Source of the DNA: a virus
Length of the DNA stretch: 64,000 nucleotides
Virus record (IMG/VR): IMGVR_UViG_3300042154_000876
Location: 11,584 to 75,583 of that record
Strand: one strand, 5' to 3'
Under the pieces are notes generated by a model. It made no database searches and was not told the DNA's origin. It saw only the letters and a program-made list of their open reading frames with translations. The translations under genes and the position numbers were made by a program. Of this stretch, positions 1 through 64,000 are shown in pieces. Position 1 is the first letter of the stretch. The number at the start of each line of letters is the position of its first letter.

Positions 1-1
1 A

Positions 2-3000
2 GCTGAGGCTATTATGAGCCTCTTCCCTCAGATGAGAATCCTATACGCGGTATTCAACAAAGAAAACCAAATGGAAGCTTTGGAGAAGATGCCAGATAAC
101 ACAGAGGCTAGAACCTCTGACTCTATCAGCGTTATGGCCAACGCCAACAATAAACTACGCGATAAGATGGACGCCTTATCTAAACAGGATGAACCTCACA
201 ACATGCCTGTTAACTTCTTCAGAGAAGCAGATATCGCTGATCTATTCGGTGTAAAGGATGTCACCCTATCTACAGGAAAAGATGTACCTCGCGAGCGCGT
301 AGCCGGAATCGCATCTGCTGCCTTACGAGCATGGATTCTATCCGATTCTATGAAGATTGATGCCAGTACTATTGACGCAATCTCCAGCCAGTTGAGTGAG
401 AAAGAGATGCCTCAGACAGCCGAGGACTACCGACCATTTATCCGACTTGTTCAGATGATGTGGGACGATGTTATTTCTGACCACGACCAGGATCGACGCC
501 AGCTAGTAGTCAACTTCAACCACCTATTCAAGAACTGGGCACTTACTCGCCCTGACCTGACTGAAGTAGATGGTTCTGGAAAGAGCATTCACGGTCTTAA
601 AAATGTCCCTGACTTCCTTTTCCTAGACGAAGCTCAGGATATTAACCCAGTATTCCGAAAAGTGATCGAAGACCAGTATACCCTTCACAAAAACGGTATT
701 GTTATGATTGCTGTTGGCGACAATAACCAGGCTATCTTTGGATTCCGCGGAGCAGAAGACGCTCTGAATATTGTAAAGCGAGACCTAACGCTACCTCTAA
801 CTAAGAGCTACCGAACTGGTCAGACCGTTCTAGATGCCGCTGCTAACAAGCTGCTAGCGATGCTAGGAGAGTCGTTAAGACTACAAGGTAAGGATGGTAA
901 CGGCACTAAGCTTGTTGACAATATGTCGCGAGAGAGGATCGATCTAGCCCTATCTCGAGGAACCGCCGCGATTCTAAAAGAAGCGATTGTGGTCGAGGAG
1001 ATGTTTGAGGGAGGTAGAATCGCTACCACCCTGAACTTCAAGCAAGAGCTACTAAACATGCTTAAAGCGATGACTTACCTACAGCGCGTGGACTACGTCA
1101 ACTATGCCAACGCTGAGGCACGTAAGAATGATCCAAATGCCGCGCCGATATTGCCACCTAAAAGACCTACAATACCTGGGGCATTGCTGGGCCTAAACTG
1201 GGAAACCATGTATGAGCTTCTGTCTGAAGGTAAGGGTGACCAATCTATTCAGCAGATTTGGAATGTTATCCGCGGTCACGCTAGCAAAAACAAAATTAAA
1301 ATCGGGCCAGCAATGTCTGACCTACTGAACAACATTGTTCCTAACCTTCGAGTAGTTAATCACGAGTTCCACCTTCCAGCCCAGCTAGATCCGATCGGGT
1401 CTCTCGGTGGAGGATTGGACTACGAGATTACAAAGGATAAGATTATTATCCGAGACGACCCATCCGCGGGCTTTAATGCTCGTAAGACGGCCATTAGCGG
1501 TGTCTACAATAACCGCAAGGTTCTCGAGGACTACGGGTTCTGGAACCCTAGCAAGGATCAGGCAACTGGACGATACGGTGGATTTGAGTGGGAAATCAAC
1601 CTATATGACGATGGGCGTGATCAGTTGCAGGACCTTGTCAAGGGTCTTCGCGGTGAGGACGCCATGTTCCGCATTATGACTGGTCACACCTCAAAGGGTC
1701 TGGAAGCCGATAACGTCAAGATTCTAGATGACTGGCTAGACCTAACGCCGTTCCTACCTGGTGGAGATGCTGAAAAGCAGAACGAACTGCTAGAACTGTT
1801 CCGCTCGCGTGGTCCAGACTTTGATCTTATGGAAGAGATCCGCTTGATGTATGTAGTCACTACTCGACCACGCACTGAACTTGATTTAGGTGGTTTGAAG
1901 TGGTTAAACAATCACTCACCTGAGCAACTTAAGGCTGCTGTTGATGAGATCCAAAAGCGACTAGCTATGGGATTCGGCGCAGTTGAGGAGGGCGTAGAGG
2001 TTAAGTCTCCAGAAGAGATTGAAGCCATCAAGAACCGACCAACTGGCGAAGATCTTTCTGGTCTACCTCCACGCACCGACTGGGAGGCAGAAAAAGCAGC
2101 AAAAGAGGAAAATAGTTGGAGGCTCAAGAACACTGAGGAGAGAACTAAGGAAGAGATTGGAGAAATCCCTAGGGATGGAAATCTTCCACTCAAGCCACGC
2201 TCCCGCGACAACGCTGAACTAGCCAAGTTGAAGGAAGAAAGGCGAGAGCTCGTCAGTAAGATTGCTACCGCTAAGAGTAAGGGCAAGGAGCCTAGCAAGG
2301 CCACCGAGCAAAAGTTAGCGGATGTAAATCAGAAGATTTCTGACATTGAGAATGCTGACAGTGTTGAAGAGTTTTCATCTAAAAAACGTCCAAGCTCTCC
2401 TAACTACCAGGATGAGTTTGATCGAAAGGTTGATGGTCTAAAGGCCGCTATTGCAACCGCTAAGGACATTCTAAACCTTGTGCCTGAAGACCGAACCGGA
2501 GACTTCAAGGGCTATGCTGACACCAACATCGAGGAAACTATCGCTGGACTACAAGAGGACCTAAATGCTCTGCTTGACAACCCAGACATGCTGGAGCGTG
2601 ATGACGAGGAAGACTACCGCATTGCCGAGCGTCTACTGGCTAAGCTGAATGCAGATAAGATGGCTAAACTAGACATGGGCGATCTGATGGATGCTCGTCG
2701 CATTGTGAAGAACAAGAGCGACATCACCGGAACTGATCAGAGCTTTGTCTATGGCACTACCCCACCTGTGTACCTCAACCGAGTAATGCTAGACGCACTA
2801 GAGAAGATGAAGGACCACCTGTATCGTAAGCTGAAGCACGACGAGAAGCTAGACTTCGCTCCTTATGTTTCGGACCAGGTCGAAGAGTCATCTTCTCCGG
2901 TAGAGAATATCTCTCCAGAGATGGAAAAGAAGCTCTACAACATTGTTGAAGAGGCTGCTAAGTTCTACAGCGACCGCTTGATGAACTTCAATGACCCAGG

Positions 3001-3931
3001 TGCGACCGAGGCAAAGAAGTACGTTGTATCGCGAGGATTCGGTGCTGCCAACGCCGAGACCTTTAAGATTGGATACTCTTCGAAGAACTGGGCTGACCTA
3101 TATCAGCACCTACGTCGCAAGGGATTCTCTGAAGAAGAGATCTTAGCCTCGGGACTAGTCAACAGAAGCGAAAACAACGGACGACTATTTGATGCCTTGC
3201 GCAACAGACTAGTCTTCCCCGTTAGCAACGACAAGGGCCAAGTGGTTGGTTTTGTTGGACGCTCGATTGACCCTGAAGAGCCAATCCGCTACATGAGAAC
3301 CAAGGGTACCCCGATCTTCCAGAAGTCGAGCACCTTGTTTGGTCTAGATCAGGCTAGGGATGCAATCGCTGAGTCAGGCGAGATGGTTGTTGTTGAAGGT
3401 CAGTTTGACGTTCTAGCAATGCACGCTGCCGGCATCAAGAATGCTATTGCTGCCTCGGGAACCGCATTCGGTGAGGGCCACATGGACCTATTCAACCAGA
3501 TTGTTGGTGACAAGGAAAACAAGAGCGTAGTGTTTGCTTTCGACCCAGACGAAGCCGGAATTAAAGCAGCTGGAAAAGCGTACATGATGTTGACCCAGTC
3601 CTACTTTGATGTCGCGCCTTACATTGTCTCTGATGAATCTGGACTAGACCCTTCTGACATTTACTCAAAGGATAACGAAAACGGTCTTAAGACTCTGATG
3701 GATAACAAGCGCCCAATGGCTGAAGTTCTGATCGAAAGACTTCTGTCTAGTGGTAGAGAGCTTAGCGATATCCGCGACGCTATCATTGCAATCCTGATGA
3801 ATGTCCACGACACTAACCTACAGACCCAGCTAGTTCAGCGCTTCGGCCCTCAGCTTGGTGGAGACATGGGCGAGCTGTTTGCAGAGGTTAGAATGTATGA
3901 TCCTAAGCGGAACGCTAAATACAACATCTAG
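2..3931 (+). CDS. C-terminal part of a giant multidomain protein: UvrD/SF1A-like helicase + DnaG-type primase core (5' end outside window)
   Basis: Frame open to window edge; SF1 motifs ILYAVFNK, LDEAQD, GDNNQAIFGFRGA, LTKSYR, HTSKGLE, YVVTTRPR (Walker A upstream); DnaG motifs SRG, RLVFP..GFVGR, VEGQFDV, FDPDEAG, DPSD. Confidence 0.9.
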   Translation, partial: AEAIMSLFPQMRILYAVFNKENQMEALEKMPDNTEARTSDSISVMANANNKLRDKMDALSKQDEPHNMPVNFFREADIADLFGVKDVTLSTGKDVPRERVAGIASAALRAWILSDSMKIDASTIDAISSQLSEKEMPQTAEDYRPFIRLVQMMWDDVISDHDQDRRQLVVNFNHLFKNWALTRPDLTEVDGSGKSIHGLKNVPDFLFLDEAQDINPVFRKVIEDQYTLHKNGIVMIAVGDNNQAIFGFRGAEDALNIVKRDLTLPLTKSYRTGQTVLDAAANKLLAMLGESLRLQGKDGNGTKLVDNMSRERIDLALSRGTAAILKEAIVVEEMFEGGRIATTLNFKQELLNMLKAMTYLQRVDYVNYANAEARKNDPNAAPILPPKRPTIPGALLGLNWETMYELLSEGKGDQSIQQIWNVIRGHASKNKIKIGPAMSDLLNNIVPNLRVVNHEFHLPAQLDPIGSLGGGLDYEITKDKIIIRDDPSAGFNARKTAISGVYNNRKVLEDYGFWNPSKDQATGRYGGFEWEINLYDDGRDQLQDLVKGLRGEDAMFRIMTGHTSKGLEADNVKILDDWLDLTPFLPGGDAEKQNELLELFRSRGPDFDLMEEIRLMYVVTTRPRTELDLGGLKWLNNHSPEQLKAAVDEIQKRLAMGFGAVEEGVEVKSPEEIEAIKNRPTGEDLSGLPPRTDWEAEKAAKEENSWRLKNTEERTKEEIGEIPRDGNLPLKPRSRDNAELAKLKEERRELVSKIATAKSKGKEPSKATEQKLADVNQKISDIENADSVEEFSSKKRPSSPNYQDEFDRKVDGLKAAIATAKDILNLVPEDRTGDFKGYADTNIEETIAGLQEDLNALLDNPDMLERDDEEDYRIAERLLAKLNADKMAKLDMGDLMDARRIVKNKSDITGTDQSFVYGTTPPVYLNRVMLDALEKMKDHLYRKLKHDEKLDFAPYVSDQVEESSSPVENISPEMEKKLYNIVEEAAKFYSDRLMNFNDPGATEAKKYVVSRGFGAANAETFKIGYSSKNWADLYQHLRRKGFSEEEILASGLVNRSENNGRLFDALRNRLVFPVSNDKGQVVGFVGRSIDPEEPIRYMRTKGTPIFQKSSTLFGLDQARDAIAESGEMVVVEGQFDVLAMHAAGIKNAIAASGTAFGEGHMDLFNQIVGDKENKSVVFAFDPDEAGIKAAGKAYMMLTQSYFDVAPYIVSDESGLDPSDIYSKDNENGLKTLMDNKRPMAEVLIERLLSSGRELSDIRDAIIAILMNVHDTNLQTQLVQRFGPQLGGDMGELFAEVRMYDPKRNAKYNI

Positions 3932-3945
3932 CCCCTCAGGTTTAT

Positions 3946-4023
3946 TGGTATACTTGTAAAAGACTAATCAATCGCGATAGTTACCCCGTTAATTTGACAA
4001 CTGCTAATTGACGGGGTATTATC
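3946..4023 (+). promoter_or_regulatory. SigA-type promoter(s) overlapped by an inverted repeat
   Basis: TTGACA (3994-3999)-17 bp-TATTAT (4017-4022); extended -10 TGGTATACT (3946-3954); arms TACCCCGTTAATT / AATTGACGGGGTA. Confidence 0.65.
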
Positions 4024-4051
4024 AAGGTGTTACGTTTCTATAAGGACCAGT

Positions 4052-4315
4052 ATGAAAATCTTTGTTGACACCCCCGAGGGCGGAAGCCTCGTTGAGATTG
4101 AAGTCTCCACACTAGAAGATGACAGGCTAAACACGCTTGCCGCATCTGGATCTAAAGAAGCGCGCGACGAGGTTAAAAAGCGTACCGGTATGGATCCATA
4201 TAAGCCTGTTTCTGAGCACACACCCGAAGACGTCGAATACTACATGGAGTGGTTAAAAAATAACGACTCTGAAAAATACAATAAAATTGTAGGTAGCGAT
4301 AAGGACGTTGAGTAG
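4052..4315 (+). CDS. Small acidic hypothetical protein (paralog A)
   Basis: AAGGA RBS upstream; aligns with next ORF. Confidence 0.8.
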   Translation: MKIFVDTPEGGSLVEIEVSTLEDDRLNTLAASGSKEARDEVKKRTGMDPYKPVSEHTPEDVEYYMEWLKNNDSEKYNKIVGSDKDVE

Positions 4316-4604
4316 GACTATGGAAGACAACTACGAAGAATACCAAGTAGACATGCATGTCATCACTGCTAGTGGTGGCAAGGATTTGAAGTTCCAGCTT
4401 AAGGACCTTACCGACGAGGAGCTTAATCAGCTCTATGAAGAGACTGGACTAGAAGAAGCCCGCCTCGCTTACCGCGAGCGTACCGGTGATGATCCAGCTA
4501 AAAACCTATGGATCTATGGACCAGAAGACTTTGCGTGGTTCCAGGACTGGTGTGACCGCAACCCAGAAAAGTTTGAGAAGTTGCGAGCCCAGTATGACGT
4601 TTAG
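4308..4604 (+). CDS. Small acidic hypothetical protein (paralog B); alternative ATG at 4320
   Basis: Shares LN.L..G..EAR....RTG.DP.K....PED....W...N.EK pattern with 4052-4315. Confidence 0.8.
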   Translation: MSRTMEDNYEEYQVDMHVITASGGKDLKFQLKDLTDEELNQLYEETGLEEARLAYRERTGDDPAKNLWIYGPEDFAWFQDWCDRNPEKFEKLRAQYDV

Positions 4605-7600
4605 CCCACTATTTTTCGAAGACCCAGAAGAGCCTATCGTTGCCGCTGCTCTAAAGAACGGCAAGGAGTGGGGCTACTGGGCTGACATGCAGCTACGCGA
4701 TCCAGGAGGAGAGCGCGGCGGTTGGTTCATCGAGATGGGTGGCCTTAACCTATTCAATGGTATGGGCAAGGACGGAAAAGTCCGCGCCTACAAGGGTAAG
4801 TACATCGGCCCTTCTCCGCTTGGTCAAGGCTACGGTCGATTCCTAGTTGAAGGCGGAGACGGCGTTGACCCCGGTATCTACCACGTAAACGTATCCAACA
4901 TCGACTCCGTTAAGGGAGTTCTTAGCGAAGAATATCTACGCAGCCTGGGTCGTGACGTTCCTGCTCAAAAAGAAGGTATCGTTGACCTATCCAAGACTCG
5001 CATTGACCCGATAACTGAGCAAGACCTACAAGACGCCAACATTGAGCCGGACAAGCCTAAGAACCTCAAGAAAGCTGCCAACGACCGCGGTCAATCAGCT
5101 AAAAAACTAAAGGACCTAAAAGACGGCGACATCCTCTACGACGAGGGCAACAAGCGATTTGGCGAGGTCGTTTCTACCGTAGATAAAGATGGAAACTTTA
5201 GCCCGTGGGTTAAATGGGAAGACAATCAGATTTCTCAGATTCCTAACGCTGACCCAGAAACCGAGACCGCCGTTTGGGCAGCTCCAGCTCCTGAAGTTGA
5301 TGAATCGGCAGCCCCTAAAAAGACCGTAAAGGGTAGAGACCTCAAGGTCGGAGACGTAATCCGCGCTTGGGACGAAAACCGCACTATTACGGCGATTGAG
5401 CCAGGGCGTGGGGGGGAGCGTTACTTTATTTTTGACACTCCTGATGAAGGAGAAGACGGTCCTGATGGAAAGTTTATCAACATCAATGAGGACGTCGAGC
5501 TTGGCCGAGAAGAGGCTCCAGTCGCCCCAGCCGCCCCTGTTGCTGCCGAAAAAACAAAATCTAACAAAGTTTCTGCCTCTGAAGTTAAAAAAGGTGACTC
5601 TGTTGTAATCAACGGAGAGACCTATACGGTTTCTAAAAAATCTAACAAAAAAGCTGATGGAGTGGTTATTGGCCACAAGATTGAGTTTAGGGCCGAAGAC
5701 GGCAGCACTTTTGAAGAAGAGTTCCTTTCAGACGACACTCTAGATATTCCTGCTGCAGAGACAGCAACAAAAGAAGAGAAGAAGACTCCGCGTGGGGTTC
5801 TCACTAGTTTTGTGAAAAACATGCAGCCGGGGGATGTTCTTATTGCTGGTAAAGACGATAAGCGTCAAGAGGTGCTTTTTGTATCTGCTGAACCTATACC
5901 TCCAGTAGACAATAATGATATTCGCAAACGTTATAATATTACAGTTCAACGTGCCGACGGTGGGCTTGAAACTATTGCAGTTGATGCTACGAATGGTATC
6001 CCGCAGTTGGCTGAAACTAATGCCAAAGGTAAAACTGAAAAGGTAAACCGTAAGGACCAACTTAAAGTAGTTCCATCCGCTCCTGCCACTACAACTACTA
6101 AAACCACTCGGACCACCACAAAAACTGCAGGTGACGAGGCCGGAACCACTACAACTACCACCCCGAGGGTTCGAGCACCTGAAGTAATCCCAACAACTCC
6201 GATGTCCACCAATCCAGGTGACACCGGAGAAGTTGTTAGGGGCGTCAACTACGAAATAATGCCTGACGGAAGAATCAAGTTTTCTCGCGGGCGTCTTAAA
6301 AAGGGTAGCCGGTCGTATGACTTAATTACAAAGGTTTTACCAGGCGAGATAACTAGATCTGGTAACGGAAAAGCTTTCGCATTTTTTGAAAAGCCAGAGG
6401 GTGGGGATTACGGAAACTGGTTTGTAAGATTCGAACCGATCAAAGATTCTAAAAAAGATCTGGCTAAGCAGTTTCTCGACAGCCTCCGTGCCGGCATGGC
6501 TAAGGAAAAGGTAGAGTCTTCTGAGGAGACCGGCTCATCCTTCTCTGGGGCTAAGAACACCAAGGGCAGCATCACTGATGCCGCGTCCTATGAGGTCGAC
6601 GAGAACGGTACTGTAAAGATTTCTGGCCTAACCGAAGAACAGGTTGACCTTGTTGTTCAGGCTATGTATACGGTTCAGGGAACCACACCACTTGACCGCC
6701 CTGGAAGCGTTTCAACCAAGGTTGACTCTGACAAAGATGAAGACCGCGCCGCTGTTCTAAAGGCTGTTAGTGATGCTCTTGGTGGAACTCCAGCTGCTAC
6801 AACTACCACTACCACTACTACCCCGGACTTTGACTCCTTACCCAAGACAAAAGCTGACCCGGAGGCGGCTCGTAAGGCCGGGTTTACAGTAGACAATGTA
6901 AAGCCAGTAGATATTCAAGTTGGAGACTACATTATCAGTCCAGTGGGGTACTGGACAAAGGTTGTTGGAGAGCCTAGTATAATTCCTGATCCAAGGAACC
7001 CAGGCGAGATTGCGTGGGCTATTCCTACTGAAAACTACAAGGGAGAGAGGTTTACTCAAGACGGTTTGGGAGACCTGAACCTAAGGATTGATCGAGTTCG
7101 TGGACCTAACCACGTAGATACGCCAGAAACTGCAGACGAGGCTTTTGATAAAGAGTCCGCTCCATTCCCTATGGACACCCTGAGGGATTTAAAAGAAGGC
7201 ATCTATGCCAAAGTCGACGGCATGTGGAAAAAGATTACCAAGGTCGGTAAGCCTCAGATAGATCCTAGTGTCGATACTGAATCCGTTGTAATAGAGTTTG
7301 AAGATGGGACAAAGAAAAGGGTAGACGAGCGAGACGGCCTTACTTTAGTCCGTAAGGTCCCTGAAGGTGAAGCCACGTCCACAGCGACAACCACCACTGA
7401 AGGTCTGACTACCGATCAAAGGCTGGCTAAGCTTTTATTCTTAGTAAAGGGTAGCGGTTCCGAGGACGCGGCTTGGAATGCATCCATAATGGGCGATGCT
7501 AGAAGATCTCTTGAAGCTGCTGGAATTGATGAAAATGATTTCCTAGACTATGCAGAAAAGTCCGGGGCCTCAGATCTGCGTCAACCTGATCTAGATAAGC

Positions 7601-10600
7601 TCATTGAGAAGTATAAAGCTGATAAGGGCTCTACCACAACCACAGCCACTACCACTGAAGAGTCCGACAAGCCTACCGACGAGCAGCGCAAAACTATTGA
7701 CGACCTTATCGCTCAGATTGGCGATGAAACCAACTTTACGTCTAAGATTGTCACGGCGATGTTGGATAGCCTTACTAAAGAATCTGCAGACATGGCCATC
7801 GACATGCTTAAGGCTGCGATAGCAAACACTACAGCCCCTACCACCACAACCGCTCCTGCTCAGTCGGTATTCACACCTGGCCAGATTGATAGCGTTAACC
7901 GCCGTATAAACCTACTAACTCCGGAGCAGCAGGCTAAGGTTAAAGAGGCTATGGAGTCCGCCACCCCTAAAACCGCTAAAGACATTATGTCTAAGATTAT
8001 CAACACCCTAGATAACGCTGAAATCATTAGCCGTATCCGTAAGGGAATGCCGGTTGATGACATTTTAGCCAGGCGCAAGACCGACACCGTAGGAGCTAAC
8101 CTACTATTCGATCTAGACCGCTCTCCTAAGGAGATCGCTCAGAGACTTGCCACCTACAAACCAACCGTTAACCTAGACGGTACTCCGATTGCGGACGCTC
8201 AGCAAACTACCACTACAGTTTCAGGAGATGACACTAAGTCAGTATCTTCTCTAATATCTGACGTAATAGATTCTCTTGCTAAGGATCTGCAGACTAAGTT
8301 TGGAGCCCTAAAGTATAGATACAGCTCCAAGACTCCACAGAACGCCGAGCAGGCAGAAAAAGATCACGAAATCTACCTAGAGTACTTGTCTACGGTTGTC
8401 CCTGCCGTTATGCAGGCCCTTAAAGAGCGTCTCGACAGTCAAACAGCCGCTGGCAACCCTGACGCACAGAAAAACTATGACGACGCCGTAAGTAAGCTGA
8501 AGCAAGAACTTTGGGGACAAAACAGGGGAGCTGTCTACACCAGCGAAGCCGAAAAGCTTGTAGGCAGCGATCGAACAAAAGAGATGTCTGATGAAGCCAA
8601 CAAGGCTCTTAATGATCTACTAGCTGGAGTCAAAAAACCCGAGAAGCAGGTAACTACTGAAACTACCACTAAAGACACTTTCGGAAAGATCGGCACCTCC
8701 GGTAACCTAACTGGAAACGTTGACTACTCGATTGATAAGTTCGGCCAGATCGCTCTGACCAACGCTCCTGAAGACTTTGACGCTAGAATGGCGGAGAGTA
8801 GGGGCCTCATTATTGTTACTGACAATGGTAAAAAGTCCATTGTCCTAACCAAAAACAACGATGAAAATCGAGCCGCTGCCCTTAATCTCATAAAGGAGCG
8901 TCTAGAAGGACCGGCTCCGGTCACTACAAAGGTTGAAACACAGACTGAAGTAGCTCAAGATGTGGTAACCGGTCAAGAGCGACCAGAAGGTGGCGTCTCA
9001 AAGAAGATTTCTGAGCTGAACGTCGGAGACCGTTTATACGATGAAGAGACCGAATCCATGGCCACCGTTGTCGGTGTCTATGAGGACCCAGACCGTGCTG
9101 GCCGCATCGTACTTACTATCCGATTTGACGACGGTCGAGAGGACTCTGCTTCATATAAAAAGTCGTACGTCGTTGAGGCCTATCCTTCGCCAGAAGCACC
9201 AGCCGCAACTACCACCACCGCTGAAGATGTGGTCGGTGGCGAGGATGCGGACACCTCTAAGACAGAGGCCGAAGTCGTTGAAGACTCTCAGGTTATAGTA
9301 GAGCAGGGTGAGTCTACCACCGCTGAGCCAGGTTCTACTGTTTTAGAAGAGCCAGATGCCGAGGCCGTTGAGCCTGTAGAACCTAAGCGTAAGCCTAGGG
9401 GGCCTCGTAAGCCTAGAAAAGTAAACCTCTCTGATGTATCAGATGAAGAGCGCGAAGCATTCATTCGTATTTTTGATGCCCTAGAAAACTTCAACCGAGT
9501 TGAGGAAGAATATGGCGGTAAGAAATATGATTCTAAGTGGTATATCGACGAGAAAGACCGCAAGTTCGATAACAAAGATGTAGAGGAGCTTGCTTCTCAG
9601 AATACCAAGGGTATTGGTGAAGACCTAGGTATTCAGTTGATGGACTCCACTACGGACGCCTATGAGCCAGGGGCATTCTCGAGTACTCGTCAGCCGACTC
9701 CAGGAGCATTTACCGGCCGAGTTGCGCGCATGGTTGAAGGCAAGACCAAAGCAGAGACTCGCAATATTCTTAAGGGCCTAAAGGTTTCGTGGTTTGATAC
9801 TGAAACTACAGGAATCTCTAACTTTGATGGTGACCCTACAAATAATGATGTGGTCCAGGTAGGTATTGTAAACACTCAGAATGGTGAGGTCCTAGAGCGC
9901 CTAAACATCTACATCAACCCTGGTGTAGAGGATGGGGTCCGACTAGGCAAGTGGGCCACAAACAACTTAGTCAAAGATGCAGTTGGCGAGGACGGTCAGC
10001 CTATTCTGGGACCAGACGGCAAGCCAACAACCGAACCAATCACCAACGAGTGGTTATCGGAGCAGATGTCTATTGCTGACGCTGTTCAGCAGATCATGGA
10101 CTTCATGGGTCGCGATCCGATTCTTGGCGGTCAGAACGTTCCGTTTGACCTTCAGGTTCTCCAGCGTATGTTGGATAAGGCTGGGGTTAGGGGTTACCGC
10201 ATCGGTGGAACCATTGACTCTAAGGACCTATCTGAAGAGTTCCTACCTAAGTACAACGAGTACGAAGGAACTGACGGACCTAAAAGGTTTGATAAAGAGC
10301 GTAACAAGTTTGTGCCTACCTCTAGCCTAGGCTACGTAGCCGAGTTCCTGGGATTTGGTACTACGCGTTGGCACTCAGCCGATGCCGATGCCGAAGACGC
10401 TTGGAAACTTGCTTCTGCAACTATGGACCGTGCAGCGTCCGAGGACCCAACGGGAACTAGCGATTTGATGAACCAAAGCGCCATGAGAAGTCGTTATACA
10501 GAACGTATGGCTAAGTTCCTAAAGACGATTGACCCGCGCAACCCGTCTACGGCTAAACAACACGGTGCAGTTCGTAAAGAAGGCTTTGGAGAATACCTAG

Positions 10601-13600
10601 ACGATCTAGGGCTTTCCCGTGACCACCAAAATGCACTGTTCGACCAGATTAAGCAAATGACTCGTGGTGAAGCCGCCAGGTTTATCAGCACTTTCATCGA
10701 AGCCAATCCGCTACCTAAGCCTAGCGCTAAGCCTTCCATTCAAAATAGAGTACTAGATCTGAATCAGGTCACTAAAAACATCAAGAACCTTGAAAGACTT
10801 AAGTCTCAACCGCTTCCTTCCGCTCTTAGGGATATGGGCACCGTCCCGACCGATACTGAAGAAAAAATACAACACTTTAACAGGGAATTCTCTGACTTCC
10901 TAAAGAAAAAGTACCCGGACCTAACTCTTGGTGAAATCTGGTCATCTAGAAACAGCAATATCGATGTCGAGAAAGATTTTAATTACTTCTCTGATTTATA
11001 TCAAAAAACTATGTCTCTGCCCGATAGTAAGGTTTTTGGTATTGGTAACGCCACTATAACCGCAAAAGACGGCATCCTAAGCAAGCGAGACTTGGCAATA
11101 GTGTCTAATGCCTTAGAAGTACTACAAGAGAGATTCTCTCTAGGCGAGACCCCTATTGATGTCCGCTATATGCCTCAAGAAGAATTAGACCGTCTCGCTG
11201 AAAAGAAGAATGTAACAGGGTCTGCATACATCGATGAAGACGGTGCGCACATAATTATTTCTGAGCGGACTCTTGGTGTCTATGAGAAAGACGGTAGGAG
11301 CGGTAAGACTGGGTCAGTGTCCGCTCACTTGGCTACTGTGATCCATGAGTACGGTCACCTAGTTCATGCACTACTACTAGGGTCTAATTTCACAGAAAAA
11401 GAAAAAGCAGACCTGGCTAAAGAGTTCCAACGTAGATTCAAAAAAACTAGGGTCACTGATTACGGCGAAACTAGTACTGCTGAAAAGTTTGCCGAACTGT
11501 TCTATGACATGGAATACAGCAGAATCGAAGGAACTGAACCTGCAGTTCCAGAGTTTAGCGAGTTTATGGAGTCCATTAAGGGTCGGAAGGCTGCTATTAA
11601 GCCTTCCCTGCTTAACAGGATGGGGATCAAGAAGCCTCAGGCTCGACAAATGCCCCCTGAGAACACCAAGCCAGAGTTTGATGGAGCCACCAAGCTTTCT
11701 GGTGCTAACCTAGCCGCGTTTGAGGGATCCTCAGACAGCCTGCGCGGTAGTGACCAAGAGGCTGGCTACATCCCGGACCCTAGTGATCAAAAAGCTTTTA
11801 ATGAGTTTAGACTTCAGATAAGTCTTAACCCTGGCGATCTAGTGTCTGAGGCGCAAGCGCGTATTAGATTTAAGAAGGAAATCGAGAAGGCTAAAAAAGA
11901 CGCCCGACGCTACGAAGTACTTAAAGTTGAAGGCACAAACTCCTACATCCGCTACAAGAACGGAGACGCTTCTCCAGAAGCCATCCAGCAGACGATTGAC
12001 CAGCTGCGTGACCTGGAAGACTTCAACGTTGCTGGCGGCATTTCTCAGGTTGTAACCTTAGCCAAGCGCGAAACCTTCTCTGTTGGAAGACTATTTGCCA
12101 CAACGCAGGGGACCGAAGAGGAGATCCATGGATACTCTCTTCTAGATTCGGATAAGGGTATTGGTCACATTGTTGTTGACCCTGACTTAGTCTCCGAGTC
12201 CCCTGGCTCTGTACCTGGAATCGCTGTAGGACAATACTACGCTAATGGTGGCGTTGACGCTCAGAATATGTTGAAACGCACCTTGGTGCACGAGTATGCG
12301 CACAACTGGGCTAAAGTGATTCTAGGACACCGCCAACAAGACAGCGCAAGATTTGATGAGTTTGTTCGCAGTGTAGTTCAGAGAATCCAAACTTCGGGTG
12401 GGAGAAGTGTCCACCCAATCTCGGAGATTGCCGAGGGTGGAGACGGTGAAAGCTTCGCTGAGTTCTTTACGGCCGCCTTCTTCCAGATTGTTGAAGGCCG
12501 CATGCTCCCTACTAAGGGATCTCCGCTTGATCAGTTTATTCAGTTCTTTGCTAAATATGCTGGAGCCAACGTTGAGCCAATCATTAAGAACATCAGCCCT
12601 ATCGTTCAGGTTGAAGAGTCGTCTTCTGGCGGACAACGACTAAAGTTCCCTAAGAACCATGAGGGAGCTGGGTCAGAGAATGTCTACCTAGAGTACAACC
12701 GACGCAGAGAGTTCTACCGAAATGGGCTAGATCCTTACGGACGCCCACTAAGCGATGCCCGTGCGGCAATGATTCGCGAATACAGCAGCTACATCGATAA
12801 ACTAGAGTCTGCGTACCAGTCCACCATGCGCGCTGAAGACTTCGACGTTATGACTTCAGCTATGGCGGCCCTAAAACGAGTCTATGATTCGATGTTCTTT
12901 GCCTACGCTAAGAATAACTCCAGATTCAATGTAGACACTATTGGTGAGAACATTGAAGCTAATGAACAAAGCTTCCGTAGCTGGACAGCACCTACTTCCC
13001 CTCTATTCTTACCTGAATCTGAGGGACCTTTCAAGAATGAGATAACCACCGGACGCTATACAGACGTCGACGGTATTTCCTATCCGCTTGTATACATCTC
13101 TTCGACTAAGGCAGATGGTCGCACCTATACAGCTACAGTTGCTCTTGACCCAGAGAACACCGACTTTGACCTTGCCACTGCCAATATGGACACCCTAATT
13201 GAGGCATCTGTTGGAAAGATGATAACCATATCGGACAAAGAAAAGACTAGCCAGATTCTTGACTACATCTCGGTTGACGGTGACCTACGTCACAGGGGCA
13301 TAGCCACCTCTCTTCTATCCTTCACTAGAAGCAACACAACTAAGAAGGTTTTGCACAAGGGTAAGTCTGCCCCGGATGTTTCAGCTTGGGCCCAGTCGGT
13401 AGATAGTTCTGAAAAGTCCTACGAATCCGCTCCTCGTGCGTTTGACGATGCTTCTCACGTTGCTCGACACAACCGCAACGCTATCAACCTAATCTCTGAT
13501 CGCGAGCCGCCTCAGGAGATCGACACGTCTTCAGAGACCTTAGAGGCCGAGGCGCTACACTATGCGGGGGAAAACTACGGAAACTTCTATCACCCTAACT

Positions 13601-16600
13601 TGCAGGACTACATGTCTAAGCAGGGTGGCGGACTTGGTGTCTACAACTCTACAGTTGGTTATGTCTCAGCTGAGACTCTCAGTTCGATGCGCGGCAATGA
13701 GCCTAAAGATCCGGACAGCGTGGCTCGCAAGGTTGAAGACCTACAGGACGGCGACGGATTCGACCAACCGGTAAGCGTCGTCTATAACCCTCGCACCGGT
13801 GAAGCTTATGTAGCCGACGGTAACCACCGCGTCCAGGCTTCGCTAGACGCTGGCGTTGCTTATGTACCTACAAGAGTCTTTATCATGGATGTTCCTCCTG
13901 CACAGGAGAACCCACAGATTAAGAAGTTGGAACGCGATGGCGGTCTACCTCTACCTGAGGGCGCAGATGAAGTTCACCCATACTTTGTCTTCAATAAAGA
14001 AGATCTAGTTAATGGAAAAGACCTATCTGACCCTAGCGTTGTTGAAGAAATGGCTTCTAACGTTGTTGTTTGGTCTGGTCGCGGTAAGGCTTCCGAGCGC
14101 AACCGCTCCGGAAGGTATGACCCAGACCCTAACAACATCTTTGAGCAGCTTGCCCCAGGCGAATACGTTATGGACAAGAAGACCAAAAAGATTTATCAGG
14201 TATACAGCCAAGACTTTACTACCGAAGTAGGCCAAGACGGTGTAGAAAGAGCCGTATTCACCGGGAAGATTGTTGTCCGAGAGTTTGAAGGCAACTTAGA
14301 TAACCTATCTAGAGTAAGAATCTCGACGCAGTTTGGCGATAACAATATCCGCTACGCTCAGGGTGGACAATCCTCTGCCGACGATTCATATAATGACGCT
14401 CGCTCATATATTGACGAGATTCGCGACCCAGCGGACTTTGAGAATGTTACTGACTCGTTTATAAAGCTCAGTGACCAGCCTATCCTTATCAGCGATACGA
14501 TGTACGTTGTTCAGACCGAGACCGGTATCAAGGGTCGAATCTCTAAGTTTGTCTCTCCTGGAGTAGTTAGACTTGATGTTCTAAAGGGATATAACGAGGA
14601 CGGCGAACCTCTCTATGATCAGATAGAGTCCCCGATAACCCAGCTTCTACCTATCCAGAACCAGCAGCAGGTCCCTAATGGACAGCCTGCTATGGAGCAT
14701 GCCCCTGATATGCAAATATCTAACTCTACCTGGGACTCGATCAACACCTTGTCCTCTACCCTGTTGAAGTGGGGCTACCTATCAGAAGATAAGTACAAGG
14801 CTATTCAGACCCTAGTTCACGGTAAGTTTATTACCCAAAGCGGTGCTCTGGACCTTGAGCGTTCGCTCAGAAACCACGACGTAGTTAGACGAGCAAAGAT
14901 TCGTGGCGTCGCAGTGAAGTCACCTGCCACTGGAGAACCTGTTGCACAGGCGCCTGTACAGCAAGCTGCCCCGTCTGCCCCTGCCGCGCCTTCAGTTGGC
15001 CAAGGCGAGGCCGGAGGTCGCTCATTTGAGCAGCTCCTAGAAATGAAGCGTGCTCGTAAGAAGGCAGATGCCGGGCTATCTGTAGAAGAGTTTGCATCTC
15101 CTGTCACAAAGATTAAGGTAACTAAGAACCCTCCTACCCAAAGCCAGATTCTAGAAGTAGAGCGTCTTCTTTCTGAAGACGGTGCGGTAACCCCGCAGCG
15201 TGCATTTGATATTCTATCTTCACTACCTACTCTAAATGCAGAAGCCACCGAAGCTGTACTAGAAGAGATCCGAGCAGATGTTCTCAACAAGAGGATTTCT
15301 AAGGATGAAAGCATCACTGGTCTTGTAGTTCCTAAGGGCTTTAATAGATCCAAAATCTCTGGATACCAGCCAGCCGTTGAGGAATCATCTACCGGCTTTG
15401 AGATCGATAGAGATGCGGAAGAGCCTAATGAAGACGGAGAGGTTAGCCCAGGAGCGAAGCCAGAAGAAGAAGGTCCTAAGATGTCGTTCAATGCTCAACA
15501 GAAGTCAGCTATTGACTCTGTAGTTAGCAGTGAAGGCGGCCTATTCTTTATCACTGGTGGTGCTGGTACTGGTAAGACCACTATTAAGAAGGAAATCGAC
15601 AAGCGCGAGAAGGCCAAAAATAGAAGGACTATGACCATTGCCCCTACGGGTAAGGCAGCCCTTCAGGCAGAGGGAGCTACCATCCACTCTACGTTCAAGA
15701 TTCCAGTAGGCCCTTTAACCGATTTTAGCCCGTCCGAGACTTACAACAAGAATATGGGTACTGCCAAGGGCCGTAAATCTATGGCTGCTTTGCGCACGGC
15801 AGACACCATCTTCATTGATGAAGTTTCTATGGTTCGAGCAGATCTGATGGATGCTATGGACAGGATGCTTAGGGTTGTCAAGGGAAACATGTCTGAGCCT
15901 TTTGGTGGAGCTAAGATTGTTATGCTTGGAGACTTGGCTCAGCTTCCTCCAGTAGGTATTGACTCTAGCCCTGAAAACCAGGGACCTCGCCAGCGATTCC
16001 AAGAGACTTATGCTGATGACTACTTCCTAAGTGCTAACTCATGGGCATCTTCGGCGTTTGAGGTTCACAACTTGACTGAGTCTATGCGTCAAAGCGCAGA
16101 GGATGATGCCTGGTTCGAGCAGTTCCTAAGGGAGAGGGCTCGATTCGCTGAGGTGACTCAGGAAGACATGGAGAAGCTGTGGGAGATTAGCGAAAAAAAC
16201 CGCAAGCGTGATGCTGAAGAGGGTGTCACATCCGAGCCTATCCACCTGGTGTCTACAAATGCTGCCGCAGACGAGATCAACAAGAAAAAGTTTGCTGAAC
16301 TTGAGGGTGAAGCAGTTAAATTTACTGCTACCATTGACGCTCCAGAAGGCTCTGACATTAAGCCGTTTGTTCGAAATGGCGGTCTACCTAAAGAGGAAAT
16401 GGAATACAAGATCGGTGAGCCGGTAATGTTTATCAAGAACGATGACGCACAGCAGCGCAAATCTGCTGGAGGCAACCTTCCGAACGAGTCCAGATGGGTA
16501 AACGGAAGTCAGGGCGTAATCACAAGATTTGAATATGCTGAAGGCGAAGATGGCCAGACCCCTATTGCTATCTATGTAAAGATTGGCGACAAGGAGCACC

Positions 16601-17370
16601 GAGTAGTTCCTGCCACATGGGAAGATGTAGAATACGGCGTATCTACCAAGATTGAAGAAGAGAAGAACATCGTTGAGGGACCTACTCAAGAAGTTTTGTC
16701 TACCTATACTCAGATTCCTTTGATGCCAGGATGGGCTATGACTACCCACAAGTCTCAGGGAGCCACTATGGACTCAGCTGTGGTCGACTATTCGATTAAG
16801 TACTCTGATAATGGAGATATTCTCACTCAAAATAGCCCTTTTGCTGCTGGACAGGTCTATGTAGCACTTAGCCGACTACGTAGCTCGAATGGTCTCTACT
16901 TGACTAGGAAGCTAAATAAAAATGACTTTATTAGAATCGAACGTAGCGTTACCGATTTCTTCAAGAATGTTGATGCTCAGACAGCCGCTAACCAGGTCTC
17001 CGAAAGTTCCGCTCCAAAGAAGTTTGACCCGCTAAAAGGATACATTTCTGAAGTAGATCTTGCTTCAGCCCTAGACAGCGGGGAACTCACCGGACCAGCT
17101 GGCCAGAACCTTACGGACTACCAGTCCACCGCTATCAAGAACAAACTCCGTCTGATGCGTGAAAATCCTAATAGTGCTGATCGTTATAGAGAAGAAATTG
17201 CTAAGCTAATGAACTCTTGGTTTGGTGTCGAGGAGCCTGGAGAAGAGATCCCTGCTGTAGCTGCCCCCATTGAGATCCGCATGGACAACTTCCGCGACCC
17301 GTCGGAACGTCAGGCCACAATAGACCTACTTACTAAGAGTGGTATTCCCTACACTTTGAAGTACGATTAA
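4594..17370 (+). CDS. Giant polyvalent protein (~4258 aa): SH3/KOW-like repeats, DEDDh exonuclease, two zincin peptidases, GNAT, ParB-like, Pif1/RecD helicase
   Basis: FDTETTG/QNVPFD/HSADAD; HEYGH and HEYAH each with downstream E..AE.F; LRHRGIATSLL; DGNHR; GGAGTGKT, DEVSM, GDLAQLPPV, HKSQG, YVALSR. ATG 4594 preferred because it overlaps the upstream stop. Confidence 0.9.
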   Translation: MTFSPLFFEDPEEPIVAAALKNGKEWGYWADMQLRDPGGERGGWFIEMGGLNLFNGMGKDGKVRAYKGKYIGPSPLGQGYGRFLVEGGDGVDPGIYHVNVSNIDSVKGVLSEEYLRSLGRDVPAQKEGIVDLSKTRIDPITEQDLQDANIEPDKPKNLKKAANDRGQSAKKLKDLKDGDILYDEGNKRFGEVVSTVDKDGNFSPWVKWEDNQISQIPNADPETETAVWAAPAPEVDESAAPKKTVKGRDLKVGDVIRAWDENRTITAIEPGRGGERYFIFDTPDEGEDGPDGKFININEDVELGREEAPVAPAAPVAAEKTKSNKVSASEVKKGDSVVINGETYTVSKKSNKKADGVVIGHKIEFRAEDGSTFEEEFLSDDTLDIPAAETATKEEKKTPRGVLTSFVKNMQPGDVLIAGKDDKRQEVLFVSAEPIPPVDNNDIRKRYNITVQRADGGLETIAVDATNGIPQLAETNAKGKTEKVNRKDQLKVVPSAPATTTTKTTRTTTKTAGDEAGTTTTTTPRVRAPEVIPTTPMSTNPGDTGEVVRGVNYEIMPDGRIKFSRGRLKKGSRSYDLITKVLPGEITRSGNGKAFAFFEKPEGGDYGNWFVRFEPIKDSKKDLAKQFLDSLRAGMAKEKVESSEETGSSFSGAKNTKGSITDAASYEVDENGTVKISGLTEEQVDLVVQAMYTVQGTTPLDRPGSVSTKVDSDKDEDRAAVLKAVSDALGGTPAATTTTTTTTPDFDSLPKTKADPEAARKAGFTVDNVKPVDIQVGDYIISPVGYWTKVVGEPSIIPDPRNPGEIAWAIPTENYKGERFTQDGLGDLNLRIDRVRGPNHVDTPETADEAFDKESAPFPMDTLRDLKEGIYAKVDGMWKKITKVGKPQIDPSVDTESVVIEFEDGTKKRVDERDGLTLVRKVPEGEATSTATTTTEGLTTDQRLAKLLFLVKGSGSEDAAWNASIMGDARRSLEAAGIDENDFLDYAEKSGASDLRQPDLDKLIEKYKADKGSTTTTATTTEESDKPTDEQRKTIDDLIAQIGDETNFTSKIVTAMLDSLTKESADMAIDMLKAAIANTTAPTTTTAPAQSVFTPGQIDSVNRRINLLTPEQQAKVKEAMESATPKTAKDIMSKIINTLDNAEIISRIRKGMPVDDILARRKTDTVGANLLFDLDRSPKEIAQRLATYKPTVNLDGTPIADAQQTTTTVSGDDTKSVSSLISDVIDSLAKDLQTKFGALKYRYSSKTPQNAEQAEKDHEIYLEYLSTVVPAVMQALKERLDSQTAAGNPDAQKNYDDAVSKLKQELWGQNRGAVYTSEAEKLVGSDRTKEMSDEANKALNDLLAGVKKPEKQVTTETTTKDTFGKIGTSGNLTGNVDYSIDKFGQIALTNAPEDFDARMAESRGLIIVTDNGKKSIVLTKNNDENRAAALNLIKERLEGPAPVTTKVETQTEVAQDVVTGQERPEGGVSKKISELNVGDRLYDEETESMATVVGVYEDPDRAGRIVLTIRFDDGREDSASYKKSYVVEAYPSPEAPAATTTTAEDVVGGEDADTSKTEAEVVEDSQVIVEQGESTTAEPGSTVLEEPDAEAVEPVEPKRKPRGPRKPRKVNLSDVSDEEREAFIRIFDALENFNRVEEEYGGKKYDSKWYIDEKDRKFDNKDVEELASQNTKGIGEDLGIQLMDSTTDAYEPGAFSSTRQPTPGAFTGRVARMVEGKTKAETRNILKGLKVSWFDTETTGISNFDGDPTNNDVVQVGIVNTQNGEVLERLNIYINPGVEDGVRLGKWATNNLVKDAVGEDGQPILGPDGKPTTEPITNEWLSEQMSIADAVQQIMDFMGRDPILGGQNVPFDLQVLQRMLDKAGVRGYRIGGTIDSKDLSEEFLPKYNEYEGTDGPKRFDKERNKFVPTSSLGYVAEFLGFGTTRWHSADADAEDAWKLASATMDRAASEDPTGTSDLMNQSAMRSRYTERMAKFLKTIDPRNPSTAKQHGAVRKEGFGEYLDDLGLSRDHQNALFDQIKQMTRGEAARFISTFIEANPLPKPSAKPSIQNRVLDLNQVTKNIKNLERLKSQPLPSALRDMGTVPTDTEEKIQHFNREFSDFLKKKYPDLTLGEIWSSRNSNIDVEKDFNYFSDLYQKTMSLPDSKVFGIGNATITAKDGILSKRDLAIVSNALEVLQERFSLGETPIDVRYMPQEELDRLAEKKNVTGSAYIDEDGAHIIISERTLGVYEKDGRSGKTGSVSAHLATVIHEYGHLVHALLLGSNFTEKEKADLAKEFQRRFKKTRVTDYGETSTAEKFAELFYDMEYSRIEGTEPAVPEFSEFMESIKGRKAAIKPSLLNRMGIKKPQARQMPPENTKPEFDGATKLSGANLAAFEGSSDSLRGSDQEAGYIPDPSDQKAFNEFRLQISLNPGDLVSEAQARIRFKKEIEKAKKDARRYEVLKVEGTNSYIRYKNGDASPEAIQQTIDQLRDLEDFNVAGGISQVVTLAKRETFSVGRLFATTQGTEEEIHGYSLLDSDKGIGHIVVDPDLVSESPGSVPGIAVGQYYANGGVDAQNMLKRTLVHEYAHNWAKVILGHRQQDSARFDEFVRSVVQRIQTSGGRSVHPISEIAEGGDGESFAEFFTAAFFQIVEGRMLPTKGSPLDQFIQFFAKYAGANVEPIIKNISPIVQVEESSSGGQRLKFPKNHEGAGSENVYLEYNRRREFYRNGLDPYGRPLSDARAAMIREYSSYIDKLESAYQSTMRAEDFDVMTSAMAALKRVYDSMFFAYAKNNSRFNVDTIGENIEANEQSFRSWTAPTSPLFLPESEGPFKNEITTGRYTDVDGISYPLVYISSTKADGRTYTATVALDPENTDFDLATANMDTLIEASVGKMITISDKEKTSQILDYISVDGDLRHRGIATSLLSFTRSNTTKKVLHKGKSAPDVSAWAQSVDSSEKSYESAPRAFDDASHVARHNRNAINLISDREPPQEIDTSSETLEAEALHYAGENYGNFYHPNLQDYMSKQGGGLGVYNSTVGYVSAETLSSMRGNEPKDPDSVARKVEDLQDGDGFDQPVSVVYNPRTGEAYVADGNHRVQASLDAGVAYVPTRVFIMDVPPAQENPQIKKLERDGGLPLPEGADEVHPYFVFNKEDLVNGKDLSDPSVVEEMASNVVVWSGRGKASERNRSGRYDPDPNNIFEQLAPGEYVMDKKTKKIYQVYSQDFTTEVGQDGVERAVFTGKIVVREFEGNLDNLSRVRISTQFGDNNIRYAQGGQSSADDSYNDARSYIDEIRDPADFENVTDSFIKLSDQPILISDTMYVVQTETGIKGRISKFVSPGVVRLDVLKGYNEDGEPLYDQIESPITQLLPIQNQQQVPNGQPAMEHAPDMQISNSTWDSINTLSSTLLKWGYLSEDKYKAIQTLVHGKFITQSGALDLERSLRNHDVVRRAKIRGVAVKSPATGEPVAQAPVQQAAPSAPAAPSVGQGEAGGRSFEQLLEMKRARKKADAGLSVEEFASPVTKIKVTKNPPTQSQILEVERLLSEDGAVTPQRAFDILSSLPTLNAEATEAVLEEIRADVLNKRISKDESITGLVVPKGFNRSKISGYQPAVEESSTGFEIDRDAEEPNEDGEVSPGAKPEEEGPKMSFNAQQKSAIDSVVSSEGGLFFITGGAGTGKTTIKKEIDKREKAKNRRTMTIAPTGKAALQAEGATIHSTFKIPVGPLTDFSPSETYNKNMGTAKGRKSMAALRTADTIFIDEVSMVRADLMDAMDRMLRVVKGNMSEPFGGAKIVMLGDLAQLPPVGIDSSPENQGPRQRFQETYADDYFLSANSWASSAFEVHNLTESMRQSAEDDAWFEQFLRERARFAEVTQEDMEKLWEISEKNRKRDAEEGVTSEPIHLVSTNAAADEINKKKFAELEGEAVKFTATIDAPEGSDIKPFVRNGGLPKEEMEYKIGEPVMFIKNDDAQQRKSAGGNLPNESRWVNGSQGVITRFEYAEGEDGQTPIAIYVKIGDKEHRVVPATWEDVEYGVSTKIEEEKNIVEGPTQEVLSTYTQIPLMPGWAMTTHKSQGATMDSAVVDYSIKYSDNGDILTQNSPFAAGQVYVALSRLRSSNGLYLTRKLNKNDFIRIERSVTDFFKNVDAQTAANQVSESSAPKKFDPLKGYISEVDLASALDSGELTGPAGQNLTDYQSTAIKNKLRLMRENPNSADRYREEIAKLMNSWFGVEEPGEEIPAVAAPIEIRMDNFRDPSERQATIDLLTKSGIPYTLKYD

Positions 17371-17463
17371 CAAAATAACAGCAACATCAATACTGATACA
17401 ATAGACTCACGGCTATTAAATCATATGCCTCTGTTTTTTATGCTCCGTCGGAGGAACTTATAG

Positions 17464-20400
17464 ATGAGTGATTCAGAAAAAGACCCTATGTATTTGGGAA
17501 ACTCTGGATCCCTTGCGCTCTTTGCGTTAGGTGAGAAAGCCGTAGTAATTGATACTACCCACAACTTAGTTGTAAAATCTGGCACTGTTTCTGAACTCTC
17601 CGCATCTAACGACTGGGACGAGAGTTCTTCAGAGCAAAGTGCCGTAAGCCTGGAACTAGCTAGCGCATCCTTGATTGACCTAGACATTAAAGTTGTTACA
17701 GCGGGTGGATCCAGTAGGATGTACACCATTCCTAAGGGTGCAAAAGCTGAAGCTGAAAAAGCACTTGAATGGCGAAAAGAAGAAAAGCGTGGCGGCACTC
17801 CCGTTGGTTTGAATACTGCTCGCACGCTTGCACGCGGTGGGCAGATCGGAATCGAGAAGGTTCGCCACATTGCCAAGTATTTCCCTCGTCACGAAGTTGA
17901 CAAAAAGGGTAAAGGCTGGAGACCAGGCGAGGATAACTTCCCTAGCAACGGCCGTATCGCATGGGCACTTTGGGGTGGGGACGTAGCATGGCGCTGGGCT
18001 CAGGCCATTGTTGAGCGTGAAGACAAGAAGCCTAGAACTGCTTCAGTAGCCGGGCCAGACCTAGAGTCTTTCAATAAAGCTATGAATTTGGACTATGCCT
18101 CAGCACCAGAGTTCCTAGTTCGTGTTCGTATGGATGGTTCTGGAATAGACCGACTATATAAAGTTGACCTAGACGGCTCAATCTATGTTTGGGATGACGG
18201 CTGCTGGGATGACCTGGGCAGTATTCAGGGCGATGTCTATGTATATGACAAAGCACTAGACGACCCATATGACCTAGTTGAAAAAGCTCACGTTCCTATT
18301 GACCCGGACTCAGCCATTATTGTTGCTGCGAAACAACACCAGAGCCCTGATCGCTACATCTCTGTTGCAGAGATTGACGCTGAAGAAGCCGCTCTAACTA
18401 TGTTTGCTGCAAACGAACTTGACTGGAAGTTCATTGACTACACGATGACCGCTGCTGGCGTTAATCCAACCGACAACATCTATAGCCCAGAAGAGCGCTC
18501 TCAGAATGCAACCGCTCAGAGACGCAACACAGGTGGTAGGTTTGCTCCTCAGGGTAGCAAGTCCGGCGCTTCCGCTCAGCCTAATGCTGTTGGAAGTCAG
18601 GGCGGACAGCTTGAAGACTCTCTACCTCTCACCGACTTTGACCAGCCTCTAGATGTCTCTGGAATCCTAGGTGAGCCACGCACTCCTATTGATCAACCTT
18701 ACGCTCAGCTGGACGGAACCCTGCCAGCAATGACAAAGGACGATCTACATGACGTTCTTTACAACTGGCCAGCTTGGGTCCAGGAGCAGCGTTCATCTTT
18801 TAAGCCTCTTGCTGCTGCAGGCTCTGAAGAAGAAAAACCTGAAGAAACAGAAGAGCCTGAAGACGAAGAAGTATATAACCACCCGCTGTTAAAGCGTTGG
18901 CGTTTAAACACAAAGCGTCGTAAGGATGACCAGCCTAATAGTGATTGGGCTAGTCCGATCGTGGCCGCGCCTGTCGCATCGAAATCAGAAGCAGTAAAGT
19001 CAAAGAAACTTACTCCAGAAACTTCAGATGTAAAGCCGCTATATTTTGCGGTTGTTGCAGAAGATGACCCGCGTGCTGTATTGGACCTGATCTCGATTGT
19101 ACCGGCCAGTTCTACTTCTAACTCGCCTATGGCATACAAGCGTGATAAGGGCAAGTGGGTTCGCGATGAGGCTACAATCAATGACCTAAAATCTGCCACT
19201 CCTCCTCCAGTAATCCCTCTAGACAGCAAGACTCTAAACGAAGTTCTTCTTCAGGTAGACGATGCTACTATGACTGCGTCCGGCGTCTTTAGTGTTGACC
19301 ACCTACTCATGGTTTTGTGGGGGCCTCAGCAGGAAATCATTGATACCTACGGCGATGCGTTCTTTGAGGTTGTAGACAAAAACAACGATTTTGACGCCAA
19401 TCTCAAAGCAGTTTTTTCTGTAGTAGCTGCAGGCGGTTTGGACCGTAACAGGGGGCAAGCGGAGAAGCTTCGCAAGTATTGGACCGTCGGTAAGGGTGCT
19501 GCAAAGATCCGTTGGGGGATGGGCGGCGACTGGTCTCGCTGCGTTAAGAACCTATCGAAATACATGGGCCCTCGCTCAAAGGGATACTGTGCCCTCCGCC
19601 ACAAGGAGATGAATGGTGTTTGGACTGGAGACAAACGTCACCGTCAAGTCTATGGTCGCAAGAAGGGTGGGTCACGCGGCCTATTCAGCACCGAGTACAT
19701 TAACTCTACCGCTCAGACTATTGACAATGCTCTAATTGCAGCCAAGGCCGATGATGCTCGCGAGCGTTTCGGTATTGTGGCTACCGGGCTACCTGAGAAT
19801 GGTTCTAAGTTCTACATCCCACTACTCATCCCTGAGGGTATGGAGTCCGGCGATGGTCGAAAGTTTAAGAAGGGCTCTATCACATGGAGAGATCTTCCTC
19901 TACCGCTTTTGTGGCAGATTAAAACTGCTGATGGACATGATGGCTCCGTTGTTGTTGGCCGTATTGACAGCATTGAGCGCGTGGAAGATGGTTTAGGGAA
20001 TGCCTATGGCATGTTCGACACCGGAGCGTATGGTCGAGAGGCAGAACGCCTAGTTCGTAACGGATTTATCCGTGGTATTTCAGCTGATATGGATCAGTTT
20101 GAAGCAACAGAAGAAAAAGAAGACGTAAGCCCAGAAAACTCTGAAAAAGATGATAAGCACGTAGGAAAGAAGAAGATTACTATAAATAAAGCACGCGTAA
20201 TGGCTGCTACAATAGTACCTAAGCCCGCTTTCCAAGAATGCTCTATCACACTAATAGAGGGTGGCTTACCGACTACCCAGGAGGACACTATGATTCCTGA
20301 TGGAATCTATGTAGACGACGTAGACGCTGCAGATGCCGAGGCACTAGTTGCCTGCGGTATGGTTGCCGGCGCTATCCCTGTCGTCCCACCACGCGAGTGG

Positions 20401-21966
20401 TTCGATAACCCACGACTGAAGAAAGCTACCCCGCTGACAGTTGATGACAATGGCCGTGTATATGGCCACATCGCCTCATGGGACACCAACCACATTGGTC
20501 TAGCTTATGGCACTAAACCTCCTCGTAGTCGTAGCAACTACGGTTACTTCCACACCGGTGTTTGCCGCGCCGACGATGGTTCAGATGTTCCAGTAGGTCA
20601 GCTAACTCTTGCTGGCGGACACGCTTCTCTAGAGGCTTCTGCCATGGAAGCGGTCAAGCACTACGACGACACTGGCTCTGCAATCGCAGACGTTCACGCT
20701 GGTGAAGATGCTTACGGCATCTGGGTATCTGGAGCATTACGTCCATCCGCTCAGCCTGAACAGATCCGCGCACTACGCGCATCTGCTCCTTCAGGTGACT
20801 GGCGACCAATCCGCGGTGGGCTTGAGCTTGTTGCAGTTTGTCAGGTAAACGTTCCTGGATTCCCAATCGCTCGCGCTCGTGTTGCTTCTGGTGCTGTTAT
20901 GGCTCTAGTTGCTGCAGGTGCCGCCACTCTAGCTAAACTAAAGGCTGATCCTGTTGCCGAAATGCAGGCTCGAATCAGCAAGCTGGAGCGAATCACTACT
21001 CCGAAAGAAGAACTTGAAGCCCGTGTAGCGTCTCTCAAGGCTAAGGTTGACGAAGCCAAGACCGAGTTTGGCTACATCTCTCGTGATGAGCGTATGAAGT
21101 TGGCTGAAGAAGGCAAAGCCTTAGACGACGGCTCTTACCCGATCCGTGACGTTGAAGACCTTAAAAACGCTATTCAAGCTTACGGTCGTTCGAAAGAGTC
21201 AGACCGCGCTAAAGTTCGCAAGCACATTGAAAAGCGTGCTCGTAAGCTAAACGTCCGTCACCTAGTTCCCGAAGAGTGGAAGACAGCTGCATCTGATGCT
21301 GTCACTGCAAGTGCTGAAGACCTGAAGTCTCGTCTACTTGCGGCTCAGGAGGCCCTGGGAAAAACCTTCGCGGTTGAGGACATGATTCCTGAAGAAGAAG
21401 TAGTAGACCAGATTGTTGAAGACATTGAAGACGGTGCTCCAGCAGTAAGAGGATACAAATTCACTCCAGGAAAGAATCAACCGCGTGACATAGAGGGACG
21501 CTTCCGTCAGGTTCTAGCTCGCTTGAGCCAAGACCTAGGCGACTCCGGTCTACAGGATGTAGTAGAAAAGATTAAAGAAGTAGAAAACATCACAGGTCTT
21601 GGTGACTACTCGGATGCGGCTAAGGCCGGCAGCGAGCTTCTAAACATTCTGGACCGACTAGACGAAGGCTCCCTAAACAAAGTTTCACTAGAGAATGTAC
21701 GTTCAACGGCTGCAGAGCTTGGCAAAGTAATCTCTAATCTACCGCTACCTTTTACCAACCAAGCGCAAAAGGTACGCTTCTCAGATCTTCCTCCAGCACT
21801 TAAAGACCTTATGGAAAATATGGTCGAGAGGGTGGAGAAGAAAATAGGTAAAGATGACGCAGCTGAGGCTACGGAAGAACTGAAGGGCTTTATGTCCGGA
21901 AGTGACCTCTATAGCCAATCGGACATCTCTTCGCAGATGGCTCGAATGCTACGCCTACTTACCTAA
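17464..21966 (+). CDS. Capsid maturation protease multidomain protein
   Basis: Directly upstream of capsid gene; protease-like domain GHDGS..VGRI..GISAD..ATIVPKPAF and a second domain GGHA..GIWVSG..SGDWR..VNVPGFP; extra head-associated modules. Confidence 0.8.
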   Translation: MSDSEKDPMYLGNSGSLALFALGEKAVVIDTTHNLVVKSGTVSELSASNDWDESSSEQSAVSLELASASLIDLDIKVVTAGGSSRMYTIPKGAKAEAEKALEWRKEEKRGGTPVGLNTARTLARGGQIGIEKVRHIAKYFPRHEVDKKGKGWRPGEDNFPSNGRIAWALWGGDVAWRWAQAIVEREDKKPRTASVAGPDLESFNKAMNLDYASAPEFLVRVRMDGSGIDRLYKVDLDGSIYVWDDGCWDDLGSIQGDVYVYDKALDDPYDLVEKAHVPIDPDSAIIVAAKQHQSPDRYISVAEIDAEEAALTMFAANELDWKFIDYTMTAAGVNPTDNIYSPEERSQNATAQRRNTGGRFAPQGSKSGASAQPNAVGSQGGQLEDSLPLTDFDQPLDVSGILGEPRTPIDQPYAQLDGTLPAMTKDDLHDVLYNWPAWVQEQRSSFKPLAAAGSEEEKPEETEEPEDEEVYNHPLLKRWRLNTKRRKDDQPNSDWASPIVAAPVASKSEAVKSKKLTPETSDVKPLYFAVVAEDDPRAVLDLISIVPASSTSNSPMAYKRDKGKWVRDEATINDLKSATPPPVIPLDSKTLNEVLLQVDDATMTASGVFSVDHLLMVLWGPQQEIIDTYGDAFFEVVDKNNDFDANLKAVFSVVAAGGLDRNRGQAEKLRKYWTVGKGAAKIRWGMGGDWSRCVKNLSKYMGPRSKGYCALRHKEMNGVWTGDKRHRQVYGRKKGGSRGLFSTEYINSTAQTIDNALIAAKADDARERFGIVATGLPENGSKFYIPLLIPEGMESGDGRKFKKGSITWRDLPLPLLWQIKTADGHDGSVVVGRIDSIERVEDGLGNAYGMFDTGAYGREAERLVRNGFIRGISADMDQFEATEEKEDVSPENSEKDDKHVGKKKITINKARVMAATIVPKPAFQECSITLIEGGLPTTQEDTMIPDGIYVDDVDAADAEALVACGMVAGAIPVVPPREWFDNPRLKKATPLTVDDNGRVYGHIASWDTNHIGLAYGTKPPRSRSNYGYFHTGVCRADDGSDVPVGQLTLAGGHASLEASAMEAVKHYDDTGSAIADVHAGEDAYGIWVSGALRPSAQPEQIRALRASAPSGDWRPIRGGLELVAVCQVNVPGFPIARARVASGAVMALVAAGAATLAKLKADPVAEMQARISKLERITTPKEELEARVASLKAKVDEAKTEFGYISRDERMKLAEEGKALDDGSYPIRDVEDLKNAIQAYGRSKESDRAKVRKHIEKRARKLNVRHLVPEEWKTAASDAVTASAEDLKSRLLAAQEALGKTFAVEDMIPEEEVVDQIVEDIEDGAPAVRGYKFTPGKNQPRDIEGRFRQVLARLSQDLGDSGLQDVVEKIKEVENITGLGDYSDAAKAGSELLNILDRLDEGSLNKVSLENVRSTAAELGKVISNLPLPFTNQAQKVRFSDLPPALKDLMENMVERVEKKIGKDDAAEATEELKGFMSGSDLYSQSDISSQMARMLRLLT

Positions 21967-22000
21967 AATCAACAAAACAAAAACAATGTACAATTGTTTA

Positions 22001-22097
22001 TAGGTGGAGTGCCTTCATGCGCCCGTGCATGTAGTCCCTTTACCTTGACCCAAGCGGTGGGAGAAGTACTCCCACTCAACTGTCCTTAGGAGGATCA
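22001..22097 (+). promoter_or_regulatory. Structured 5' leader and RBS of major capsid gene
   Basis: TACAAT at 21989-21994; stems 22002-09/22038-45, 22016-20/22027-31, 22057-63/22069-75; AGGAGG 22088-93. Confidence 0.5.
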
Positions 22098-24137
22098 GTG
22101 GACCAGATCAAGTCGCAGGTTGATAGCCTGTCTGAGCTGAACGACGAACAAGTCGCAGCTCTACAAGAAGCTATCGTAGGCGAGTTTGAATCGTTCGAGT
22201 CCCAGGAGACTTCTGTCGAGTCAGTTGACGCTATGACAACCCTAGCCGATATGCTGGACACCGTCAAAGGTGAAGTTCAGCGCCGCGAGGCAGCTATGCA
22301 GGAGCTCACATCTCGAGCTGCTGAAGCTGCAATGCGTGTAAAGGGCGAGGATGTCCAGGAGGATGGCATGGAGGAAGAAATTCCTGCCGAGCCAGCCGAA
22401 GACATGCCTATGGAAGAAGATGGCGAAATGCCTGAAGCTCCAGAGGTAGTTGAAGAAGCTCCTGCAGAAGAGGACGAGGAAAAGAAGAAGAAAGACATGA
22501 AGTCTTATTCCACCACCGAGTCTGCTGACGCGTCTACTACTGCGATCGAAGGTTCTGAGTTTTCGAACGAAGAAGAAATCGCTGCTGAAACTGTAGTTGA
22601 GGAAGCTGTGGCTGAAGAGCCAGCTGCTGACGAAGCTGTTGAAGAAGCAACCCCAACAGAAGCTGTAGAGCTTTCTGTTGAAACCGAAGAAACCACCGTG
22701 GTTTCGGAGGAGGTCGTTGAGACCGAAGCTGAAGTTGAGACAGAGTTCTCGGCAGAAGCAGAAACAATTGAAACCGATAACGCTCTAGTAGTAGAGCAGG
22801 AAGAGCAGGCCCCCGTGACCGCCGCAGCAGAACAGCCTTTCGAGGCCCCAGCTGACCGTCAGCCTGTACTCCAGGTTTCGGAGCCAGCTAAGGTAGCAAT
22901 TACCGCTGGTGCCGACATTCCTGGCTACACCGCTGGCAGCACCATCAATGACATGTACGAAGTAGCTTCGGCTATGGAAAAGCGTATCCACTCGCTTCGT
23001 CGTGTTAACGGTGGAGATGGAGAGCAGCACATCGTTGCTTCCCTAACCACTCAGTACCCAGAGGAGCGCACCCTCGGAACCAACCCAGAAGAGAACCAGG
23101 CTAAGATTGATGCCGTTGTAGGCCAGGAAGCACTTGTTGCTTCTGGTGGTCACGCTGCACCATTCGAGGTTAAGTACGACATCTACGGTATTGGTTCGAC
23201 TACTGTCCGCCCACTTCGCGACTCGCTTCCGAAGTTCCAGGCTGACCGTGGTGGTGTACGCTTCGTAACCCCACCTAGCTTTGCAGCTGGTACCTACGAC
23301 AACGCTGTTAGCGTATGGACCTCAGCAAACGACTCAGCTGAAACTCCTAGCCCAGCAGCTAAGAGCTCGTTGACCGTTACTGCCGCTGCCGAGCAGACCG
23401 CTCAGACTGACGCTGTAACCTTGCAGCTACAGTTCGGTAACCTAATGACCCGTGCCTACCCAGAGCTAATCTCTCGTCACAACGAGCTAGCTCTAGTTCA
23501 GCACGCTCGTGAGGCTGAAGAGTACCTAGTAAGCAAGATCAACTCAGGTTCGACTGCTGTTACAACCACCAACCTAATCGGTTTTGGTCGTGACTTCCTA
23601 GTTCAGATCCGCCGCGCTGCAGTTGCTTACCGTAGCCGTCACCGCATCGACCCAAGCACTCAGCTACAGGCTGTAATTCCTTTCTGGGTGTACGATGCTA
23701 TGGCTGCTGACCTAACCCTATCGATGCCTGGTGACGGAACCCTTTCGGTTGCTAAGTCAGAAATCGACGGTTACCTATCGCACAGCAACGTTACCATCAC
23801 CCCTGTTATGGACAACACAAACAGCACTTCGCCTTCTTCGGTCTTTGGATCGCAGTCGGCTGCAGCTCTGCTTGAGTTCCCAGACAGCTTCAAGTGGTTC
23901 CTATTCGCTGAGGGTACATTCTTGTTCCTCGACGGTGGTACTCTTGACCTAGGTATCATCCGCGACAGCACACTAGTCGGTACAAACGACTACAAGATGT
24001 TCATCGAAACCTTCGAAGGTATCGCAAAGGTAGGTATCGAGTCTCTCGCTATCACCTCGACCATCTCGATCAACGGTGTTGCTGCTGCACTACGCGACAC
24101 CACAGGCAACACTGCTGCCGCTACTATCGAGCTCTAA
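22098..24137 (+). CDS. Major capsid (hexamer-type) protein with acidic N-terminal scaffold-like region
   Basis: GTG with AGGAGG; LVASGG..APFEVKYD, RGGVRF, LDLGIIRDS..NDY motifs resembling cluster-B actinophage capsids; high-expression codon usage. Confidence 0.88.
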   Translation: MDQIKSQVDSLSELNDEQVAALQEAIVGEFESFESQETSVESVDAMTTLADMLDTVKGEVQRREAAMQELTSRAAEAAMRVKGEDVQEDGMEEEIPAEPAEDMPMEEDGEMPEAPEVVEEAPAEEDEEKKKKDMKSYSTTESADASTTAIEGSEFSNEEEIAAETVVEEAVAEEPAADEAVEEATPTEAVELSVETEETTVVSEEVVETEAEVETEFSAEAETIETDNALVVEQEEQAPVTAAAEQPFEAPADRQPVLQVSEPAKVAITAGADIPGYTAGSTINDMYEVASAMEKRIHSLRRVNGGDGEQHIVASLTTQYPEERTLGTNPEENQAKIDAVVGQEALVASGGHAAPFEVKYDIYGIGSTTVRPLRDSLPKFQADRGGVRFVTPPSFAAGTYDNAVSVWTSANDSAETPSPAAKSSLTVTAAAEQTAQTDAVTLQLQFGNLMTRAYPELISRHNELALVQHAREAEEYLVSKINSGSTAVTTTNLIGFGRDFLVQIRRAAVAYRSRHRIDPSTQLQAVIPFWVYDAMAADLTLSMPGDGTLSVAKSEIDGYLSHSNVTITPVMDNTNSTSPSSVFGSQSAAALLEFPDSFKWFLFAEGTFLFLDGGTLDLGIIRDSTLVGTNDYKMFIETFEGIAKVGIESLAITSTISINGVAAALRDTTGNTAAATIEL

Positions 24138-24161
24138 GCCTTAGTAGAAATAGCAGTATCG

Positions 24162-24192
24162 TTGAGGGGGGCCCGGAAACGGGTCCCCCAAT
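24162..24192 (+). terminator. GC-rich hairpin after capsid gene (terminator or 3' stabiliser)
   Basis: GGGGGGCCCG-GAAA-CGGGTCCCCC; no U tract. Confidence 0.55.
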
Positions 24193-24230
24193 ACGAAATC
24201 AAATAGACTTTTAAACTTTAAGGATCAGAA

Positions 24231-25316
24231 GTGGCTCTTCCAAAGAACGGTGTTATCGAAGCACCGAAGATTGTGCCTTCGGCATTTGGCCTACTCGCTG
24301 TAGTTGACACAACTACAGCTGAAGAAAATCGTTGGATCCGTGGTTTCTCTCAGGAATGGGAAACAGACCTATACGCTCTCTACAACGTAGATGACACCGA
24401 TGGTACCGAGATCCAGCTTGCTGGTGCAGGTAACGTAAACTACTACGACGAAATCAAACCTTTCTTTGTTGAGGTCCAAGAAGACCGTTCAACTTTTGCT
24501 TTTCTAGGTCTTGACCGCCTAGAGCGAATCAAGCGTCAGTGTGACGCTGCCACCCAGCGCGCTGTTGAAGAAGAGCTTTGGGATGGAGCCATTCGCATTG
24601 GCGAGTCTCACGGAAACCGCGCACTAGTTTCTTCGGGCGTGTCAGTATTGGATGGTACTGGACTTTCAGCAAAGCGTGCTTTGGCTATCCTTGAGCACGG
24701 AATTGCATCTGCTTCTCACGCAGGCGAGCAAGGCATTATCCACGCTACCCGCGACATTGTTGCACTACTTTCAAGCAACTCAAACATGCTTTTCCACGAG
24801 AAGGAAAAAGACCACCTACAGACCATGGGCGGCACTCCTGTTGTCGTAGGCTCTGGTTATACTGGAAACGGTCCTCGCATTGATGCTGCCACTGCAACCA
24901 TCTCGAGCAGCACAACACTAACCATTAACACCTCTGCTGCTCACTACCTTCTAGCTGGAGACACAGTTACGTACTCAGTTGTTGGTGCAAATATCAACCA
25001 AACCGGTACCGGCACTGTTGCCACTAAGGTCGACGCTGACACAATTACAATCACGATTTCAAGTACCACTAACCGTACTCAAGAAGCGGTTACTGGCTAC
25101 GTGCAGATGGTAGGAACCAACTCTGCAAAATGGATTTACGCTACTGGCACCGTCCGAGTATTCCTCGGTGATGTCGATATCGTAAACGACAGTCTAAGCC
25201 AAGCTTACGACGTGTCGGGTAACGCGAATGACATGCGTGTTAAAGCAATCCGCCCTGCTGCGGCTTTCTTTGACACATCCATCCACCTAGCTGTTCGGGT
25301 CGACCTAACAGCCTAA
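24231..25316 (+). CDS. Second capsid protein (pentamer/minor capsid-like) with inserted beta-barrel module
   Basis: Position after MCP; FGLL, LE..IA..GIIHA, GTPVVVGSGY, WIYATG motifs. Confidence 0.65.
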   Translation: MALPKNGVIEAPKIVPSAFGLLAVVDTTTAEENRWIRGFSQEWETDLYALYNVDDTDGTEIQLAGAGNVNYYDEIKPFFVEVQEDRSTFAFLGLDRLERIKRQCDAATQRAVEEELWDGAIRIGESHGNRALVSSGVSVLDGTGLSAKRALAILEHGIASASHAGEQGIIHATRDIVALLSSNSNMLFHEKEKDHLQTMGGTPVVVGSGYTGNGPRIDAATATISSSTTLTINTSAAHYLLAGDTVTYSVVGANINQTGTGTVATKVDADTITITISSTTNRTQEAVTGYVQMVGTNSAKWIYATGTVRVFLGDVDIVNDSLSQAYDVSGNANDMRVKAIRPAAAFFDTSIHLAVRVDLTA

Positions 25317-25334
25317 CCTAAGGAGAATAGCTTT

Positions 25335-26423
25335 ATGGCTACTCAAGAATATGCAGCCAGCATTCAGGGTGTGTCGATCCGCGTCACTCGTCTGAACGCC
25401 GACGGCTCACTAAGCACAACTGCAGGCGACAGTTACGTAACTTCCGCCTTCATGCGTGTATCTTTCACCCCAGAGTATGAAGAGGGCGACGAGATCACAG
25501 AAAAGAACGCTAACGGCGTTGTTTGTGTGACCTACAAGTCTCCAGACACTCTAAAGCGTATCACCATGGAACTTGCTATCTGTGAACCAGATGCAGAACT
25601 TAGCAACCTAATCTCGGGCGGTCTACTTCTTCGCAAGAACCTAGGCACCTACGCAAACCCAAACAACAAGTCAATCGGTTGGGCCGCTCCAGGCGTTGGC
25701 GATGACCCTGCTGGTTTCGGTGTTGCTATCGAAGCTTGGTCACACGCTATCAAGGACGGTAAGAAGAGCTCGACTCTTCCTTACTTCCACTGGGTATTCC
25801 CATACGCTAAGCTCCGCCAGTCGGGCGACCGCGTAATCGAAAACGGTATGCTTGCAACTACATTCGAAGGCTACGGCCTTGGAAACGTTGAGTTCGGTTC
25901 GGGTCCTGACGGCCGCTGGGAGTTCCCAGTTGCTTCAGAGCGTCCTTACTCTTACGCACGTACCACTTGGGCTCCAGTTGGTCTAAACGGTTTCTACACT
26001 TGGACCGATGGCTCAGCTACCGACGAGTTCGTTGTCACCAACATTGCTCTTACCAGCAACGTTGCCACCCTTACCTACACCGGTTCGGCTAACGCCATCT
26101 CCGTTGGTGACCAGATTCTGGTTTCGGGTATCGATGAGACATTCAACACCGTTGGTGCTAGCTACGTAACTGTGTCGGCTCGTACAAGCAACACCCTCAG
26201 CTACGCTAAGGTTGCTAATGCTGTTAGCTCGACTGCTGCTCCTACTGGTGCTGCAGTTACAGTTATCAACCCGATTGCTGCTGAAGCCCCTGCCTACACC
26301 GCAGTCACTGACTTCAGTGCTCAGGGCTCTGGTACGGCATACAACGTTCCTGGTAACGTCAACTTCAACGCTGACAACACCGTGGACCGTATTATCGCTT
26401 CTAACGAAGACCCAACTGCTTAA
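25335..26423 (+). CDS. Major tail (tube) protein
   Basis: IRVTRL..G, EEGDEITEKNANG..C motifs; AAGGAG RBS; synteny. Confidence 0.85.
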   Translation: MATQEYAASIQGVSIRVTRLNADGSLSTTAGDSYVTSAFMRVSFTPEYEEGDEITEKNANGVVCVTYKSPDTLKRITMELAICEPDAELSNLISGGLLLRKNLGTYANPNNKSIGWAAPGVGDDPAGFGVAIEAWSHAIKDGKKSSTLPYFHWVFPYAKLRQSGDRVIENGMLATTFEGYGLGNVEFGSGPDGRWEFPVASERPYSYARTTWAPVGLNGFYTWTDGSATDEFVVTNIALTSNVATLTYTGSANAISVGDQILVSGIDETFNTVGASYVTVSARTSNTLSYAKVANAVSSTAAPTGAAVTVINPIAAEAPAYTAVTDFSAQGSGTAYNVPGNVNFNADNTVDRIIASNEDPTA

Positions 26424-26440
26424 TAGCAGAAACTGATGAA

Positions 26441-26481
26441 GGCGGCGTGCCTTGGTGTGCGAGACATGCCAGCACGCCGCC
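26441..26481 (+). terminator. Hairpin after major tail gene
   Basis: GGCGGCGTGC..GCACGCCGCC with inner stem. Confidence 0.55.
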
Positions 26482-26507
26482 AGATTCATATCTAGGAAGA
26501 AAGACTT

Positions 26508-27620
26508 ATGGGAACTGCACTATGGATCCAGCCGAGTGAGCTGGGTAGTTATGCAAACACTGAGTTCGCTCAGGAGGCTTGCGAGACTGCGTCATTCCTA
26601 CTCTGGGCAATGTCTGGTCGTAAGTATACTGGCGAAGTCACTGTAACTGAGCGTTACGTCTGTGCTAAGCGCGCTTACCGCATGGGGCCTTCTTCCAAAA
26701 ACTACTATGGCGTTCTTATTGCCGGTGAAGTTTACAATATCCCGATTACCGACTTCCAGGAATACGCTGAGTTGGTTTCGGATGGCCTCTCTCCCGAGTC
26801 CCGCATTAGATTGCGCGGTCGTCCTGTAACTAAGATCCACACTGTACGCACCCGTGACGGCCGTATTCTTGATCCAAGCAGCTACTATCTAGTAGACCAC
26901 TCCACTCTTCAGGCTGCCGCCGGAGTTCCTTGGACTCCTTGTAACGTTGAGATCACCTACACCTACGGCTCTACTATCCCTGCTTCTGGCAAGATGGCTG
27001 CTCGTACTCTTGCTATGGAGTTTGCAAAGCTTTGGGCTGGAGACGAAGATTGTGCCCTGCCCCAGCGCGTAACATCCATTTCTCGCCAGGGCGTATCCTA
27101 CACACTTCTAGACTCCCAGGACTTCATTGACGACGTCCGCACCGGACTCTACGCAGTTGACCTTTTCCTAAAGACCGTAAACCCAGACAAGGCTCGCGCT
27201 AAGTCTCGTGTCTTCTCGCCTGACGTTCCTCGCGCTCGCCGCTACACCCCGAAGAGTTTGGCTCTAGCAGCTAACGCAAACTTTGACATAAGTGTTGTCA
27301 AAACTACGGCTGCTTCGTGGACCTCGGTTGGCAAAGTTGGGGCCGACGTTTCCATCTTCTTCGATGAGGCCGGTTGGACTCCACTTCTAACTATTAGAAA
27401 CAACTCTGGAAATAAGGCTTTAGATATTGACTCTAGCTACGTAACAACTAACGTCGCTGCAGAGTCTGTGTCTTTCAGCGTCACATACGATGACGCTTAC
27501 AAAACACTGGGAATGGTTGACCCAGGCACATGGACCCTATACGCGACAAAGACCGTTGGTGGTATTGAGACCGTATCGGAGCTTGAAACTGGTAACCTCC
27601 AGATCAAGTTGTACAACTAG
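26508..27620 (+). CDS. Head-to-tail adaptor
   Basis: LLWAMSGRKY, C.LPQRVTSISRQGVS, TGL..VD.F motifs; synteny. Confidence 0.8.
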   Translation: MGTALWIQPSELGSYANTEFAQEACETASFLLWAMSGRKYTGEVTVTERYVCAKRAYRMGPSSKNYYGVLIAGEVYNIPITDFQEYAELVSDGLSPESRIRLRGRPVTKIHTVRTRDGRILDPSSYYLVDHSTLQAAAGVPWTPCNVEITYTYGSTIPASGKMAARTLAMEFAKLWAGDEDCALPQRVTSISRQGVSYTLLDSQDFIDDVRTGLYAVDLFLKTVNPDKARAKSRVFSPDVPRARRYTPKSLALAANANFDISVVKTTAASWTSVGKVGADVSIFFDEAGWTPLLTIRNNSGNKALDIDSSYVTTNVAAESVSFSVTYDDAYKTLGMVDPGTWTLYATKTVGGIETVSELETGNLQIKLYN

Positions 27621-27636
27621 GAAAGATAGGTAAGTA

Positions 27637-27834
27637 ATGTCAGGAATTCAGACAAACTTCCGTGCAGAAGACATGCTTGGTGGTGCAAAGCAGGAGGTTG
27701 TAGCCCCTAAGAAGGTTGCTGCTCCGAAGGTTGCCCCTAAGAAGGTCGAAGCTGTAGTAGAGGCTCCTGTAGTAGAAGAGGTCGTTGTACCTGTTGCTGC
27801 TGAAGAGCCAGCTGCTGAAGAAGCCGGAGAATAA
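27637..27834 (+). CDS. Small low-complexity protein (APKKV repeats, acidic tail)
   Basis: Fills gap in operon, phage-like codon usage. Confidence 0.7.
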   Translation: MSGIQTNFRAEDMLGGAKQEVVAPKKVAAPKVAPKKVEAVVEAPVVEEVVVPVAAEEPAAEEAGE

Positions 27835-27839
27835 CCAAA

Positions 27840-28346
27840 ATGGCGATGGCAGTGGATATTAGTGACATCCATGAGGATGCTCTCAATCTGAGAGATATGA
27901 TGAACGGAATACTTGAAAAGGTATGCTCCGTTTTTCAGTCATATAATATTCCACTGCCTAATCGTCGTTACTGGACAATGGGGACCCCTGTTGTCGACTG
28001 TGATCAGGTCGTGGTCTCCCTAAACTCCCTATACCTAGGCGCTCCAGGCTCTCCAGTAAGTGAGCCTATGCGTTGTAACATGCCTAGAACCGCAACTGTT
28101 ACTATCAGTATTGCTCGCGGTGTCCCTGTTGTTGGCGTTAACGGACGTCCGCCATCAGCAGAAAAAATTGAAGAAGCTTCTTACATCTCGTCCATCGACG
28201 CCTGGGTTCTAATGATGTCCCTAAACTTATTTGACCAGTGGGACGATGGAAGCTACGGACTTGGTGTTATTGCCAACGTTGACGTACTTGAGCCCGAGGG
28301 CGGATTTCAGATTGTCAGCATGGAGCTTACGCTGGCGGTGCCATAG
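27840..28346 (+). CDS. Putative tail terminator/neck protein
   Basis: Synteny; DC.Q..V, PEGG motifs. Confidence 0.55.
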   Translation: MAMAVDISDIHEDALNLRDMMNGILEKVCSVFQSYNIPLPNRRYWTMGTPVVDCDQVVVSLNSLYLGAPGSPVSEPMRCNMPRTATVTISIARGVPVVGVNGRPPSAEKIEEASYISSIDAWVLMMSLNLFDQWDDGSYGLGVIANVDVLEPEGGFQIVSMELTLAVP

Positions 28347-28768
28347 TGGCTAAGGTGAGAATGCAGATCAATACGAGAGTATTGGATCGAGTACTAAACA
28401 ACCCTAAAGGTGAGCTGGGCGTAGAGCTATACAAAAGAGCTAAACGTATGGCTCGCCACGCAAAGAATCAAGCTCCGATTGGGAGCGGTCCAACGGCCGG
28501 AAGACTTAAAAGGTCTATCAAGGTCTATCGTCACGAACGCTACACTAAGGGCCAGACTATACGAATAGGTACATCTGTCTCGTATGCGCCTTATGTCCAC
28601 GAGGGCACTAGACCCCACTTAATCTTGCCTAAGAATCCCGCTGGTGCTTTGAAGTTCGTGCCGAAGGGCGGAACCATGGTTATTGTTACCAAACGAGTCA
28701 AACATCCTGGATCTCGTCCGAATCGCTTCCTCACGGATAATGTAAAATATATATATCTGCCTGGATAG
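28346..28768 (+). CDS. HK97 gp10-like tail completion protein
   Basis: AP..GRLKRSI, YAPYVHEGTRPH, HPG..PNRFL. Confidence 0.8.
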   Translation: MAKVRMQINTRVLDRVLNNPKGELGVELYKRAKRMARHAKNQAPIGSGPTAGRLKRSIKVYRHERYTKGQTIRIGTSVSYAPYVHEGTRPHLILPKNPAGALKFVPKGGTMVIVTKRVKHPGSRPNRFLTDNVKYIYLPG

Positions 28769-28804
28769 TCCGGGTTGATTGTCTATTAGGAAGAAAATAC
28801 AAAG

Positions 28805-29140
28805 ATGGCTAGATTCAAAGATTTCGGCTCGGGCGATAGCGCCAATGCTGAACCAATCGTATTCAAACTTTATGGTGAAGAGTTCACCTGTATCCCGTCG
28901 ATCCAGGGCAAGGTTTTGCTAGAGATCGTTTCGGACTCAGCGTCGGATGACGTTGTAAAGTCTAGTGCAGTAACTCTGCGCTTTTTCCGCAGTGTCCTTA
29001 ACCACGACAGCATGGTTCGTTTCGACGCATTGCTAGACAGCAAGGAAACTGTTGTATCTCTTGAAACACTGACTGATATCTCAGCTTGGTTGATCGAGGA
29101 GTACACAAGCCGCCCGGAAGCGCAGCCAGAGGCCTCCTAG
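28805..29140 (+). CDS. Tail assembly chaperone (G-like)
   Basis: Two ORFs before tape measure; ends EEYTSRP. Confidence 0.75.
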   Translation: MARFKDFGSGDSANAEPIVFKLYGEEFTCIPSIQGKVLLEIVSDSASDDVVKSSAVTLRFFRSVLNHDSMVRFDALLDSKETVVSLETLTDISAWLIEEYTSRPEAQPEAS

Positions 29141-29550
29141 ACTGGGGGATGCACCTCTGGCCATATGTTAATGGCAAAGGATTAGCGCATGGATTACGTC
29201 TGGCAGAGATGGATGCATCAGACATGCTAGACGTAATTCACTACTTCTTTGAGGACGACTATCGATACTCTACTAATGAAGAGTCCATCTACAAAGATGA
29301 GTTCAGAAAGAGTTTCTATAGCCGAGTATACAACTACACATACAGGTACGCCTCTGAGGAGAGAGAATCATCTCAATCCTATAGGGACTTTGATGCAGAG
29401 TTGGACAGCTCTACGGACGAGCCGGAAGAAATAATTCAACCGTTTAGTCCTAGGGAGCAAAAGGCTACTAAAGCCTTTGTTGAAGCTACCCCGATCGTCG
29501 GGGACGAGATTAAGCCTTTTGGCTCAATCTTAGATGGACCGATTGGTTAG
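29086..29550 (+). CDS. Tail assembly chaperone extension (T-like), -1 frame, probably made by frameshift
   Basis: -1 frame open from 29077, overlapping upstream ORF end; no clear RBS. Confidence 0.65.
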   Translation: MVDRGVHKPPGSAARGLLDWGMHLWPYVNGKGLAHGLRLAEMDASDMLDVIHYFFEDDYRYSTNEESIYKDEFRKSFYSRVYNYTYRYASEERESSQSYRDFDAELDSSTDEPEEIIQPFSPREQKATKAFVEATPIVGDEIKPFGSILDGPIG

Positions 29551-29566
29551 GAGGTGAGTACAAAGT

Positions 29567-32500
29567 ATGGCCGACCTTAGAAATCAACTTGCCGAAATTT
29601 ACGTAAAAGTTGTTGCTGACACGAAAGAGTCCGAAAAACGGGCTAGAGCTATAGCCAAAACTGAAAAAGAAACCGCTGAGGCGCAGCGTAAGCGCGCTGA
29701 GAGCGCTAAAAAAGTTCAAGAAGAAGTCGCCAGAAGCGGCGATAAAATATCTAAAAAGCAGCTAAAAGACATTTTAAAGCGGGCTGGTATTGAAGAAGTC
29801 TTCAATGCAGAGCAAATTAAAATGATGGAAGATATGGCTAAGCGCAAAGAAAAAGATGCGAAATTTAGCGAAAAAGTAGCCGACAGACGTAAGCGTAAGC
29901 ATGAGCTAGTCGAAGCCCATATTATGAACCTTATGACTAGGTTCAGGGACTACTCAGGTCGCCTCGATGACGAAGAACTAAAACTTAATAAGTCTCGCAA
30001 TGCCCAAAAGCTGGCCAACTACGAAAGTTTCCTAAAAAGAGCCAGTCACGAGCACAGCCGGTTTGCCACTCGTCTAGACCAGCGTGACATGACTGCCAGC
30101 ACCCTAGAAAACATGCGCCGCGGTTTTGAAAAAGGTATTCTTATAAGCAACAAGTGGCACAAAGACGAGAACACTCTGCAGCGTATGAGCAGGTCTATTG
30201 GCATCATGGGTTCTGCGCTGAATAGAACTAAGAATGACTCTGAAATGGCCGCTAGTGCATTTGCCTCTCTGCAGCGCGTTAGCTACAACTTGCAAGCGCT
30301 TTTTGGCGTCCTCGGTGGGTCTATCGGCTCGCTTGGTGGCGGTCTGCTGTCTCTAATTGGCGTAGCCGGCCAAGCTGCCTACTCTCTAATAGCAGTAGGT
30401 AGCGCGTTTGCCAGCATGGGCGCTGGTATGATTGCTGCTAGAGTTGCGCTTGGTGGTGTTGGCAAAGCGGTATCTGCAATGCTAGATCCGCAGAAAAAAC
30501 TACAAGGAGCCCTAAGAAATACCAGGCGTGAGCTTAGAAACCTGCGCTTTGATGCAGAAGAGGCGGCTCTTTCTCAGGAAGAAGCTGCTATAAACCTAGA
30601 GAAGGCTCGTGAAGAGCTTGCTCGCGTTCAGGACCTGCCGCCGGACAGCCGAGTACGTCGAGAAACTGAACTACAATTTCAACAGGCTGAACTAAACTAC
30701 CGTCGAGCAAAGGCTAGAAACAAAGAGGCCCGCGAGGACCTAAAGAAAGGTCCTGCCGGTTCTGGTACCGTTGACCCGCTGGCCGCCCTGACTAAGTCGC
30801 AAAAAGCTTTTGCTAAGTACCTAGTCACCCTTAAACCTTTAATGGATCAGCTAAAAGAGGCGGCGGCTAGCGGCTTCCTGCCTATTCTTCAGACCTCTAT
30901 TCAGACTCTAGTTGATAAAGCATTTCCTACCCTACAGTCTGGATTAAACATTCTTGGAACTGCAATGGGAAATGCTTCCAAGAGTTTTGCTGACGCTTTC
31001 ACAATGCCTAGAACTTTGGAGCAGCTAGACTCATTCTTCAAGAGCTCTAAACCAGTCATTGAGACATTTGGTCGAGCTCTTGGTAATGCCTTTAGCGGCC
31101 TACTAGGCGCTCTTAAATCTGCTCAGCCTCTTACTGATAGGTTTGTTAAGTGGGTTGACACCCTTAGCGTTCGGTTCCAAATGTGGGGAAATAGTTCGGG
31201 ACTTAAGTCGTTCCTAAATCTATCCGGTGAAGTTGCTTCAAGGCTTGGTAAGACTTTTAGTACTGTCTTTGGTGGACTAAAGAATGTTCTTGATGCAACA
31301 TTCCCTGGCGGAAACATAAACGCTGGGGCCGGAGGAGTTCTTCTATCTTGGCTTCAAAAACTTGCTGATGGCTTTAAGTCATTCACTGGAAACACTCAGT
31401 TTGCCTCTTGGCTTAAGGCTACAACTCAAAATGCTACTACAATGCTTAGTTCTATTGGAACTCTACTAAAGCCGTTATTTGATATCGCTGCTATGCCAGA
31501 AATCGGTGAGTTCTGGACCGTCCTTAAGGGTGCCGCTGAGCCTATTAAAAAGATGCTTGAGGATGGCGCTAAGGCTGGTCCAGAGTTTGCTGCAATGCTT
31601 GTTAGTATTGTAAAGATGTTTGCTCAGTTCTCGGACTCGGGTGCCCTAGAGGCCTTCTTTAATACCCTGAACCAGATTGCTACGGTAATCACGGAATACA
31701 TTCTTAAACCTTTAAAGCCAGTCTTAGATTTCTGGGGACGTATTCACGGTGCGTTACTTGCAGTTGGTTTGGCCATCATCGTTGCTAAAACTACTCTAAT
31801 GGTTATGGCCGGAATTGTTGGCAACGTGTTTGGTGCTATCGGAAAAACCTCCGCAGCTATGACCAAGTTTGCTGTAGTAACCACAACGGCTACACTAAGA
31901 TATAAAGGTCTCAGAAAAGAAGGATTAAGTGCCGGCGCAGCTGTCAAGGGCGTTAGCGATCAATTTGTGAAAACAGTAAGGCAAGCTCAGGCTACCAGGC
32001 GAGCTGCTCTACTAGTTCAAATGGCTAGAGATGCCGGTATGTCTGCTGCAAAACTCAAGCAGCTTGAAAAGCAGCTTGACCAAGTTATTATGAAGCAGGG
32101 AATCTACAGCAGGTCTGGAATGATCGGCGCTGTTCAAGGTCAAACTACTAAGGCCGGTAAGCCAACAGCACTGGCTCAGGATCCTGCACTGGCAGCAGCT
32201 GGTAAAGTGGGTGGCTCTAGATTTGCTGGAGGCCGTGCAGCAGTCGGTCTTGGCGGCGGAGCCTTAGCTCTCGGTAGCATGGCTGGCACTGGTGGTAGTG
32301 CTTTAACTACCGGGCTTGGTATGGCTTCTATGGTTGCCTCTTTCCTACCGGGACCGCTTGGTCTTATCTCCGGCGCTGTTCTTGGTATCGGTAGTGCCAT
32401 TTCTTCTGGATTTGACGCTGCAGCTCAGGCGGAAAAAGAGAAAAAAGACGCTGAAAAGCAGAAAAAAATTCAAATCGAGGCTGCGCGTGTTGATCTTCAA

Positions 32501-33559
32501 GCCGAAAATGTTAATCAGCTGAAGGGGGCCACCCAGACTCTTGTAGGCGCTGGGGCAAAGGCTACCGACGTCCAAGACATTATCAACACCGGTGTTGATA
32601 ATCTAAAGGATCAGAGAATCCAAGGCATCTCTGATTATCAGGCCACTTTTAGGGGAATCCTTGATGCCGGATTTGCGGATGTGTTTGCTGGTAACAATGA
32701 GTCCCTAAAAAAATCTCTTATTGGTGCTGTCGGTACTGTTTCCAAGAGTGGGTTATATAGCCCCGAGGAAGCTGCTCAGCTTTTGGACCCTATTTTCGAT
32801 GCAGCTGGTGGCGGTAAGGCCGGTCTTGCTGCAGTTAATAAGTACATTAAGAGTAAAAAGTTTGCTGATGTTGGTCTGTATACGTCGACTAGCGGGACAG
32901 AGGGTGAACTTCTTGCTAGGCAGGAAGCTCAGAGGAGAACAAGAGACGATTTTATTGCAAAAAATAGAGAAAAATCAAAAGAAACCTATGGCCCAGGGGT
33001 TAGTGCTCTAAAAAAGGCCATTGGCGACCTAGATACAGATATTCTAGGATTACGGGGAAATATAGAGTCTGATCAAATCCTGAAGATTCTTGGTTTTGAA
33101 GGCAAACGCAAGGAATTTAATCAAAAATTCTACTCCTCCAGTGGGTCGTTAGATAGAGAAAGACTCAGACCAGTGTTGGAAACTGCTCTATCAAAGCAAG
33201 AGACTCTGGCTTCTGGTGGGAGCACGGGTGTTCCGTTCGGACCTGGAATCGATGCCAAGGGCAACTCTATGATTAATAATCGATCATTCTTTAGAGGAAC
33301 TAACCGGACAAACTCTGGAATACCTACGCCTGGATTTACCATCCCATCCGTATCTGGAGTTACAGCAAACGCTGCACCAACTGGCCCTAAAGGTACAGCA
33401 GCTGAGCCGATAAATGTGACCGATCCAAGCCTAAAGGGCTTGGGTCCAGCTATCACTAAACTTGCCAACGCTACCCCAAATGTTATGGTTGTCAATGTGA
33501 AGAATAAGAGTGAGCTCGATGCTCTATATAGAAAACTAGGATTACCCTCCATAACATGA
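29567..33559 (+). CDS. Tape measure protein
   Basis: 1330 aa, helical Ala/Gly/Leu-rich with hydrophobic segments; AGGAGG RBS; synteny. Confidence 0.9.
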   Translation: MADLRNQLAEIYVKVVADTKESEKRARAIAKTEKETAEAQRKRAESAKKVQEEVARSGDKISKKQLKDILKRAGIEEVFNAEQIKMMEDMAKRKEKDAKFSEKVADRRKRKHELVEAHIMNLMTRFRDYSGRLDDEELKLNKSRNAQKLANYESFLKRASHEHSRFATRLDQRDMTASTLENMRRGFEKGILISNKWHKDENTLQRMSRSIGIMGSALNRTKNDSEMAASAFASLQRVSYNLQALFGVLGGSIGSLGGGLLSLIGVAGQAAYSLIAVGSAFASMGAGMIAARVALGGVGKAVSAMLDPQKKLQGALRNTRRELRNLRFDAEEAALSQEEAAINLEKAREELARVQDLPPDSRVRRETELQFQQAELNYRRAKARNKEAREDLKKGPAGSGTVDPLAALTKSQKAFAKYLVTLKPLMDQLKEAAASGFLPILQTSIQTLVDKAFPTLQSGLNILGTAMGNASKSFADAFTMPRTLEQLDSFFKSSKPVIETFGRALGNAFSGLLGALKSAQPLTDRFVKWVDTLSVRFQMWGNSSGLKSFLNLSGEVASRLGKTFSTVFGGLKNVLDATFPGGNINAGAGGVLLSWLQKLADGFKSFTGNTQFASWLKATTQNATTMLSSIGTLLKPLFDIAAMPEIGEFWTVLKGAAEPIKKMLEDGAKAGPEFAAMLVSIVKMFAQFSDSGALEAFFNTLNQIATVITEYILKPLKPVLDFWGRIHGALLAVGLAIIVAKTTLMVMAGIVGNVFGAIGKTSAAMTKFAVVTTTATLRYKGLRKEGLSAGAAVKGVSDQFVKTVRQAQATRRAALLVQMARDAGMSAAKLKQLEKQLDQVIMKQGIYSRSGMIGAVQGQTTKAGKPTALAQDPALAAAGKVGGSRFAGGRAAVGLGGGALALGSMAGTGGSALTTGLGMASMVASFLPGPLGLISGAVLGIGSAISSGFDAAAQAEKEKKDAEKQKKIQIEAARVDLQAENVNQLKGATQTLVGAGAKATDVQDIINTGVDNLKDQRIQGISDYQATFRGILDAGFADVFAGNNESLKKSLIGAVGTVSKSGLYSPEEAAQLLDPIFDAAGGGKAGLAAVNKYIKSKKFADVGLYTSTSGTEGELLARQEAQRRTRDDFIAKNREKSKETYGPGVSALKKAIGDLDTDILGLRGNIESDQILKILGFEGKRKEFNQKFYSSSGSLDRERLRPVLETALSKQETLASGGSTGVPFGPGIDAKGNSMINNRSFFRGTNRTNSGIPTPGFTIPSVSGVTANAAPTGPKGTAAEPINVTDPSLKGLGPAITKLANATPNVMVVNVKNKSELDALYRKLGLPSIT

Positions 33560-35430
33560 TAAACGACAACTTACTGCAAAACTCATCCTTTGATTACGGA
33601 ACAACCGGCTATACCGCGCTAGTTAGCGCTACGCTTGCCACCACTACCTCTGACTCATTCATCAGCGGTGCCTCTCTAGAAGTTACTAGAAGTGGTAGTG
33701 CTGGCTCAGGTGTGGTTTCCGGATTGGTTTCTATTACCGCTGGTAACACCTACACGGTCTCTGGGTATGTAAGAGTTCCTACTGGAGAGACTTCCGGCGG
33801 GTTTGTGGCAAAGATTACCTATTACGACTCTTCAAACGTGGCTACAACAAACGTAATCAGCTCTACGTCTACCATCTCGGATGCGAGTGGCTGGGTACGA
33901 CTTTCTGCCACCAAGGCCTCTGCTGCCGGAGATGCGTATGTCTCCATCTCTATCTATCAGGTTGCTTCTGGAGCTAATGGTAAAAAGTTCTTAGTTGACT
34001 CTCTCAAGATTGAGAACTCCATTGAAGCTACCCAGGTCTCTGACGGCATCCCTCAAGATGAAGAGACTAAAGCCGTACACGATGCTTTAGGTAAACTTTA
34101 TCCTGGAGATCCCGAAACTCGTCCATACATCACTGGACTCAAACTTGAGGGCGATATCAGCATAAACGGCCTAGTTCTAAACACCATTGACGAGAATAGC
34201 GTTGTGTGGATTTGTACAGACATCAAGGGTTGGTGGTCACTGCCTACTCCTGAAGTTCCAAACATCCCTCGTGGGCTCGACGATGGTGCCTACGACGTGC
34301 GAGGACGCTGGCTACCGCGCGAGATTACCCTTGAAGGTTCAATACTTCCACCTAAGCCTTCGTACGCTCCAGCGGCTCGACAGCGCCTTATGGAGGCACT
34401 TGACTTGGTCTACACTGGCGGCTGGTTGAAGGTTAACGAGGACCCTTTGATGTCTGCCTATGTTCGCATTGTGGGTCAGCCTACTGTTGAGTCTGTAAAC
34501 GCCCGCGGCCGCATCAACTTCACTGTTCAGCTCCGCGCTGGTGACCCAGTTAAATATAGCTGGAACCCTAATGCCGCTGACGGCTACGCAACTAGCAACG
34601 TCGCAATCAATACTGTTGGCGGTGCATTGTCAAACACTACTATCACAAATGCTGGAAATACAAACACGGCTCCTGTATTCTCTTTGACTGGGCCTATGAC
34701 CGCACCTGCTTATATCAAAAACGTAACAACTGGCAAAACCATAAAGATTGTCAAAAACCTTAGACCTAACACCACTGCATCAAACGTCACCACTAAGGTT
34801 CGGGTATCTGGAGTCTCTACCCTGACTACCGACGTCGCTCACAGCTTCTTGGTTGGCGACATCGTTACAGTTGCTGGCATGGGCTCTGGTGGGTCAGACC
34901 CGCACTACCAGTTGAATGGTGACAAGGAAATCACTTCTGTTACGTCTACAACTATCAGTTTTGCTGATGCTGGCGTTAATGTTCTTACTGCAGTGCTTAC
35001 CTCAAATGTGGTGACGCTAACCACTGACGCTAACCACAACTTCTCGACGGGTAGCATCTATGTTTCCAAGCTTGGCGCGCCATTCGACGGCACATATACG
35101 ATTGCCTCTGCAAGCGGTACCTCTATTACCTATGCAAAAGTTAGTGCCAATACGGCGGTTAAGTACGAAGGTCTAGTTTCTTTAGATATCTCTAGCGCTA
35201 GTGATGCTGGAACTGCAACCCTAAAGAGTGCCGACACCCTTGAGATCGACACATACAACACCACCGTTCTGTATCGCGGTCTGCCTGACTCGGCACGCTC
35301 TACTCTAGATGCTGGCGTTGACTGGATTAAACTTCAGCCTGGTGCTAATGACCTACGTCTAGAAAAAAGCAACGCCAGCGTGACTCCAGCCTCGTTCACT
35401 GTAAAATACAAGTCCGGCTGGATCGGGTAA
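33556..35430 (+). CDS. Distal tail (Dit-like) protein with N-terminal carbohydrate-binding-like domain
   Basis: NLLQNSSF CBM-like start; R.ITLEG, DP.KY, N.GN, LQPGAN motifs. Confidence 0.75.
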   Translation: MINDNLLQNSSFDYGTTGYTALVSATLATTTSDSFISGASLEVTRSGSAGSGVVSGLVSITAGNTYTVSGYVRVPTGETSGGFVAKITYYDSSNVATTNVISSTSTISDASGWVRLSATKASAAGDAYVSISIYQVASGANGKKFLVDSLKIENSIEATQVSDGIPQDEETKAVHDALGKLYPGDPETRPYITGLKLEGDISINGLVLNTIDENSVVWICTDIKGWWSLPTPEVPNIPRGLDDGAYDVRGRWLPREITLEGSILPPKPSYAPAARQRLMEALDLVYTGGWLKVNEDPLMSAYVRIVGQPTVESVNARGRINFTVQLRAGDPVKYSWNPNAADGYATSNVAINTVGGALSNTTITNAGNTNTAPVFSLTGPMTAPAYIKNVTTGKTIKIVKNLRPNTTASNVTTKVRVSGVSTLTTDVAHSFLVGDIVTVAGMGSGGSDPHYQLNGDKEITSVTSTTISFADAGVNVLTAVLTSNVVTLTTDANHNFSTGSIYVSKLGAPFDGTYTIASASGTSITYAKVSANTAVKYEGLVSLDISSASDAGTATLKSADTLEIDTYNTTVLYRGLPDSARSTLDAGVDWIKLQPGANDLRLEKSNASVTPASFTVKYKSGWIG

Positions 35431-35459
35431 AATAGTAGTAACGACGACTACGAGGTAAG

Positions 35460-38400
35460 ATGCCAGACGCACTGTATGCAAGTACCACCCCTGAGACCGC
35501 ACCGGTCTACGCTTACTATACCGTAAACATCGTTACTAATGAAGTATTGGCTCAGATTCCGTTTGAGGATGTGTCTTACGAGCGTAGAGTTAAAGAGCCA
35601 GGCGCATTTGAAGGTGCAATCTCTATCACCGGTCAGACAGAAGACCTAGACCTCTACAACAGCACCATGCCTGGTAAGGTCGCTCTCTATGTTACCCGTA
35701 ACGGCGTCTGCGTTTGGGGCGGTATTATTTGGGGCCGCACTTACGACCTAGTTGAGCGAGCTCTTTCAATCTCAGCTTTGGAGTTTAGCAGCTACCTACA
35801 GAAGCGTGTGATTTGGAAGACTTACTCTTACAAGTTTGAGTGCGAGATTTTAAAGACCACTAAGGCGGGGGACGCCAAAATCACTCTTACTAAAAACAAA
35901 ATAAAAATCCCCCTTAAGGCCGTTGACAGCAAGGGCGAAGCAACTAAGGTCTACGTCTCGTTCACTGAGTCAAATCTTGTACAATACACCGGCTACTACT
36001 CGGTCTCTCCGTCACCGGAGCCTACTCAAACGGAGTTCTACGTATCGATTCCAAAACTACCGGCGTCTGCTGGAGTCTACCAATCTGTTTCTGTGTCCGT
36101 GAAAGTAGACACCTACGACTACATTCGTGAAATGCTAAACGACGTTCTTAAGGATTTTTCTGACACTACGTTTGCGAACGAGATCATTGCTCCTGGAATC
36201 AAAGAGCCGCACATCATTACCCACCGGGGAGCCTCTGACAACGTTGTGACGATCACTACCGAAGACAGACATGGTATGGTAACTGGCCAACGAATCGACA
36301 TCTTCAACATCAATAAGACCCTGTGCGGTAAGCAGACTGTTTCTGAAGTAACCACCCCGTATCAGTTCAAGTATATTGTGCCAGTTCTAAATATCACCCA
36401 TGTTGAGCGAGCTTCCGGTGTCGCTACTGTTTACATAGACACGTCGGGAGGTCAGTACGTACCTTTTGTAGTTGATCAGGAAGTTATCATCACATCTAGT
36501 GATTCTGGGTTCAATAATAGCGGTGCCGCAGTGGCGATTACTGCGGTTACTGAGAGTTCTATATCCTATGAGAATGCTGGATCAAACGCAGCCAAGACTT
36601 CCGCCACTGGTAAAGTCACTATTGCAAATGTCACTTATGGTACTGTCGATGCTGAAAACTACAGAGTTTATTCCCGCGAGATCACCTCTACCGGAAAAAA
36701 GAATATTGAGTACGTAAAGCGCGTGGCTGGAGATACTTGGGTTTGGACTACTGCCCCTCACGGTTTTAAAAAAGCAGACAAGGTTTTAGTCACTTTTGCT
36801 GATATTAACGACTATGAAACTTTAAATAATGACAAGATTCCAGTAAGCATTCTTAGCACCACAACATACAGCTTTAAGTATCGTCAAGATAGCTACTCTA
36901 ATTCAAAGTATGACATCAAGGGTAGTGATGGCAGTAGGGTCACTATGGCCAAACCGTCTAAACACAAAGCTGTGCTTGCCACTCCTGTAAAACGTTTAAA
37001 GATAAACACCGCCGGAACGCACACGTTTGGTGTGGACGATTTGGTTCACGTACGCGGAGTTGATAGAATCGACTGGACCAGCTCGATCTATGATGGGTAC
37101 CACAAGGTTGCGGAACTGGATACATCCGAGGGCATTGCCTCAGCTGAAGTGCTAACTACAACTGACTTTAGCGTTACCTCTGACCTGGTAGTTACTCTTT
37201 GGTTAAACAGAGAGCACGGGGTGTCGGTTGGTGACCTTATTGAGGTGACTGGCTTTACATCGACGTTGGCTACTCTAAATACAAAGACTAGAGTAACTGA
37301 CGTTTATGACGTTGAAGGCGCTGCTTCCGGGGTATCTTGGGTTCAGTATAAGCTAGGCAAAAAGAGGGCTAACGTAGCTAAAACCGCTAGCACAGCTGGT
37401 AAGGTTGCCGTCTTCGGAGCAAGCTGGTTTACTTTTGAAATGCCCGAGTGGGGGGCTACTAGAGAGCCAGATGACACCATTCAGGTTACTCATGTCAAGT
37501 ATAAAAAAGCAGGCCGAGTTGTCACGCTAACAACTGCCACTAAACACAACTGCACCGTAGGCGACCGTGTCAAAGTAGATATTAAAGGCAAGCTATATGA
37601 TGGCACCCACACTATCACTGCTGCTTGGACAGATGCTGATCAAATTTCATATAGCCTACCGTCCAGCACTAAGGATCTTCCTAGCACCAATATAGGAACT
37701 AAAGCCGTCACCGGAAGCATTACTAGAGTAAAAACAAGCGTTGGCTATATTCCGACGCTATCGGTCCCAATCGATAGACTTGGTCGTGACGCTAACTTAG
37801 CCACCATATATTCTGTTGATCACGATTTTGCTACTGGCGACAACATTACCATTGAGATTGACCCGACTGAGTCTACATACAGTTCTTTTGAAAACAGCGG
37901 CAACGTTATTCCAATAACTGCTACCACAGACAATACTTATTCATATGCCAGTGTCGGCAGTGATGTCGGTGTATTTACAGTCACCGCTGCAAACGTTGTG
38001 TCTAACGTTGCCACTCTAACCACGTCTACTGCTCATGGGTATGCTGTAGGTCAAAGCGTTAACGTTTCTAAAATCAATGCCACCTACAACGGAACCCACG
38101 TCATCACTGCGGTCAGCGTTAGTCCCAGCTGGTTTAAATACGCATTAAAAACATCTAATACATCATCTGCTGGACTGTCCGGTAGGGCCTCTTCTACGGC
38201 TGGCGTCACCGCCAACCTACACTATGCCTACATTGACTACACCAATATTGGTCGTAGTCAAGCGGTTACCAATCTATCTAGTGCATCTGACGTTGTCACT
38301 ATGACCTCGGCTGATCACGGATTCGTCGTCGGTGACTACGTGATTACCTATGTTAAAGGCAAGACCTATAATGCTTTTAAAAATGGAAACCAGCCGGTTA

Positions 38401-39440
38401 GAATTAAGTCAGTCACTACAAACACTTTTACTTATGACTCTCTTGCTGGGTATTTGACAGGTACCGTATCCTCAACTGCTGTTGAAGGCTATGTTGTATT
38501 CGCTCCTCAGATTGAAAAAACTCCTGTGGCTATGACTCGCACCTACGGAGAGTTCCCTAGCAACTCTGCTATGGGAGGCTTGGAGTTCTCTACAGATGAG
38601 TACAGCTCTACCCAGTATCCAAATGACACTATTCGCGGTAGTGATTTGATTACGGTGTTTGAGCACCTAGAGCGCTACACTAGCACCAAAGATGGTTTTG
38701 ACTATAGGATTGACTGCTCGCTAGTTGAGGGGTATGGAGACAAAAAGAAGTTTAAACGCACTTTTGTTTTGATTCCTCGCATCCCAGAAATTCTGCAGGA
38801 CTACCTAGATACGCTTCCTGATAAACAACTATCTCCTGGCACCTATGCCCCGCCTTCGGCGTTTGGGGCAGACCGGATTGTGTTTGAGTACCCCGGTAAC
38901 ATTCAAAACGTCAGCTTCTCTGAGAACACAACTAACTCTGCGACTCGGGTGTTTGTTGTTGGAAATAATGATGATGTCGGTGGCTCAGCAAGTGCTCGAT
39001 ACTCTGCGTCGGCATCTACTGATCTATTGAATGATGGTTGGCCTTTGATTGATAAAGTTGAAAAAGTAGAGTGGCCAGTTAAAGGCATCAATGCCGTCAA
39101 TACTGATGATTGGGGTAACTATGATGCTGAAAAGGATTTACAACTTACTTCTGAAAGATTCTTGAACGAAACTAAGCCTCCTTCAGGTGACATTATAATT
39201 AGTGTAAATGGTTCTTTAAATCCAGAAATCGGTACGTTTAATCCGGGCGATTGGTGTTCAGTTGTCATTCGTGACAACTTTGTCCAGCAGCGTATGTACA
39301 GCACTTTGGAGCCTAGAAAAGATGTAATCGTTAGAAAGATTGATGGTATTCGCGTGGCTGTGCCAAACAGCCCTGCGTTCCCGGAAATGATTGATCTAAC
39401 CCTAATAGCTGAATGGCAGGTGGACAAGGTTGGCAAGTAG
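35460..39440 (+). CDS. Baseplate hub/minor tail protein with ~9 inserted beta-barrel modules
   Basis: VWGGIIW N-terminus, FEYPGNI and PGDW C-terminus. Confidence 0.75.
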   Translation: MPDALYASTTPETAPVYAYYTVNIVTNEVLAQIPFEDVSYERRVKEPGAFEGAISITGQTEDLDLYNSTMPGKVALYVTRNGVCVWGGIIWGRTYDLVERALSISALEFSSYLQKRVIWKTYSYKFECEILKTTKAGDAKITLTKNKIKIPLKAVDSKGEATKVYVSFTESNLVQYTGYYSVSPSPEPTQTEFYVSIPKLPASAGVYQSVSVSVKVDTYDYIREMLNDVLKDFSDTTFANEIIAPGIKEPHIITHRGASDNVVTITTEDRHGMVTGQRIDIFNINKTLCGKQTVSEVTTPYQFKYIVPVLNITHVERASGVATVYIDTSGGQYVPFVVDQEVIITSSDSGFNNSGAAVAITAVTESSISYENAGSNAAKTSATGKVTIANVTYGTVDAENYRVYSREITSTGKKNIEYVKRVAGDTWVWTTAPHGFKKADKVLVTFADINDYETLNNDKIPVSILSTTTYSFKYRQDSYSNSKYDIKGSDGSRVTMAKPSKHKAVLATPVKRLKINTAGTHTFGVDDLVHVRGVDRIDWTSSIYDGYHKVAELDTSEGIASAEVLTTTDFSVTSDLVVTLWLNREHGVSVGDLIEVTGFTSTLATLNTKTRVTDVYDVEGAASGVSWVQYKLGKKRANVAKTASTAGKVAVFGASWFTFEMPEWGATREPDDTIQVTHVKYKKAGRVVTLTTATKHNCTVGDRVKVDIKGKLYDGTHTITAAWTDADQISYSLPSSTKDLPSTNIGTKAVTGSITRVKTSVGYIPTLSVPIDRLGRDANLATIYSVDHDFATGDNITIEIDPTESTYSSFENSGNVIPITATTDNTYSYASVGSDVGVFTVTAANVVSNVATLTTSTAHGYAVGQSVNVSKINATYNGTHVITAVSVSPSWFKYALKTSNTSSAGLSGRASSTAGVTANLHYAYIDYTNIGRSQAVTNLSSASDVVTMTSADHGFVVGDYVITYVKGKTYNAFKNGNQPVRIKSVTTNTFTYDSLAGYLTGTVSSTAVEGYVVFAPQIEKTPVAMTRTYGEFPSNSAMGGLEFSTDEYSSTQYPNDTIRGSDLITVFEHLERYTSTKDGFDYRIDCSLVEGYGDKKKFKRTFVLIPRIPEILQDYLDTLPDKQLSPGTYAPPSAFGADRIVFEYPGNIQNVSFSENTTNSATRVFVVGNNDDVGGSASARYSASASTDLLNDGWPLIDKVEKVEWPVKGINAVNTDDWGNYDAEKDLQLTSERFLNETKPPSGDIIISVNGSLNPEIGTFNPGDWCSVVIRDNFVQQRMYSTLEPRKDVIVRKIDGIRVAVPNSPAFPEMIDLTLIAEWQVDKVGK

Positions 39441-42400
39441 ACGTATTGCTAGAACTAAAAGCCTATCTGGTTACCTAGGATCGATCTCCCAGGAGCTTGG
39501 CGAAGCACGCCTAAGAAACTTTAGTACGTCTATCTCGGCTGAGGCTATCGACGCCAGCACTCTGTCTGAAGAAGTTCAGATCCTAGACAAGGCAATTCAA
39601 AGCGACAACTACGCGCCGGGGGCGGATGGCTGGCGTATCGACGGATCTGGAAACGCCGAGTTTGGTAACGTCTACGTTCGCGGTGACATCAATGCACTGT
39701 CGGGAACTATTGGCTACTGGAATATCTCCAACCCGTTGGTTGATCGCACGTTTGGCACTACTACTCTGCATGGCACCTTCCTAGAAAGTTTTGATCACGG
39801 ACCTACCGATGTCGACGCTGTCAGCGGCACCTACGTCTCCCTGTTTAAGTCTTATGAAGACATCGAAACCAATTTCACTGCTGTAAAACTTGAGTCTAAC
39901 AAGGTCACTCTAACAATCTCTGGCCATACGTACAGTGTTGGCGACCCCCTTATTGTTAGTTTTGATGATGCTACATACACCGCTCTGGAGTCTTCTCAAA
40001 CATCGCTAGTTACTATTTCAGAGACAACCTATGAGACTATTAGCTATAGTGTAGGTTCTTACAATGCTAGCGGTGCAGCAGATGTTGCAACAACTGAAAC
40101 TGCTGGAACCATCAAAATTTACTATGATGACGTTGCCGGCCTCTACCTTCGTGACTACGGCAAAGCCGAGTTCGACTACGGATACTTTTCTAATAGAGGC
40201 GTCTCTTATGTGTCGTCACCAGAAGTCAACTTTATGTACAACCCAAGCTTTGAGTATATAAACTCATCTTCTGTGCGTGTAGGTAGCACGACTTCCTGGG
40301 ATCTTGCGAATCTCACAAGTTATGCCCAAACAAAAGCTATAACTAATGCCGTACAGAGCGGGACTACCGTAACTCTTACGGTTGGTTCTGGCCATGGGTT
40401 TGTTATTGGTGATCAAGTTGATGTTAATGATGTTACGACAGTTGGATACACTGCCCTAAATAATGACAATGAAGTAGTGCTGACTGGGGTGGCTACTTCT
40501 ACAATTACTTACACCTCTGGAACCAGTAGAACCCTGACCAGTGCTGCATGTAATGGAAACGTTGTTCGCACCGCGGCGGTAGATCCTGACGTATTGCTCA
40601 GTCGAGGGTCTTTTACAGCTGCATATGCTATGCAAAGTACGTACGGTATCCACCATGAGTGGACCACCACTGCCGGGGATGACTATCTAATTGGAACCAT
40701 TGACTACAGCGAGATTTTAAATAAAAAGTACACATCCTCGCTGCTTCCTATTTACTTTGGATTTGACGCGTTTATAGCCGCGGATATGAATCCAATAACT
40801 GCAACCGCTGTGACAGCGAATGCCACTTCAGGTTCGATCACTGTAACCGTAGATCAAGCACCGAGCAACGATGGAATTGCTATTGGTGACTATGTATATC
40901 TGAGTTTTGTAGGAACTAGCCCTAGTAGCGGAGAGGATTTAATAGCTACAGGGTCTTATACGCCTTCAGAGCTATCTAGAATTTATGTTGTTACTGCTGT
41001 TGATAACACGTCTCCAGGGTTTAGCCTAACTGTGTCTCAAGCTGGTGGCATCAATACTACAGAGACTTTGACGCTATCTGCTCTAAAAGACGGTGACGGC
41101 GAAGATAGGGCCTACTTTGTGTCTAAGGTTATAGCGGGAGCACTTAACCTGGAGGACATATACATAACTTTTGGTGCTGTTGATGTCCCTCTAGCCAACG
41201 TTGTAGACACTAAAACTACTGCGATATGGGCCGCAGGCGGTAATTACTACTACACTAATAATCCGTCTTCTCTAATGAATAGATTGCTGGATACCTCTTT
41301 TGGCGAGGCAAACCAGACAATTACCCCGATGTCGAATCCTTATCCTGTAGTAATCGACAGCAGCAAACTCTATACCGAGTATAAAGCCAATGATCCTGCT
41401 GGTCTGGCCGCGGAAAATACAATCAAAATTAAAATCCCTAACTGGGCCTACAAACTTACGTTTTCTAGTGTTGGTACTGGTATAGCAGTCTCTGCTACTA
41501 AAGCTACGTCCTACTCCGGAAACAACCTCTACCTTGTGTATGACAGTTTTAGTTTTAGCACCGTTAGTACTCCATTTTATGGAGACACTATAGGGGCACT
41601 TTCAAACTATGACTGGAAGACATCAGCTAGTGCTCCGTCCAGCGTGTCTGCTAGCGTACTTGGAACATACTGGATTGATCTAAATCTTGATTCAAACACA
41701 TTTAATTTAAATGGTTTGGACTACATTGGGTTCTCGTCTAAAACCTATGCTTATTCCTACAGAGCTCCAGCTAATATAAACACGTATATGGGTCTGGGAA
41801 CCGTCGCCTATGCACCTGACACTTCTGCGTTTACAGATCCAGACCTGCACTATCTAAACATTAGTTCTGCTGTTCTTCAATTTCCTGATCCAACTACGCT
41901 ATATGCAAATGGGGTCTACACAAGGACAAGAAGCTACATTGACGTAGTCTCGTCTTACGGTGCTTCTGGTGTAGAGATGTCTGCCCTATTTGAACGTTTA
42001 GATTCGTCTGAGATTGTTGTAAATACTCAAAAGTCATCAATCATTGCCTACATTGACGAAGACGATAAATCACCTCGTATTGCCCTGAATGGTCTTATGA
42101 TTGACTTAAATGGTGCTGTAACTGCAGATAACATTACTGCAAATAAGATTCGACTGACTCCTGCTGTAGACCTGAGTGCTTCTTCTACTGAACACAACTT
42201 CCAAATTGGAGAAAGCAACGGCCTCAACCTTAGAATTGATAACAATGAAATTGAGGCCCTCAATAACGGGGTTGGAGCAAACCTAAACTTAAATGGTGCT
42301 GGCAGCGGGACTGTTGTATTTGGTGGTCTACTTGACTCAAACGACACCTATGCCAACGACATCACAACCACCCGTCGAGCCATGTGGATCTCGTCCGCTG

Positions 42401-42714
42401 GAGTCATGGGTTACGCATCTTCAAGCCGCACCAAGAAGCAGGACATTGTTTCGGCAAACATTGACATAAACTCTGTTTTGTCAGTAGAACCTAAACAGTT
42501 TAGATATATCAAAGCCGTCGAGCAGTTTGGAAATGACGCCCCTATTGAGCTAGGTATGATTGCTGAAGACCTACATGATGCCGGGCTTACCCACTTTGTG
42601 GACTATGGTCCAGACGGAGACATTCAGGGTATCCACTACAGCACCTATGTAGTTGCACTACAGGCCGTAGTTAGGGACTTAGCCGCTCGTATTGCTAGAT
42701 TAGAGAACGAATAA
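39430..42714 (+). CDS. Tail fibre/receptor-binding protein with C-terminal intramolecular chaperone (S74-like)
   Basis: GWRIDGSGNAEF..VRG; SSSRTKKQDI..GMIAEDL..IHY..coiled-coil end. Confidence 0.8.
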   Translation: MASRRIARTKSLSGYLGSISQELGEARLRNFSTSISAEAIDASTLSEEVQILDKAIQSDNYAPGADGWRIDGSGNAEFGNVYVRGDINALSGTIGYWNISNPLVDRTFGTTTLHGTFLESFDHGPTDVDAVSGTYVSLFKSYEDIETNFTAVKLESNKVTLTISGHTYSVGDPLIVSFDDATYTALESSQTSLVTISETTYETISYSVGSYNASGAADVATTETAGTIKIYYDDVAGLYLRDYGKAEFDYGYFSNRGVSYVSSPEVNFMYNPSFEYINSSSVRVGSTTSWDLANLTSYAQTKAITNAVQSGTTVTLTVGSGHGFVIGDQVDVNDVTTVGYTALNNDNEVVLTGVATSTITYTSGTSRTLTSAACNGNVVRTAAVDPDVLLSRGSFTAAYAMQSTYGIHHEWTTTAGDDYLIGTIDYSEILNKKYTSSLLPIYFGFDAFIAADMNPITATAVTANATSGSITVTVDQAPSNDGIAIGDYVYLSFVGTSPSSGEDLIATGSYTPSELSRIYVVTAVDNTSPGFSLTVSQAGGINTTETLTLSALKDGDGEDRAYFVSKVIAGALNLEDIYITFGAVDVPLANVVDTKTTAIWAAGGNYYYTNNPSSLMNRLLDTSFGEANQTITPMSNPYPVVIDSSKLYTEYKANDPAGLAAENTIKIKIPNWAYKLTFSSVGTGIAVSATKATSYSGNNLYLVYDSFSFSTVSTPFYGDTIGALSNYDWKTSASAPSSVSASVLGTYWIDLNLDSNTFNLNGLDYIGFSSKTYAYSYRAPANINTYMGLGTVAYAPDTSAFTDPDLHYLNISSAVLQFPDPTTLYANGVYTRTRSYIDVVSSYGASGVEMSALFERLDSSEIVVNTQKSSIIAYIDEDDKSPRIALNGLMIDLNGAVTADNITANKIRLTPAVDLSASSTEHNFQIGESNGLNLRIDNNEIEALNNGVGANLNLNGAGSGTVVFGGLLDSNDTYANDITTTRRAMWISSAGVMGYASSSRTKKQDIVSANIDINSVLSVEPKQFRYIKAVEQFGNDAPIELGMIAEDLHDAGLTHFVDYGPDGDIQGIHYSTYVVALQAVVRDLAARIARLENE

Positions 42715-42749
42715 AAATAGACTGAAAAGATAAATTTTCAGCCTATTTT
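42714..42749. terminator. Terminator between convergent late and replication units
   Basis: AAAATAGACTGAAAA-loop-TTTTCAGCCTATTTT; mismatch becomes G-U on minus strand with U tract. Confidence 0.7.
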
Positions 42750-42759
42750 AGTGAACCGA

Positions 42760-42975
42760 CTACCTCTTGAGTTTGCAGTATGCTGTGGCTTTGTAGTCAT
42801 ACCCGTCTTCAAGATCCGCGTTAGAGATTTCTACCTCCATGTCGACATACTCCGAGATGTCTCCGATAAAGCTCTCGTCAATCTCTAGGTAGTTCATCAA
42901 AGAGTTTTTTATCTTTCTTAGAACTTCCGAGTGAGTGTCACCGAAGACTACAATGTCTAGTTTGACACGTGTCAT
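42760..42975 (-). CDS. Hypothetical protein
   Basis: Stop/start coupled in minus operon. Confidence 0.7.
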   Translation of the reverse strand: MTRVKLDIVVFGDTHSEVLRKIKNSLMNYLEIDESFIGDISEYVDMEVEISNADLEDGYDYKATAYCKLKR

Positions 42976-43397
42976 TAACGAATCCTCTTCTCTAGCTTCT
43001 CTGGGGTGTAGTGAGTTCCGTCAAGCTTAGGTTCTTTTTCGTCTGTTGATTTGAAGATGATGTCTCCGGATCGAATAGCCACCACGATACCCTTGCGGCC
43101 GTTGTGCAGGTGGCCAACTTCTGTCATATCAAAGGCATTGTGAGCAACTCGAACTACGTCGCCAACAACTATCTGACCGCGCCGGGCCGGTACCCAGACC
43201 TCGTCTTTGTTTACTTCGATTAGGGAGTGGCCTAAACCGACCTTAGATAGGATATCTAGAACGTCTTTAGATTGGGCTGGATCCATCTCAATCTCTTCCC
43301 AGGTTTTAAGCATCTTTAGTACGGCTTTTCCTGTACCGACTCGGATCTTTGCGTCTGCAAACTGCTCCTTGACCCATTCGTAGTTGATTTTACGCAT
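42975..43397 (-). CDS. Hypothetical protein with C-terminal SH3/KOW-like region
   Basis: IVVGDVVRV..NGRKGIVVAIR; coupled start/stop. Confidence 0.7.
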   Translation of the reverse strand: MRKINYEWVKEQFADAKIRVGTGKAVLKMLKTWEEIEMDPAQSKDVLDILSKVGLGHSLIEVNKDEVWVPARRGQIVVGDVVRVAHNAFDMTEVGHLHNGRKGIVVAIRSGDIIFKSTDEKEPKLDGTHYTPEKLEKRIR

Positions 43398-44419
43398 TAT
43401 TTTCCTTCCACCTGAGAGATGTTAAGTAGGCTCTCTAGGTATTTGATAGATTCTTGTTTATTTGGGGTGTTGTTTAGATATTCTGCCTTTTGTCTGGCAG
43501 ATAGTTCTGCCTTCTGTAAGTCAGTGAAGTCTTCAATGGTGTGTGCCAAGTGTGACCATGGCTCTCCTAGAACTGTTGTTTCTTTCCAGGACGTATAGAT
43601 TGGGACGCCTGCGTTCAGAGCCTGAGCATATCGGTAGCTCCACCAGCTACCATCGTTTTTATGGGTGGTTATGATTGCTCCAGCAGACTGAAGCATCTGA
43701 CCGTAAACCTGATCGTCAGTCTCCCCTTTATTCCATTTCATTGGGTCTGTCTGGTAGCGAAGAGTTTCAACTAGTTTTTTAGTATCTCTAGTGGCAAATG
43801 AGTCCACTACCCATTTATCGAATCTCTCGCCGTGGGCAGTCTCTTCAGAAATCAGGTGTGCATCCAAAGAGATTCCGCTAAATTTAGGGACGTCTACAGT
43901 TATCTTTTCTCTGGCTTGTTCATCCGTCTTCCACGGTAGGCCTGGGTAGATTGTTTGAGGCCACTCTTTTGTAGCCAAGTTATTGACAGCTGTCGCAATT
44001 CGTGCCGACAGTGCGACATTTGAGACTACCTCTTTGTATCCTTTTCTGTAGGAGTAGAACTCCTTCATCAAGGCGGTTGGTGTTTTGTCTATAGACTTCA
44101 AGCTGGCGCACATCTGGGCCATACCCGGTGCGTCAACAAAAAGCCTGAGCTTGTCTGATCCCCAGAGTAGCCCTACAATATTTAGGGCACCATAGACTCG
44201 GTTAGCCGACAAGCTAGTGATTGGGCCTATGCCCACCAATACGGAGTCGTACTGGTCAAAAAAATCTTGAGAGACGTCTAGGCTTGGGTCTGCCCAAGTT
44301 ACGTCATGTCCTGCAGTAGTTAGGGCTTTGTGCAGCGCTCCAGCGAATGCAAAGTTGCGCGTGTTAGATCTTTGTGAAGCCTGAGGGGCTGTCATGCCTG
44401 TTAAATATATCTTTGCCAT
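43397..44419 (-). CDS. Putative GT-B fold glycosyltransferase
   Basis: ALTTAGHDV N-terminal and RYAQALNAGVPI C-terminal GT-B-like motifs; ATG at 44419 after hairpin. Confidence 0.45.
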   Translation of the reverse strand: MAKIYLTGMTAPQASQRSNTRNFAFAGALHKALTTAGHDVTWADPSLDVSQDFFDQYDSVLVGIGPITSLSANRVYGALNIVGLLWGSDKLRLFVDAPGMAQMCASLKSIDKTPTALMKEFYSYRKGYKEVVSNVALSARIATAVNNLATKEWPQTIYPGLPWKTDEQAREKITVDVPKFSGISLDAHLISEETAHGERFDKWVVDSFATRDTKKLVETLRYQTDPMKWNKGETDDQVYGQMLQSAGAIITTHKNDGSWWSYRYAQALNAGVPIYTSWKETTVLGEPWSHLAHTIEDFTDLQKAELSARQKAEYLNNTPNKQESIKYLESLLNISQVEGK

Positions 44420-44437
44420 ATTTTTCTTTCTTGAGTA

Positions 44438-44465
44438 AGGGGGCACCGTTTTCACGATGCCCCCT
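44438..44465 (-). terminator. Hairpin downstream of SSB gene
   Basis: AGGGGGCATCG-loop-CGGTGCCCCCT on minus strand. Confidence 0.55.
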
Positions 44466-44484
44466 ATTTGCTTCCGGTCTGGGG

Positions 44485-45066
44485 TTAGAACGGAGCGTCA
44501 GCTGGTGCTGCAGGAGCCGGAGCCGGAGCCGGGGCTGGAGCCGGAGCAGCAGCTACTGGAGCTGGAGCTGGGGCTGGAGCCGGGGCTGGAGCCGGAGCTG
44601 CGGCAGCCGGAGCTGGCATCTCATATGGCGTTGCTGGTGTTACAGGGGTAGCACCGGTACCGCTGTAGTAGCGGCTGATCTTGTTCTTCTTTGCTCCCTG
44701 GTAGAGCTCAGAAGCGATCTGTGCGCGGAACGTGCGGCCCGCTAGGCTTGCTTCGATCTGCGCGTTTGATGGGTTGTTGTTTGTGAAGAACTCACGAGGG
44801 ATACCCAGTGCACTCATCTTTGAGAAGAAAATACCTAGGGCATTCTTGTTCTCAGGGGAGATGGTGATGTTGTCCCAGATGAAGCGGTTGGCGTACGGGC
44901 CGCTAACGACCTGTGCCTTGAGCTTAAACATGGTTTTACCCGTGCTTGTGGTACCTGCTGGTGCTTCTACAACCTTTAGGTCGTAGTCACCGTCTGGTAG
45001 TGGTTCGAAATTGCCGGTGGCCTCGCCGGCATCTTTTACTAAATCGGCCCAGTTAAGAGAACTCAT
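44485..45066 (-). CDS. DUF669-like single-stranded DNA-binding protein
   Basis: FEPLPDGDY..GKTM..GPY..R.IWDN; C-terminal PF; follows Sak4. Confidence 0.8.
   Translation of the reverse strand: MSSLNWADLVKDAGEATGNFEPLPDGDYDLKVVEAPAGTTSTGKTMFKLKAQVVSGPYANRFIWDNITISPENKNALGIFFSKMSALGIPREFFTNNNPSNAQIEASLAGRTFRAQIASELYQGAKKNKISRYYSGTGATPVTPATPYEMPAPAAAAPAPAPAPAPAPAPVAAAPAPAPAPAPAPAAPADAPF
44488..44620 (-). repeat. Pro-Ala hexanucleotide repeat in SSB tail
   Basis: GGAGCC/GGAGCT/GGGGCT units encoding (PA)n. Confidence 0.9.
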
Positions 45067-45099
45067 AGCTGTTTTTTATTTTTCCTATTCTAGAGGGGG

Positions 45100-45873
45100 T
45101 TATGCCGAAGCCTGGGTAGACTTCTTTTTGGTTTCGGTCTTTTCACCGAAGATGATGTCAAGCATGCGCTCTACACCAAGGTTTTCCTGCTCAACAATCG
45201 CACCTAGGCGACCCTGAACACGCTCTCCTGCTTCTACCTTGTCGGTACGCTCCACATACATACGACGTGCTCGGTAAGGCAGTTGAGTTGGATCTGGGTT
45301 TGGAATAGTCTCGTTAGAGATGTATCCAAGTACATCGTAGAAGTACGGGGCCTGGACCGCAAGCTGACCCTGTAGGTAGGGGTGCATGAGGTCATCCTGA
45401 CCGCGCTTGGCCATAGCGGTGAGCACAACTGCCTCGAGAGGCTGGGTTGGGTGCATCGTTAGGTCGCGTAGGTCGCGTAGAAGCGCGCCCATGTGGCGAA
45501 GTAGCTCGCCCCACTGCTGCATCTTCATCTGCTCGGTGCCTGCAATGTTGTCCATACACTTAACCTGAAGCTCCGAGATGGAGTCAATGATTAGTGACTT
45601 GAACTGGTGCTTGCCGCTCTGAAGCCACTGGAATGCCTTCAAAACAACATCGTAGTCGCGAACTTGCACAACTACTGTGTCCCATGTGCCGTCAGCCACT
45701 GGTGGCTCTTCGCGCATTGGGTCCCAATACCGAACGTTGATTGGGAGGAAGCGGTGGCCGCCTTCCACGTCTAGCATTAGTCGGGGATATGGAGCTGTGA
45801 CAGCAAAAGTTGATTTACCAACCTTTGACTCGCCATAGACCATAAGGGTTAGAGAACGCTGTACATCTGACAT
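45100..45873 (-). CDS. Sak4-like AAA ATPase (ssDNA annealing)
   Basis: YGESKVGKST, LDVEGG, IIDSISE; between nuclease and SSB. Confidence 0.85.
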   Translation of the reverse strand: MSDVQRSLTLMVYGESKVGKSTFAVTAPYPRLMLDVEGGHRFLPINVRYWDPMREEPPVADGTWDTVVVQVRDYDVVLKAFQWLQSGKHQFKSLIIDSISELQVKCMDNIAGTEQMKMQQWGELLRHMGALLRDLRDLTMHPTQPLEAVVLTAMAKRGQDDLMHPYLQGQLAVQAPYFYDVLGYISNETIPNPDPTQLPYRARRMYVERTDKVEAGERVQGRLGAIVEQENLGVERMLDIIFGEKTETKKKSTQASA

Positions 45874-45875
45874 GC

Positions 45876-46841
45876 TTACTCTGTTCCTTTCTTCTCTTCG
45901 TCTTTACCGTAGTAACCGTATGGGTCGGATACCACATACAGCTGCTCAATAGCCGCCTCAGCCGCGCTACCGTCGTCAATCATCGGACAGATAGTATAGA
46001 ACTGACACTTCCATTTGCAGTCTTTGTTTGGGCTTGGGTAAGCCACAAAGTTTGGGTCTGAACCTACGTCAAGAGCTTTCTTGACGTTCATCAGATCACT
46101 AATCGTACCATGAATACGCTGCCAAAACGAGCGCATTGTGAAAATATTGTGACGAACTTCGATTTGTTCGTAGAACGGTGGACGTGCGTTAGCTGTACGC
46201 TTTACCTTTTTTAGCATGGTAAAGATGCCGCCCTCGGAGCGTTCGCCGGGTTCCTTGTTCTGTGCAGACTCTAGGAGCATGTAGGTAAGGATCTGCTCGT
46301 TCATCTGAGCCTGGTTGGCAAAGTCCGAGAACGAGCCACCCACAGTCTTGAAGTCGCGGAACATGCGTACGCCATCGTTCTTGCGGCGGACACGCATGTC
46401 TAGCTTACCCTGAAGAATAACTTCTCCATCGAAGAGTGGCATCTGGATAATCTCTTCGTTAGAGATCTTCTCTAGGTTAGAGTCAATACCTTCTTCGTCC
46501 ATCCACTCGAGGTAGCCTTCAAGCATGATGCGACCTAGCTCTGCCTCAGACTCTAGGTCCGTGGTGTCGCGGTAGTCAGCGACTAGCTTAGCCATGTCTT
46601 CGGCTACAAGTGTAGCGTGAGCCTCTAGCAAACCGATTTCGCCATCAGACGAGTAGTAACGGTCTAGAGCCTCGTGGATGCGGGAACCAAGAGCTAGGGC
46701 TCCAGTAAACTGAGTCTGCTTTGGCTGTAGACGTCGGTAGTAGTTGAGCCACCACTTACGTCGGCAATCCTTAAACACCTGGATTTCCGAGTTGGAGAGT
46801 GTGTAAGGTGTTTTTACTTCTGGTGTCGTTTCGTCGTTCAT
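45876..46841 (-). CDS. Cas4/RecB-like PD-(D/E)XK exonuclease
   Basis: S.SEI..F..CRRKW, GSRIH, GKLD, DFKT, Q..TY, C..C.F..IC. Confidence 0.85.
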   Translation of the reverse strand: MNDETTPEVKTPYTLSNSEIQVFKDCRRKWWLNYYRRLQPKQTQFTGALALGSRIHEALDRYYSSDGEIGLLEAHATLVAEDMAKLVADYRDTTDLESEAELGRIMLEGYLEWMDEEGIDSNLEKISNEEIIQMPLFDGEVILQGKLDMRVRRKNDGVRMFRDFKTVGGSFSDFANQAQMNEQILTYMLLESAQNKEPGERSEGGIFTMLKKVKRTANARPPFYEQIEVRHNIFTMRSFWQRIHGTISDLMNVKKALDVGSDPNFVAYPSPNKDCKWKCQFYTICPMIDDGSAAEAAIEQLYVVSDPYGYYGKDEEKKGTE

Positions 46842-46843
46842 AT

Positions 46844-48655
46844 TTAGAGCTTACCAGCCTTATCGTCTTTTAGCAACTCTAACAGTTTATCTTTGTCTTT
46901 GACAATCTGCTCGAAGTTGTCTGCCTTTGTTTCCAGTACCTGAAGAACACGTTCTTCAATGGTACCTTCGGTCACGTAGTCCATGATAATCACAGAGTCG
47001 TGGATCTCAGAACCGATTCGGTGAATACGGTCTAGAGCTTGTTTGTGGTCAACTAGCGACCACGGGCGCTGAAGCATCACTAGGCGACGTCCGGCGGTAA
47101 GGGTCACACCTACACCACCAGCCTGCACCGTGAACAGGATCCACTTGGTCTTGCCAGACTGGAAGTCGTCAATGGCCTTCTGACGCTGGTCCTCATTCTG
47201 GGCACCAGTGATTAGGCCGTGAGCAATTCCCTCCTTGGTCAAACGTGCGCTAAGAAGTTCGATTAGCTGACGGGACACAGCGGCTACCGCTACTGAGTCG
47301 TCTCCAAAGTCGCCGCTCTTAATATCATCCATTAGAGCATCTACTTTACACGATGGCTCTGCTAATAGCACAACCTCTTCTCCAGTAGTTTCGTCTACAG
47401 TGATTTCTGCAAAAGAGCTAGCAAACTGGTGTAGACGAGTTGTCTGAGTTAGAACGCTTGGTGCCACCACTGCCCCACCGCCACCTTCAAGCTCTGCAAT
47501 CATGTTGTCGCGCATGTCCTTGTAAGCTTTTGCCTGCTTTGCTGACATCTCGACGTCGCGACGTTCAAACATCATCTCAGGTAGCCAAGGAAGTACGCGT
47601 GACTTAAGCATGCGGCGCATGCGTGGGTTTACAGTTGCGTGGAACTCTGCTTCCATATGCGGCTTTAGTCCTAGAACCATCATGCCACCGAAAGCGTTGA
47701 GCATCGTGTTTACCATGCGGTCAATCCACTTAGTCTTGCTAGGCCACTCTTCTGGCGAAAGCCAGTGCAGGATTGCCCACATATCAAGCACGTCATTTGC
47801 AATAGGGGTACCGGTCAATGCAAAGCGAATGTCTGCGTCTCCGGTGGCGGCCCATAGAGCGCGGCTCTGCTTAGACTTAGGGTCCTTTGAGCGGTGCATC
47901 TCGTCAGCAATGACGGCCTTAAAGTCAATATTGTTAAGTTCTCGCGGGTGTACCTCGCAGCGGGTCTCGGTTACGCGGTCGTCTAATCCACCGCAGGCTG
48001 AGCAGCGTGCTAGTGCAATAGAGCCATAAGGCGATAGTCGAGAGTGTGAGCGTAGAGATTCCCAGTTTATTGCGTAAACATCGGCTTCTTCTTCAAACTG
48101 CTTACGACGCTGAGTAGCGGTTCCCTTGATAACCTGGACGCGTACGCCTGGCCACCACTTCTCAAACTCGCGCTTCCAGTTCTTTTTCAAAGTGTTAGGG
48201 CAAACGACTAGTGCTGGAAATGGTTCTCCGCCATCGTCCTGAATTTTTTTAAGGGCGCGGATAGCCTGGGCAGTCTTGCCAAGACCGGGCTCATCGGCTA
48301 GTAGAGCGCGGCGTGCGGTTGCTAGGTACTTAACTCCAGCGCGTTGGTGAGGGAATAGGTCTTCATCGCCTTCTCCGTCTGGAAGAATCTCTAGGTCGCG
48401 AAGAGCGTTGCTTGGGTCTACTCGGTTGGTGCGTTCTGCGCTGGCCCATGCGGTAAGGGCATCGCCTAGAACTAGGTCTTCTTTAAACGTTGAGCGTAAA
48501 GCTAGACAGGATGTCCACGACGCTGGGACCTTCCAAAGTTGGGATTTTCCGTCATAAGACGAGCCAGGTAGGCTTTTGCACAGTTCTTTGTAACGCCAGT
48601 CAGCGTTAATAAAGATGTATTTGCCGGTTTCGTCCAGCTCTACTCCTACTGCCAT
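46844..48655 (-). CDS. SNF2-family helicase
   Basis: ADEPGLGKT, DEMH, LTGTP, GVGVTL, QALDRIHRIG. Confidence 0.9.
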   Translation of the reverse strand: MAVGVELDETGKYIFINADWRYKELCKSLPGSSYDGKSQLWKVPASWTSCLALRSTFKEDLVLGDALTAWASAERTNRVDPSNALRDLEILPDGEGDEDLFPHQRAGVKYLATARRALLADEPGLGKTAQAIRALKKIQDDGGEPFPALVVCPNTLKKNWKREFEKWWPGVRVQVIKGTATQRRKQFEEEADVYAINWESLRSHSRLSPYGSIALARCSACGGLDDRVTETRCEVHPRELNNIDFKAVIADEMHRSKDPKSKQSRALWAATGDADIRFALTGTPIANDVLDMWAILHWLSPEEWPSKTKWIDRMVNTMLNAFGGMMVLGLKPHMEAEFHATVNPRMRRMLKSRVLPWLPEMMFERRDVEMSAKQAKAYKDMRDNMIAELEGGGGAVVAPSVLTQTTRLHQFASSFAEITVDETTGEEVVLLAEPSCKVDALMDDIKSGDFGDDSVAVAAVSRQLIELLSARLTKEGIAHGLITGAQNEDQRQKAIDDFQSGKTKWILFTVQAGGVGVTLTAGRRLVMLQRPWSLVDHKQALDRIHRIGSEIHDSVIIMDYVTEGTIEERVLQVLETKADNFEQIVKDKDKLLELLKDDKAGKL

Positions 48656-48733
48656 GTTGTTGTTCCTTTCGTCTCTAAATAGATACTATCACATTTTAGG
48701 AAATATTATTAGCAAAAAGCTATAGTATCTCGA

Positions 48734-49198
48734 CTATTTTAAAAGTTTTAGTGGTTTCCAGCCACTTTTGACCAATCTTAGCAGGCCATGTCGGATGCTG
48801 TCAAGTGCGTGCCCCTCGCCTCCGCGATGCCAGTAATCAAGGATTCTAATCTTTTCATTAGTGAACATTGCTTTTGCGTCGGCTGGAGATTGGAAAAAGA
48901 TTTCTTCGGGAGATCGTCCATTGTCCATAATAATCTGCTTTAGGATTCCAATCTGCTCCAGCGAATACGGAGCCTGCGAGTTGCGAACGGTCTGAGCGTT
49001 GATGGTGAATCGCTCGCACACAACTTCAAGCTTTACCCCGTGCGACTGGGAGAATCTGAAAGCGTCTCGAATAGGCTGAGCGTACTCGTGCTGCTGATAC
49101 TCTCCGGACCAAAGCATCGTTGGGTCCTCTTTACCGTCCCACGTGAAGTAGCACATGCCGGTGGCTTTTCCTGGGTCTACTGCTAAAATGTGTCGCAT
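48734..49198 (-). CDS. RuvC-like Holliday junction resolvase
   Basis: LAVDPGKATG, VVCE, HALDSIRH. Confidence 0.75.
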   Translation of the reverse strand: MRHILAVDPGKATGMCYFTWDGKEDPTMLWSGEYQQHEYAQPIRDAFRFSQSHGVKLEVVCERFTINAQTVRNSQAPYSLEQIGILKQIIMDNGRSPEEIFFQSPADAKAMFTNEKIRILDYWHRGGEGHALDSIRHGLLRLVKSGWKPLKLLK

Positions 49199-51015
49199 TA
49201 GTACTTTGCTCCCCAGTTCTCTAGAGGTCCGTCAACATCAGCGGTAAGAGGCACTGACCAGCCATCGCGGGTGGTCATACACTCGCGTACGATCTGTTGG
49301 ATCTCGGCCGCATCTTCGCGAGGTGCGTTTAGTACGATTTCGTCGTGTACGGGCACAATAAGTAGTTCAGTTAGATCTGCCTTGTCTAGTTTGATTAGGT
49401 TTGACTTAAACACTTCTGCAGCACCTCCTTGGATTAGGTAGTTAACCAGAGTATACACTCGGTCTTCGTCACAAGGTAAGCGACGTCCAGTCCAAGTATT
49501 TACGTAGCCCTGACCTTCTGCGCGTAGTCGGCGCATACCCACGTCTTCGACCTGCTTCTGGAACAGGGTCATGCCTGGGAATCGTAGGTCGAATGCGTCT
49601 GACACTGCCTGCATCTGATCCTTGGCTACACCAGCAGTAACGGCTTGCTTTTCTACACCTGCTCCATAGAGACGACCGTAGACCACGCCCTTGATAAGTC
49701 CACGACGCTTGTCTGACTTCTGCATTGTTGGGTCTTGATAGATCTCGCGGCCGATCTCGGTGAACGGGTCAGAGCCAGTAGCGTCAGCTAAGTTAAATAG
49801 GCTGATTAGGTTTGGATCCTTAGATAGCGATGCGAACATACGGAACTCAACCTGGTCAAGGTCCGAGGTGATGATTACGTGGTCGTCATCTTTAGGCAAG
49901 AACGCGCGGCGCACTGTGTCGTCTCCCTTTGGAAGAGTCTGTAGGGCTGGGTTCTGGATGGACATGCGACCGGTGCGGGCACCCATTGTCTTTACAGATG
50001 GGTGTACAAAACCATTTACATTGTCATTAATGAAGTTCTTGAAATATGTGTTGGCTAGTTTGTCAGCTTTTCTCTGTTTGAGCACAACGTCAGCCAGCTG
50101 CTTGATTTCTGCGTTACCCTCTTGTAGGAAGATTTTTAGCTGGTCGGCAGAGGCAGACTTCTGCCCTGATGGGGTGAACTCTGTGATTTCAGCCCCGAGG
50201 CTCTCAAAGATCTTGACTAGCTGGATATTACTGGTTATGGACATGCCGTAATGCGACTTGCCCCACTCCTTTACCTGTTCAGTGTAGTTCACCAGCTCGT
50301 CGTACTTCTTCTGAGAGTAGTCTAGATCTAGCCTAGCGCCGTTGATCTCCATACGGGTAACAATCTTTCGGGTAGCCATCTCTAGCTCGTACGCCTGAGA
50401 ATAAGGCTGACCCGGACCGCACTTCTCCCAGAACTGCTCAAATAGACGCATAGTTAGGACAGTGTCGAGGGCACCATAGGCCCAGTAAGGTTCAAAGTTA
50501 ATAGGCACAGTTCCCCAGGTCCAGCCGTTTTTAGCTAGTTCCTGGTCTAGTACTGATTGGAGCTGGGCAGCCTGTGCATCAACATACCGTGCGGTGAGAC
50601 GTTTTAGCGCGCCTGACCCCAGTGGATCGATAAGCTGAGCCATAATCATGGTGTCGTGCGCCCGGTGCCAAGGCATGTCCCAGCGGGATTGCACATCAAA
50701 CCAGCGGGCCTCGAAGGCAATATTGTGACAGACAATCAATCCATCAAACTTGCTCATGGCTTCGTAGAAAACCCCGTTCCACTCGTCCCAGGGGATGGAC
50801 CAACCGGTCTGTCCGTCACCTACCTGAACTAAGCGTAGACGTCCATGCCAAGGAGATAGGGCGTCGCCGCGTGGGTGCCCTGGAAGTTCGCCTGTTTCAG
50901 TGTCGATTGCAATTGCGTTGTATGGTCGACGCTCGCCTAGCCAGCTAATAAACTCTTCAGCGGTTTTGACGCTATTAACTAGATTTAGTTTTACGTCAGA
51001 TAAGCCGGATGCCAT
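49198..51015 (-). CDS. polA: Family A DNA polymerase with 3'-5' exonuclease domain
   Basis: IDTET, YGALD, TGRMS..P.LQ, DLDQVEFR, KGVVYGRLYG, IQG.AAE, VHDEIV. Confidence 0.93.
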   Translation of the reverse strand: MASGLSDVKLNLVNSVKTAEEFISWLGERRPYNAIAIDTETGELPGHPRGDALSPWHGRLRLVQVGDGQTGWSIPWDEWNGVFYEAMSKFDGLIVCHNIAFEARWFDVQSRWDMPWHRAHDTMIMAQLIDPLGSGALKRLTARYVDAQAAQLQSVLDQELAKNGWTWGTVPINFEPYWAYGALDTVLTMRLFEQFWEKCGPGQPYSQAYELEMATRKIVTRMEINGARLDLDYSQKKYDELVNYTEQVKEWGKSHYGMSITSNIQLVKIFESLGAEITEFTPSGQKSASADQLKIFLQEGNAEIKQLADVVLKQRKADKLANTYFKNFINDNVNGFVHPSVKTMGARTGRMSIQNPALQTLPKGDDTVRRAFLPKDDDHVIITSDLDQVEFRMFASLSKDPNLISLFNLADATGSDPFTEIGREIYQDPTMQKSDKRRGLIKGVVYGRLYGAGVEKQAVTAGVAKDQMQAVSDAFDLRFPGMTLFQKQVEDVGMRRLRAEGQGYVNTWTGRRLPCDEDRVYTLVNYLIQGGAAEVFKSNLIKLDKADLTELLIVPVHDEIVLNAPREDAAEIQQIVRECMTTRDGWSVPLTADVDGPLENWGAKY

Positions 51016-51079
51016 ATCTAATCCTTTTGTCGTTTGTCTTTGTAATGGTAACACAACTAGTGTGCTAAAGCAATGCTAT

Positions 51080-51343
51080 TTAGAAGTTGTCTTCGTCGTC
51101 GTCAAAATCCATGTTCTCTACGAAATCTTTATTTTCTCGGCTATTTGTTATGTATGGAGACAGCATACCGCCAGCCACTGACATACCTACAATGTGTAGG
51201 GCTTGTTTTTCGGTGAAGCCGGCCCACAGAAGCGAGAGAAACATCTCGTGTAGGTCTGTTGCAGCCATCTCGAGGTTAGTTACTATTGGAAAATTAGCAG
51301 GAGGTATGTTATCTGGTAGAGGGGTTTCTTCATTCATAAGCAC
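51080..51343 (-). CDS. Hypothetical protein
   Basis: LHEMF.SL..AGFTEKQAL; operon context. Confidence 0.7.
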   Translation of the reverse strand: MLMNEETPLPDNIPPANFPIVTNLEMAATDLHEMFLSLLWAGFTEKQALHIVGMSVAGGMLSPYITNSRENKDFVENMDFDDDEDNF

Positions 51344-51355
51344 ACCTTATCATGG

Positions 51356-51826
51356 TTAGGGGATAACTTCAACTCTGTAGATTGAGTCTATTGACTTATC
51401 TTTGTCTGCAGCTGCTTCTAGTAGTCGCTGGGCGACATTGGTAAGGTAGCGTGCGCCACCGTCATCAAACTTGTATAGGGCATCCAAAACTGCTTCCGGT
51501 TCATCCGAGACCTGTGCCCAGTAGCGGTGCTTTTCTGGGAAGATCAGATCTGCTTCTTCGGTTGGGCCGCACTCCTCACAGGGGATGGCGTCGTTCCTTA
51601 GCGAGGAGTAGTGTGCTTCGCTAAGTCCGTATCGCTTCACAAGTGAGCATGCGGCTCCATGAAATACCGTAGAGACTCCAATCCTAGAAAGGATGTATGA
51701 GCCGCTCTCGGTTTTGTAAAGTTCAAACTCAATCCATCTGGTTGAGCCCCTGCGCCACGAAGTAGACTTGCCTAGAAGAGTGCCGTTGAACTGTAAAGTT
51801 CTGGCACCATCTTTAACTTCGTACAT
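51356..51826 (-). CDS. Hypothetical protein (possible H/C metal site)
   Basis: H..C and CEEC motifs; operon context. Confidence 0.75.
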   Translation of the reverse strand: MYEVKDGARTLQFNGTLLGKSTSWRRGSTRWIEFELYKTESGSYILSRIGVSTVFHGAACSLVKRYGLSEAHYSSLRNDAIPCEECGPTEEADLIFPEKHRYWAQVSDEPEAVLDALYKFDDGGARYLTNVAQRLLEAAADKDKSIDSIYRVEVIP

Positions 51827-51828
51827 GA

Positions 51829-51996
51829 CTACTTCTTTTCTTTTTTAGCTTCTTCAAGTTGCTTTTCTAGCTCAGCCACCTTATTGCGCTCCACCATGAG
51901 CAGTGCTTCAAGTTCCGCATTTAGTCCCATGGACTTGCTTAGTTGATCGCGGGTGACTGCTAGAACGTTGTTGAAAAGTTCAGTGTTGTCTGACAT
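51829..51996 (-). CDS. 55-aa coiled-coil protein absent from ORF track
   Basis: MSDNTELFNNVLAVTRDQLSKSMGLNAELEALLMVERNKVAELEKQLEEAKKEKK; AGGAA RBS; stop 2 nt before next ATG. Confidence 0.75.
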   Translation of the reverse strand: MSDNTELFNNVLAVTRDQLSKSMGLNAELEALLMVERNKVAELEKQLEEAKKEKK

Positions 51997-52143
51997 TGTG
52001 TATTCCTATTCGTAGTACGTATACAGTAATTTTACTACGAAAATCCATCCCCTATAATCTCCTATGTTTTAATTTTGTGGCTTGGTTTTATTGTAATTAT
52101 GGGCAGAAAAACTTGTAAAATAGAGGTATATCAGGAGCGTGAA

Positions 52144-52485
52144 TTGAAGGATTCTAGAGTAGGCGAGGGCCTATGGGTAGAATGGTCTGGAGAAGGGTTT
52201 GTCCCCTTCAGACCTTCTTCAATTATGTTCTACACTTTTGAGCATGTAGACGTTGAGATTGATGTTGTGAAACGCGCTCTAGCGTCTTCGCTGCAGAGAG
52301 ATGGTATAGCTATATCTCTTGGTGAGGGCTACCGGCTGGCAGATGCTGGGTTGATTACTCATGGTTTTGGTGGATATATTGACGGTGAGATCTTTCTCAC
52401 GGTCTGTAATGAGTTTGGAGAAACTGATTCTGGTGATGTTGTTGATGAAATACTAGAAATTACGTGGGTAGAGCTTAATGGTTGA
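52144..52485 (+). CDS. Hypothetical protein upstream of whiB
   Basis: TAAAAT at 52116 and AGGAG at 52133 favour TTG 52144 over 52075. Confidence 0.6.
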   Translation: MKDSRVGEGLWVEWSGEGFVPFRPSSIMFYTFEHVDVEIDVVKRALASSLQRDGIAISLGEGYRLADAGLITHGFGGYIDGEIFLTVCNEFGETDSGDVVDEILEITWVELNG

Positions 52486-53020
52486 ATGGGTTCCTAGCAA
52501 GGACATGGATTGGCAGTCTGATGCAGAGTGCGCTAAAAATAAAAATATGGAAAAGGTAGAATTTTTCTTTTCCGAAGATCCTAAGGAAAAAGCAGTTGCT
52601 CGGAGTATCTGCGCCCTCTGCCCCGTTCGTAAAGATTGCATCAAGTGGGCTCTAGAGAATAGCCAGATCTGGGGGATATGGGGAGGCAAAGACGAGCACG
52701 AGATTCGTCGTACTTTATCTGTAAATGCAGACGGAGCTGAGATTCGCAGGGACCGCTACCCTCAGTGTCTTTTTTGCGGTGCTACAGCTAAAAAGCTTGA
52801 GCCAGTGATTGCTGAGAACCCGGACGGTGGTCGTTGGACTACAGTTAGACTTGTCAGTTGTACTGACTGCGGATTTACTTGGAGAAGTCGCACTAGTGCT
52901 AATGCTGTAAATGCTTATAAATCTATGATTGCGGAAAAGAAACTTCGTAAAGAGTTAGAAGCTATTGCTGCAGCAGAGGCTGCTGAGCTAGAAGAAGACT
53001 TGGATGGTAGACTTTTTTAG
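52478..53020 (+). CDS. whiB: WhiB-family transcription factor with C-terminal zinc ribbon
   Basis: W...A.C, C..CPV...C, GIWGG; then CLFC..CTDC. Confidence 0.9.
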   Translation: MVEWVPSKDMDWQSDAECAKNKNMEKVEFFFSEDPKEKAVARSICALCPVRKDCIKWALENSQIWGIWGGKDEHEIRRTLSVNADGAEIRRDRYPQCLFCGATAKKLEPVIAENPDGGRWTTVRLVSCTDCGFTWRSRTSANAVNAYKSMIAEKKLRKELEAIAAAEAAELEEDLDGRLF

Positions 53021-53445
53021 TCTAGATCCTTCATACGTTTCTTAATGTCGGTACTACTTATGCCTTTTGTGTACGGCACGTAGATGAGTCCAATCCCGCG
53101 CTCGTCAAGCCAGTCTTGAGTAAACCCCATTTGCTTGTAGTAGTCTCTACGTGCCCAGTCGGACCCAATAATAATGTAGTCTGGCTTTACCATATCAATC
53201 GAAATAGTTGAGTCCTCCCCGCCAAAGTTTGGGATCACGCGGTCTACCCATTTACAGGCCATTAGAATCTCTTCGCGTTCGTTGTAGGTCAGAACTGGGT
53301 ATTTTCCCTTGTAGTTGTAGATAAACTCGTCTGTGTTTAGGGCTACCACAACCTTGCCAAAGTCTGCAGCTCGTTCTAAGAGTCGATAGTGCCCTGGGTG
53401 CGGGAGATCGAATGTGCCTCCTGTGTAAACAACTGGAGTATTCAT
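53017..53445 (-). CDS. TagD-like cytidylyltransferase
   Basis: GTFDLPHPGH, GSDW, GISST. Confidence 0.88.
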   Translation of the reverse strand: MNTPVVYTGGTFDLPHPGHYRLLERAADFGKVVVALNTDEFIYNYKGKYPVLTYNEREEILMACKWVDRVIPNFGGEDSTISIDMVKPDYIIIGSDWARRDYYKQMGFTQDWLDERGIGLIYVPYTKGISSTDIKKRMKDLD

Positions 53446-54269
53446 TAGTAATCTAGATCCTCGATGTTCTTCAAGTTGGCGTATATTTTTTCAATCGGGT
53501 ACTCTGTGCGGAAGTGGTAGTTGGCTTTGTCTTCGATTGCTTCGTATATTACTTTTAGTGGTGCAGAGTCTTTTCCTAGATATTCTAGATATTCTGCAAA
53601 TCTGTCTTTAATGTTTTTGCAGTCACTGGCTGCAGTTTCTAAGGCGTACGAGGTGCTGATTTCTGTTCTCATAAAAAAGTCCCATTTGCGGTATACCTTT
53701 TTATTGTTGTAGATTGCCCAGGCACCGCAAACCTTGTCTAGGCAGTGGCCGGTTACCATCTTTGAAAAGTCCATGTAGTCGTTCGCTAGAAGCCAGCGGT
53801 AGTATTCCAGAATATCTAATGCAGCTTCTCGATTCATCGCAACATAGATACCGTTAATGAATGACATTAACCCCATGTTCTCGTGGCTTTTGGACATTTG
53901 AATTAGCGAGAACATCCCCTCGCTGGCGTCATTTACCATACGTGGTGACATCACCCAGATGTCTTCGTCTGCTGTCATCTGGTCTTCTAGAAGTCTGACA
54001 AACTCGGCGTGCTGGTCACTGTAGGCATCTCCAGCATTGAAAATAAAGATGCCGTGATCGGTCTTAGCAAAATCTTCTAGTGAGTTGTAGAAGTGTCCGT
54101 AATACCAAACTTTCTCTGCCGGAACCCAGTTAGTTCGTTTTTGAGGAACTGGGTTTAGGTCCCAGATTAGGAACTCGATCCCGGCTTTAGTTAGCTGGTC
54201 ATCGATACGGATCCCATTCTTCAGGACCTGGTCCCAGATCGGGATATACATTTTGCTAGTTTTTTTCAT
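53445..54269 (-). CDS. Hypothetical protein, possibly GT-A-like glycosyltransferase
   Basis: Coupled to cytidylyltransferase; weak FNAGDA motif. Confidence 0.4.
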   Translation of the reverse strand: MKKTSKMYIPIWDQVLKNGIRIDDQLTKAGIEFLIWDLNPVPQKRTNWVPAEKVWYYGHFYNSLEDFAKTDHGIFIFNAGDAYSDQHAEFVRLLEDQMTADEDIWVMSPRMVNDASEGMFSLIQMSKSHENMGLMSFINGIYVAMNREAALDILEYYRWLLANDYMDFSKMVTGHCLDKVCGAWAIYNNKKVYRKWDFFMRTEISTSYALETAASDCKNIKDRFAEYLEYLGKDSAPLKVIYEAIEDKANYHFRTEYPIEKIYANLKNIEDLDY

Positions 54270-54270
54270 A

Positions 54271-55470
54271 CTATTTTACTGGCAGTACGCTAATAAACTC
54301 TCTTGGGTCGAAGTCTCTGCCTAGTACCATAGTCAGTAGACCCGGCTTAGACTCGAGACCTGCACGGTCACGGAACCACTCTGAGCCAGGATCCGTTGTA
54401 GGGCACTGACACCATAGACGGTCACCGATATCCATTGTGCGGAAGTTGTGGAAGTGTCCGGACACCCAGACGTCTGCGTTACCGAGTGCGGTCTGACCGG
54501 CAGCCTGGCCCGATAGATACTTCAGTACATTGTTCTGGTTCGCCTGGTGGCCGTGGAATAGCCCGAGGTGTGTGCCTTCAATGTCTACAACTAGAGTCTG
54601 GTGACCAGAGGCTGGGAACCTGAACTCTACGTGCTGTAGCGCAGGGTTCTCTGCGCAGGCGTCTTGCACTGCTGCAGCAATTTCGACGTTCCAGCCATCA
54701 GCGGGATCGGCAGCAACCTGACGTGTTACTTCGTCGTGGTTCCCGTTAATGACCGGAACAACCATACGCTCTGCTAGTGGAGCGAAAGCTTTAATCTGAG
54801 CCATAAGAAGTCGACGTGCAACACGGACCTGCTCAGTGAGGCCTAGGTCTGATGCGGCTAGACCTTGTAGACGTCCATTCTGTGACACGTTACCTTCAAC
54901 GTGGTCTCCTGGAAGTGCTAGGGTGATCGACCCTAGATTTAGACCCATCTTTTGGTAGTCTTTAAATTTTTGTACTGATGCGTCAGTCAGGGCTAGGATG
55001 CGGTCAATCGATTGCTGAGTGCCTTGTCCACCTGCCTTCTTACCGATCTGCTGATCAGCTGGGGCGGCTAGGAATGATCCAGTACCGTTGGCTACTTTAA
55101 TGCCACGCTCTGGACGCCACTTCTTGATTTCGTCAATTAGTTTCTCGGCGTCTAGTCGGTCCGCGTATGCGACTCGGTTTGGCACTACGTTTACTCGCAG
55201 CGACTCCAGGTACTCGCCGTCGTACTTCTGCCACTTACCGCGGCGGATTGAAGTGACATTCCAGTCGTCAGGGTTGAGGTCAAAGTCCTCAAGAATCTGA
55301 CGAGCGTCTTGAGGCTCGCCGGCTGGGCGAGGCTGAGAAACGATAAAACCTCCAGAGATGTCGTCGACGTCCATCTTTGAACGCCAGTTCTCTGGGGTAT
55401 TAAGTGCTTTGAAATCTGATCCAGATTTGCCTGGATTGGCTAAATCTTCTAGTTTATCTGATAAACCCAT
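54271..55470 (-). CDS. Calcineurin-like metallophosphoesterase
   Basis: DQQIGK, GDHVEG, GNHDE, HGH, GHFH. Confidence 0.85.
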   Translation of the reverse strand: MGLSDKLEDLANPGKSGSDFKALNTPENWRSKMDVDDISGGFIVSQPRPAGEPQDARQILEDFDLNPDDWNVTSIRRGKWQKYDGEYLESLRVNVVPNRVAYADRLDAEKLIDEIKKWRPERGIKVANGTGSFLAAPADQQIGKKAGGQGTQQSIDRILALTDASVQKFKDYQKMGLNLGSITLALPGDHVEGNVSQNGRLQGLAASDLGLTEQVRVARRLLMAQIKAFAPLAERMVVPVINGNHDEVTRQVAADPADGWNVEIAAAVQDACAENPALQHVEFRFPASGHQTLVVDIEGTHLGLFHGHQANQNNVLKYLSGQAAGQTALGNADVWVSGHFHNFRTMDIGDRLWCQCPTTDPGSEWFRDRAGLESKPGLLTMVLGRDFDPREFISVLPVK

Positions 55471-55736
55471 TACATAACCTTTCGGGCGCAGCTGCAGTCT
55501 CCGCGACGGTGGCGGTCTACTGCGCTATTTGAGATGTCGTGACCCTCTTCTCGGAGGACTTTTGCCAACATAGAGTTCGGTACTCGTTTAGGGTCACCCA
55601 TCGAGACCGCTAGAATTGCTGCTAGCTGTTCTTTATCTTTTGGATTAAGTATGTCGGTAGACAGCAATATGCCAACTTTACATAGCGATACTTTTGCCAT
55701 TTGAGTAGCTTTTTGAAGCTTGTCGGACAGTGACAT
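55470..55736 (-). CDS. Small HTH-like, Cys/His-containing protein
   Basis: CKVG..HRRGDCSC; GAAGGAG RBS. Confidence 0.65.
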   Translation of the reverse strand: MSLSDKLQKATQMAKVSLCKVGILLSTDILNPKDKEQLAAILAVSMGDPKRVPNSMLAKVLREEGHDISNSAVDRHRRGDCSCARKVM

Positions 55737-55807
55737 GTTGTAACTCCTTCATTCGTCATTTGTGTCTTTAAATCATCTTAGCGTATAAAACGCCATTTTG
55801 CTAAGAA

Positions 55808-56140
55808 TTAACTAGCTTTTTTTGCTCTAGTTTTTCTAGCTGGTTGTATTGTACTAGTTTGAGCTGGGATTAAGAAGTTTTTTATGATTTCTAATTCAGT
55901 GCTTGTTTTGATTGCATGCTCTTCAATTGTATTGACTCTGTCGGCTAGAGAGCTACCGCCGTTTTCCCAGAGTTGGTGCTCTACCCGGTCTAGTCGTTCA
56001 GAAATGGTTCTACCTTTTGCATCCAATCCAATAGATTTGCTAATAGTCTGTGCTATTCTGTAGATTGCAACAATGCCACCGACGATAACGCCGATGGCGG
56101 TGACTACAGCTGATACTGTAAAGATGAGCTCAAGTGGCAT
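55808..56140 (-). CDS. Single-pass membrane protein (DUF2746-like)
   Basis: N-terminal TM helix; NGGSSLADRV. Confidence 0.65.
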   Translation of the reverse strand: MPLELIFTVSAVVTAIGVIVGGIVAIYRIAQTISKSIGLDAKGRTISERLDRVEHQLWENGGSSLADRVNTIEEHAIKTSTELEIIKNFLIPAQTSTIQPARKTRAKKAS

Positions 56141-56316
56141 GATAGGGAATCCAATGGGGTTTTCACGGGCTATGTATAATTGTACAACAGCCTGTACTTA
56201 GTGATTAGCCCTAGGCGTGCTACACTTCAAGACACTCAGATGCTGTATTCAATTTTGATTTTTAGCGCCTAGGGTGTATTATCGTCTTTGATAACACTAC
56301 AGAAAGGTTTATACGT

Positions 56317-58941
56317 ATGTCATCTCCCAAAACGACGCACGCTGAACGACTAGCAAAAGGGTCTGTTTGGTACGCCAAGCAGGGATGGAAGATTCTCCCT
56401 TGCTTCGGTATTACAGATGGAGGTCGCTGTACCTGTAATGGTCAGCACGCTGAGCCAAAGGACATTGGTAAGCACCCCCAGATTGGCGATTGGAATAACC
56501 GCGCTACGGATGAGATAGAAATCGTAGAGTCTTGGTGGGATCGCAATCCTGAAAACAACATTGGTGTTTACTGCCAGGGTTCTGGATTTATCGTTGTCGA
56601 CATTGACCCGCGCTCTGGCGGTATCGAGTCGTTTGAGAAGTTTGAAGAGCTACTTGGGATAACTCTTCCAAAGACTGTAGAAGCGCTGACTGGTTTGTAT
56701 AGCTATCAGGGTTCTCAAAACCGTGGACGTCACCTGTACTTCAGGGTCGAAGACGGCGACCAGTTTATGGGAAACCTAAAGTCTTATGGTTTGAACGGTA
56801 TCGACATTAAGTACAACGGCTACGTTATGGTGTCGCCGTCTCGTCACGGGTCTGGTGTTACATATGACTGGGCACCTGGACAATCTCCATGGGAAATGCG
56901 TATGGCTGAGGCCCCCGAAGAACTTTTAAATGCAATCCGTAAGCGTAGCAGCCGTGGCCGTGGTGGGACAAGCCTTGGTCAAGGTGACTGGAGCTGGCTC
57001 GGGGATCTGAACTCTGGCGACGAGCGCGTTGATATTAACAAGTTTCTTGAAGAAGGTATTGAAGAAGGCTCTCGTGCTGTAGACATCTACAAGCTAGCAT
57101 GTGCAATTGCGAACAAGATGGGCGTGGACTCTGAGGCTGGAAAGCTTGCAGTAGAGACTCTTATGATTCGCTTCAACCACGAGAAGGTTCGTCCACCGCT
57201 AGAGCTTGAGGGCCAGGGTGGCCTACTGATGCACGTTCGACGTGCTATTGATTTTGTTGCTAATAACCCAGTTGGCGATTTGATTTGGCCGGGTGCTCAG
57301 GATTGGGCTAAGCGTAACCAAGAGGAGACCAGATCTACCCCATCTAATCCAGCCCCTAAGGTTAAAGATTCCGAAGGCAACGAACGCCACTCCGAAGTTG
57401 TGTACGGCACTATTGGCGCGGCTATGGCCGACGCCGCCCACAGCGGTGTTTCAATTGCCGATGCGTTCAGCAGTGGTAACGTTGACGTTCCCAAGGACCC
57501 AGACGCTATCTCTGAGCATGAGGGTGGCTCGCCTGGTAGGCGTTCGCTCTCTGATATCGGTAACGGTCGTCGAATCGTAGACTCGTTTGGGTCCTCAATT
57601 CGATACACTCCAGGTATCGGTTGGTTTATCTGGGACGGCAGCTACTGGCGTCCAGATGCCGAGGACCTCGGTATGCGTGAGGTTGCTAAGCGTGTTCCAA
57701 CTATTATTGCCACTGAGGTTGCCAAATACGACGACCAAGATAAAAAGAATGAAGTCTTGAAGTGGGCTAATCAGGCTAAGTCAAACTCACGCCTGAACTC
57801 TGCAATCGAAAGCGCAAACTCCGACCCTCGTGTTGTGGTCCCTGTAGAAGAATGGGACGGCGACGAGTATCTTCTTGGTGTGGCCAATGGTGTTATTAAC
57901 CTACGCACCGGTGAGCTTTTGCGTGGACGTCCAGACTTGCATATCACGAAGCGCACCCCTGTTGCCTATACCCCTGGAATGCGTAATGTCCGCTGGGAGC
58001 AGTTCCTAGACTTTGCTACCGGTGCTGACAAAGAGCTTCAGGATTGGATTCAGCGCGCTGTTGGCTACACACTCACCGGTCTAAATAATCAGGACCTTAT
58101 GTTCTTGGTCTACGGTCCTCCGGGCTCTGGTAAGAACACATTTGTTGAAGCAATCGTTAAGGCTCTCGGAACTCAGCAGTATTCGTGGCCGCTGGATTCA
58201 AGCATCCTTGCTGACAATGGTGGAGCTACCAGCAGCACCGACCTATATCACTGGGCCGAACTTCGTGGTAAGCGTATGGTTTGGGTTGACGAGTTGCCAG
58301 AGTCTGAGCGCATCAAGGAAAACTCTATTAAGAAGTTGACTGGTTCATCTGAAATCTCGGCGCGTTCGCCTGGCGAGAAGCCGTTTACATTCAAGGCCCA
58401 GGCTAAGCTGTGGGTTACCACTAACCACCGCCCTATGATCACTGATGATGCTATGTGGCGTCGTATTCGTCCGATTCCATGGAGCAAGGTTCCTGAATCT
58501 TCCGATCCAGACCTGAAGGCATACTTGTTTGACCCTGAAGGTGGTCTGCCAGCCGTGCTTGCTTGGGCCGTTGAGGGCGCGATCAAGTATCTAGGTTCTT
58601 CTGCCCGTGATCCTCTAGGTTGGTGTACTGCCGTAGCTGAAGCTGCTGACATGTACCGCAAGAACGAAGACCGTCTTGGTATGTTCTTGAACGAAGAAAT
58701 GAAGCAGGTTGAGGGTGCGACTACTCGAGTTAAAGAAGTCTATGCGGTGTATCGAGTTTGGTCTGATGAACGTGGTGAGCGTCCTATGACTCAGATTGCA
58801 TTCCACCGTAAGCTATCTGACCGAGGTCTAACCATTATGGGTCAGGGCTCTCGCGCTGAGCTGAAAGAGTATGTGATGGCTCCTCGTGCTGTTGAGTCGA
58901 ATGGTATCGACTGGAACTTGGCTAGCAGACTCGCTAACTAA
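56317..58941 (+). CDS. Prim-Pol (AEP) fused to D5/P4-type SF3 helicase
   Basis: GKHP, NIG..VVDID, GRHLYF; D.GN.RR, NGVINLRTG, GPPGSGKNT, TNHRP..DDAMWRR. Confidence 0.92.
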   Translation: MSSPKTTHAERLAKGSVWYAKQGWKILPCFGITDGGRCTCNGQHAEPKDIGKHPQIGDWNNRATDEIEIVESWWDRNPENNIGVYCQGSGFIVVDIDPRSGGIESFEKFEELLGITLPKTVEALTGLYSYQGSQNRGRHLYFRVEDGDQFMGNLKSYGLNGIDIKYNGYVMVSPSRHGSGVTYDWAPGQSPWEMRMAEAPEELLNAIRKRSSRGRGGTSLGQGDWSWLGDLNSGDERVDINKFLEEGIEEGSRAVDIYKLACAIANKMGVDSEAGKLAVETLMIRFNHEKVRPPLELEGQGGLLMHVRRAIDFVANNPVGDLIWPGAQDWAKRNQEETRSTPSNPAPKVKDSEGNERHSEVVYGTIGAAMADAAHSGVSIADAFSSGNVDVPKDPDAISEHEGGSPGRRSLSDIGNGRRIVDSFGSSIRYTPGIGWFIWDGSYWRPDAEDLGMREVAKRVPTIIATEVAKYDDQDKKNEVLKWANQAKSNSRLNSAIESANSDPRVVVPVEEWDGDEYLLGVANGVINLRTGELLRGRPDLHITKRTPVAYTPGMRNVRWEQFLDFATGADKELQDWIQRAVGYTLTGLNNQDLMFLVYGPPGSGKNTFVEAIVKALGTQQYSWPLDSSILADNGGATSSTDLYHWAELRGKRMVWVDELPESERIKENSIKKLTGSSEISARSPGEKPFTFKAQAKLWVTTNHRPMITDDAMWRRIRPIPWSKVPESSDPDLKAYLFDPEGGLPAVLAWAVEGAIKYLGSSARDPLGWCTAVAEAADMYRKNEDRLGMFLNEEMKQVEGATTRVKEVYAVYRVWSDERGERPMTQIAFHRKLSDRGLTIMGQGSRAELKEYVMAPRAVESNGIDWNLASRLAN

Positions 58942-58987
58942 AAAAGTAAATATTTAACACTTTCTATCGATTGTGCGATAGAATGTG

Positions 58988-59052
58988 ATTGTGCTCCTTG
59001 GGAGAGAGGCACAATGGGGCCGGGTAGTCTCCCTTCCCGGCCCCTTCTTTTT
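58988..59052 (+). ncRNA. Candidate small two-hairpin RNA with complementary loops ending in an intrinsic terminator
   Basis: TAGAAT -10 at 58979; stems 58988-94/59009-15 and 59016-24/59036-44; loops GGGAGA and TCTCCC; TTCTTTTT tail. Confidence 0.55.
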
Positions 59053-59065
59053 AGTTAGGATTTTT

Positions 59066-59857
59066 ATGCATATACGCATTGCAACACCTATGTACGGTGG
59101 GAACTGTAAAGGCATCTACATGGACAGCGTTATCAACCTTACCTTTGAGCTTGCTCGAAAAGGTTATCAGATATCATTCTCTAAAATCTACAATGAGAGT
59201 CTTATCACAAGGGCCAGAAATAATCTGGTCAAGGAGTTTTTAGACAGTGACGCTGACTACCTCTTCTTTATCGATGCCGATGAGGGCTTTAATGTTGCAG
59301 ATGTCGTGGCAATGATTGAAATTGAGGCCGATGTTATTGGTGGGATTTATCCTATGAAAAACATTAACTGGGACGGTGTCCGTGCCGCTGCGCTGGCTGG
59401 GAAAGAAAACCTAGCTGACTACTCTGGTATTTTTGCAATGAATCTTCTTCCTGGAACATCTACCATTAAACTGAATGAGCCGGTTGAGGTTACAGAAGTT
59501 GCTACCGGTCTAATGTTGATTAAGCGAAGTGTGTTTGAAGAGATGGAGCCGCTCTGTCCTAAGTATGCTTTGAATGGTTCCAACGGTCAGTTTGACTTTG
59601 ATCGGATGGTTACCGAGTTCTTTGCTACCAGTATTACAGAGGATGGGATTTTGCTATCCGAGGACTACCACTTCTGCCGTAAATGGCGCGAGATGGGCGG
59701 TAAAGTTTATGCCGCTCCGTGGGTAAATGTGGTCCACGCCGGTGACTATCAGTTCAGTGGTCGGTTTGCTCAAGATGTCCAGCTTAGACATGAGATGTCT
59801 ACTAAAGTAAAAGATTCCGAACAGTTGTCGGATACCACTGACGACCATTCTGAGTAG
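59066..59857 (+). CDS. GT-A-like glycosyltransferase
   Basis: IATPMYGG, ESLITRARN, FFIDAD, TGLMLIKR, SEDY.FC; ATG 59066 after AGGA. Confidence 0.75.
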   Translation: MHIRIATPMYGGNCKGIYMDSVINLTFELARKGYQISFSKIYNESLITRARNNLVKEFLDSDADYLFFIDADEGFNVADVVAMIEIEADVIGGIYPMKNINWDGVRAAALAGKENLADYSGIFAMNLLPGTSTIKLNEPVEVTEVATGLMLIKRSVFEEMEPLCPKYALNGSNGQFDFDRMVTEFFATSITEDGILLSEDYHFCRKWREMGGKVYAAPWVNVVHAGDYQFSGRFAQDVQLRHEMSTKVKDSEQLSDTTDDHSE

Positions 59858-60455
59858 GCACTTGATCTCGGTTTAGTCCGTCTGCAATCTTGCGGTATGA
59901 GGCCCCGGAAGATCGTTCAGCAGTAACGCGCTGTTTGATCTCTTCTGGGGTCTTATTCTTTGGTCCCATGTCAACCCCCCAGACTACCCCGCGTGCACGT
60001 CGGTCTTTGTGTACGTCCTTCTGACGCTCGGCAATGATCCCACGTTCCATCTCAGCTAGGGCTGACATGATTGTGACTACGAAGCGACCTTGGTAACTAG
60101 AAGTGTCTAGGTTTAGATCTAGCATCACAAGACGCCAACCGTTCTTGTTGGCTCGGTCTACAACGCTAAGGAAGTCTTGTGTTGAGCGAGCTAGACGATC
60201 AATGCGGGTAACAAATAGTGCTTTAGCTTCTCCGGCATCTAATCTTTTTAGTGCGTCTGTAAGTGCTGGACGTCCGCTAATATTTTTTCCAGAGCGGCCT
60301 TCTTCTCGGACAAGTTCAATGTTTGTGTAGCCAGCCATCTCGGCTGCCTGCTGCAGTTGACGTTCTTGGACGTCAAGGGATACGCCGTCGTTTACCTGTA
60401 GTTGGGTAGATACGCGTGCGTAAAGTATTGCTAAGTCTGTAGGTTCTATGTCCAC
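59802..60455 (-). CDS. Serine recombinase (resolvase-type catalytic domain + short recombinase DNA-binding domain)
   Basis: YARVST, SG..RPAL, DRLARS, AEMER; IA..LN...PT..G..W. Confidence 0.9.
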   Translation of the reverse strand: MDIEPTDLAILYARVSTQLQVNDGVSLDVQERQLQQAAEMAGYTNIELVREEGRSGKNISGRPALTDALKRLDAGEAKALFVTRIDRLARSTQDFLSVVDRANKNGWRLVMLDLNLDTSSYQGRFVVTIMSALAEMERGIIAERQKDVHKDRRARGVVWGVDMGPKNKTPEEIKQRVTAERSSGASYRKIADGLNRDQVPTQNGRQWYPTTVRNLLL

Positions 60456-60462
60456 GTATTAA

Positions 60463-61005
60463 TTATAGGTCAGTAAGAATAGTTGTTACTGTTTGATAGA
60501 GATCCTCTACGGGCCCATAGTTCATAATGCGGTGATCAAACTTGTAGTCGTCTAGGTCGTGCTCAGAGGTGTGGTCGTTGGCAGCTTTTACCCCTGGGCG
60601 CTCTACTCTCCAAACCTCTCCGCCGACTGCTTGAACCGAGTTGGCCTCGTTTTGATATCTAACGTCAGACAATACGAAGTTAGACCCTTCGGTTACCTGC
60701 TTCAATGCCTGCTCCACCCAAAAGTTTTCGCCAAACATCTCTCGGCCAACCTCCGTGCCCATACGTTGCATGAGCCCTCGGTAGGTGGGGAAGTATGTCT
60801 TCATATCGTCCCAGCCAAATAGATTTACGGCCTGTCTAAAACCATAAACTAATCCAGTCATATCCGTAATCTCTGGGTTTAGTTTGTAGAGTGCTTCGCG
60901 CATCGGAGCAGCAAATGATAGTTTGATAAATCCGTGATGCTCGACTAGATAATCAGCAATAGTGTCTTTGCCTGAGCGCGCGTATCCGCTTAGTCCAATA
61001 ATCAC
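60463..61005 (-). CDS. Deoxynucleoside monophosphate kinase
   Basis: IIGLSGYARSGKDT, MQRMGTEVGR, DVRY.NE, H.SE. Confidence 0.88.
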   Translation of the reverse strand: MIIGLSGYARSGKDTIADYLVEHHGFIKLSFAAPMREALYKLNPEITDMTGLVYGFRQAVNLFGWDDMKTYFPTYRGLMQRMGTEVGREMFGENFWVEQALKQVTEGSNFVLSDVRYQNEANSVQAVGGEVWRVERPGVKAANDHTSEHDLDDYKFDHRIMNYGPVEDLYQTVTTILTDL

Positions 61006-61007
61006 CT

Positions 61008-61271
61008 TTAGACCTCTTCGGAGGTTTCTGCAATTCTGATTCTCTCAGTTAGGATGCCTGAGTCATAGCCGTCCTCATATCCTCGAACGTAGGCTTCCAT
61101 CTCTTCAATCGTCGCTTCCCTGACTTTGAAATCAGTTCCATAGAGGTCTTTGATTGCCTCTGTTTCTGACTTAGCTGCGACGTACGAGTACTCGTCAAAG
61201 AACTGCCCTGGGATTATGTCGGTCGATTGCTTCCAGTCAACGCGGTAAAGTTTTTGATTATTAGTTGTCAT
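61008..61271 (-). CDS. Hypothetical protein
   Basis: GYEDGY motif; AGGAA RBS. Confidence 0.65.
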   Translation of the reverse strand: MTTNNQKLYRVDWKQSTDIIPGQFFDEYSYVAAKSETEAIKDLYGTDFKVREATIEEMEAYVRGYEDGYDSGILTERIRIAETSEEV

Positions 61272-61334
61272 TATGTTCCTATCACTTTGAATAAGTCTAC
61301 ACTAAGGCCTAGCAAAAGTGCTAGAATTGGTCTA

Positions 61335-62354
61335 ATGACGAACAACAATCTTGTGCAAAAATCTGTAGCCAGTGGCGGGCAACTTAGTCCTCTTGTTATT
61401 TCTCAGGGGTTGACCGCTGGGACTGGACTTATGAATCCTTCGGTCTTTGTTACCGACGAGGATGAAATCTACGTAAACCTGCGTCACGTTAACTACACTC
61501 TCTATCATTCTGAAAATGACCAGCGATTCCCTAGTCGATGGGGTCCACTTGCTTACCTGCATCCGGAAGCGGATCAGAACCTACGTACTACTAACTACAT
61601 CTGTAAGTTAGATGAGAATCTCTCAATGGCCGACTTCGGTCTCATTGACACTTCTAAACTTGACGTTCCGCCTCTCTGGGAGTTTGCTGGGGAAGAAGAC
61701 TGCCGCCTAGTTAAGTGGGAAGGCAGATGGTACGCAATCGGAGTTCGGCGCGATACAACTACTAATGGCCAGGGTCGCATGGAACTGAGCGAGATTGAGA
61801 TCGACGAAGATGCTTGGACAGTTAAAGAAGTGTCCCGTCTACGCATTCCTGCCCCTGGAGAAGACAACTCGTACTGCGAGAAAAACTGGATGCCGATTCT
61901 TGATAAGCCTTTCCACTTTGTAAAGTGGACGTCACCGACTGAAGTTGTGCGTACTTGGCCAGAAGAGCCGGCCGGTTGTGCCCAGGTTGCTCTAGTTGAA
62001 TCTTTTGCTCCAGAAAAAGACCAGCGTGGCGGTTCTCATGTGGTTAGGTGGGGGGATTACTACATTGCTTTCACGCATGAAGTGGACCTAGAAAGAAACT
62101 ACCTAAACCAAAAGGATGGCATCTACAGGCATAGGTTGGTTGTCTGGGATCAAGACTTTAAGCTGATTGGCATGTCTCAGATGCCGCTTGTCTTTCTTGG
62201 GGGAGATATTGAGTTTGTTGCTGGCGCTGCAATCTATAAAGGCGACTTGCTTGTTAGTTTTGGATTTCAAGACAATGCCGCTTTTGTCCTAAGAATGCCA
62301 TCTAGTGTGGTTGATGACTTAGTTAGCGAGGCCTTAGAGTATGAATCCAAATAA
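61335..62354 (+). CDS. Beta-propeller glycoside hydrolase/phosphorylase-like protein
   Basis: NPSV, GEEDCRL, EKNWMP, RGGS, IEF.AG, SFG.QD; ATG 7 nt after TGCTAGAAT (leaderless). Confidence 0.65.
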   Translation: MTNNNLVQKSVASGGQLSPLVISQGLTAGTGLMNPSVFVTDEDEIYVNLRHVNYTLYHSENDQRFPSRWGPLAYLHPEADQNLRTTNYICKLDENLSMADFGLIDTSKLDVPPLWEFAGEEDCRLVKWEGRWYAIGVRRDTTTNGQGRMELSEIEIDEDAWTVKEVSRLRIPAPGEDNSYCEKNWMPILDKPFHFVKWTSPTEVVRTWPEEPAGCAQVALVESFAPEKDQRGGSHVVRWGDYYIAFTHEVDLERNYLNQKDGIYRHRLVVWDQDFKLIGMSQMPLVFLGGDIEFVAGAAIYKGDLLVSFGFQDNAAFVLRMPSSVVDDLVSEALEYESK

Positions 62355-62913
62355 AAGAATCGAATTTCTAACGGTAGAGCTATCTAAAGACTCCTACAAT
62401 CCTGAAAAAAATCTTGCTTTGGCAGTGGAGTATGAAAAGCTCGGTCAAACTGCATCTGCTGTCAGTTTCTATCTGCGTGCGGCTGAGTACGGATACAAGA
62501 CTCACATGGACTTGACGTATGCGGCTCTTGTCAAAGTCGCATCTTGTATTGATAGGCAGACGGGTCGTGGGCTTACCGTTAGCAATAGCCTACTTCAGGC
62601 CGTGGAGTATCTACCTACTCGTCCGGAAGCTTACTGGGCATTATCTGTTTTTTATGAACTTGCTGGTCAATGGCAGGAGAGCTACACGTTTGCTAGCCTT
62701 TCGCTAACGCACAACAGACAGGTGTTTGAATTGCCTGTGAGTGTCGGCTATTACGACTGGTATTCGGCAACATTCCAAAAAGCGGTTGCCGCGTGGTGGA
62801 TTGGCCGTAAGTCAGAAAGCTTGGCTGCACTTAGAAAACTTGCTGCCGACAAGGATTGCCCGGAGATTTATAGAAAAGCCTCTAAAGATAATTTAGATAG
62901 ACTAGACGTCTAG
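62341..62913 (+). CDS. TPR-like protein
   Basis: LA.EY..GQ.ASA..FYLRAAE, P.RPEAY; overlaps upstream stop. Confidence 0.7.
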   Translation: MNPNKRIEFLTVELSKDSYNPEKNLALAVEYEKLGQTASAVSFYLRAAEYGYKTHMDLTYAALVKVASCIDRQTGRGLTVSNSLLQAVEYLPTRPEAYWALSVFYELAGQWQESYTFASLSLTHNRQVFELPVSVGYYDWYSATFQKAVAAWWIGRKSESLAALRKLAADKDCPEIYRKASKDNLDRLDV

Positions 62914-62922
62914 TTAGTTTAC

Positions 62923-63999
62923 CTAATCCAGCATCTCCCAGATGGTAAAGCTAAAAGTATCTCCAGTTGAGATTGTTGCACCAGAGGATGCCGCACTAAT
63001 AGTAATATTTCCGCTAACATCTACAAAGCCACCAATTAGTGGACCAGAACCGTTTGTGAGAACCATTCCGCTTGCGGCGGTTGAGCCATACCAACCGCTT
63101 GAGAAAAATGCAATCTGTGAGTTAGTAATGTTACCTGTGGCAGGTACTGTAATGTTTGCACCAGTACGGCTAACTGTAATGATTCCATTAACCATGCCGT
63201 TTAAGCGACGGACACTGAAGCTAGTGAGCGACCAGCCAGTTGATGCGGTAAGAGGAACACCTGCAGAAGATGTAGTTATCCAACCTGAGTCATTTGCATA
63301 AATGTTGCTGGTAAAAGTTTTAGTTCCGGCAAACGTTTGTGCAGCTGTAGTCACGATTCCAGACGCTGTATTTGATGCCGAAGGAATTGCTGCTACTGAG
63401 ATAGTGGCTGATGTGCCAGTAATATTAGCAGTAGGACCAGACCCCGCTCCGGAAGTCCACGCCCAAGTGGTTGGAAAGGTGTTAGTGTCAGTATCTACCC
63501 ATGGGACGTTGACAACTGCTTGACCTGTTGCGTTTAACTGTATTCCGTATGTTCTTGATGCAGTGGAAGTGACTGCACTGGCTGCAACAGACTGTGTTGT
63601 ATCGGAAAATAGCTCAATTCCTCCTAGTGTTGTGGAGGTTGCTGTCGGAAGTGAATACGTTGCTCCAGTTGTCCCTTGTGCACCAGTAGTACCCTGAATT
63701 CCCGTACCCGTAATACCCTGAGTACCTGTAGAGCCCGTAACACCCTGAGACCCCGTCGCACCCGTGGTTCCCTGAATACCTGTAGAACCTGTAATACCTT
63801 GAGTTCCGGTGGCCCCTGTGGTGCCCTGCGCGCCGGTTGCTCCCGTGGTTCCTTGGGCACCAGTGGTTCCCGTGGTTCCCTGTATGCCTGTGGCACCTTG
63901 AATACCTGTAGAGCCAGTCGTTCCTTGCGCACCTACTGAACCTTGAATACCAGTAGCACCTGTTGAGCCCTGAATACCGGTCGAACCAGTAATACCTTG
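62923..63999 (-). CDS. Collagen-like fibre protein, C-terminal part (start beyond window)
   Basis: Frame open to window end; G-X-T/G-X-Q triplets, then [19 protein letters not shown] and fibre-tip-like domain. Confidence 0.85.
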
Positions 64000-64000
64000 T
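63662..64000 (-). repeat. Collagen-like (G-X-T/Q)n repeat
   Basis: [20 protein letters not shown]..., no Pro, one GT-G interruption. Confidence 0.9.

What the first reader, a model, noticed from the sequence alone, without database searches (positions are those of the whole stretch)
58954..59052. Kissing-loop small RNA candidate directly downstream of the primase-helicase
Seen: -10 TAGAAT, then two abutting hairpins (ATTGTGC/GCACAAT; GGGGCCGGG/CCCGGCCCC) whose loops carry exactly complementary GGGAGA (59000-05) and TCTCCC (59028-33), then a U tract. A plain terminator does not need the first hairpin or loop complementarity. Known: loop-loop pairing drives phi29 pRNA multimerisation and plasmid antisense control. 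Inference: a ~65-nt phage sRNA (multimerising, SD-like GGGAGA sponge or antitoxin mimic), an attenuator for the downstream GT gene, or an ssDNA priming signal.
Basis: partly seen in the sequence, partly recalled or inferred. Interest (0 to 1): 0.7.

Follow-up and report, generated by a model that had tools for sequence, protein, structure and literature searches.

The report
Conserved phage small RNA, G-rich loop

Summary
A TAGAAT box is followed by hairpin H1 (58988-59015, loop GGGAGA), GC-rich hairpin H2 (59016-59044, loop with TCTCCC) and a T tract.

Comparison with 72 related viral contigs separates the parts:
- H1 is conserved. Its loop is almost invariant and its stem covaries.
- Every copy examined has a -10-like box 3-17 nt upstream.
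- H2 is conserved only as a stable hairpin, not in sequence.
- The H1/H2 loop match occurs only in the window's closest relatives and is within chance (P about 0.1-0.15).

The unit occurs once per genome, near the end of the primase-helicase gene block. It has five different downstream neighbourhoods, so it is not a leader of the glycosyltransferase gene. I read it as a stand-alone RNA of about 60 nt. No Rfam family matches and no transcript data were listed.

Two further elements turned up in related genomes:
- The same G-loop hairpin heads the leader of a small membrane-protein gene.
- A conserved hairpin with loop CUCUCCCC, the exact complement, precedes a ~310-aa gene.

Kissing may therefore happen in trans. 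That is inferred, not shown.

Earlier notes of this scan describe C-rich-loop RNAs in other lake actinophages. This G-loop unit was not noted before.

The parts
56317..58941 (+). Primase-helicase gene. It is context only. The unit follows the co-directional gene block that contains it.
   Evidence: ORF. Pfam finds Prim-Pol, D5_N, DUF5906 and Pox_D5.
58962..58984 (+). Hairpin 0: inverted repeat TTCTATCG / CGATAGAA with a 7-nt spacer. Its 3' arm overlaps the -10 box.
   Evidence: Sequence and fold. L001-L003 keep the arms with spacers of 9-17 nt. L012 has two compensatory pair swaps (TTTTACTG/CAGTAGAA). L013 has TCACTAT/ATAGTGA. Its function is unknown.
58979..58984 (+). -10-like promoter box TAGAAT. 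The predicted transcription start is about 58990-58992, at the base of H1.
   Evidence: Every H1 copy examined has a TAnnnT box 3-17 nt upstream, often as an extended -10 TGnTAGnAT. Similar boxes stand before genes in this window at 48691(-), 51053(-) and 61319(+). The start site is inferred, not measured.
58988..59015 (+). H1, the 'G-loop hairpin'. Outer stem is 58988-58994 with 59009-59015. Inner stem is CTT 58997-58999 with GAG 59006-59008. The hexaloop GGGAGA is at 59000-59005.
   Evidence: Fold. Loop residues are invariant or nearly so in 43 sequences. The covariation score of the loop-closing helix is 0.44 against 0.305 +/- 0.034 in shuffles (0/500), and 0.08-0.21 in slid registers. Cognate arms pair better than non-cognate arms, -8.1 against -5.7 kcal/mol, permutation p about 5e-5. 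G.U pairs occur only when the + strand is folded.
59016..59052 (+). H2, the intrinsic terminator. A 9-bp G+C stem (59016-59024 with 59036-59044) encloses the 11-nt loop TAGTCTCCCTT, followed by the T tract TTCTTTTT at 59045-59052.
   Evidence: Relatives always have a stable GC-rich hairpin here, but its sequence, length and loop are not conserved, and many have a weak T tract.
59057..59857 (+). Shine-Dalgarno AGGA (59057-59060) and the downstream glycosyltransferase-like gene (ATG at 59066). It is a neighbour and is not part of the unit.
   Evidence: ORF. There is no Pfam hit. PHROG 1574 has unknown function. Language-model neighbours are named glycosyltransferase / Anp1-like, score 0.97-0.98.

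Best explanation
This is a self-contained small-RNA gene of a family of large, uncultured, probably actinobacterial phages.

The proposed anatomy has three steps.
1. A host-type -10 promoter starts transcription at the foot of H1.
2. H1 displays a Shine-Dalgarno-like hexaloop GGGAGA followed by G, the 'G-loop'.
3. H2 ends the RNA after about 60 nt and also terminates the primase-helicase gene block.

H2's own loop is not a conserved partner of H1.

The most likely action is in trans. The G-loop would pair with C-rich CUCUCCC loops. The best candidate is the conserved C-loop hairpin that related genomes carry in the leader of a ~310-aa gene. The RNA would then act as a ribosome-binding-site mimic, decoy or antisense partner. 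The same circuit would include the leader of a small membrane-protein gene, which starts with the same G-loop hairpin and uses GGGAGA as its real ribosome-binding site.

Shown: conservation, covariation, autonomy of the unit, and the complementary motifs. Inferred: transcription, the RNA's ends and the pairing. Roughly 0.7 for 'a conserved stand-alone RNA gene whose own loops do not kiss'; 0.4 is for that claim together with trans pairing to C-rich loops.
For: Conservation of the unit:
- About 55 of 72 related loci carry the unit: -10 box, H1, stable hairpin.
- The H1 loop is nearly invariant and its stem covaries.
- G.U pairs fit the + strand only.

Single copy:
- The model finds one copy in the window and one in each related genome searched.

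Five different neighbourhoods, showing the unit is autonomous:
- primase-unit-GT, as in WIN.
- primase-gene-unit-GT, as in L027.
- primase-gene-GT-unit, as in L020.
- primase-unit-convergent genes, as in L016, L044 and L051.
- primase-two genes-unit-convergent genes with no GT gene, as in L030-L039.

Promoter:
- The promoter type recurs before genes in this window.
- In L016 it stands before the GT gene without the hairpins.

Candidate partners:
- The same hairpin heads the leader of a small membrane-protein gene in more than 15 distinct contigs, where GGGAGA is also the real Shine-Dalgarno.
- A covarying 13-16-bp hairpin with loop (G/C)(U/C)CUCUCCCC sits before a ~310-aa gene in about 30 contigs.
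- Within genomes, G-loop/C-loop duplexes are 6-10 bp and -11 to -24 kcal/mol. In 9 of 15 comparisons at most 1 of 500 shuffled loops did as well.
- Nine genomes hold both the unit and the C-loop. Five more distant genomes hold neither.

Precedent:
- C-rich loops pairing with G-rich loops without a chaperone is known for the 6C sRNA (PMC6486639).
- G-rich sponge RNAs are known from RosA and RsaI (PMC8216469).
Against: - There is no transcript evidence. No RNA run was listed.
- The -35 region in WIN is poor, and WIN has no TGn extension.
- The window's own record is about half a genome. It holds neither the C-loop gene nor the membrane-protein gene, so the partner is inferred from relatives.
- Both loop motifs are nearly invariant, so there is little covariation to prove pairing. 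At the one variable position next to the core, the primase-side unit matches the C-loop in only 4 of 9 genomes. The membrane-protein leader matches in 7 of 9, plus one wobble.
- G005, a complete genome, has the C-loop and the leader hairpin but no detectable primase-side unit.
- G-rich and C-rich motifs resemble Shine-Dalgarno and anti-Shine-Dalgarno sequences, so some complementarity could follow from separate ribosome-related roles.
- Co-occurrence is confounded by relatedness.
Confidence: 0.4

Rival explanations
1. Cis-acting 5' leader. The promoter serves the downstream gene. H1 is a 5'-terminal protective hairpin or ribosome standby site (a Shine-Dalgarno-like 5' stabiliser). H2 is a leaky attenuator that sets the read-through into the glycosyltransferase gene.
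For: - In most relatives the GT gene follows within 20-40 nt, and many of their H2 hairpins lack a good T tract.
- The GT gene in WIN has no other visible promoter.
- The same hairpin certainly sits in an mRNA leader in the membrane-protein gene context.
- Two of the three lineages that have lost the downstream gene have deviant loops: GGGTGA in L016 and GGGGAGA in L051.
Against: - The unit persists with a canonical loop where nothing co-directional follows: L044 and the whole L030-L039 clade. It also stands after the GT gene in L020.
- In L016 the GT gene has its own promoter without H1.
- WIN's T tract, with 7 T in 9 bases, predicts efficient termination.
Confidence: 0.17
2. 3'-end module of the primase-helicase operon. 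H0, H1 and H2 are hairpins in the 3' untranslated region that terminate and protect the long mRNA. The 'promoter' is only an A+T-rich look-alike. Any short RNA is a processing product.
For: - The unit always sits at the end of the co-directional gene block.
- Hairpin 0 lies upstream of the predicted start and shows compensatory changes, so it can only fold in read-through RNA or in DNA.
Against: - A TAnnnT box, often with a TGn extension, is kept at 3-17 nt from H1 in all lineages although the surrounding sequence is not conserved.
- A protective hairpin needs no invariant loop.
- The same promoter-plus-hairpin pair heads a different gene elsewhere in these genomes.
Confidence: 0.12
3. Protein-binding hairpin. 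The GGGAGA loop is the site of an RNA-binding protein, such as an antiterminator in the manner of lambda N with boxB, a translational repressor, or a GGAG-specific nuclease. The small RNA is a decoy for that protein, or marks transcripts for it.
For: - An invariant loop on a freely covarying stem, placed directly after promoters in two transcription units, is the usual look of a protein-recognised hairpin.
- In WIN it stands between a promoter and a terminator.
Against: - No candidate RNA-binding protein was identified.
- The conserved complementary C-loop gives an RNA partner without invoking a protein.
- No boxA-like element was seen.
Confidence: 0.1
4. The RNA's own two loops pair, within one molecule or between molecules, giving a kissing-loop dimer or multimer in the way of phi29 pRNA.
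For: WIN, L001 and L012 have exact or near-exact 6-nt complementarity. H2's loop AGUCUCCC resembles the family's C-loop AGUCUCUCCCC.
Against: - The match is absent from the next relatives (L002, L003) and from most lineages.
- No enrichment over dinucleotide shuffles was seen. Per-lineage P values are mostly above 0.1, and only L008 reaches 0.02.
- The duplex energy is not unusual.
- The hairpins abut with no linker, which hinders pairing within one molecule. This last point is inference.
Confidence: 0.05
5. DNA-level replication signal. The hairpin forms in single-stranded DNA, or the short transcript primes synthesis, as an origin or loading site for the neighbouring Prim-Pol/D5 helicase. 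The precedent is the essential stem-loop downstream of orf904 in plasmid pRN1.
For: - The unit lies next to the primase-helicase block in every genome that has it.
- pRN1 provides a precedent (PMC4234260).
- GTG is conserved at the base of H1 in the first 30 sequences.
Against: - GTG is not kept in the widened set: GACGU, GAUGC and CCCGUC arms occur.
- Inserted genes can separate the unit from the primase gene by 1.4-2.3 kb.
- The same hairpin occurs in an mRNA leader far from the replication genes.
- More distant primase-helicase relatives lack the unit.
- There is no GC-skew turn here.
- Frequent G.U pairs favour RNA.
Confidence: 0.05

Closest known systems
G-rich sponge small RNAs RosA (Bacillus subtilis) and RsaI (Staphylococcus aureus)
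   Same: They are stand-alone small RNAs with their own promoter and terminator. Their exposed G-rich stretches pair with the C-rich regions of other regulatory RNAs (PMC8216469).
   Different: They are host-encoded, about 200 nt or longer, carry several G-rich regions and have been verified experimentally. The unit here is phage-encoded, about 60 nt, has a single G-loop, and has no expression or binding data. There is no sequence relation.
6C sRNA of Actinobacteria (Rfam RF01066) and its targets
   Same: The pairing logic is the same: a C-rich hairpin loop meets a G-rich, often loop-exposed, ribosome-binding-like sequence without a chaperone (PMC6486639). The probable host phylum is also the same.
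   Different: The polarity is reversed. The window's RNA shows the G-rich side, so it looks like a 6C target or decoy rather than 6C. No Rfam match was found. The C-loop partner found here is a single long hairpin in a phage mRNA leader.
Kissing-loop antisense control (CopA/CopT, RNA I/RNA II) and phi29 pRNA loop-loop multimers
   Same: Two hairpin loops with exact complementarity are the proposed first contact.
   Different: In those systems the loop pairs are maintained. Here the two loops of the same RNA are not co-conserved. Any kissing would be with a separate RNA encoded tens of kilobases away.
Shine-Dalgarno-like 5' stabilisers of Gram-positive mRNAs (for example the cryIIIA STAB-SD; from my own knowledge, not checked in a paper here)
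   Same: A ribosome-binding-like sequence near the 5' end has no start codon behind it.
   Different: Those act in cis on a long mRNA. Here the transcript is predicted to end 45 nt later, and the unit survives without a downstream gene.
pRN1 origin stem-loop downstream of the Prim-Pol helicase gene orf904
   Same: A conserved stem-loop plus a terminator lies directly after a Prim-Pol/superfamily-3 helicase gene (PMC4234260).
   Different: The pRN1 element is a stem-loop of about 100 nt, conserved in structure rather than sequence, and shown to be needed for replication. Here the hairpin has 28 nt, an invariant loop, a promoter, and a second copy in an unrelated mRNA leader.

Membership tests
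Any Rfam 15 family | A covariance-model match at or near the family's gathering score | tested here: not met
   In the window (58000-60000) the best overlapping hits are atoC at 18 bits (gathering 50) and antisense_SR1 at 16 bits, both at E above 1. Nothing was found for related loci of any of the three element types.
Intrinsic (Rho-independent) terminator (H2) | A G+C-rich stem-loop directly followed by a U tract | tested here: met
   The 9-bp G/C stem is at 59016-59044 and TTCTTTTT at 59045-59052. The simple scan missed it because its loop limit is 8 nt. Many relatives have a weaker T tract.
Housekeeping-sigma promoter of the actinobacterial kind | A -10 TAnnnT box, optionally with a TGn extension, and a start about 7 nt downstream | tested here: inconclusive
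   The -10 TAGAAT is present and conserved in position in all lineages. The TGn extension is present in many relatives but not in WIN. The -35 is poor, with 19-nt spacing. No start-site data exist.
Kissing-loop RNA, own loops (phi29 pRNA-like or dimerising hairpins) | Loop-loop complementarity maintained across relatives | tested here: not met
   Only WIN, L001 and L012 have it. Per-lineage shuffle P values are mostly above 0.1. The duplex energy is matched by 76 of 500 shuffles.
Trans-acting base-pairing or sponge small RNA | An independent transcription unit: own promoter, terminator, and no dependence on neighbours | tested here: met
   This holds at the sequence level only. The box-hairpin-terminator unit is kept in five different gene neighbourhoods.
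Trans-acting base-pairing or sponge small RNA | A conserved complementary partner in the same genome | tested here: inconclusive
   A C-loop hairpin with a 6-10-nt complement is present in nine related genomes that carry the unit. It is not testable for the window's own genome because the record is incomplete. Covariation is weak because both motifs are nearly invariant.
Trans-acting base-pairing or sponge small RNA | A discrete transcript seen in cells | not testable with these tools
   No RNA run was listed for this stretch.
6C sRNA (RF01066) | Two hairpins with C-rich loops | tested here: not met
   The H1 loop is G-rich. There is no Rfam hit.
Lambda-type nut site (boxA + boxB) | A short hairpin with a GNRA-like pentaloop, a boxA element and an N-like protein | tested here: inconclusive
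   Partly examined by eye: the loop is a hexaloop, GGGAGA, and I saw no boxA-like element in the aligned upstream regions, but no boxA scan was run and no N-like protein was sought.
pRN1-type replication stem-loop | A conserved stem-loop after the Prim-Pol helicase gene carrying GTG primase motifs and needed for replication | tested here: inconclusive
   The position is met. GTG is invariant in the first 30 sequences but is lost in the widened set. The need for replication cannot be tested here.

The most novel reading that the evidence does not exclude
These phages run a three-part RNA circuit built on one complementary pair of loops.
- A stand-alone G-loop small RNA sits at the end of the replication genes. 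This is the window's element.
- The same G-loop heads the leader of a small holin-like membrane-protein gene, whose real ribosome-binding site is also GGGAGA.
- A C-loop hairpin (CUCUCCCC) sits in the leader of a ~310-aa gene that weakly resembles a small terminase.

The small RNA would act as a phage-made ribosome-binding-site mimic. It would titrate or kiss the C-loop, and possibly host 6C-type RNAs, and so time late or lysis gene translation. It would be the first G-rich counterpart to the C-rich-loop RNAs that this scan keeps finding in lake actinophages.
Probability: 0.25. Interest if true: 0.8.

Novelty: new member of a known kind. Interest (0 to 1): 0.55.

Why it matters
Few phage-encoded small RNAs have a known role, and almost none come from the abundant uncultured phages of lake actinobacteria. 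This element is an uncatalogued RNA family with clear comparative support. It has a simple, testable feature: a fixed ribosome-binding-site-like loop. It also has a candidate partner with the exact complementary loop in the same genomes.

If the pairing is real, it would show that phages use the chaperone-free G-loop/C-loop pairing logic of actinobacterial 6C-type RNAs, and also the decoy logic of the G-rich sponge RNAs RosA and RsaI. It would also give a handle on how replication, packaging and lysis genes are timed in phages that cannot yet be grown. If the pairing is not real, the element is still a clean marker RNA for this phage family.

Tried and rejected
- RNA evidence: the look-up of sequencing runs (kind rna) listed no RNA holder for 58300-59700.
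- Rfam: no family matched the window element, the membrane-protein leader or the C-loop hairpin.
- GenBank phages: only distant primase-helicase hits at about 68% nucleotide identity, in Microbacterium phages and Actinomycetia phage DSL-LC01. None covers the intergenic region.
- Mini-ORF behind the GGGAGA loop: rejected. WIN has an ATG at 59013, but it is neither conserved nor in a fixed frame in relatives (reading).
- Double-stranded DNA operator for a dimeric protein: rejected. The distance between the H1 arms varies from 14 to 25 nt, the inner helix covaries and G.U pairs are frequent.
- T7-like promoter start (GGGAGA is the T7 class III initial transcribed sequence; from my own knowledge): rejected. 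The bases upstream of GGGAGA covary as a stem and are not conserved as a sequence.
- Antiterminator fold from GGGAGA pairing with TCTCCC across H2's 5' arm: considered and rejected, because it is not conserved and is far less stable than H1 plus H2.
- The first covariance model alignment (A2) misaligned 3' arms that have long internal loops, and gave only weak statistics. It was replaced by a gapless loop-centred alignment and an arm-swap test.
- An automated count of T residues after H2 was unreliable, because folding extended the stems into the tails. It was not used.
- GC skew shows no turn at the site.
- No homologue of the small membrane-protein gene or the ~310-aa gene exists in the window or its record. 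The record is about 51% complete.
- I did not use the metagenome or bacterial-genome collection scans, structure prediction or complex prediction.

Full report
**The sequence itself.** The intergenic region 58942-59065 lies between the stop codon of an 874-aa Prim-Pol/D5-type primase-helicase (56317-58941) and the ATG (59066) of a glycosyltransferase-like gene. Pfam gives no hit for that gene. PHROG 1574 has unknown function, and protein-atlas neighbours are named glycosyltransferase or Anp1-like. RNAfold gives two abutting hairpins as the minimum-energy fold: -35.1 kcal/mol, z = -3.6. With flanks, a third hairpin appears upstream: TTCTATCG/CGATAGAA at 58962-58984, whose 3' arm contains the TAGAAT box. 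Rfam has nothing. The window is part of a 75.6-kb IMG/VR virus record that is about half complete. Its primase resembles those of Microbacterium phages at about 68% DNA identity. An actinobacterial host is therefore likely, but this is an inference.

**What is conserved.** A search with the C-terminal half of the primase-helicase returned 72 related viral contigs at 64-99% protein identity. Right after the stop codon, most of them show the same layout:
- a -10-like box (TAGAAT, TAGGAT, TAGTAT or TACAAT), often as an extended -10 TGnTAGnAT;
- 3-17 nt further on, a hairpin whose loop reads nGGAGA, mostly GGGAGA followed by G;
- then a very stable G+C-rich hairpin.

**Evidence for the H1 structure.** The H1 stems differ and compensate. 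Inner helices include CUU/GAG, CUC/GAG, UGC/GCA, GUC/GAC and CCC/GGG. Outer helices include GUGC/GCAC, GCGC/GCGC, GGUGU/ACGCC, GACGU/ACGUC and GAUGC/GCAUC.
- On a gapless loop-centred alignment of 43 sequences, the four pairs closing the hexaloop score 0.44 for covariation. Shuffles give 0.305 +/- 0.034 (0 of 500 reach the observed value), and slid registers give 0.08-0.21.
- 21 cells carry double changes, against 3 in the tetraloop register that RNAfold prefers for the window sequence alone.
- Swapping 3' arms between lineages weakens the hairpin from -8.1 to -5.7 kcal/mol on average (permutation p about 5e-5). Relatedness inflates this figure.
- G.U pairs are common on the + strand and would be A.C mismatches on the other strand.

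**Promoter.** Boxes of the same type stand in front of genes elsewhere in the window, at 48691(-), 51053(-) and 61319(+). One stands in front of the GT gene of L016, without any hairpin.

**What is not conserved.** H2 is always a strong hairpin, but its sequence, length and loop change freely. TCTCCC or TCTCC in the loop is confined to WIN, L001 and L012. The sister lineages L002 and L003 have loops ATATAG and CTTTGG. For each distinct lineage I compared the longest Watson-Crick complement between the H1 core and H2 with 2000 dinucleotide shuffles of H2. WIN gives P = 0.11, most lineages give P above 0.3, and only L008 reaches 0.02. The WIN loop-loop duplex of -10.9 kcal/mol is matched by 76 of 500 shuffled loops.

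**The unit is autonomous.** A covariance model built from 30 copies finds exactly one copy in the window and one per related genome. A relaxed hairpin scanner then found the unit in loci that I had first scored as lacking it. Five neighbourhoods exist:

| Arrangement | Examples |
|---|---|
| primase-unit-GT | WIN and most others |
| primase-inserted gene-unit-GT | L027 |
| primase-gene-GT-unit | L020; next + gene 270 nt away |
| primase-unit-convergent genes | L016/17, L044, L051/52 |
| primase-two secreted-protein genes-unit-convergent genes, no GT gene | L030-L039, L063, L071 |

A complete genome, G021, adds another diverged copy. A leader or attenuator of the GT gene would not survive these rearrangements. 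A stand-alone gene, or a 3' module of the replication gene block, would. The kept -10 box and the second context described next favour the gene reading.

**A second context for the same hairpin.** Weak model hits in related genomes led to the leader of a small (86-97 aa) membrane-protein gene, possibly a holin. Its only PHROG label, 'nuclease', looks doubtful. In more than 15 distinct contigs this leader has:
- a -10 box and, 7-10 nt later, the same U.G/C-G-closed GGGAGA hexaloop hairpin;
- a short spacer and a C/U-rich tract;
- GGGAGA again, now 5-7 nt before the ATG as the real Shine-Dalgarno.

One such contig is also the one that holds L012, the 99% relative of the window. The G-loop is thus a ribosome-binding-site look-alike that these phages place at the 5' end of at least two transcripts.

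**A complementary loop.** I searched two complete related genomes for hairpin loops containing the complement. Each had one strong intergenic hairpin, at orthologous places before a ~310-aa gene. That gene has weak hits to DUF5763 and to a small-terminase PHROG. In about 30 contigs the hairpin has a covarying 13-16-bp stem and a 12-18-nt loop reading (G/C)(U/C)CUCUCCCC.
- Within genomes, the G-loop regions and this C-loop can form 6-10 bp duplexes of -11 to -24 kcal/mol. In 9 of 15 comparisons at most 1 of 500 shuffled loops did as well.
- The unit and the C-loop occur together in G001, G003, G006, G007, G008, G009, G010, G021 and G039.
- G005 has the C-loop and the leader hairpin only.
- The more distant G004, G041, G042, G044 and G045 have none of these elements. 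This pattern follows phylogeny and is not independent evidence.
- At the one variable position next to the 7-nt core, the membrane-protein leader pairs with the C-loop in 7 of 9 genomes, plus one wobble, and both A-U and G-C occur there. The primase-side unit pairs in only 4 of 9. This is my reading, and the numbers are small.
- The C-loop's own leader also contains a G-rich box, GGGWAGAGAC, that could pair with it in cis.
- The window's record holds neither partner gene. For this genome the partner is therefore inferred.

**Interpretation.** The best-supported reading is a small RNA gene of about 60 nt. Its functional part is the G-loop hairpin and its second hairpin is simply the terminator. 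Trans pairing with C-rich loops is the most economical mechanism. It follows the known chaperone-free C-loop/G-loop pairing of the actinobacterial 6C sRNA (PMC6486639) and the G-rich sponge RNAs RosA and RsaI (PMC8216469). Transcription, RNA ends and pairing are all inferred.

The rivals I keep are:
- a cis leader or 5' stabiliser;
- a 3'-end module of the operon. Hairpin 0 lies upstream of the predicted start and shows two compensatory swaps in L012, which speaks for read-through RNA having a structure too;
- a protein-binding hairpin;
- a replication signal in the manner of the pRN1 stem-loop (PMC4234260). The loss of the GTG motif in the widened set, the second copy in an mRNA leader and the absence of a skew turn weaken this one.

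**Relation to earlier notes of this scan.** Notes on other lake actinophage genomes describe C-rich-loop small RNAs likened to 6C. One of them pointed me to PMC6486639 and to the idea of looking for a C-rich partner. Those notes are unchecked and are not counted as evidence.

**Verdict.** The element is a real, uncatalogued, conserved phage RNA element, and the self-kissing idea is not supported. A trans G-loop/C-loop pairing is plausible but unproven.

Noticed in passing
window 58962-58984: The inverted repeat TTCTATCG/CGATAGAA overlaps the -10 box. Close relatives keep the arms with spacers of 7-17 nt. L012 has two compensatory pair swaps, and the L013 clade has a different palindrome (TCACTAT/ATAGTGA) at the same place. 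It could be a structure in read-through RNA or a regulatory DNA site.
   Followed up: partly
L085:540-600, L087, L088, L094 and others (upstream of locus position 601); G003:C1 about 106538 (-); G006:C1 about 32008 (+): A conserved structured leader precedes an 86-97-aa membrane-protein (holin-like) gene. It has a -10 box, a G-loop hairpin, a C/U-rich tract, then GGGAGA as the Shine-Dalgarno, with a strong terminator after the gene. Folding predicts that the first GGGAGAG can alternatively pair with the C/U tract and partly cover the Shine-Dalgarno.
   Followed up: partly
L157:430-480 (= G006:C1 about 50138-50188); G003:C1 about 93200-93250 (-); L158-L188, L196, L203, L205, L206, L219, L220, L222: A conserved 'C-loop' hairpin has a 13-16-bp covarying stem and the loop ..CUCUCCCC... 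It lies in a long leader (promoter TATAGTGATAAC, a variable hairpin, G-rich box GGGWAGAGAC) before a ~310-aa gene. No Rfam family matches.
   Followed up: partly
L005, L006, L007, L070 (locus about 4215-4250): In this clade the H1 loop carries an 11-nt insertion that partly duplicates the motif (GGGAUCUAUUC before GGGAGA), which makes an 18-nt loop.
   Followed up: no
L126:1292-1416: A partial tmRNA match (39.7 bits, E 7e-13, cut at the locus end) lies on a viral contig next to a homologue of the small membrane-protein gene.
   Followed up: no
window 59802-60455 (-): A 217-aa serine-recombinase-like ORF has a Resolvase N-terminal domain and only the start of a Recombinase domain. It converges on the GT gene and overlaps its 3' end by about 55 nt.
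   Followed up: no
window 48691 (-), 51053 (-), 61319 (+): Extended -10 boxes of the form TGnTA(G/C)nAT stand 25-40 nt before gene starts. This may be the common promoter type of this phage.
   Followed up: no
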